DNA of 32,000 bases from Alkanindiges sp. WGS2144 (lineage in GTDB: Bacteria > Pseudomonadota > Gammaproteobacteria > Pseudomonadales > Moraxellaceae), in assembly GCF_043950625.1 (NCBI RefSeq), contig NZ_CP171007.1; one strand, written 5' to 3'. The position numbers and the translations under genes are program-made. Positions within the stretch are counted from its first letter, which is position 1. Each line of letters opens with the position of its first letter. Below are positions 1 through 32,000 of the stretch, one piece after another. The notes below the pieces were generated by a model. That model saw only the letters and a program-made list of their open reading frames with translations, was not told where the DNA came from and ran no database searches.

Positions 1-608
1 TCAGGGAACCCAGCAACCAAAAACTCATTCCTGGCTGGTTATGGATGATTTTTGGTATGCTGTTGGGGCTGTTCATTATGGTATTGCTATACCTATGGCA
101 GCCCTGGCGCCCGGCCAGCCGCCCCATTGATGCAACGCAAACTATCACTCCTGATCATAGTGATGAACAAACCAATCAGGATTATCAGTTTTATGATTTG
201 CTACCCAAGCAGCAGGTTACCCCGGTGCCCAGCGATGCAGTGCCCACGGATCCGCAAGCCGCCAATAGCAATATTATTGTAGCCCCTCCTGTTAGCGTTG
301 AGGTTCCTGATGTCAGCCCGGCACAAAACGCCGCCAATGCTGATCCAGCTGAAATTAATGAAACCACTACACTACAGTATATTTTGCAGGTCAATAGCTA
401 CCAGAACCCTGACGATGCCGATGCCCGGCGTGCTGAAATCCTGTTAGTGGGTTTACCTGCCGATGTGCGTCAGAGCAAGCTTGCTGATGGCAGTATGTGG
501 TTTCGGGTGGTATCCGGGCCATTTGCCAGTCGGGCAGAAGCTTTAAATGCCCAAAGCCTGCTGCAAAACAGTGGTATTGATTCATTAGTGGTGGAACAAC
601 GCCGCTAA
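1..608 (+). CDS. SPOR-domain cell-division / peptidoglycan-binding protein (FtsN/DedD-like), probably 5'-truncated by the window edge
   Basis: The frame stays open from nt 3 to the window edge (REPSNQKLIPGWLW precedes the first ATG at 45). It has one TM helix (MIFGMLLGLFIMVLLYLW) and a Pro/Ala/Gln-rich linker. The C-terminus is SPOR-like (YILQVNSYQNPDDADARRAEILL...WFRVVSGPFASRAEALNAQSLLQ). Stop at 606-608. Confidence 0.7.
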   Translation, partial: REPSNQKLIPGWLWMIFGMLLGLFIMVLLYLWQPWRPASRPIDATQTITPDHSDEQTNQDYQFYDLLPKQQVTPVPSDAVPTDPQAANSNIIVAPPVSVEVPDVSPAQNAANADPAEINETTTLQYILQVNSYQNPDDADARRAEILLVGLPADVRQSKLADGSMWFRVVSGPFASRAEALNAQSLLQNSGIDSLVVEQRR

Positions 609-633
609 AACCAGCTTTCCTTGAAATAAGCAA

Positions 634-656
634 GCCTGTATGAATAGCATACAGGC
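634..656. terminator. Hairpin between convergent genes (possible bidirectional terminator)
   Basis: GCCTGTATG-aatag-CATACAGGC gives a perfect 9-bp stem. The T-tract is only moderate, on the minus-strand side (TTGCTTATTTC). Confidence 0.4.
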
Positions 657-667
657 CACTGATCAGC

Positions 668-1267
668 CTAATGGGTACTATTTAAATAACCTATAATCAT
701 ACTGCTGAGCTCCTGCTTGACTTCGTCATCAGTAAATTTGGGCGGGTTCTGTGAGCAGTAATTGATGATGGTGTACAGGGTGCTATTGATCACAATGAAG
801 GCCTTGATATTAATCTTGTCCGGTGCGGTGCCCTGAAAAAACTTGCCCAATACAAATACCCAGAGTTCAAAAAAGTGGTTCTGCAAAATTTCCATGGGCT
901 TCTGGGTATTCAGCTGGTGCAAATGTCGAATGATTTCAATATAAAAACCATTATTGGCACGTAATTGCTCAAAACCAAACTCTATTGCACCACGCAACAA
1001 ATCTTCTAATTGCGAGGCACGATGGCATAAAACATACTCTTTGAGCGCCTGACCCAGTGCATGACTTTTTTGTTCCAGTAAACACTCTACAATTTCTTGT
1101 TTATTGCTAAAATACTGATAAATGGAGCCTACACCCACGCCAGATTGCTCTGAAATTTTGGGAGTAGTTAGTTCGCTTAGACCGTGCTGGGCAATATAAT
1201 CTTCGGTTACTTGTAATATCCGGCCAACCAGTTCTTTAGCACGTTGTTGCTTAGGCTGTTTACGCAT
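668..1267 (-). CDS. TetR/AcrR-family transcriptional regulator
   Basis: 199-aa ORF with an N-terminal TetR HTH (LSELTTPKISEQSGVGVGSIYQYFSNKQEI). ATG at 1267 is preceded by AGGAA 7 nt upstream. Confidence 0.9.
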   Translation of the reverse strand: MRKQPKQQRAKELVGRILQVTEDYIAQHGLSELTTPKISEQSGVGVGSIYQYFSNKQEIVECLLEQKSHALGQALKEYVLCHRASQLEDLLRGAIEFGFEQLRANNGFYIEIIRHLHQLNTQKPMEILQNHFFELWVFVLGKFFQGTAPDKINIKAFIVINSTLYTIINYCSQNPPKFTDDEVKQELSSMIIGYLNSTH

Positions 1268-1569
1268 GGTGTATTCCTAAAAATCCTTCCCAATAAGCAA
1301 ATGTAAATTCGCATTAGCTCTGTAGTAATTCAATGGCATAAATATTCATTTTTAAATTTTTTAATTCAATTAATTAAGCATAGGATTCAAAGAATTAGTT
1401 GTCATATTCTGCCAATGAGTACTTCATCTGGCTTTTTTTAAATGCATTAGATAAAACAATTATAATTTCTACATCATTTATCTGGCTGTGCTTTTATGAT
1501 GTGCTTATAAATACAGCACCCACTGATATAACAATCAATGCGTGCCGTAGATAGCTAACAACTGATGGT

Positions 1570-2418
1570 TTAGCTCGCTCGCGCCTTGCGCTGTTGCAGC
1601 TTGGAACCAAGTACCATGATTTTCTGATAACCTGACGGCAACAAACGCTGCATCAGTTCTACCATCTTGGCGTCGTTGCCGATCAGCAGGCGACGGTCAT
1701 TGTTGCGTACAGCCTGCAAAATCTGGCGGGCGGCTTCCTCTGGCGGAGTGCGCAGCAGCTTGTTAAATTCCTTGCTGGCTTTTTCCGGGTTCATGCCCAA
1801 GCTAAGAATGCTGTCATTCATGCGTGCTGCATTGGCAATATTGGTACGAATGCCTCCCGGATGCACACAGGTAGCACTGACGCCATTGTTCTGGATATCC
1901 AGTTCCTGGCGCAAGGATTCGGTAAAACCACGTACCGCAAACTTGCTGGCATTATAAGCACTCTGAGTCGGCTGTGCAGTTAGGCCAAATAGACTGGATA
2001 CATTAATAATATGCCCCTCACCAGCAGCTTTAAGATGCGGTAAAAACTCCTTGGTGCCATAAACCACGCCCCAGAAATTAATTCCCATCATCCATTCCAG
2101 CTCTTCATAGCTCATGCCTTCTACGGTACTGCCAAGCGCTACGCCTGCATTGTTAAAAATCAGGTTCACTTTGCCGTGAGCCTTCACGGTATCGTCTGCC
2201 CAGGCTTTCATGGCCTTGCGGTCAGATACGTCCAGAACCGTGGTGGTTACTTTGACCTGATAAGATTGTAAAAGCGCTGCCGTTTCAGCCAGTCCCCGCT
2301 CATTAATATCGCTTAAGGCCAGCTGTGCACCCTGTTTGGCGAGCAGTACTGCCAGTTGCTGACCAATACCCGAACCTGCGCCAGTAATGGCGGCAACTTT
2401 ATGGTTGAAGTCCTTCAT
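1570..2418 (-). CDS. Classical short-chain dehydrogenase/reductase (SDR family oxidoreductase)
   Basis: Carries TGAGSGIG (cofactor), NNAG, and the catalytic S...YNASK motif. I place the start at ATG 2418 (MKDFNHKVAAITGAG) because AGGAAAG lies 7 nt upstream. The 27 extra N-terminal residues in the ORF track (to 2499) run through the predicted promoter. Confidence 0.9.
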   Translation of the reverse strand: MKDFNHKVAAITGAGSGIGQQLAVLLAKQGAQLALSDINERGLAETAALLQSYQVKVTTTVLDVSDRKAMKAWADDTVKAHGKVNLIFNNAGVALGSTVEGMSYEELEWMMGINFWGVVYGTKEFLPHLKAAGEGHIINVSSLFGLTAQPTQSAYNASKFAVRGFTESLRQELDIQNNGVSATCVHPGGIRTNIANAARMNDSILSLGMNPEKASKEFNKLLRTPPEEAARQILQAVRNNDRRLLIGNDAKMVELMQRLLPSGYQKIMVLGSKLQQRKARAS

Positions 2419-2470
2419 GTTGAACTTTCCTAAATGAAATGTGATTAATCTAAAACCTGTATTGCTAAGC

Positions 2471-2499
2471 ACTATAATTTTGACAACGCCTATTGTCAA
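2471..2499 (-). promoter_or_regulatory. Sigma70-type promoter of the SDR gene with an embedded inverted-repeat operator
   Basis: Minus strand reads TTGACA (2499-2494), 17 nt, TATAGT (2476-2471). The inverted repeat TTGACAA-N6-TTGTCAA (2480-2499) fills the spacer and -35 region. Confidence 0.6.
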
Positions 2500-2592
2500 T
2501 AATTATTAAAACGGTGTACTGAGCTAGCATAACTGCTGAAGACAGGCTGTCGATGGCAATAGCATCCAGTTAACCTTATTTATTTGTGCCAG

Positions 2593-3564
2593 TTAAACCA
2601 GCCGCCTGATTTTAATCACCACCGCAGCAATCCGTTCAGCATCTGCATAATGTGGTTCATTAAGCTCATCGGCAAAGATATCCGGGTCAACTTCCTGATA
2701 ATGCAGGCTAAATTGCTGTTTATGAGCCTGCATAAACTCAGTCAACGCCTGACAAAGCAGATCCTGCCCGTTAGCAATCACAACGCCGGTATATAACAGC
2801 AAAGTACCGTCAGGGGATAAATAGCCCAGCGATTGCTTGATGATATTCAGGCTGAGTTCTGCACCCAGAAGGTTGCCACCATGCCGATAGAGACGCTCAG
2901 AATGGTCAATCAGATACGGCGGATTGGCGGTAATTAGCTCAAACTGTCCATTGAGCCCATCAAACAGATTGCTGTGTACTGCATGAAGGTTAGTGACCTG
3001 ATTAATGGCTGCATTAATCATGGCATATTGTAATGCCAGCGGATTAACATCCACCGCGATTACTTCGGCATGGGGTGCATAACGGGCCAGCGTCATGGCA
3101 GCCGGGGCAGCACCGCTACACATTTCAATAGCACGTTTAATCACAGGCTGATGCAATGCCAGATGTTGCTCCAGTGCATGAATAAACCGATAGGTATCCG
3201 GGCCAAAAAATACCGCAGTCTCACTATCCGTAGGATAAGCAGAATGAATAAAATACTGCTGGTTAAGCGTCGCTACCCGAATCTGGCTGCACCATAAATG
3301 CTGCTGCTGGTAAATTAGCTGATAATTTAGCAACAGCCTGAATATATTCTCCGGTATCAGGCTGGATTTAAATGGCAACGACCAGCCAAAAATATCATGA
3401 AGATTACTAGCCTGGGTTTTGCCCGTGCGCTTAAGGTACGCTGCATGACTGGTCGGACACACCGTATGAAACCCATAAGACTGATGCTGTAGCCACTGTA
3501 AAAATTGCCCGATATCCTGTTGTAGTCCCGTGACACTATGTTCTAAGGCATGTGCTTCTGTCAT
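2593..3564 (-). CDS. Class I SAM-dependent methyltransferase with NPPY catalytic motif (N-methyltransferase type); substrate unknown
   Basis: 323-aa ORF. ELITANPPY is motif IV of amino-group (N) methyltransferases such as PrmC/RsmC/N6-Mtases. EVIAVDVNP supplies the acidic motif II. Motif I is atypical (IEMCSGAAPAA instead of GxGxG). About 140 aa at the N-terminus have no motif I recognise. ATG at 3564 with AGGA upstream. Confidence 0.8.
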   Translation of the reverse strand: MTEAHALEHSVTGLQQDIGQFLQWLQHQSYGFHTVCPTSHAAYLKRTGKTQASNLHDIFGWSLPFKSSLIPENIFRLLLNYQLIYQQQHLWCSQIRVATLNQQYFIHSAYPTDSETAVFFGPDTYRFIHALEQHLALHQPVIKRAIEMCSGAAPAAMTLARYAPHAEVIAVDVNPLALQYAMINAAINQVTNLHAVHSNLFDGLNGQFELITANPPYLIDHSERLYRHGGNLLGAELSLNIIKQSLGYLSPDGTLLLYTGVVIANGQDLLCQALTEFMQAHKQQFSLHYQEVDPDIFADELNEPHYADAERIAAVVIKIRRLV

Positions 3565-3731
3565 TGCTGGCTATCCTACTGTAATTTGATTTTCAAAGAA
3601 AAAATTCTCATCCCTCAATAAAATCGCTATCTCTACCGTAACAATGCAAAGCGACCTACCACAAAACTTTACACCAGAGCAGGTCATTTAACGATGTAAT
3701 CCTGTTCAGGAATTGTAGTAGGAACAACAAC

Positions 3732-5192
3732 ATGCTGAGCTTACAAAGAAATATTCTGAATCATTTTTTCTTGGGAAAACTGCCTGATGCTGATATCAAG
3801 GCACCTCATACTTACCGCCAGTTTTATCAGGCCTTTTTGCAAGCTTATCCTGACGCTGCCACCCACCGGCAGGCAGAGCATTTTTTACAGCAGCAACTGG
3901 GCTGGGCAGCCAGACAATCGTGTGATTTACCTGAAAATCCCGATGACCTGCATCAATGGTTACAACAGCACACTGAACGCACCGGCTATGCCTATCAACA
4001 ATATTTAAAATCACGCCAACAAGGGGCACCGCGGCGCTTTTTTGCCAACAAAAGTGAAGCTCTGCTCTTCCTGCAACGGGTCGAACCCACCAAGCGCGTG
4101 GACGGGTCATGGTTATATGGCACGCTACACTCCTGGCATGATGCAGGCTGTGCTCACCTGATCCGTACCTACCTGGATGAGCTGGGCAATGGTTTATCTG
4201 CACAAAACCATGTGCTTTTATTCCAGCAACTCTTGGCCAAAGAAGGCATATCGGTAAGCAATAATCTGCCTGATGAATATTATCATCAGGGCTGTATTCA
4301 GCTGGCGCTTGGCTTGCTGGGGCAGGAATATCTACCCGAAGTGATCGGCTTTAACCTGGGCTACGAACAAATGCCGCTGCATTTACTCATTACGACGTAT
4401 GAGCTAGATGAGCTAGGCATCGATCCGTATTATTTTAGCCTGCATGTCACTGTGGACAATGCCCACAATGGTCATGCACAGCAGGCAGTGGAAGCAGTAT
4501 TTGCCATGCTGCCCCTGTTTAAGGATCGTGATGAATTCTACCAGCGTATCCGCCGCGGCTATCTACTCAATAATTTAGGGGCTTGCACCGAGCAAATTAT
4601 TAAGGAAATTGACCTCAAGCAGGCGGTGGTTGAGGTATTTCGTGACAAAGCGGTGGTGGGACAGTTTGCCCATGGCAATTATTGTCGTATGGGTGGCCGC
4701 ACCATTAATGAATGGCTGAGCAATACGGATGACATAGAGCGCTTTATTGATTTCATGCAGGAAGCCGGCTGGGTCAAGCGCCATGAAAACCCGGAAAACA
4801 GTCGATTCTGGCAGCTTATCCGTGGTGAAAAAGCGGTGATGTACGGGGTGTTCAGTCAGGCCGAACAGCAAATTATGTATGACTGGATTGCTGGCAAATG
4901 GTTAAGCAGTCCCGGGGCGCCACGTCCGCGACGTTATCGTGCGGTACACCGTCATGTCACTGATGTGATGCCATCACAAACCTTGAGCGTGCAGCAGGCT
5001 TTAAACAGCAAAAATACCGATCTGGCACATTTGGCACAAAAGCTGGTTGAACGCGATACTTCAGAACAGGCGTTTTATCTGCTGGCGCCTTATTTATCGC
5101 CTGCCCTGCACACCAGCCCGGTGGGATTATGGGCCACCCAGCAATTTTTAAAACTGTTTGATCAGGAAGCTAGCATGCCCATGCAATCCTGA
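3732..5192 (+). CDS. Heme-oxygenase-like diiron oxidase/oxygenase (HDO) superfamily protein ('iron-containing redox enzyme' family)
   Basis: 486-aa ORF with ATG 3732 preceded by AGGAA. The ligand pattern is E150-x9-H160 (YLDELGNGLSAQNH), E212 (GFNLGYEQMPLH) and H238-x3-D242-x2-H245 (HVTVDNAHNGH). This is the 3-His/3-carboxylate arrangement described for HDO enzymes (CADD, UndA, SznF class). About 120 aa at the N-terminus and about 200 aa at the C-terminus are of unknown role. Confidence 0.8.
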   Translation: MLSLQRNILNHFFLGKLPDADIKAPHTYRQFYQAFLQAYPDAATHRQAEHFLQQQLGWAARQSCDLPENPDDLHQWLQQHTERTGYAYQQYLKSRQQGAPRRFFANKSEALLFLQRVEPTKRVDGSWLYGTLHSWHDAGCAHLIRTYLDELGNGLSAQNHVLLFQQLLAKEGISVSNNLPDEYYHQGCIQLALGLLGQEYLPEVIGFNLGYEQMPLHLLITTYELDELGIDPYYFSLHVTVDNAHNGHAQQAVEAVFAMLPLFKDRDEFYQRIRRGYLLNNLGACTEQIIKEIDLKQAVVEVFRDKAVVGQFAHGNYCRMGGRTINEWLSNTDDIERFIDFMQEAGWVKRHENPENSRFWQLIRGEKAVMYGVFSQAEQQIMYDWIAGKWLSSPGAPRPRRYRAVHRHVTDVMPSQTLSVQQALNSKNTDLAHLAQKLVERDTSEQAFYLLAPYLSPALHTSPVGLWATQQFLKLFDQEASMPMQS

Positions 5193-5233
5193 CAGAAATA
5201 GAACATATAGCTGATGAACCGGTTTGCCATGAC

Positions 5234-5270
5234 ACGCGGTAATTGCCAATTCATTACCGCGTATTTTTAT
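5234..5270 (+). terminator. Rho-independent terminator of the HDO gene
   Basis: ACGCGGTAAT-tgccaattc-ATTACCGCGT gives a perfect 10-bp stem followed by ATTTTTATTCTTTT. Confidence 0.8.
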
Positions 5271-5428
5271 TCTTTTGATGACAAAGAATCATGATCCATC
5301 AACTCCAGGTCAGTTTCAGTTTATATCAGATATCAGACGGCTTGAGCAAAGATGACAGTCCGGTCACTTTGTGGCATGCTGACTGACTTCATTGTTTGAC
5401 CCATTACTGCCGAGCCAGCCATAAGCCA

Positions 5429-6235
5429 ATGAGTGAGCATTCATCCCATCCTGACAATGCAGACGCATTAACACCAGCGCATTCTGCCACAACACCGGCC
5501 TGTTCAGACGTAGAGACACCTAATCATCTCTCTGCATCCTCTAAGAGCCCTGCTGCTGTACAAAAACCTGCGGCCTCCCGACAGCGCAGCAGTCAAAGTG
5601 CCAGTCGGCGGCGTAGCTTTAAAGGCCTGAGTCTGGAACAGCGTCAAAATGAACGGCGTGAAAAACTGATTGAAGCGGGCTTGCAGATTTATGGTACACA
5701 AGGCTTTTTTTCAGTGACTGTACGGGATGTCTGTGCCGAGGCCAAACTGACCGAGCGCTACTTTTATGAATCCTTTAAGCGCAGTGAAGAGTTGTTTAAA
5801 ACTGTCTATCTGCGCCTGATTGAACAGCTACAGCAAAATATTCTGGCAGCAGTAATGCAAAGCAAGGCCGACCCACGCCTGATGGTGGAATCTGGTCTGA
5901 CTGCCCTGTTAAGGTCTTTACAGGACGACCCGCGTATGGCCCGGATTTTGTTTATTGATGCCATTTTGGTGCATGAAATGCAGGGCAATACCATTTATGA
6001 ATCCGTGGCTCGCTTTGACCGCATGATTCAGGGCTTTATGATGCTGATGTTTCCAAAAAAACCCAGCAAGGATACGGATTTGTCCTTAGTGTCCACCGGC
6101 TTAAATGGCTATGTGACCCATATTGCCATGCGCTGGGTGATCGGTGGCTTTAAGGAACCCTTTAACCAGGTGCTGGCCGCATGTCAGGTGGCTTATTTGT
6201 CTATTTTGCAATGGATGGAAAAAGCACCAGATTAG
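5429..6235 (+). CDS. TetR/AcrR-family transcriptional regulator with a long low-complexity N-terminal extension
   Basis: The TetR HTH is RREKLIEAGLQIYGTQGFFSVTVRDVCAEAKLTERYFYESF. The first ATG is at 5429; the ORF-track start at 5396 is TTG. No in-frame ATG/GTG/TTG lies closer to the HTH, so roughly 70 Ser/Ala/Pro-rich residues appear to be genuinely encoded. No obvious RBS, so the start is uncertain. Confidence 0.75.
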   Translation: MSEHSSHPDNADALTPAHSATTPACSDVETPNHLSASSKSPAAVQKPAASRQRSSQSASRRRSFKGLSLEQRQNERREKLIEAGLQIYGTQGFFSVTVRDVCAEAKLTERYFYESFKRSEELFKTVYLRLIEQLQQNILAAVMQSKADPRLMVESGLTALLRSLQDDPRMARILFIDAILVHEMQGNTIYESVARFDRMIQGFMMLMFPKKPSKDTDLSLVSTGLNGYVTHIAMRWVIGGFKEPFNQVLAACQVAYLSILQWMEKAPD

Positions 6236-6341
6236 CAATACTGGCAGATTATTGGGATAAAACGTCTGACAGTCCACCCATTGAGCAAAATATTTCAAAT
6301 TGATGATAAAAAATTTATTTTAAATGCCTTTTGCAATCAAA

Positions 6342-6375
6342 CTGTCATATTTTGGCTTTGTAATAGCTTTGTCAT
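6342..6375 (+). promoter_or_regulatory. Pho box(es) upstream of phoB (autoregulation)
   Basis: TTGTAAT-AGCT-TTGTCAT (6358-6375) has the 7+4+7 architecture of the PhoB-binding consensus CTGTCAT-AWAW-CTGTCAY. An exact CTGTCAT heptamer also sits at 6342-6348. The site is about 50 nt upstream of the phoB ATG. Confidence 0.55.
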
Positions 6376-6425
6376 ATTAAATGGCAATCGCTCACATGCA
6401 GTTGCCTGTCTTACAGGATTAAAAC

Positions 6426-7127
6426 ATGAACAATGAATATATTTTAATTGTTGACGATGAAGCGCCCATCCGTGACATGATTCAAATGGCGCTGGATATG
6501 GCTGAATTTAACAGCCAGCAGGCAATTGATGCCAGAGAAGCCTATCAAATGATTGTTGACCAGCGTCCCTGCCTGATTTTACTGGACTGGATGCTGCCCG
6601 GCGGGGTAAGTGGAGTGGATTTGTGCCGCCGCCTAAAACGTGATGAAACGCTCAATGAAATCCCTATTATCATGCTGACTGCACGTGGTGAGGAAGACCA
6701 CAAGGTTCAGGGACTGGATGCCGGTGCCGATGATTATATGACTAAACCGTTTTCTACCCGTGAGCTATTATCGCGCATCAAAGCAGTCCTACGTCGCAGT
6801 AATGCCTTAAGCAATGAAAAGCGGGTTGAAGCGGGAAAACTAGTGCTTGACCCAGTCAGCCAGCGGGTTAATTATCAGGATAAAGTCATTGAAATTGGAC
6901 CGACTGAATACCGCTTGCTGGCATTTTTTATGACTCATCCGGATCGTGCCTATACCCGCGCACAACTGCTGGATCAGGTCTGGGGCGGTAATGTGTATAT
7001 TGAGGATCGCACCATTGACGTCCATATTCGACGCCTGCGCAAGATTCTGGAACCTTATGGCGTGGACGGCTTTGTGCAGACGGTACGCGGCACGGGCTAC
7101 CGTTTTTCTACCCGCATTGATGCCTGA
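6426..7127 (+). CDS. phoB: Phosphate regulon response regulator PhoB (OmpR family)
   Basis: Receiver domain (ILIVDDE...LLDWMLPG...MLTARGEEDHKVQGLDAGADDYMTKPF) plus a winged-helix output domain (VRGTGYRF). It is followed directly by phoR and preceded by a Pho box. Confidence 0.92.
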   Translation: MNNEYILIVDDEAPIRDMIQMALDMAEFNSQQAIDAREAYQMIVDQRPCLILLDWMLPGGVSGVDLCRRLKRDETLNEIPIIMLTARGEEDHKVQGLDAGADDYMTKPFSTRELLSRIKAVLRRSNALSNEKRVEAGKLVLDPVSQRVNYQDKVIEIGPTEYRLLAFFMTHPDRAYTRAQLLDQVWGGNVYIEDRTIDVHIRRLRKILEPYGVDGFVQTVRGTGYRFSTRIDA

Positions 7128-7142
7128 CCTCACTATAATTTT

Positions 7143-8450
7143 ATGAATACCAATGCCCTGCTGATCTGGCGGGATCTGATCAAGGATTTACGCGTTTGCC
7201 TGCTCCTGCTGCTTGCTGCCGGGATGATTGGCCTGCTACTTGACGCCTTGTGGCCATGCCTGCTGATCGCACTGTTGTTATTTATTGCCCTGCAATTTCG
7301 GGCGTTTTACCGGATTTATTACTGGATTCGCTACCAGCCAGAACAAAATCCACCCGAGTTATCCGGTGTTCTGGGTGAGATTCTATTTTTACTGTATCGC
7401 TACCAGCGTCAGGAAAAGCAGGCCAAAGCCGAGTTGATGAATACCATTTATCGTGCCCAATCGTCCATTTCAGCACTACAGGAAGCAGTGGTACTGATTG
7501 ATCGTCAGCAACAGCTGGAATGGTGGAATCCAGCTGCCGAGCAAGTGCTCGGGCTGAAAGCAGTAGATGCAAGACGTCCAGTATTAAATATTATCCGGCA
7601 CCCTGATTTTATGCATTATTTTGACAATCTGAAGGATTACCCCAACGGCATCAAGCTGTCTTCCTGGGTTAAACCACAGCATTTTATTCAGTGTGAAATC
7701 ACCCGCTTTGGTGATGATGAACATTTGCTGCTGGCTTATGACATTACTCACCTGCACCGGCTGGAACAAATGCGCAAGGATTTTGTTGCCAATGTATCGC
7801 ACGAGCTGCGCACCCCGCTAACAGTGCTTAGCGGTTACTTGGAAATGTTTGGCGAACAGGATATTAACCCGCGCTGGCAGCGTGGCTTTGAACAAATGCA
7901 GCAGCAAACCCGGCGCATGAATGCACTGGTTGAAGATTTGCTGCTGTTATCACGGCTGGAAAACGAGGAGCTTGGCAGCAAGGATCAAAGCATTCGCATG
8001 GCTGCTCTATTACAGCAGCTATTTGAAGATGCCAAAGCGTACAACAGCGATTTTGGTCATCAGCTATCCTTGCATCTGGACAGCGCCTGCAACCTACTTG
8101 GTTCTGCCCATGAAATAGCCAGCGCATTTAGCAACCTGATCACCAACGCCATTAAATACACGCCTAAAGGAGGCATGATTGAAATTGGCTGGTACCATGA
8201 TGCCAAACATGGCTATTTTTATGTTAAGGACAATGGTATTGGGATTGAAGCGCATCATCTGGCCCGGCTCACCGAACGCTTTTACCGGGTAGATAATGCA
8301 CGTAGCCGGGAAGCCGGTGGCACAGGCTTGGGACTCGCTATTGTCAAACATGTACTGGCACAACACGATGCTTATCTGGATATCCAGTCTACTCCTGGAC
8401 AGGGTGCCATCTTTAAAGCCGTGTTTAACGCTTCACGCCTGGTGGCCTAG
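7143..8450 (+). CDS. phoR: Phosphate regulon sensor histidine kinase PhoR
   Basis: Two N-terminal TM segments, a PAS-like region, an H-box (FVANVSHELRTPLT), and N/G boxes (NLITNAIKYTP, DNGIGI, GGTGLGLAIVKH). Lies 15 nt downstream of phoB. Confidence 0.92.
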   Translation: MNTNALLIWRDLIKDLRVCLLLLLAAGMIGLLLDALWPCLLIALLLFIALQFRAFYRIYYWIRYQPEQNPPELSGVLGEILFLLYRYQRQEKQAKAELMNTIYRAQSSISALQEAVVLIDRQQQLEWWNPAAEQVLGLKAVDARRPVLNIIRHPDFMHYFDNLKDYPNGIKLSSWVKPQHFIQCEITRFGDDEHLLLAYDITHLHRLEQMRKDFVANVSHELRTPLTVLSGYLEMFGEQDINPRWQRGFEQMQQQTRRMNALVEDLLLLSRLENEELGSKDQSIRMAALLQQLFEDAKAYNSDFGHQLSLHLDSACNLLGSAHEIASAFSNLITNAIKYTPKGGMIEIGWYHDAKHGYFYVKDNGIGIEAHHLARLTERFYRVDNARSREAGGTGLGLAIVKHVLAQHDAYLDIQSTPGQGAIFKAVFNASRLVA

Positions 8451-8461
8451 CACGGTTGGTT

Positions 8462-8487
8462 GTGTCATTAAATGTCTATACTGTCAT
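8462..8487 (+). promoter_or_regulatory. Candidate Pho-box-like TGTC repeats upstream of the first DUF445 gene
   Basis: GTGTCAT-taa-ATGTCTA-ta-CTGTCAT contains three TGTC cores at 8463, 8473 and 8482. The spacings are 10 and 9 bp rather than the canonical 11. The last heptamer is an exact CTGTCAT. TATAAG at 8510-8515 could be a -10. Confidence 0.3.
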
Positions 8488-8553
8488 TGCCAAAAAAAAC
8501 CTCATCCTCTATAAGTAAACACACATGACTTATTATTGCAGTTGCGGTTGATT

Positions 8554-9861
8554 ATGGTTGCTTCCACTCACGCTGTACCCCAGCTAGCACGCAGCAAATC
8601 CCTGGCACAAATAGCCCTGTTCATTGCAATAGGATGCTGGGTTATTTTACTGATTTTGGTTAAGTTTATTCCGGATTATGCCTGGATTTTACATATACTC
8701 ATGCTGGCGGCTGAAGCAGGTGTGGTGGGGGGGCTGGCCGACTGGTATGCCATTACCGTGCTGTTTCGTAATCCGTTTGGCAAAATGCCGCTGCCACGCT
8801 TGTTACGCGAACATACCGAAATTATTCCACGTAACAAGAGCCGCATTGCTGAATCCATGGGCCGTTTTGTGCAGGAAAATTTCCTGTCCCCGGTTATTGT
8901 GCGCCAGTCTCTACAGCGCACTGATGTATCCCTGATGGCAGGTGACTGGCTAGCTAACCCGGCCAATGCCAGACAGATGACCGATCTGTTTCAACAGGCA
9001 GCACCACGTATTCTGGATTTTTTTGGTCAGGATGCCATTAGCGAGTTCATGCAAAAAAATATTGTGCAATGGGCCAAAAATACCGACATGCACCATTTAA
9101 GCAGCGAGCTGATCCGTGCCGTACTGGAAAATGATTTTCATGAGGATGTTCTGCAACGCGGGCTGGATACTGCCCATTTATGGGTAAAAAACAATCCGGA
9201 AAAAGCCCGTATATTGGCCACCCGTATGTTTAGTGAGCTTGGGGTAGGCACGCTGGCCTGGGGTGCAGGGTTAATTGGTATTGATGTGCAGCGCCGTATC
9301 ATTAACACGTTTATGCAAAAGGTAGAACAAATTCTGGAAAATCCGGAGCATCCCTTAAGAGTTGGCCTTGAAGAACAGGCGCAAAAGCTGATGCTGGCAC
9401 TGCGTGATCCACAATCGGTTGCTGCCCAACAGCTTAACAGCACGAAAAATGCCTTGCTGGACAGCCCAGCGGTAGTGAATTTTCTTACCGGCTCTATCGT
9501 CATTTTACGTGATGCGGTTAAACGGGATCTGCACAAGCCAGAATCTGCCATTGCCCAAAACCTGCATACTGCCATTATCCGTCTGGGCAGGAATCTTAAA
9601 ACCAGTCAGGAAGTACGCCAAGTACTCAATACGCAAATTGAACAGCTGGCGGTTAGCTTTAGTACCGATTATGCCGACAAGGTGATTCGCTATATTAGCC
9701 AGCGCATTCATGAGTGGGACTCACGGGAAATGATTGCCAAGATTGAAAGCGAAGTAGGTGGCGACTTACATATGATCCGGGTAAACGGCGTGGTCGTCGG
9801 TGCTTTCATTGGTCTAATTCTGGGTGTTATTCGCGCAATTATTGAACATATCCCTGCATAA
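8554..9861 (+). CDS. DUF445-family inner-membrane protein (YjiN-like)
   Basis: Hallmark GGLADWYAITVLFRNPFGKMPLP motif after an N-terminal TM region, with a C-terminal TM helix. I prefer ATG 8554 over the TTG at 8536. The RBS is weak in both cases. Confidence 0.8.
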   Translation: MVASTHAVPQLARSKSLAQIALFIAIGCWVILLILVKFIPDYAWILHILMLAAEAGVVGGLADWYAITVLFRNPFGKMPLPRLLREHTEIIPRNKSRIAESMGRFVQENFLSPVIVRQSLQRTDVSLMAGDWLANPANARQMTDLFQQAAPRILDFFGQDAISEFMQKNIVQWAKNTDMHHLSSELIRAVLENDFHEDVLQRGLDTAHLWVKNNPEKARILATRMFSELGVGTLAWGAGLIGIDVQRRIINTFMQKVEQILENPEHPLRVGLEEQAQKLMLALRDPQSVAAQQLNSTKNALLDSPAVVNFLTGSIVILRDAVKRDLHKPESAIAQNLHTAIIRLGRNLKTSQEVRQVLNTQIEQLAVSFSTDYADKVIRYISQRIHEWDSREMIAKIESEVGGDLHMIRVNGVVVGAFIGLILGVIRAIIEHIPA

Positions 9862-9882
9862 GCTGCAATTCGCAGCTTTTTA
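9860..9882 (+). terminator. Rho-independent terminator after the first DUF445 gene
   Basis: AAGCTGC-aattc-GCAGCTT followed by TTTAT. It overlaps the TAA stop. Confidence 0.6.
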
Positions 9883-10026
9883 TCATTGCAGATTATGCCC
9901 AGCTGGCTTATCTATACGCTCATCATGACTTATATTGATAAACATGGCATGGTGTAACGGCAGGTGTAAAAAAAAATCAGCCATACAGCCAGTTTAGTTT
10001 AAATAAAAAATAGTAAGGAATTTTGT

Positions 10027-11259
10027 ATGCTCCAAGCAATCATTGCCGATTTTCAGCAGCATTTCTGGTTGTATATTTCTATTCCTTTTATTAGTGGTTT
10101 TATTGGCTACATCACCAAGGTCATTGCCATACAAATGATGTTTGGCCCACTGGAGTTTAAGGGTATCCGTCTGTTTGGCCTGCCGATTGGCTGGCAGGGT
10201 ATTGTGCCGCGCAAGGCTGAAAAAATGGCTACCACAGCAGTGGAACTCATGACCAGTAAACTGATTCAGCCTGAAGAAATTTTTGCCCGGCTCGATCCCA
10301 AGCGCATTGCCAAGGAAATTGAGCTACCGCTGATGGCCGCCGCAGAAGACATTACCCGCGAAGTCGCGCAGGAATACCAGCCGGGTTTATGGGAAGGCAT
10401 GCCGGAATTTGCCCGTAAAAAACTGATCCGCCGGGTACAGGCTAAAGCACCGGACATTGTGGAGCACATCATGTCCGAGGTGCAAAAAGATGTACAAAAA
10501 TATTTTGACATCAAGCATATGGTGATTAGCAACTTATTAAAAGACAAACGCCTGCTCAATAATATCTTTAAAAAAGTAGGCCGGCAGGAATTTCGTTTTT
10601 TCAGTAATGTGGGGTTTGTGTTTGGCTTTGGCATTGGCCTGATTCAAATGCTGTGCTGGATCCTGTTCAAGCAACCCTGGATGCTGCCTGCTTTCGGCGG
10701 GTTTGTTGGGTTCTTTAGTGACTGGATGGCGCTACAAATGATGTTTCGGCCCTTACAGCCTAAAAAAGTGCTGGGTTTTACCATGCAGGGTCTGTTTATC
10801 CGGCGCCAAAATGAAGTGGCAGCCGATTATGCCGCACTGATCTCCAAACAGCTGCTCACCTCGCGCAACATGATGGAAGAGCTATTTTCCGGCACGCACT
10901 CAGCACGGGTGATTGAGCTGGTTGGCCGCCATGTCAAGCAGGAAATTGACCTGCAGGCTGGCATCGTACGTCCCTTGGTGGTATATGCCATGGGTGGTCA
11001 AAAATACCAGAGCTTAAAAGATCAGGTGGCCGCGCGTATCATGGCACAACTGCCAGAAACCATGAGATATATTGAACCCTACGCCGAAGATGTCATGGAT
11101 ATCCAAAATACTTTGGTCACCCGCATGCAGCAGCTCACTCCGGAAGAGTTTGAAGGCATGCTTAGACCCGCCTTTAAAGAAGACGAATGGTCACTGATTA
11201 TTGTGGGGGCCGTGCTGGGCTTTTTGGTGGGCGAAATGCAAATCCATATTATGTTGTAG
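10027..11259 (+). CDS. DUF445-family membrane protein (YheB-like paralogue)
   Basis: ATG 10027 with AAGGAA 8 nt upstream. The DUF445-type motif occurs twice (YITKVIAIQMMFGPLEF near the N-terminus and FFSDWMALQMMFRPLQP mid-protein). TM helices at the N-terminus, the middle and the C-terminus. Confidence 0.8.
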   Translation: MLQAIIADFQQHFWLYISIPFISGFIGYITKVIAIQMMFGPLEFKGIRLFGLPIGWQGIVPRKAEKMATTAVELMTSKLIQPEEIFARLDPKRIAKEIELPLMAAAEDITREVAQEYQPGLWEGMPEFARKKLIRRVQAKAPDIVEHIMSEVQKDVQKYFDIKHMVISNLLKDKRLLNNIFKKVGRQEFRFFSNVGFVFGFGIGLIQMLCWILFKQPWMLPAFGGFVGFFSDWMALQMMFRPLQPKKVLGFTMQGLFIRRQNEVAADYAALISKQLLTSRNMMEELFSGTHSARVIELVGRHVKQEIDLQAGIVRPLVVYAMGGQKYQSLKDQVAARIMAQLPETMRYIEPYAEDVMDIQNTLVTRMQQLTPEEFEGMLRPAFKEDEWSLIIVGAVLGFLVGEMQIHIML

Positions 11260-11302
11260 CCCAAATCTAAGTGAAAAGAGTACAACCTTGTCAGATTTTG
11301 TT

Positions 11303-11493
11303 TAGGGCATGTCCCTATTTGCATCATGTGGCTAAAAATGAGATAAATTGCCAGCAAAACAAGGCAAATATCGCAGTCAATAGTGGACTATTGGCAAGGT
11401 ATTTAACGACGTTTTGCTAGGGTCTGTTGACCGTTGATTTAGTCATTTTTAGTCCATCAAGCTAGGTCGTGGTGAAATTAGGGACACGCCCTA
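11303..11493. repeat. 191-bp nested imperfect palindrome, MITE-like / structured intergenic element
   Basis: The termini are TAGGGCATGTCCCTA (11303-11317) and TAGGGACACGCCCTA (11479-11493), reverse complements with 1 mismatch. Nested arms are GGCTAAAAATGAGATAAAT (11330-11348) against ATTTAGTCATTTTTAGTCC (11437-11455), AGCAAAAC against GTTTTGCT, and central CAATAGT-gg-ACTATTG (11378-11393). No ORF. Confidence 0.55.
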
Positions 11494-11590
11494 GTATTCA
11501 TTGTTGCTACTTAATACCTGTTTGTTTTAAAAACGTGATATATCAGCAGGCTGCAATGGACTTAAAACAATAAGGCCTGTTATATATGGG

Positions 11591-13015
11591 GTGATTAACC
11601 CATCATTTAATAACATCAGCGCAGGCTTTTATTTCGTGCCCAGAACCAGTCCCAATCTATTGCATTTTTCTTCGGTTACAAGCCTGTGGAAACCATTTTT
11701 GTTATTTCTGGTACCACTGCTCATTACCAATATCCTGCAATCATTGTCCGGCACCATTAATACTATTTTTGTTGGGCAAATGCTGGGAGTGCAGGCAGTC
11801 GCTGCCGTGGCAGTGTTTTTCCCCATTCTGTTTTTCTTACTGTCGTTTGTCATTGGACTGGCAGCCGGTGCCAGCGTACTGATTGGACAAGCCTGGGGTG
11901 CGCGGGAGTTTGAAAAGGTCAAGCAGATTACTGGCAACACGCTGGCCATGGTCATTGCCCTGGGGCTAGTGATTGCATTGATAGGCGCCAGTTTTACCCA
12001 GCCAGCTTTAGGCCTTTTAGGCGTGCCACCAGAAATTATGCCATTGGCAGCCAGTTATTCACGCCTGATGCTACTGGGCAGTCCCCTGCTGTTTATTTTT
12101 ATTGTGTTTACCTCACTCATGCGTGGCGTGGGCGACTCGTTTACGCCCATGACCGCCATGATTTTGTCCATTGGCGTAGGGTTAATTGTCACCCCTGCAT
12201 TCATTAAAGGCTGGTTTGGCCTACCACAACTGGGGATTTTGGCACCTGCCATTGCTACCATTATTGGCTTTATGGTCGTGCTGACTTACCTGTTTTTTTA
12301 TATGCGCCACAAACAGCATGCATTGGCACCGGATGCAGTGCTAATCCGGCATCTTCGGCTGGACTGGCAGGTAAGCAAGCTGATTTTACGCTTAGGCTTG
12401 CCCACTGCCCTGCAAATGGTGACCAGCTCCATTTCCGGCATAGTGATTATTGGTTTGGTCAACCATTATGGCGCACAGGCCACCGCAGCCTATGGGGCAA
12501 TTAATCAGGTGCTCAGCTATGTGCAGTTTCCGGCCATGTCGATTGCCATTGCCGGTTCTATTTTTGCGGCTCAAGCCATTGGGGCTGGCAAGGACGATGC
12601 CCTAAATTGTGTGACCCGCACTGCACTAATCATGAATCTGGTATTTACTGGCGTGCTGATTACTCTGGCCTATGTGTTTTCACGCTATCTCATGGCTTTA
12701 TTTATCACTGATCCTGCGGTGATTGAGCTGGGGCAGCAACTGCTGCATATCGTGCTATGGAGTATTTTGCTGTTTGGTGCCGGTTCAATTTTTGCTGGTA
12801 TTATGCGGGCCAGCGGCACGGTGCTAATCCCGATGCTCATCAACGTGGGCTGTATTGTGCTGATAGAGCTGCCCTGCGCAGTGCTATTTAGCCACTGGTA
12901 CGGGTTAAAAGGTATCTGGTTTGCCTATGCGCTGGCCTTTACCATGATGTGCATTATTCAGGCGGCCTTCTACCAGTTTGTCTGGAAGAAAAAAGCCATT
13001 CAGCGCTTGATTTAA
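11591..13015 (+). CDS. MATE-family multidrug/toxic-compound efflux transporter
   Basis: 474 aa, about 12 predicted TM helices, with MATE-like N-terminal organisation (LWKPFLLFLVPLLITNILQSLSGTINTIFVGQMLG). The start is GTG 11591, the only upstream in-frame start apart from an internal TTG, so it is uncertain by about 20 codons. Confidence 0.8.
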   Translation: MINPSFNNISAGFYFVPRTSPNLLHFSSVTSLWKPFLLFLVPLLITNILQSLSGTINTIFVGQMLGVQAVAAVAVFFPILFFLLSFVIGLAAGASVLIGQAWGAREFEKVKQITGNTLAMVIALGLVIALIGASFTQPALGLLGVPPEIMPLAASYSRLMLLGSPLLFIFIVFTSLMRGVGDSFTPMTAMILSIGVGLIVTPAFIKGWFGLPQLGILAPAIATIIGFMVVLTYLFFYMRHKQHALAPDAVLIRHLRLDWQVSKLILRLGLPTALQMVTSSISGIVIIGLVNHYGAQATAAYGAINQVLSYVQFPAMSIAIAGSIFAAQAIGAGKDDALNCVTRTALIMNLVFTGVLITLAYVFSRYLMALFITDPAVIELGQQLLHIVLWSILLFGAGSIFAGIMRASGTVLIPMLINVGCIVLIELPCAVLFSHWYGLKGIWFAYALAFTMMCIIQAAFYQFVWKKKAIQRLI

Positions 13016-13161
13016 CAACCCGTCTCCCCATTGATGGAATATACAAATGCTGTTTTAAGCAAAAAATCCTGATCGTTTAAGCTGAAAATTTCTACAAAGC
13101 AGGACGAATAGCGCATTTTCTGGCAAACTAGGCGACTTTATTGTGACTGCTTATTTGTGAT

Positions 13162-14178
13162 ATGAAGTTGCTTCATTTGCATGCCCTGCCTGCCGATATG
13201 CAGTTGCCACCCACGGCAATTACAATTGGCAATTTTGATGGTGTCCATCTTGGACATCAGGCGATGCTGCACACGCTAAAACAGCGTGCCAGTCAGGATG
13301 GCCTAAAAACGCTGGTCATGCTGTTTGAACCACAACCACTGGAATTTTTCAAAGGCAGCGAGGCACCGCCGCGCATTACTTCCTTGCGGGAAAAAATTGA
13401 GCTACTTAAAGCACAAAGCATTGATTATGTGCTCATTGCCCCTTTTGATCATGGGCTGCGCTCATTAAACGCCCGGCAATTTGCTGACTTGCTGAAATTA
13501 CAGCTCAATGGCAAGGCGCTGGTGCTGGGTGATGATTTTCGCTTTGGCTGCGACCGTGCTGGTGATAGTCAGTTTTTACGCAATTATGGGTTTCCGATTG
13601 ATAATCTGGAAACTGTGCTGGTAGATGGAGAGCGAGCTAGCTCAACCCGTATTCGCAACTGCCTGATGCAGGGAGATTTTGCCGCCGCAGCCCGCCTGCT
13701 GGGCCGCCCATACAGCATTACCGGTCGGGTACAATATGGTGACCAGATTGGCCGAACCATTGATTTTCCGACCATCAATGTGCGACTAAGCCGATTAACA
13801 CCCTGCCTGCATGGCATTTATGCGGTAGATGTGCAAACTCGCTGTGCGCCATCTCTGGTGGGGCACGTACGTCGGCAATCGACCCAGACTGGTATTGCCG
13901 GTTACCTGCCGGGTAGCTTACTGGGTGCCGCCCATGTTGGAACACGGCCTGCCATTGCACAGGCAAAACCGGAATGGCGGCTGGAAGTGCATTTTCCTGA
14001 AGCAAGCGCCAACCTGTATGGCCTGCTGGTAAAAGTCACCTTCCTGCATTATGTGCATGGCGAAAAAAACTATCCATCACTGGACGCCTTAAAACTGGGC
14101 ATTCTGGATGATGTACAGCAAATTCGGGCATTCCGGCAAAACACGGCTGCTTCCGATTTAAATTTTCTTGAGATTTAA
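13162..14178 (+). CDS. ribF: Bifunctional riboflavin kinase / FMN adenylyltransferase
   Basis: N-terminal FAD-synthetase motif (ITIGNFDGVHLGHQ), C-terminal riboflavin-kinase motifs (GRTIDFPTIN, LEVHF...LYG), and conserved position upstream of ileS. Confidence 0.92.
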   Translation: MKLLHLHALPADMQLPPTAITIGNFDGVHLGHQAMLHTLKQRASQDGLKTLVMLFEPQPLEFFKGSEAPPRITSLREKIELLKAQSIDYVLIAPFDHGLRSLNARQFADLLKLQLNGKALVLGDDFRFGCDRAGDSQFLRNYGFPIDNLETVLVDGERASSTRIRNCLMQGDFAAAARLLGRPYSITGRVQYGDQIGRTIDFPTINVRLSRLTPCLHGIYAVDVQTRCAPSLVGHVRRQSTQTGIAGYLPGSLLGAAHVGTRPAIAQAKPEWRLEVHFPEASANLYGLLVKVTFLHYVHGEKNYPSLDALKLGILDDVQQIRAFRQNTAASDLNFLEI

Positions 14179-14190
14179 CGTTTTTGTGAC

Positions 14191-14210
14191 GCCAGTAGTC
14201 TGCTACTGGC
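14191..14210 (+). other. Perfect stem-loop in the ribF-ileS spacer
   Basis: GCCAGTAG-tctg-CTACTGGC gives an 8-bp stem and 4-nt loop with no T-tract. It lies 21 nt upstream of the ileS ATG. Confidence 0.4.
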
Positions 14211-14230
14211 CCAACTGGATGATGTAGTGA

Positions 14231-17092
14231 ATGAGCGAAAAGCCTAAAAACGATGTTGTACAAGATGGCAAAACACCGGCCGGGATGGATTATAAAAGCA
14301 CCCTGAACCTGCCCGATACCGCCTTTGCCATGAAAGCCAATCTGGCTACCCGTGAAGCCCAGTGGCTAGGTGGATGGCAGGCTGATGGCCTGTATCAGCA
14401 AATTCGTGCCGCCCGCGCCGGTCAAACCAAATATATCCTGCATGATGGCCCTCCTTACGCCAATGGTTCCATTCATTTGGGTCATGCGGTAAACAAGGTA
14501 CTTAAAGACATTATTATTAAAAGCCGTACCCTGTCTGGTTTTGATGCACCGTATGTTCCTGGCTGGGACTGCCACGGCTTGCCCATTGAACTGAAAGTAG
14601 AAGAAAAAGTGGGCAAGGTCGGTGATAAAGTGGATGCCAAAACTTTTCGTAAACTGTGCCGTGATTATGCGGCCAGTCAGGTTCAGCTCCAGCGCAAAGA
14701 CTTTGAACGCCTGGGCGTACTGGGTGACTGGGATAACCCCTACCTGACTATGAATTTTAAGCAGGAAGCCGATATTGTTCGCGCACTGGGCAAGATTGTC
14801 GAAGCCGGCCATGTGCAGGCAGGCTTAAAACCAGTGAACTGGTGTCTGGACTGTGGCTCAGCACTGGCCGAAGCCGAAGTAGAATACGAAGACAAAAAAT
14901 CCGACGCCATTGATGTGGGTTTTGGCGTGGTTGACCTTGCCAACTTAAACCAACGTCTAGGTATCACGGTAGATGTACCCACCGATATTGTCATCTGGAC
15001 AACCACGCCGTGGACGCTGCCTGCCAATCAAGCGGTAGCGCTGCACCCCGAGATCGACTATCAACTGGTCAAAGTCAGTAATGATAGCGGTGCACAAGCC
15101 CTGATTTTAGCCAAAGAACTGGTGGCCTCTGCGTGTGAGCGTTACCAGCTGGACAACCCGCAAGTGCTGGCCGACTTTAAAGGCACTGCACTCGAACACT
15201 TAAAGCTACAACACCCCTTAATTGCCGAACGTCAGGTGCCTGTCATTTTAGGTGAACACGTGACGGCAGCCAGTGGTACTGGTGCGGTGCATACTGCGCC
15301 AGGACATGGCGTGGACGACTACAAGGTCGGCCTGCAATACAATCTGGTGGTGGACAATCCGGTTGGCAGCAACGGCGTGTATCTGCCCACTGCCCCCATT
15401 TTTGCCGGCCAGCATATTTATAAAGCCAATCCACAAATCATTGATAACCTGAAAACCATCGGCAAACTGATGGCGCACCAGCCAATCCAGCACAGTTACC
15501 CGCATTGCTGGCGCCATAAGACCCCGATTATTTTCCGTGCCACGCCGCAATGGTTTATTAGCATGGAGCAAGGCGGCTTGCGTGAACAAGCTATGGCGGC
15601 TGTTCAGGATGTACAATGGATTCCCGACTGGGGCAAAAACCGCATTGAAGCCATGGTGGATGGTCGCCCGGACTGGTGTATTTCCCGTCAGCGTACCTGG
15701 GGCGTGCCGATTCCATTTTTTGTGCATAAAGACAGCAACGAGCTGCATCCGCGCACCGTTGAGCTGATTGAACAGGTCGCCAAACTGATTGAACAAGACG
15801 GTGTTGAAGCCTGGTTTGAGTTGGACAAAGCTGACCTGCTGGGTGCGGATGCTGAGCAGTACAACGCCATTAAAGACACACTGGATGTCTGGTTTGATTC
15901 TGGCACCACCCATTATGCGGTACTGGAGCAACGTCCTGATCTATGCGCCCCTGCTGACCTTTATCTGGAAGGCTCTGACCAGCATCGCGGCTGGTTTCAA
16001 TCTTCCCTGCTCACTTCAATTGCCATTAACCAGCGCGCACCATTTAAAAATGTGCTCACGCATGGTTTTACCGTGGATGAAAATGGCCGCAAGCTGTCCA
16101 AATCGCTAGGCAACTACATTCCGCTGGATGACATCATCAAGCAACTGGGTGCCGATGGCCTGCGCCTGTACGTGGCGTCCAGTGATTACCGTTATGAAAT
16201 TGCAGCCAGTAAAGAGGTGTTTAACCGGGTCAGCGACAGCTATCGCCGTATCCGCAATACCCTGCGTTTCCTGCTGGCGAACCTGAACGGCTTTAAACCC
16301 AGCACCGATCTGGTTCCGGTTGATCAATTGATTGCGCTGGATCAGTACATTATCCAGCGTGCCAGTGATGTACAACAGACTATTGTTGCTGCCTATGACG
16401 ACATGAATTTTCATGCGGTATGTAGCCAGTTGACTGGATTCTGTATTAATGATCTGGGTGGTTTTTATCTGGATATCATTAAGGATCGCCAATACACCAC
16501 CAAGGCCGATTCGCATGCCCGTCGTTCGGCTCAAACTGCGCTGTATCATCTGGTACAGGCCTTTGTGCGCTGGATGAGTCCAATCCTGAGCTTTACGGCA
16601 CAGGAAGCCTGGCCACTGATTCCAGAGCAAAGTGAGAAATACGTATTTACGGCTGAATGGTATGCACTGCCACAGGCCACAGGCGTTAATCTGGTGAGCG
16701 CTGAGCACTGGCAGGTTTTGCTTCATGTCAAAGCAGCGGTCAATAAACAAATTGAAGCCGCGCGTAATGCCAAGCTGGTGGGCAGTAACTTGTCAGCCCA
16801 AGTGGATTTATGGGCGGATGACACATTGTATCCGGTGCTTGATCAACTGGGTAATGAACTCCGCTTTGTACTTATTACCAGTCAGGTTAATCTGCATCCA
16901 TTTGAAGCAAGCCAGGGTGAAAGCACAGATATTGATGGCTTGCGCGTAAGAATCTCACCTGCGCAAGGAACTAAATGTGCACGCTGCTGGCATGTATTGC
17001 CCGACGTTGGCAGTCATACTGAGCATGCTACCATTTGTAGCCGCTGCATTATCAATGTAACAGGTGAAGGCGAGGAGCGCCAATATGCCTAA
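14231..17092 (+). CDS. ileS: Isoleucine--tRNA ligase (type 1, with C-terminal Zn-binding domain)
   Basis: 953 aa. HIGH motif (PYANGSIHLGHAVN), CP1 editing region, KMSKS-position motif reading KLSKS, and a C-terminal CxxC...CxxC (CARCWH...CSRC). Confidence 0.97.
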   Translation: MSEKPKNDVVQDGKTPAGMDYKSTLNLPDTAFAMKANLATREAQWLGGWQADGLYQQIRAARAGQTKYILHDGPPYANGSIHLGHAVNKVLKDIIIKSRTLSGFDAPYVPGWDCHGLPIELKVEEKVGKVGDKVDAKTFRKLCRDYAASQVQLQRKDFERLGVLGDWDNPYLTMNFKQEADIVRALGKIVEAGHVQAGLKPVNWCLDCGSALAEAEVEYEDKKSDAIDVGFGVVDLANLNQRLGITVDVPTDIVIWTTTPWTLPANQAVALHPEIDYQLVKVSNDSGAQALILAKELVASACERYQLDNPQVLADFKGTALEHLKLQHPLIAERQVPVILGEHVTAASGTGAVHTAPGHGVDDYKVGLQYNLVVDNPVGSNGVYLPTAPIFAGQHIYKANPQIIDNLKTIGKLMAHQPIQHSYPHCWRHKTPIIFRATPQWFISMEQGGLREQAMAAVQDVQWIPDWGKNRIEAMVDGRPDWCISRQRTWGVPIPFFVHKDSNELHPRTVELIEQVAKLIEQDGVEAWFELDKADLLGADAEQYNAIKDTLDVWFDSGTTHYAVLEQRPDLCAPADLYLEGSDQHRGWFQSSLLTSIAINQRAPFKNVLTHGFTVDENGRKLSKSLGNYIPLDDIIKQLGADGLRLYVASSDYRYEIAASKEVFNRVSDSYRRIRNTLRFLLANLNGFKPSTDLVPVDQLIALDQYIIQRASDVQQTIVAAYDDMNFHAVCSQLTGFCINDLGGFYLDIIKDRQYTTKADSHARRSAQTALYHLVQAFVRWMSPILSFTAQEAWPLIPEQSEKYVFTAEWYALPQATGVNLVSAEHWQVLLHVKAAVNKQIEAARNAKLVGSNLSAQVDLWADDTLYPVLDQLGNELRFVLITSQVNLHPFEASQGESTDIDGLRVRISPAQGTKCARCWHVLPDVGSHTEHATICSRCIINVTGEGEERQYA

Positions 17093-17633
17093 TTCATTAA
17101 ATGGTCATGGACAATTTAGCCTGCATAACCTGTGGTGGCTGCTACTGGCTATTGTTTCCATTGTACTGGATCAATACACCAAGCATGTGGCCAGCACACA
17201 TTTGATATTTGCCGAGCCCGTTCCGGTACTGCCCTTTTTAAACTGGACCTTGCTGCATAACTATGGCGCTGCCTTTAGCTTTTTATCGGATGCTGGCGGC
17301 TGGCAACGCTACTTTTTTACTATATTGGCCGCCGTGGTATCGGTTGCCTTTATCGTATGGTTAATGCGTATGCCACGCAGGCTCAAGATACTACCACTGG
17401 CTATTGCTCTCATTCTGGGTGGTGCGCTGGGCAACCTGATAGACCGGGTGAGTCTAGGTTATGTGGTGGACTTTATTCACGTGTATTATCAAAACTATCA
17501 CTTTCCTGCCTTTAATATTGCTGACAGCTCCATTACGCTGGGGACAATTTTATTGATTATTGATACATTTTTTCTGGAAAAATACCGGATTCAAAAAGCA
17601 GCAGCTCAAATGGCACCCAAGCACGAGGAATAA
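17085..17633 (+). CDS. lspA: Lipoprotein signal peptidase II
   Basis: Four TM segments with conserved NxGAAF and GNLIDR...VVDF...FNIAD motifs. ATG 17085 is preceded by GAGGAG (17072-17077) and overlaps the ileS stop by 8 nt. The GTG at 17064 in the ORF track is less likely. Confidence 0.92.
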   Translation: MPNSLNGHGQFSLHNLWWLLLAIVSIVLDQYTKHVASTHLIFAEPVPVLPFLNWTLLHNYGAAFSFLSDAGGWQRYFFTILAAVVSVAFIVWLMRMPRRLKILPLAIALILGGALGNLIDRVSLGYVVDFIHVYYQNYHFPAFNIADSSITLGTILLIIDTFFLEKYRIQKAAAQMAPKHEE

Positions 17634-17636
17634 TCC

Positions 17637-18170
17637 ATGGCAAACTCTAACCAATCCTCCCATACTGCACAGTTTGTCAATCCCAACGAAGATACTCGCA
17701 TTGGCGCAGGCAGCAGGGTTGAACTGCATTTTTCGGTGGCACTGGAAAATGGCATTGAGCTAGATAACACCCGGACACGGCCTGAACCCGTGAGCCTGAC
17801 CATGGGTGATGGCAACCTGCTGCCCGGTTTTGAAAATGCTTTGCTAGGCCTGCGGGCAGGTGATCGCCGCACTGTGCATTTACCCCCTGAAGATGCTTTT
17901 GGCCCCTGGAACCCGGAAAACGTACAAAGTTTTGATACTGTCAAGTTTACCGAACGCCCGGAAGTTGATCAAATGATTGAATTTGAAGACAAAAGCAAAT
18001 CCACCCTGCCTGGCGTGGTCAAATCAGTCAATGATGACATCACTGAAATTGACTTTAACCATCCACTGGCTGGCCGTAATGTGGTGTTTGAAGTGGAAAT
18101 TGTACGAGTTACCCCTGCCGGCCAAACAGGTCTGTCCATTTTAGGGAGCAATGCTGACAAGCCCAGCTAA
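17637..18170 (+). CDS. fkpB: FKBP-type peptidyl-prolyl cis-trans isomerase (FkpB/SlpA-like)
   Basis: FKBP fold with an insert-in-flap region (GDGNLLPGFENALLGLRAGD...HPLAGRNVVFEVEIV). GAGGAA RBS. Conserved position after lspA. Confidence 0.8.
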   Translation: MANSNQSSHTAQFVNPNEDTRIGAGSRVELHFSVALENGIELDNTRTRPEPVSLTMGDGNLLPGFENALLGLRAGDRRTVHLPPEDAFGPWNPENVQSFDTVKFTERPEVDQMIEFEDKSKSTLPGVVKSVNDDITEIDFNHPLAGRNVVFEVEIVRVTPAGQTGLSILGSNADKPS

Positions 18171-18210
18171 GCTAGATTTAATCACCGGTTATTATTTTAA
18201 AGCCCATAAT

Positions 18211-18245
18211 AAAGCACCGTCTTTCTCTACTGATGATGGTGCTTT
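18211..18245. terminator. Hairpin between convergent fkpB and the porin gene (putative bidirectional terminator)
   Basis: AAAGCACCGTC-13 nt loop-GATGGTGCTTT gives an 11-bp stem including one G-U pair. It is A-rich upstream and T-rich downstream. Confidence 0.5.
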
Positions 18246-18279
18246 ATTGCTTAATACCAATGGCCGGCTTTAAGCTGGC

Positions 18280-19455
18280 CTAAAAATAATAGCCAATAGA
18301 AATATATAATAGCTTTTTCCATTTGACGTCATCACTGCCTTGCGCATAGCTGCTGGCATCACCACCGACCATGGCATCATTTTTGCCAATCATATACTCC
18401 GCAAAAATACCCATGGGGCCATAGTTAAAACCCACCCCGGAAATCAGCCGCTGGGAGGTCGCAAATCCCCGGGGCTTTTTATCCATCACACTATAGTTTA
18501 AATAAGGCTTGATGTTACTCAATTTGCCATAAGGTTCAGCAACACGATACGACAGCTCAGCACTATAAAAATTATAGTCATTGGCAATATTGTACGCATA
18601 ATCAAAAGCACCAAAAGTACTGCTATCTGGCATTTGCAGATCTTTGTTGTCTAGACGATGCTGCCCGGCCACCAAGGTTGTATTCCACTGTTTCCAGTTA
18701 CTGCTGCCAAACACATTCCAGGCATCACGCTGACCCGACTGACCATTTTGCTTATTGTCGAGGCTTGAATGCCAATACGATGCACCTAGCGTGTGATCTA
18801 GCTCATCACTTTGCTCAAAATGATGGCTGATCCGGCCAATCAGCATGTTTCTTTCTTCAATAGCAGTACCATTATCAAGATCATCGGCCTGTACCAGATT
18901 GGCGCTAAAGCGGCTAGCAGCATTGCTTTGACCTATATAATTTCTGCCATCCCGCGGATAAAAGCCCAGTGACAACTCGTTATCAGCTGTCTTGTACTGA
19001 TACTTGATACCCGGATTATGCGTGTCTTCCAGTCCCAGATTATAAGCTGTACCTTCGTAATAGGTGCTACCCCAGTACTGACCCGGCCCAAAAGGAACTG
19101 GCATCATGCCAATGCTTAATTGCTGCTGCGGATTAAACTGGTAGCCCATCCATGCATCCACCAGCATGCTCAGGTCACATAGCTCCTCCATGCGGTAGCA
19201 GCGATAATCGGCGTAAGCCAGCCATGTAGGCGAGCTATAGCTAATTACCAGCTTACTGTCTGCAAACTCCAGCTTGCTCTTGTCAGCCTGTGCAAACTCC
19301 CTGTACTGGTATTTGGCACGGACTGCCCCACCTATATCCAGCTTGCCTGATCCTTCAGTTGCAATTTCAATTGCTTGTCCCTGCTGACTGGTCAGTACCA
19401 CTAGCACACATACCATCAGCTGCATCAGCCATTGCTTTAATTTCACGATAGGCAC
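18280..19455 (-). CDS. Outer-membrane beta-barrel porin, family not assigned
   Basis: Signal peptide ending ...SQQGQA|IE, alternating amphipathic beta-strand pattern, many Tyr/Gly/Asn, and a C-terminal LLYISIGYYF ending in Phe (the OMP beta-signal). The start is GTG 19455; an alternative ATG is at 19425. Confidence 0.75.
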   Translation of the reverse strand: MPIVKLKQWLMQLMVCVLVVLTSQQGQAIEIATEGSGKLDIGGAVRAKYQYREFAQADKSKLEFADSKLVISYSSPTWLAYADYRCYRMEELCDLSMLVDAWMGYQFNPQQQLSIGMMPVPFGPGQYWGSTYYEGTAYNLGLEDTHNPGIKYQYKTADNELSLGFYPRDGRNYIGQSNAASRFSANLVQADDLDNGTAIEERNMLIGRISHHFEQSDELDHTLGASYWHSSLDNKQNGQSGQRDAWNVFGSSNWKQWNTTLVAGQHRLDNKDLQMPDSSTFGAFDYAYNIANDYNFYSAELSYRVAEPYGKLSNIKPYLNYSVMDKKPRGFATSQRLISGVGFNYGPMGIFAEYMIGKNDAMVGGDASSYAQGSDDVKWKKLLYISIGYYF

Positions 19456-19510
19456 CTAAAACCGTTAGCAGCCGGGTAGCTTTTGCCCCACCCGGTCTGG
19501 AAAAAATGGC

Positions 19511-19547
19511 AAAAAAAAGGCCTAGAATGTTGTCTCTAAGCCTTTTT
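19511..19547 (-). terminator. Rho-independent terminator of the esterase gene
   Basis: Minus strand reads GGCTTAGA-gacaacat-TCTAGGCC followed by TTTTTTTTT. A T-run is also present on the plus side. Confidence 0.8.
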
Positions 19548-19628
19548 AAGAAGGGCGCTATCATACCTAAACCCTAAATGGACAGCTAAGCTGTCTCATT
19601 AGACTTTGGTCGTAAAATTACAATTTTT

Positions 19629-20693
19629 TTAGAGTATTTCCAGCAGGGCTTTTAAATCCCTAGCCATTTTAATGGTAGCCTTTTTGGCCGCCTGATTAAT
19701 CGGGGTAATATTAATAAACCCATGCCCCTGTCCCTCTATCCGCTCCAGGATGACCTGGCCACCTACTGCCTGCATCTGCTTGGCGTAGGCTTCGCCTTCA
19801 TCACGCAACACATCAAAAGCAGCGGTCACCACCAGTGCTGGCGGCAAGTTATTCAAATCGCCCAGTAACGGCGTTACCAGTGGACTCTCCAGTGTCAGCT
19901 CACTCAAGCCCACATAAGCGGCGTTAGCAGCCTCAATATCCAGATCACTTAAAAACAGGCCCTGCGTATAAAGCTGGCGCGATTCGTACTCATTAATCAG
20001 ATCTACTACCGGATAGATCAGTAGCTGGGCAGCAGGTGCATCCGCAGAATCCTTGGTTTGCTGACTCACTACCGCAGCCAGATTACCGCCCGCGCTATCT
20101 CCCGCTACCGCAACTTTTGCTGGATCAGCACCCAGAGATGCCGCATTGGCTTTGGCCCATTTTAAAGCCGCAATACAATCCTCTACCGCAGCAGGTGCTG
20201 GATGCTCAGGTGCCAGACGGTAATCCACACTCAGCACATGCATCTTGCCATGCTTACACAACAACCGGCAGGCTTCATCATGGGTATCCAGATCACCAAC
20301 CACAAAACCACCGCCATGGTAAAACACCAATAACGGGGCGCCCTGACCCTGCTCTGGCTGATAGTGCCGAACCGGTAAAAGACTGGCTGGCCCTTCAATA
20401 CTAAAATCCCTAACTCCGGCAACTGCTGTGGGCTTACCTACAATCGAAGCCATTTCATTACGAAAATGCTTACGGCTACGCACCGCATCCTTACCAATCA
20501 AACTGGTATCACTTTCCAGTTGACGCACAGCCAGCAATAAGCGTACATGAGGATCTAGGCCCTGGTAATCATGACGATAACCTATAAGCTGAGCCAGACG
20601 CAACTGAACAGATGCCGGTAAATAAGCCGTCAGACGCGCCGCGTTACCACGGGCTTTTGCCACACGCTGGCGCAAATCTTTTAACGAAGACAC
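19629..20693 (-). CDS. Alpha/beta-hydrolase, hormone-sensitive-lipase (family IV) type esterase/lipase
   Basis: HGGGF oxyanion-hole motif (VFYHGGGFVVG), GDSAGG nucleophile elbow, and distal Asp/His (DVLRDEG, GQGHGF). GTG start at 20693 with AAGGAAA 5 nt upstream. Confidence 0.88.
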   Translation of the reverse strand: MSSLKDLRQRVAKARGNAARLTAYLPASVQLRLAQLIGYRHDYQGLDPHVRLLLAVRQLESDTSLIGKDAVRSRKHFRNEMASIVGKPTAVAGVRDFSIEGPASLLPVRHYQPEQGQGAPLLVFYHGGGFVVGDLDTHDEACRLLCKHGKMHVLSVDYRLAPEHPAPAAVEDCIAALKWAKANAASLGADPAKVAVAGDSAGGNLAAVVSQQTKDSADAPAAQLLIYPVVDLINEYESRQLYTQGLFLSDLDIEAANAAYVGLSELTLESPLVTPLLGDLNNLPPALVVTAAFDVLRDEGEAYAKQMQAVGGQVILERIEGQGHGFINITPINQAAKKATIKMARDLKALLEIL

Positions 20694-20747
20694 AGAACTT
20701 TCCTTAAAAAATTGGAATAACGGTTATATTGGCGTGTCCACCTATTT

Positions 20748-20780
20748 TTGACAAGTAATAGACAATAATTATTGTCAATT
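20748..20780 (-). promoter_or_regulatory. Operator-like palindrome in the esterase promoter region
   Basis: A perfect 16-bp palindrome GACAATAATTATTGTC (20761-20776) is nested in TTGACAA (20748-20754)...TTGTCAA (20772-20778). It is related to the repeat at 2480-2507. Confidence 0.5.
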
Positions 20781-20788
20781 CTTGCCAT

Positions 20789-20824
20789 AAAAAAGCCACC
20801 AATAAAAAATCATTGATGGCTTTT
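20789..20824 (-). terminator. Rho-independent terminator of purC
   Basis: Minus strand reads AAGCCATCAAT-gatttttt-ATTGGTGGCTT (one mismatch) followed by TTTTT. Confidence 0.7.
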
Positions 20825-20841
20825 AATAATAGCTTACATGT

Positions 20842-21561
20842 TTAAATAGCGCTTAAATCCACACCCAGACGCAAAGCCACTTCTTCATACGCTTCCACCA
20901 CACCACCCAAACCTTGACGGAAGCGGTCTTTATCCAGTTTCTTACGGGTATCTTTATCCCACAAACGACAGCCATCCGGTGAAAATTCATCACCCAGCAC
21001 AATCCGGTCATGGAACACACCAAATTCCAGCTTAAAATCTACCAGCAACATATTACCGGCATCAAACAGCTTGGTGAGCACTTCATTAACCTGATAAGTA
21101 AGCGCTTTCATTTGTTGAAGTTGGGCTTCGGTGGCCCAGCCCAGCGTGATTGCCAGTGATTCATTGACCATTGGATCACCCAGCGCATCATCCTTGTAAA
21201 ACAGCTCAAAGGTCGGCGGCGTTAAAGCGATACCTTCTTCCACCCCTAAACGGCGGCACAGGCTACCTGCGGCATAATTGCGGATCACGCACTCTACCGG
21301 GATCATCTCCAGGCGCTTAACCAGCACTTCATTGCTGGACAGCAATTTTTCAAAATGTGTTTCTACACCAGCTTCCTGCAATTTCTGCATAATAAAGGCA
21401 TTAAACCGGTTATTTACCTTACCTTTACGCGCCAGTTGCTCCACTTTTTTACCATCAAAGGCAGAAGTATCATCGCGAAATACCAGCACCAAATGATCAG
21501 CATCTTGAGTTTCATATACCGATTTGGCTTTGCCGGTATATAGTAAGGATTGTTTTTCCAT
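20842..21561 (-). CDS. purC: Phosphoribosylaminoimidazole-succinocarboxamide (SAICAR) synthase
   Basis: 239 aa with a typical PurC N-terminus ([11 protein letters not shown]...[12 protein letters not shown]) and C-terminal DKDRFR motif. Adjacent to bamC-dapA as in enterobacteria. Confidence 0.95.
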
Positions 21562-21601
21562 TACAGGACCTTTTTAAATAAACGACCGCTTAAATGAATG
21601 C

Positions 21602-22204
21602 TTAAGCTGGCCAATTCTGGTGTACTTGAGTTAACACATCAGTGGCACGGTTCTTATCGACCAGCAGATTTTTTTCATCCTGAACCGTGATAGTAGTCAG
21701 GCTACCAGCATGCGTCAGACGCAAGTAAACCATTTGCTGATCAAAGCGCATAGCGACCCAGCCAGCCGCCTGATTACGCTTCTCTACGGCAATGTTGGAT
21801 ACACTTAAGCTAGCCAGAAGTAAATCCCACACCTGCGCTGGATCACCCTCAATACGCAGTAATGGAAAACCATTACCATCAGTCACCAACACCGGGCGTG
21901 ATGGCGCACCAACACCAACCGTCTGTACTTGTTCAGCGTTAGCAAGCAAGCCTTGTGGGGCAGGCATCTCAAAACGATTACCTTTTTTGTTGCTAAAATT
22001 TGGCGCAGCGTCCAGTGCAGCAGGATCAATTGCCGGTGCCGGATAAATAGAAGTCATAGGCCGCGTGGCACTTGCAGGCAACTGTAACGGCGGCAATACG
22101 CGAGTCTCTTTATAATCCAGCGAATTATTGCTAATGCTCAGGCGGCTACAACCTGTCAATGCAAATATGGATAAGCTCAATACAAGCCCGGCGCGATACA
22201 GCAT
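21602..22204 (-). CDS. bamC: Short BamC (NlpB)-like outer-membrane lipoprotein
   Basis: Lipobox LTGC at residues 16-19, GAGGA RBS, and position between dapA and purC (dapA-nlpB synteny). N-terminal extended region plus one domain resembling the BamC helix-grip (PLLRIEGDPAQVWDLLLASL). Only 200 aa. Confidence 0.6.
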   Translation of the reverse strand: MLYRAGLVLSLSIFALTGCSRLSISNNSLDYKETRVLPPLQLPASATRPMTSIYPAPAIDPAALDAAPNFSNKKGNRFEMPAPQGLLANAEQVQTVGVGAPSRPVLVTDGNGFPLLRIEGDPAQVWDLLLASLSVSNIAVEKRNQAAGWVAMRFDQQMVYLRLTHAGSLTTITVQDEKNLLVDKNRATDVLTQVHQNWPA

Positions 22205-22227
22205 GGTTAATCCTCAAATCAGGGGTT

Positions 22228-23127
22228 TTAACGCGTTAGAATACCTGTATCCAGCAAAGCCTGACGAACCTGTGGCTGGTAGGACTCGGCTAAAACAGTT
22301 AATGGCAGACGAATACCCGTTCCAATCATGCCCATCTCATAAAGAGCCCATTTTACTGGAATTGGATTCGATTCGCAGAATAATATTTGATGCAATAACG
22401 CAACGCTGTTGTTAAGTTGTTCAGCGCTATCCCGATCACCTGCCAATGCAGCCATACATAACTGGCTCATCACTTTTGGCGCTACATTGGCAGTCACCGA
22501 AATATTACCTTGCGCACCCAGTAAAATTAAACGATAAGCCGTGGCATCATCCCCGGAGAACACAGCTATTTTTTTGTTTAGGCGTTGAATCAACTCATTG
22601 CCACGGTTTAAATCCCCAGTAGCATCTTTAATTCCAATAATACCATCCACATCTGCCAGACGAACCACCGTATCGTTGTTCATATCTACGCCAGTGCGGC
22701 CAGGCACATTGTACAAAATCTGCGGCAAATCAACCGCCTCCGCAACCGCTTTATAATGCTGATATAAACCTTCCTGAGTAGGCTTGTTATAATAAGGGGT
22801 CACCAGCAAGGCAGCATCTGCGCCCAGGTTTTTTGCTGTTCGGGTTAACTCAATGGCCTCTTTGGTAGAGTTGGCGCCCGTCCCGGCAATGACGGGAATG
22901 CGCCCGTTAGAAGCCCTGACAACCGCCTCAATCACCTTTGCGTGCTCATCCATATCCAGGGTTGCTGATTCACCAGTAGTGCCTACAGCGACCAGCCCGT
23001 GGGTTCCCTGCGCCACATGCCAGTTGACCAGCTGTTTCAACCCGTCCCAGTCCACAGCACCGTCATCCAGCATCGGAGTAACCAGTGCGACAATTGAACC
23101 ATGAATGGAGGTTGCCTGTTGCGTCAT
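22228..23127 (-). CDS. dapA: 4-hydroxy-tetrahydrodipicolinate synthase
   Basis: [12 protein letters not shown]..., GTTGES, catalytic-Lys region ([10 protein letters not shown]). I choose ATG 23127 ([11 protein letters not shown]; AAGG upstream). The ORF-track TTG 23154 and ATG 23151 lack an RBS. Confidence 0.93.
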
Positions 23128-23314
23128 TTTTGATGTACCTTGTACTGCCATCAAGCACTATACACAATAAAAAATAGCGGATGGATAGGGTGGATGAACA
23201 CGATATGGGAAAACAAAAGAATGGTAAAAAACCCGCGCTTGAAAAACAAGCACAATTCACCGAATTTATCCAATTCGCTGCATTTGCCTGCCTGAATGAC
23301 ACGCACTATAAATA

Positions 23315-23340
23315 CAAAAAAGCCAGAACATTGTCTGGCC
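23315..23340 (-). terminator. Terminator downstream of tRNA-Gly
   Basis: Minus strand reads GCCAGA-caatgt-TCTGGC followed by TTTTTTG. Confidence 0.6.
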
Positions 23341-23376
23341 TTCTTGATGCAGGCCTTAAGGCAACTGCACTAAAAC

Positions 23377-23452
<76 letters not shown>

Positions 23453-23462
23453 GTAGGCCGTT

Positions 23463-23490
23463 ATCTTAACCTTTAATGGCTGCCAGTCAA
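23463..23490 (-). promoter_or_regulatory. Promoter of tRNA-Gly
   Basis: Minus strand reads TTGACT (23490-23485), 16 nt, TAAGAT (23468-23463). The -10 ends 10 nt before the mature tRNA 5' end. Confidence 0.55.
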
Positions 23491-23696
23491 GCTTTTTAAA
23501 ACAAATTTTGAATAAGTGCTTTTTTTATAAGCAATCCATTTTCTTCTTCCTTTAATTCACTAAAAAATTTAAAGCAGCTGTAATCCTCTACAAAAAATAT
23601 ATAGAACCTTCACTACAAATCAGCTTAACTTTGCTGAAGTAAAAATGTTTAAGTTTCTGATTAAATAAACAAATGAAATTGTATGAGGACATTCAA

Positions 23697-24497
23697 GTGC
23701 GCAGTCTAACCACAATAAGCTTATGTACGGTACTGGCATTAACAGGCTGTGCCAGCTCCACCATGAATAGTGCAACTGGTGTCGATCGCAAGCAGCTCCT
23801 ACTGGTTTCCAGCGACGAAGTGAACCAGATGGCTGCCCAGAGCTATCAACAGACACTGACCGAAGCACGACAAAAAGGCATACTTAATCCCAATGCTGCC
23901 CAGCTACAGCGCTTGCAGCGAATCGCCAACCGCTTGATTCCCCAGGTTAACGTGTACCGTCCAGATGCGCGCAACTGGAATTGGCAGGTCAACATGATTA
24001 AAAGCAACGAACTCAATGCCTATTGTGCACCAGGTGGCAAAATCATGTTTTACACCGGGATTATTGATCGCCTCAATTTAACGGATGATGAAATCGCTGC
24101 GATCATGGGTCATGAGATGGCACATGCCCTGCGCGAACATGGGCGTGAGCGCGTATCACGCGGTAGCGCTACCCAGCTGGGTCTAAGTGTACTGGCCTCT
24201 GCGGTAGGCTTAACTGAGGGCCAGACGCAAATTGCCGGAATTGCCACGCAGCTGGGTCTTGACTTGCCTTTTAGCCGTAGCCAGGAAAGTGAGGCAGACT
24301 CCCTCGGCCTTGAACTGATGGCACGCGCAGGCTACAACCCGCAAGCTGCTATTAGCTTGTGGAATAAAATGTCGGCTGCCAGTCAAGGTGAGCCGCCACA
24401 GTTTTTGAGTACTCACCCAGGCGCACAAAACCGTATTCAGCACTTACAGAGCCTCATTCCTAAGGTAACTCCACTATATCAGCAGGCAAAGCGCTAA
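23697..24497 (+). CDS. M48-family zinc metallopeptidase lipoprotein (YcaL/LoiP-like)
   Basis: HEMAH zinc motif (IMGHEMAHALREH) and lipobox LTGC. I prefer GTG 23697 (GAGGA 7 nt upstream, giving the signal peptide MRSLTTISLCTVLALTGC) over ATG 23673, which has no RBS. Confidence 0.85.
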   Translation: MRSLTTISLCTVLALTGCASSTMNSATGVDRKQLLLVSSDEVNQMAAQSYQQTLTEARQKGILNPNAAQLQRLQRIANRLIPQVNVYRPDARNWNWQVNMIKSNELNAYCAPGGKIMFYTGIIDRLNLTDDEIAAIMGHEMAHALREHGRERVSRGSATQLGLSVLASAVGLTEGQTQIAGIATQLGLDLPFSRSQESEADSLGLELMARAGYNPQAAISLWNKMSAASQGEPPQFLSTHPGAQNRIQHLQSLIPKVTPLYQQAKR

Positions 24498-24513
24498 AAA
24501 TGTGTTAAAAGCA

Positions 24514-24546
24514 AAAAAGCCCTTAATATTTAAGGGCTTTTTCTTT
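24514..24546. terminator. Bidirectional Rho-independent terminator
   Basis: AAAAAAGCCCTTAA-tat-TTAAGGGCTTTTTC sits between the convergent M48 and DUF805 genes. Confidence 0.85.
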
Positions 24547-24560
24547 CGCTGGTAAATGTT

Positions 24561-24944
24561 TTAAGTCGGTAAGGTTGGCGTAGTATTACCTATATGTTTG
24601 GGGTTTGCACCATAACGATTTGGCCCCGGAGTACTATCAATACACATCATGATAATTAAAATGATGGTTCCAACCACAGGAATAAGAGCCAGTAGTAACC
24701 ACCAACCTGTACGATCAGTGTCATGTAAACGGCGGACTGCAACCGCAATGCCCGGAATAAGAATTGCCAGACCGTAAATGCCGCTTAATATAGGCGTATC
24801 ACCTCTAAATAATACTGTATCCAGCATACTCAAAATAAGAGCAATAATCAAATTAATGAAGGCAAACATCCAGTATTCCTGTCGGCGAGCGCGACCAACA
24901 AAATTGGCATAATTATCACGGATTACTTTTAAATACCAGTTCAT
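24561..24944 (-). CDS. DUF805-family inner-membrane protein (YhaH/YhaI-like)
   Basis: MNWYLKVIRDNYANFVGRARRQEYWMF... followed by three TM helices and RRLHDTDRTGWW. ATG 24944 with GGGAG 9 nt upstream; the ORF-track start at 24962 adds 6 aa. Confidence 0.85.
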   Translation of the reverse strand: MNWYLKVIRDNYANFVGRARRQEYWMFAFINLIIALILSMLDTVLFRGDTPILSGIYGLAILIPGIAVAVRRLHDTDRTGWWLLLALIPVVGTIILIIMMCIDSTPGPNRYGANPKHIGNTTPTLPT

Positions 24945-25110
24945 TATCTTAGCTCCCGGCATGTTCCTAAATGTCTCATTGATATAGCCTACGTTTTCGC
25001 ATCCCGCAAGAAGACGATTTATTAAACATATACTTCACTGTATAGAAAACAATCAATAGGGGATTACAAATTAACCAACAAAGGCAACGATAGAATAGGA
25101 ATAAAGAGGA

Positions 25111-25135
25111 GGGGACCAGTATTGAACTGGTTCCC
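25111..25135 (-). terminator. Terminator-like hairpin just downstream of the 5S 3'-end duplicate
   Basis: Minus strand reads GGGAACCAGT-tcaat-ACTGGTCCCC (10-bp stem) followed by TCCTCTTTATTCC. Confidence 0.4.
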
Positions 25136-25139
25136 TTAG

Positions 25140-25159
25140 GAATAATGAGCTGGCGATGC
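25140..25159 (-). repeat. Duplicate of the 5S rRNA 3' end plus trailer (remnant)
   Basis: GAATAATGAGCTGGCGATGC at 25140-25159 is identical to 25332-25351, which is the 3' end of the intact 5S plus 6 trailer nt. The flanks are also similar (TCCCTTAG versus TCCTTATT). Confidence 0.7.
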
Positions 25160-25245
25160 GCTGAGACTGGACTAGCAAACTTAAAGTGTCGCTTTGAGGC
25201 TTTGCCCAGTCGCAAGGCCGAACGACGCGTTTTGCTTGTCTTGCA

Positions 25246-25274
25246 CTTACTTTAAAGCAGTGCTTTAAAGTAAG
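25246..25274. other. Perfect 29-bp palindrome
   Basis: CTTACTTTAAAGCA-g-TGCTTTAAAGTAAG has 14-bp arms. It lies between the rrn terminator and the 5S remnant. Confidence 0.6.
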
Positions 25275-25290
25275 CTCAAGGCACGACCCT

Positions 25291-25328
25291 TAAAAAGAAA
25301 AGGAGAGCAACCATTGGTTACTCTCCTT
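25291..25328 (-). terminator. Rho-independent terminator of the rrn operon
   Basis: Minus strand reads AAGGAGAG-taaccaatggttg-CTCTCCTT followed by TTCTTTTT. It starts about 10 nt after the 5S 3' end. Confidence 0.8.
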
Positions 25329-25337
25329 ATTGAATAA

Positions 25338-25456
25338 TGAGCTGGCGATGCCCTACTCTCACATGGCGAATGCCACACTACCATTGGCGCAACGTGGTTT
25401 CACTTCTGAGTTCGGGAAGGGATCAGGTGGTTCACACGTGCTATGGTCGCCAGCAC
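25338..25456 (-). rRNA. rrf: 5S ribosomal RNA
   Basis: The reverse complement aligns along its length with canonical bacterial 5S (GTGCTGGCGACCATAGC...CCGAACTCAGAAGTGAAAC...GAGAGTAGGGCATCGCCAGC). Ends are +/-3 nt. Confidence 0.95.
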
Positions 25457-25650
25457 AACTGGTCGATGATTGGTGGTCTTTGGTGCCACATCTCATCCTG
25501 TCCGGTTGCAGCTGATGGATATGATCCATCAGGCTAAGCAATATTACAGCAAAGGTGGTTGAGTCTGTCGATGCAATGTCTGAATCAAGCAGTTACTGAT
25601 CTGGCAGCAACAGTATGCTTGTTTAAGGTCTACAACGCTTTAGGTGTTGT

Positions 25651-28543
<2,893 letters not shown>

Positions 28544-28952
28544 ATACAACCCTAAAACGTCGTATAGCGTCTACCTTAATACCAAGAACGCTTGATTCAG
28601 TTTGCTAGTTCTCAAGTTAAATTCTATCTAGCCAACCCATCCATGAAGAATGAATTAACCAGCTAGCAATCTAACTGAGTGAACAATTTATTTCAGACTC
28701 AATTTTACCTTGCTGTTAATGAATCAATCACGATCTCGTCAATCAGTGATTATTTGTTCCGCTTTCGCAGAAATTAATAAACTATCCATTTATTAATTTC
28801 TGGGAAATTCTTTCTTTAAAAACTCAACCATTCTTTCCATGCAAGCCTACGCGCAGCATATGAGACATATATGTCGCAAGGTCAAATTCTCAGGCAAACT
28901 TAAAACACTGTTTTAAGGATTTGCTCTATCAACCACGAAGCAGTGCTTCGTG

Positions 28953-29028
28953 TGGTGGAGTCTAGGAGAGTCGAACTCCTGACCTCCTGCGTGCAAAGCA
29001 GGCGCTCTACCAACTAAGCTAAGACCCC
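28953..29028 (-). tRNA. tRNA-Ala (anticodon TGC), in the 16S-23S spacer
   Basis: The reverse complement reads GGGGTCTTAGCTTAGTTGGTAGAGCGCCTGCTTTGCACGCAGGAGGTCAGGAGTTCGACTCTCCTAGACTCCACCA, with the G3:U70 identity pair present. Confidence 0.97.
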
Positions 29029-29069
29029 TTGTCGCTGCTGCCCTACTGTCCACTTCGCATTATGCGATT

Positions 29070-29146
<77 letters not shown>

Positions 29147-29215
29147 AACGTAGTGCTTACCTTACTCATATAGAGAACAACTTGTTGTGGATTCTTACCA
29201 ACCGGTGATTATCGT

Positions 29216-30754
<1,539 letters not shown>

Positions 30755-30950
30755 AATTCCAATATGCCTTTATTCTAAGACACAAATCTGACTCATCAAA
30801 ACTGACAAATTACTCAAATAAACTTCAAGAAATTTATACCAATTATGATGATATTATTGCATCACCCAATTAGTAAAAATCCACACAAGTTGTTCTCTAT
30901 TCTCTTAATGAATTAATCTTCTACTTCGTCAGTAGTAAGATAGGTCGCAT

Positions 30951-30978
30951 ATTGTATATTAATTTAGTGCTTTGTCAA
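30951..30978 (-). promoter_or_regulatory. rrn promoter P2
   Basis: Minus strand reads TTGACA (30978-30973), 16 nt, TACAAT (30956-30951), then the discriminator ATGCGACC. Confidence 0.6.
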
Positions 30979-31100
30979 CCGTTCTTTTAAAGTTTTTCAA
31001 TCTTTCGTTTGAATCGCCTTTTGGTTGATTTGACTAAATTTTTAGCTAAATTTCTGTTAATTAACAGTTTTTATTTCGCCTCAATATCGCCGTGGTGCGC

Positions 31101-31160
31101 ATTATAGAGGGTTTTAAGCCCTTTGCAAGCACAAATAAAAATTTTTAATTTGTTCGCTGT
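31101..31160 (-). promoter_or_regulatory. rrn promoter P1 with A/T-rich UP element
   Basis: Minus strand reads TTGCAA (31128-31123), 16 nt, TATAAT (31106-31101), then the GC-rich discriminator GCGCACC. Immediately upstream is AACAAATTAAAAATTTTTATTTGT (UP-element-like). Confidence 0.65.
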
Positions 31161-31279
31161 TTTATTAAACAAGGGCGCACTTTTAAGCTATCTAAATGGT
31201 TGTCAATTGATAACAGGCGACCCGCTGCTCTTATGTAGATGGGGCCACCTGGCTGAATTACAAGGGCACGCGCCGCCTT

Positions 31280-32000
31280 TTAACTGCTTACTTTTACGCG
31301 GGCAATGGCTTTTTTGCCCGCCTGAATGATCACTTCATCACCCGCCTTTAGGGTAAAACCGGCATCCACTACCTGCTGGTCTACCTTGACTACACCACGG
31401 CCTATGGCATCTTTGGCTTGTGCGGCATTTTTGGTGAGTCCTGCACGCGATAACACACTGGTAATAAATAATTGTTCCTGACCGTCCAGTGACAGCTCTA
31501 CTTCATGAATGTCTTCCGGAATTTCACCATCAATAATACGGTTACCGGCACTCTTATGCGCATTGGCCGCCGCGTCACTATCATGAAAACGCTCAACCAG
31601 CTCCAAAGCAATAATGCGCTTGATTTCCTGCGGGTTACGCCCATTCTGCATTTCCTGTAGATACTGCCTGACTTCGCTCATGGGTTTAAAGCTGAGCAAT
31701 TCAAAATAACGCTCAATCAGGTTATCCGGCATGGACAGAATTTTCTGGTAAATGGTGCCGGGACTATCAAATACTCCAATATAGTTGCCCAGAGACTTGG
31801 ACATTTTTTGTACGCCATCCAATCCCTCTAAAATAGGTACAGTAATGCACACCTGGGCCTCCTGATCATAACGGCCTTGCAGGGTACGCCCCATCAGCAG
31901 GTTAAAGGTTTGATCCGTGCCACCCAGCTCTACATCAGCTTTTAGTGCAACCGAGTCATAACCCTGAATGAGTGGATATAAAAATTCATGGATGGCAATA
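31280..32000 (-). CDS. tyrS: Tyrosine--tRNA ligase, 3' portion (the 5' end lies beyond the window)
   Basis: The frame is open to the window edge ([38 protein letters not shown]...). KMSKS motif ([10 protein letters not shown]) and a C-terminal S4 RNA-binding domain. TAA stop at 31280-31282. Confidence 0.93.

What the first reader, a model, noticed from the sequence alone, without database searches (positions are those of the whole stretch)
2593..5192. Divergent NPPY-methyltransferase / heme-oxygenase-like diiron oxidase pair: candidate undescribed small-molecule N-modification cassette
Two genes diverge from a shared 167-bp control region (3565-3731).

- **Plus-strand gene (486 aa):** it carries the complete metal-ligand set of the heme-oxygenase-like diiron oxidase (HDO) superfamily, read directly from the translation: E150-x9-H160, E212, H238-x3-D242-x2-H245. 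HDOs (CADD, UndA, SznF, BesC and relatives) perform unusual O2-dependent chemistry such as N-oxygenation, N-N bond formation, C-C cleavage and desaturation.
- **Minus-strand gene:** it has the NPPY motif typical of methyltransferases acting on nitrogen, an intact acidic motif II, an atypical motif I (CSGAA) and an unassigned 140-aa N-terminal domain.
- **Precedent:** streptozotocin biosynthesis uses an N-methyltransferase (SznE) followed by an HDO (SznF). This pair lacks the SznF cupin domain and has a different 200-aa C-terminal extension.

Neither product has an obvious housekeeping role. The substrate and product are unknown, and the functional link between the two genes is inference.
Basis: partly seen in the sequence, partly recalled or inferred. 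Interest (0 to 1): 0.72.

Follow-up and report, generated by a model that had tools for sequence, protein, structure and literature searches.

The report
Desiccation-protein DtpC homologue with methyltransferase partner
The plus-strand gene belongs to the family of DtpC, an iron-enzyme-like protein recently shown to help Acinetobacter survive drying. The divergent methyltransferase is that family's usual, so far unreported, neighbour, which gives a concrete clue to what DtpC does.

Summary
Both genes exist as described: MTase 2593-3564 (-), HDO 3732-5192 (+), with 167 bp between them. The HDO assignment holds on three counts: Pfam PF14518 (E 3e-24), an AlphaFold model (pLDDT 90) whose best PDB matches are all HDOs, and five of the six proposed ligands being invariant. 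H245 is not conserved; the invariant histidine is H248.

The MTase is not a PrmC/PrmB orthologue. It most resembles the natural-product N-methyltransferases AerE and GenN.

The functional link is well supported. An MTase orthologue lies beside the HDO gene in 70 of 80 species-level loci, in three orientations across distant phyla, and no third gene is conserved.

The pair is not entirely undescribed. The HDO is a full-length homologue (38-40 % identity) of Acinetobacter DtpC (ABUW_2437; PLoS One, June 2026). DtpC is a desiccation-tolerance factor, redundant with catalase KatE, and it needs exactly these ligands. Its chemistry is unknown, and that paper never mentions a methyltransferase.

In some Acinetobacter the MTase sits beside the dtpC-katE operon. 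In Pseudomonas sp. J380 an apparent copy of the pair is co-induced by iron limitation.

The best reading is a two-enzyme stress-protection module rather than an antibiotic-type cassette. The substrate remains unknown.

The parts
3732..5192 (+). [quoted passage not shown] The HDO core spans about residues 100-290. There is also a family-specific N-terminal helical region and a conserved, all-helical C-terminal domain of about 200 aa with no Pfam match.
   Evidence: PF14518 hits at E 2.9e-24 over residues 113-277. The AF2 model has pLDDT 89.9 and pTM 0.89. The top Foldseek PDB hits are HrmI, RohS, SznF, CADD, PolF and BesC. E150, H160, E212, H238, D242 and H248 are invariant. The protein is 40 % identical over 434 aa (E 4e-117) to the A. 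radioresistens DtpC-type protein at the katE locus. It is 38 % identical to the HDO of the Acinetobacter dtpC-katE operon in L088. An identical protein is annotated in Alkanindiges sp. WGS2144.
2593..3564 (-). Partner N-methyltransferase, 323 aa. It has a class I Rossmann core with NPPY (214-217), motif II D172 and a relaxed motif I (CSGAA, 149-153). It also carries a family-specific FFGPDTYRF segment (119-127), an N-terminal domain of about 115 aa and a conserved C-terminal beta-extension.
   Evidence: PF05175 (MTS) hits at E 1e-11. HemK-family models score far below their cutoffs, for example PrmC 63.9 against 199 bits and PrmB 55 against 230. The AF2 model has pLDDT 91.5. Foldseek ranks AerE first (E 1e-16, TMq 0.69, full length), then GenN (2e-15), then PrmC (8e-12). 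AerE's catalytic Asp141 and Asn231 align to the invariant D123 and N214. The gene is adjacent to the HDO gene in 70 of 80 loci.
3565..3731 (.). Divergent intergenic region of 167 bp holding both 5' leaders. Each start codon is preceded by AGGA about 9 nt upstream. The 45 nt before the HDO ATG, and an ACAAAACTTTACACC block, are conserved among Alkanindiges genomes.
   Evidence: The sequence is. The alignment with three Alkanindiges loci is. The inverted repeat at 3574-3586 / 3711-3723 is simply the two similar Shine-Dalgarno leaders. No promoter-like site lies inside the region and nothing is above shuffled expectation. The leader fold (z -1.3) and the double-GGA pattern are not above chance.
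5396..6235 (+). TetR-family regulator just downstream of the HDO gene. It is a possible local regulator. Its position is conserved only within Alkanindiges, and it is not part of the cross-phylum module.
   Evidence: A TetR homologue at 70-74 % identity occupies the same position in L001-L003 and in none of the other loci. NCBIfam gives only weak TetR-type hits. Any regulatory role is inference.
1570..2499 (-). SDR-family oxidoreductase downstream of the MTase gene. Its position is conserved only within Alkanindiges. It is not orthologous to the YghA-like SDRs that flank the pair in Acinetobacter and Methylobacillus.
   Evidence: It is 81-85 % identical at the same position in L001-L003. It is only 26-33 % identical to the SDRs of L081, L085 and L088. 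NCBIfam gives generic SDR hits below cutoffs.

Best explanation
The locus is a self-contained two-gene stress-protection module.

What is shown:
- The plus-strand gene encodes a member of the DtpC family of heme-oxygenase-like diiron proteins.
- The A. baumannii member of that family, acting redundantly with catalase KatE, keeps hydrogen peroxide and mutagenesis low in dried cells. It needs its metal ligands to do so.
- The minus-strand gene encodes the family's usual genomic partner, an AerE/GenN/PrmC-like SAM-dependent N-methyltransferase.

What is inferred (proposed mechanism):
- In non-growing, iron-stressed or drying cells, the methyltransferase puts a methyl group on a nitrogen of a common cellular molecule. 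The nitrogen could be an amide, amine or guanidine. The molecule is most likely a free amino acid or a similar primary metabolite, because no other biosynthetic gene, carrier or precursor peptide travels with the pair.
- The HDO loads two Fe(II) ions, captures O2 as a peroxo-diiron(III) species and oxygenates that substrate, probably at nitrogen. The order of the two steps could be reversed.
- The product then limits iron- and peroxide-mediated damage.

The fold, the ligands, the homology to DtpC and the gene linkage are shown. The stress role in this organism, the shared substrate and N-oxygenation are inferred.
For: HDO identity:
- Pfam PF14518 hits above its cutoff, the model is high-confidence, and every meaningful PDB fold match is an HDO, with the N-oxygenases HrmI, RohS and SznF first.
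- E150, H160, E212, H238, D242 and H248 are invariant.
- The RohS DEFGSGNLKRSH motif aligns to the family's EELGxGxxxxNH motif.

N-oxygenase hint:
- The invariant D124 lies 26 residues before E150, the same spacing as SznF Glu189 to Glu215. It sits on a turn (122-125) that interrupts a helix (118-121 / 126-134). This matches the marker described for HDO N-oxygenases (PMC7848743; model).

DtpC family:
- The window protein is 40 % identical over 434 aa (E 4e-117) to the A. radioresistens protein at the katE locus. It is 38 % identical to the HDO of a dtpC-katE operon in L088.
- DtpC E143, H153 and H232, which are essential by mutagenesis, correspond by spacing to E150, H160 and H238.
- The DtpC phenotype data come from PMC13232832 and bioRxiv 10.1101/2021.08.11.455981.

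Gene linkage:
- The MTase is adjacent in 70 of 80 loci: 64 co-directional (some with overlapping stop and start codons), 3 convergent and 3 divergent. The loci span Gammaproteobacteria, Betaproteobacteria and Abditibacteriota, and no third conserved gene or small ORF is present.
- The reciprocal test from the MTase finds the pair in Methylobacillus and Idiomarina.
- The MTase lies between the SDR and katE inside an Acinetobacter DtpA-KatE-DtpC cluster.
- HDO and MTase distances correlate at r = 0.95.

Expression:
- In Pseudomonas sp. J380 a 459-aa HDO gene and the MTase gene 12 bp downstream are both induced about 4.5-fold by dipyridyl.

MTase chemistry:
- AerE and GenN are the best fold matches. 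The AerE catalytic base Asp141 and the NPPF Asn are conserved as D123 and N214.
Against: - DtpC protects A. baumannii when expressed alone. In AB5075 the locus-tag order (ABUW_2435 oxidoreductase, 2436 katE, 2437 dtpC) leaves no room for the MTase at the position it holds in L088. Neither A. baumannii nor A. radioresistens appeared among the top 120 MTase homologues. The MTase may therefore be dispensable for DtpC function.
- Ten of the 80 loci lack an adjacent MTase, and only two of these are explained by contig ends. Some Acinetobacter MTase genes stand alone next to a pirin gene.
- The window has no katE, KGG or other stress gene next to the pair, and no stress phenotype is known for Alkanindiges.
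- The canonical sixth ligand position is not conserved, and I could not inspect model coordinates to confirm that H248 reaches the metal site.
- AerE's essential Tyr137 is an invariant Phe here.
- Foldseek E-values for the HDO are only about 1e-2.
- Orthology of the J380 and PA2179/PA2180 genes rests on annotation, gene size and gene order, not on sequences I compared.
Confidence: 0.5

Rival explanations
1. The two proteins share a stress programme but not a substrate. DtpC acts alone as a diiron protein that sequesters free iron or scavenges peroxide or superoxide, in a ferroxidase- or rubrerythrin-like way. The methyltransferase separately modifies a macromolecule in dormant cells, for example a Gln or Asn of a ribosomal or translation protein, or a base in rRNA.
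For: - DtpC alone restores desiccation survival in A. baumannii, and dipyridyl rescues dtpC mutants. The authors list iron sequestration and ROS scavenging as live options.
- The MTase is absent from the AB5075 dtpC neighbourhood.
- The MTase belongs to the HemK/MTS clade, whose housekeeping members methylate proteins and rRNA.
- Some Acinetobacter MTase genes are unlinked to any HDO.
Against: - Adjacency in 70 of 80 loci, with translational coupling and three independent arrangements across phyla, is stronger than is usual for mere co-regulation.
- DtpC gives no protection against acute H2O2.
- Every biochemically characterised HDO is a small-molecule enzyme with a labile cofactor, not an iron store.
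- The MTase's best structural relatives are natural-product enzymes, not PrmC.
Confidence: 0.2
2. The pair is a cryptic secondary-metabolite cassette, analogous to SznE/SznF or the fluopsin enzymes, that makes a bioactive N-N or N-O compound such as an antibiotic, toxin or signal.
For: - HDO N-oxygenases are the nearest folds.
- The natural-product N-methyltransferases AerE and GenN are the nearest MTase folds.
- The N-oxygenase-type extra carboxylate is present.
- The family's patchy, HGT-like distribution fits an accessory function.
Against: - No conserved transporter, resistance, carrier, NRPS/PKS or regulator gene accompanies the pair. The flanks differ in every lineage.
- There is no cupin domain.
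- The only genetic data for the family point to protection against desiccation and oxidative stress.
- Where the company is informative, it consists of general-stress genes.
Confidence: 0.12
3. The pair is a protein or peptide modification system. The AerE/PrmC-like enzyme N-methylates a Gln or Asn side chain of a protein. The HDO then hydroxylates that residue or oxidatively removes the methyl group, giving a stress-regulated and possibly reversible mark.
For: - AerE (peptide Asn) and PrmC (protein Gln) are the closest characterised relatives, and the catalytic Asp and the NPPY motif are conserved.
- Both proteins have large conserved extra domains that could bind a macromolecule.
- The HDO CADD acts on its own protein residues (cited in PMC13232832).
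Against: - No conserved small ORF or precursor peptide lies near the pair.
- AerE's essential Tyr137 is Phe here.
- No HDO is known to act on a separate protein substrate.
- The PrmC/PrmB equivalog cutoffs are missed by a factor of three or more.
Confidence: 0.12
4. The two genes are functionally unrelated and merely adjacent.
For: Divergent orientation in the window does not by itself imply co-function. Ten of the 80 loci lack the neighbour.
Against: The genes are adjacent in 70 of 80 loci in three orientations across phyla. Stop and start codons overlap in several lineages. Reciprocal synteny holds. The pair is co-induced in J380.
Confidence: 0.03

Closest known systems
DtpC (ABUW_2437 / A1S_1385) of Acinetobacter baumannii, desiccation tolerance protein C (Farrow, Wells & Pesci 2026, PMC13232832; Oda et al., bioRxiv 10.1101/2021.08.11.455981)
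   Same: - Both have the same full-length architecture of about 470 aa: an HDO core plus a conserved helical C-terminal domain.
- The window protein is 38-40 % identical to Acinetobacter DtpC-type proteins located at katE.
- The residues essential in DtpC (E143, H153, H232) are conserved as E150, H160 and H238.
- The DtpC authors themselves note uncharacterised homologues in Stutzerimonas and Pseudomonas, which are the window protein's closest non-Alkanindiges relatives.
   Different: - The window gene is not in an operon with katE. It is divergently paired with a methyltransferase, and no katE lies within 6 kb of any of the 80 non-Acinetobacter loci.
- I could not obtain the A. baumannii sequence itself, so the link runs through A. 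radioresistens and another Acinetobacter species.
- No phenotype is known for Alkanindiges.
SznF (with SznE) of streptozotocin biosynthesis, and the simple HDO N-oxygenases RohS and HrmI
   Same: - All share the heme-oxygenase-like fold, and these three are among the top PDB matches.
- All share the E-x9-H motif.
- The window protein has a candidate seventh carboxylate on a turn 26 residues before the bridging Glu, as described for SznF Glu189.
- The logic of a methyltransferase paired with an HDO is the same.
   Different: - Sequence identity is only 13-18 %, and phmmer finds no PDB hit at all.
- There is no cupin domain.
- The extra carboxylate is Asp, not Glu.
- The third-helix motif is H-x3-DN-x3-GH instead of H-x3-D-x2-H.
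- A C-terminal domain of about 200 aa has no counterpart in these enzymes.
- The gene is not in a biosynthetic cluster.
- Similarity of the MTase to SznE was not tested.
AerE / PoyE, iterative Asn side-chain N-methyltransferases of proteusin RiPPs (PDB 7RC2-7RC6; PMC9060474)
   Same: - AerE is the best full-length structural match (E 1e-16, TMq 0.69), and the match includes the N-terminal subdomain.
- Both share the V-[YF]-[IF]-G-P-D-[ST]-Y segment.
- The catalytic base Asp141 corresponds to D123, and the NPPF Asn231 corresponds to N214.
   Different: - AerE's essential Tyr137 (Y137F is inactive) is an invariant Phe here.
- Identity is 16-18 %.
- AerE's two insertions are not evident.
- No precursor peptide, radical-SAM epimerase or other proteusin gene lies nearby.
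GenN, the gentamicin 3''-N-methyltransferase (PDB 5U18 and others)
   Same: GenN is the second-best fold match (E 2e-15, about 300 aligned columns). It is an N-methyltransferase that acts on a small-molecule amine.
   Different: Identity is 14-15 %, and there is no aminoglycoside cluster context.
PrmC (HemK) and PrmB, protein glutamine N5-methyltransferases
   Same: All share the MTS/HemK-type Rossmann core and the NPPY motif. PrmC is the best sequence-level PDB hit for the profile (E 2e-17).
   Different: - The window MTase scores 64 against the 199-bit PrmC cutoff and 55 against the 230-bit PrmB cutoff.
- It has GPDTY where PrmC has PRPETE.
- Its N-terminal domain differs.
- It ranks below AerE and GenN structurally.

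Membership tests
Heme-oxygenase-like diiron oxidase/oxygenase (HDO) superfamily | A match to Pfam PF14518 (Haem_oxygenas_2) above the gathering threshold | tested here: met
   The score is 86.3 bits against a cutoff of 28.9, E 2.9e-24, over residues 113-277.
Heme-oxygenase-like diiron oxidase/oxygenase (HDO) superfamily | The HO-like helical bundle fold | tested here: met
   The AF2 model has pLDDT 89.9. All Foldseek PDB hits with probability of at least 0.96 are HDOs (HrmI, RohS, SznF, CADD, Npun_F6505), with TM-scores of 0.41-0.64 normalised to the target.
Heme-oxygenase-like diiron oxidase/oxygenase (HDO) superfamily | Six core metal ligands (3 His and 3 carboxylates: E...H, E, H-x3-D-x2-H) | tested here: inconclusive
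   E150, H160, E212, H238 and D242 are invariant. The canonical sixth position (245) is D, H, A, S or G. H248 is invariant and probably substitutes for it.
Heme-oxygenase-like diiron oxidase/oxygenase (HDO) superfamily | Binds two Fe ions (or Fe and Mn) and activates O2 | not testable with these tools
   This needs purified protein. The only indirect evidence is ligand mutagenesis in the A. baumannii homologue.
DtpC family (desiccation tolerance protein C) | Full-length homology to Acinetobacter DtpC, including the C-terminal domain | tested here: met
   The window protein is 40 % identical over 434 aa (E 4e-117) to A. radioresistens P0264, whose gene lies beside katE and cinA. It is 38 % identical over 439 aa to the HDO of the dtpC-katE operon in L088. 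The A. baumannii protein itself was not compared.
DtpC family (desiccation tolerance protein C) | Conservation of the residues shown to be essential (E143, H153, H232) | tested here: met
   The equivalents E150, H160 and H238 are invariant. The spacings are 10 and 78-79 in the window protein, in A. radioresistens and in the published numbering.
DtpC family (desiccation tolerance protein C) | Co-transcription with katE | tested here: not met
   There is no catalase gene in window 1-9000 or within 6 kb of any of the 80 related loci. This feature appears specific to Acinetobacter.
DtpC family (desiccation tolerance protein C) | Contributes to desiccation or oxidative-stress survival | not testable with these tools
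   This needs genetics in Alkanindiges or a pseudomonad.
HDO N-oxygenase subgroup (McBride et al. 2021) | An extra coordinating carboxylate on a beta-turn that interrupts auxiliary helix alpha-2 | tested here: inconclusive
   The invariant D124 lies 26 residues before E150, the same spacing as SznF E189 to E215. The model shows a helix at 118-121, a turn at 122-125 and a helix at 126-134. The residue is Asp rather than Glu, and coordination could not be checked.
SznF-type N-nitrosating enzymes | A C-terminal cupin domain fused to the HDO domain | tested here: not met
   There is no cupin Pfam hit, and the model is entirely helical apart from one short hairpin.
AerE/PoyE-type amide N-methyltransferases | A class I fold with an NPP[FY] motif and the catalytic Asp (AerE Asp141) | tested here: met
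   AerE is the top Foldseek hit. D123 and N214 are invariant and align to Asp141 and Asn231.
AerE/PoyE-type amide N-methyltransferases | The catalytic Tyr137 that activates the Asp (Y137F is inactive) | tested here: not met
   The aligned residue is F119, which is invariant across 37 family members.
AerE/PoyE-type amide N-methyltransferases | A proteusin precursor peptide and its associated RiPP genes | tested here: not met
   No small ORF is conserved beyond Stutzerimonas, and no radical-SAM or other RiPP gene is present.
PrmC / PrmB protein glutamine methyltransferases | A score above the NCBIfam equivalog cutoff | tested here: not met
   TIGR03534 scores 63.9 against 199.1, TIGR03533 scores 55.1 against 229.7, and TIGR00536 scores 66.1 against 115.5.
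MADS anti-phage defence (mad2 methyltransferase) | A full-length match together with partner mad genes | tested here: not met
   Only the MTase core (126-294) hits mad2, over positions 278-426 of 492 (E 1e-15). The HDO has no PADLOC hit, and no other defence genes are conserved nearby.

The most novel reading that the evidence does not exclude
DtpC-family HDOs and their partner methyltransferase together convert a primary metabolite into a previously unknown N-methylated, N-oxygenated small molecule, for example an N-methyl-hydroxamate or an N-oxide or nitrone. That molecule buffers intracellular iron or quenches peroxide in non-growing, dried cells. This would be a new class of small-molecule protectant for anhydrobiosis. 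It would be widespread in Proteobacteria and Abditibacteriota, and the HDO half would extend into fungi. The published dtpC-katE operon of A. baumannii would then be a derived arrangement.
Probability: 0.2. Interest if true: 0.85.

Novelty: new variant of a known kind. Interest (0 to 1): 0.6.

Why it matters
DtpC was reported in June 2026 as the first HDO linked to desiccation and oxidative-stress survival. Its authors could not decide between three models: iron sequestration, ROS scavenging, or synthesis of a protective small molecule.

Across the family, the dominant conserved neighbour is an AerE/GenN-like N-methyltransferase, adjacent in 70 of 80 loci. katE is adjacent in none of the 80. 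This gives a direct and inexpensive way to discriminate those models, by testing whether protection needs the methyltransferase and whether the two enzymes together make a product.

The result also moves the question out of a hard-to-handle pathogen. Pseudomonas, Stutzerimonas and Alkanindiges carry the pair as a compact operon and are easier to work with.

The practical relevance is the persistence of Acinetobacter on dry hospital surfaces. For enzymologists, this is a large HDO clade that has not been studied biochemically (about 150 clusters at 50 % identity with E below 1e-30, plus fungal relatives). It has a non-canonical third-helix ligand motif and an uncharacterised 200-aa domain.

Tried and rejected
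- Precursor peptide. I clustered all 18-110-aa ORFs within 1 kb of the pair in 71 loci. Nothing was conserved beyond closely related Stutzerimonas genomes.
- A third conserved gene. ORF clustering of the 80 loci found only lineage-specific neighbours.
- SDR as part of the module. The window's SDR is only 26-33 % identical to the SDRs beside the pair in Methylobacillus and Acinetobacter. I rejected it.
- Rosetta-stone fusion. Long relatives of 640-1028 aa proved to be fungal proteins whose extensions have no Pfam domain and no similarity to the MTase profile.
- Regulatory signal in the 167-bp region. The inverted repeat is just the two similar Shine-Dalgarno leaders. No promoter-like site lies inside the region, and counts in 2400-5500 are not above shuffled expectation. 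The leader fold (z -1.3) and the double-GGA (CsrA-type) pattern are at chance level.
- Anti-phage defence. The only hit is a generic MTase-core match to mad2.
- Sequence-level alignment of the HDO to solved HDOs. phmmer finds nothing, and the profile finds only a 45-residue stretch of RohS. Ligand superposition could therefore not be checked residue by residue, and model coordinates are not exposed by the tools.
- P. aeruginosa PA2179/PA2180. The link rests on a RAST name and on expression tables. I could not fetch the sequences, so it remains a lead and is not evidence.
- Presence of the MTase in A. baumannii and A. radioresistens. This is unresolved, because the last homology search listed only the top 120 hits.
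- The hydrophilin paper (PMC9283220) and the BfmRS paper (PMC8846317) are not held in the library.

Full report
**Observation.**
The window contains the two ORFs exactly as stated. There is a 323-aa ORF on the minus strand (2593-3564) and a 486-aa ORF on the plus strand (3732-5192), separated by a 167-bp divergent intergenic region. [quoted passage not shown] WGS2144 (Moraxellaceae). An identical MTase is annotated simply as 'methyltransferase' in the same organism.

**The plus-strand protein is an HDO, with one correction to the ligand set.**
Pfam PF14518 matches residues 113-277 at 86 bits against a cutoff of 28.9. No NCBIfam model matches, and phmmer finds no PDB sequence at all. An AlphaFold2 model built on 55 homologues is confident (pLDDT 89.9, pTM 0.89) and almost entirely helical over all 486 residues.

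Foldseek against the PDB returns only HDOs as meaningful hits. The N-oxygenases HrmI, RohS and SznF rank first, followed by CADD, PolF and BesC. Probability is 1.00, E is about 1e-2, and TM-scores to the target are 0.41-0.64.

In alignments of 17 and 55 family members, E150, H160, E212, H238 and D242 are invariant. H245 is not: it is D in 33, H in 8, A in 6, S in 5 and G in 3. H248 is invariant, including in distant fungal relatives. In the model the helix carrying H238 ends at 241, residues 242-247 form a loop and H248 starts the next helix. The family motif is therefore H-x3-D-N-x3-G-H. I could not read model coordinates, so I cannot confirm that H248 reaches the metal site.

A profile search aligns the family's YLEELGxGxxxxNH motif to RohS IDEFGSGNLKRSH, which is the E-x9-H motif.

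The SznF structure paper describes a marker of HDO N-oxygenases: an extra carboxylate (Glu189) at the tip of a beta-turn that interrupts auxiliary helix 2, 26 residues before the bridging Glu215 (PMC7848743). In the window protein the invariant D124 lies exactly 26 residues before E150. The model shows a helix at 118-121, a turn at 122-125 and a helix at 126-134. This is a suggestive match. It is not proof.

**The minus-strand protein is an N-methyltransferase of the HemK/MTS clade, but it is not PrmC or PrmB.**
It scores 64 against the 199-bit PrmC cutoff and 55 against the 230-bit PrmB cutoff. Its model (pLDDT 91.5) matches AerE best. AerE is the proteusin Asn side-chain N-methyltransferase, and the match (E 1e-16, TMq 0.69) covers the N-terminal subdomain too. 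GenN, the gentamicin 3''-N-methyltransferase, comes next (E 2e-15), and PrmC only after that (E 8e-12).

The family shares AerE's V-[YF]-[IF]-GPD-[ST]-Y segment. AerE Asp141, the base that deprotonates the acceptor amide, aligns to the invariant D123. Asn231 of the NPPF motif aligns to N214 (PMC9060474). AerE's essential Tyr137 aligns to an invariant Phe (F119), so the mechanism is not strictly AerE-like. Motif I reads CSGAA only in some Moraxellaceae members. The rest of the family has the ordinary GCGAG.

**The two genes are functionally linked.**
A scan of one genome per GTDB species returned 566 loci encoding relatives, of which I kept the best 80. TBLASTN and ORF clustering find an MTase orthologue (38-66 % identity) directly beside the HDO gene in 70 of the 80. 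The arrangements are as follows:
- 64 are co-directional, HDO then MTase, with gaps of a few to about 150 bp, or with overlapping stop and start codons. These are Pseudomonas, Stutzerimonas, Massilia, Paucimonas and Orrella.
- 3 are convergent (Abditibacteriota).
- 3 are divergent (Alkanindiges).

Of the 10 exceptions, two are cut by contig ends. The others have unrelated neighbours. Noviherbaspirillum humi, one of the exceptions, carries an MTase orthologue on a different contig.

The reciprocal test, starting from MTase homologues, finds the pair in Methylobacillus (divergent) and in Idiomarina (10-bp overlap). It does not find it in A. pecorum or A. schindleri.

No third gene and no small ORF is conserved with the pair. 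Pairwise HDO and MTase distances correlate at r = 0.95, against a maximum of 0.17 in 1000 permutations. Shared species phylogeny contributes to that figure.

**What is already known: the HDO belongs to the DtpC family.**
Literature searches for HDO plus methyltransferase found nothing on this pair. Searching the NCBI product name led to two relevant bodies of work.

1. In Pseudomonas sp. [quoted passage not shown] RAST names the latter 'HemK family modification methylase PA2179'. Both are induced about 4.5-fold by the iron chelator dipyridyl (PMC8069873). PA2178-PA2181 are hypothetical proteins in the RpoS/quorum-regulated, stress-induced PA2134-92 locus of P. aeruginosa (PMC3224232). I could not verify those orthologies by sequence.

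2. [quoted passage not shown] In June 2026 the protein was named DtpC (PMC13232832). That paper reports the following:
   - dtpC and katE form an operon, and either gene alone suffices for desiccation tolerance.
   - The double mutant accumulates H2O2 when dried and mutates more.
   - E143A, H153A and H232A each abolish protection.
   - Dipyridyl rescues dtpC mutants.
   - The biochemical activity is unknown, with iron sequestration, ROS scavenging and a protective small molecule offered as alternatives.
   - The word 'methyltransferase' does not occur in the paper.

**Direct link between the window protein and DtpC.**
The exhaustive representative search (915 clusters at E below 1e-3, 147 below 1e-30) includes Acinetobacter members. 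The A. radioresistens protein P0264 is 40 % identical to the window protein over 434 residues (E 4e-117), and the match includes the C-terminal domain. Its gene lies next to cinA and a KatE-type catalase. The 2026 paper names that species as having dtpC near katE. The residue spacings (E to H = 10; H to H = 78-79) match the published E143, H153 and H232.

In another Acinetobacter lineage (L088/L089) the gene order is: a KGG-domain DtpA-like protein, a 146-aa ORF, an SDR followed by the MTase, then KatE and the DtpC-type HDO on the opposite strand with a 63-bp gap between them, then CinA. So the MTase lies inside the desiccation cluster there. That MTase is 42 % identical to the window MTase, and that HDO is 38 % identical to the window HDO.

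By contrast, none of the 80 non-Acinetobacter loci has a catalase within 6 kb. Across the family the usual partner is the methyltransferase, and the published katE pairing looks specific to Acinetobacter.

**Caveat on the 'obligate pair' idea.**
In AB5075 the locus-tag order (ABUW_2435 'oxidoreductase', 2436 katE, 2437 dtpC) leaves no slot for the MTase. Neither A. baumannii nor A. radioresistens appeared among the top 120 homologues of the Acinetobacter MTase. DtpC alone also protects A. baumannii. So the MTase is either encoded elsewhere in that genome or is dispensable. I could not resolve this.

**Genomic context.**
Where the neighbours are informative, they are general-stress genes:
- DtpA/KGG, KatE, CinA and a YghA-like SDR in Acinetobacter.
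- A KGG protein and a YghA-like SDR in Methylobacillus.
- LigD in 15, a Zn-dependent alcohol dehydrogenase in 30 and a GCS2 carboxylate-amine ligase in 9 pseudomonad loci.

Elsewhere the flanks are unrelated: FlhA, a TonB receptor, Pol IV, asparagine-related genes and transporters. In the window the flanking SDR and two TetR genes are conserved only within Alkanindiges. The window's SDR is not orthologous to the stress-cluster SDRs. Nothing resembles a secondary-metabolite cluster.

**Interpretation.**
The fold, the conserved ligands, DtpC-family membership and the tight gene linkage are shown. That the pair shares a substrate is inferred. So is the proposal that the MTase N-methylates a small primary metabolite, that the HDO then oxygenates it (probably at nitrogen), and that the product limits iron- and peroxide-mediated damage in non-growing or drying cells.

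I give this composite model 0.5. The rivals are as follows:
- DtpC acts alone and the MTase modifies a macromolecule within the same stress programme (0.2).
- A protein-modification pair (0.12).
- Chance adjacency (0.03).

**Novelty.**
The HDO is a new member of a family that gained a name and a phenotype only in June 2026. Its conserved partnership with an AerE/GenN-like N-methyltransferase, which is the family's dominant architecture, is not in any paper I could find. I therefore rate the locus as a new variant of a known kind. It is of moderate-to-high interest because it makes the open question of DtpC's mechanism directly testable.

Noticed in passing
window 25340-30754 (- strand); tRNA at 23377-23452: A complete rRNA operon lies on the minus strand: 16S at 29216-30754, tRNA-Ile(GAT) at 29070-29146, tRNA-Ala(TGC) at 28953-29028, 23S at 25651-28543 and 5S at 25340-25454. 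A separate tRNA-Gly(GCC) lies at 23377-23452.
   Followed up: yes
proteins P0316, P0340, P0351; no window coordinates: The HDO family has fungal relatives of 640-1028 aa, at 32-40 % identity over residues ~70-390. They occur in Venturia inaequalis and in the chytrids Geranomyces and Gaertneriomyces, and all are annotated as hypothetical proteins. They keep the PTKLVDGxWL, EELGxGxxxxNHV and H-x3-DN-x3-GH motifs. Their long C-terminal extensions have no Pfam domain and no similarity to the MTase.
   Followed up: partly
L041, L042, L047, L052, L056, L074 (downstream of the MTase, overlapping); L054, L058, L062 (upstream, divergent from the HDO): A GCS2-family carboxylate-amine ligase (YbdK-like, about 387 aa) flanks the pair in nine Pseudomonas loci, in two different arrangements. 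An amide-forming ligase could supply the MTase or HDO substrate, so it may be a lineage-specific third partner.
   Followed up: partly
window 5396-6235 (+): The TetR-family regulator downstream of the HDO gene has a Ser/Ala/Pro-rich N-terminal extension of about 80 aa before the HTH, if the first start codon is used. The true start may be further downstream. The gene is conserved at this position in the three other Alkanindiges loci.
   Followed up: no
window 6426-7127 and 7143-8450 (+): A response regulator (OmpR/PhoB-like, 233 aa) and a histidine kinase (PhoR-like, 435 aa) lie immediately downstream of the TetR gene. The first-stage context called them phoB and phoR. I did not test those names, and I found no link to the pair.
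   Followed up: no
window 45-608 (+): This is a SPOR-domain protein (PF05036, E 2e-14) with a Pro/Gln-rich linker. It appears unrelated to the finding.
   Followed up: yes
HDO residues ~322-381 (window ~4695-4874): The HDO family profile gives weak hits (E 0.14 and 0.62) to the recognition-helix and wing region of two MarR-family winged-helix proteins, through the sequence ...LEEKGWIKRHqDPqeSRFW... The model does not show a canonical wing, so this may be chance.
   Followed up: partly
L004 and about 20 other Stutzerimonas loci, ~5070-5900 (between flhA and the HDO gene): About 900 bp upstream of the HDO gene are conserved across Stutzerimonas and contain no ORF of 150 aa or more. This could be a long 5' leader, comparable to the 316-nt leader reported for A. 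baumannii dtpC and the ~660-bp gap in A. radioresistens. It could also be a small gene or an sRNA.
   Followed up: no
L085-L087, 9848-11989: In A. radioresistens the DtpC-type gene is followed by an amine oxidase (432 aa) and a CMAS/Methyltransf_23-type methyltransferase (278 aa). That methyltransferase is a different class from the AerE-like partner.
   Followed up: no
window 2596-3564 (-), MTase residues 126-294: The MTase core matches the PADLOC model mad2 (a MADS defence-system methyltransferase) at E 1e-15, but only over the generic catalytic domain. The HDO has no PADLOC hit.
   Followed up: yes
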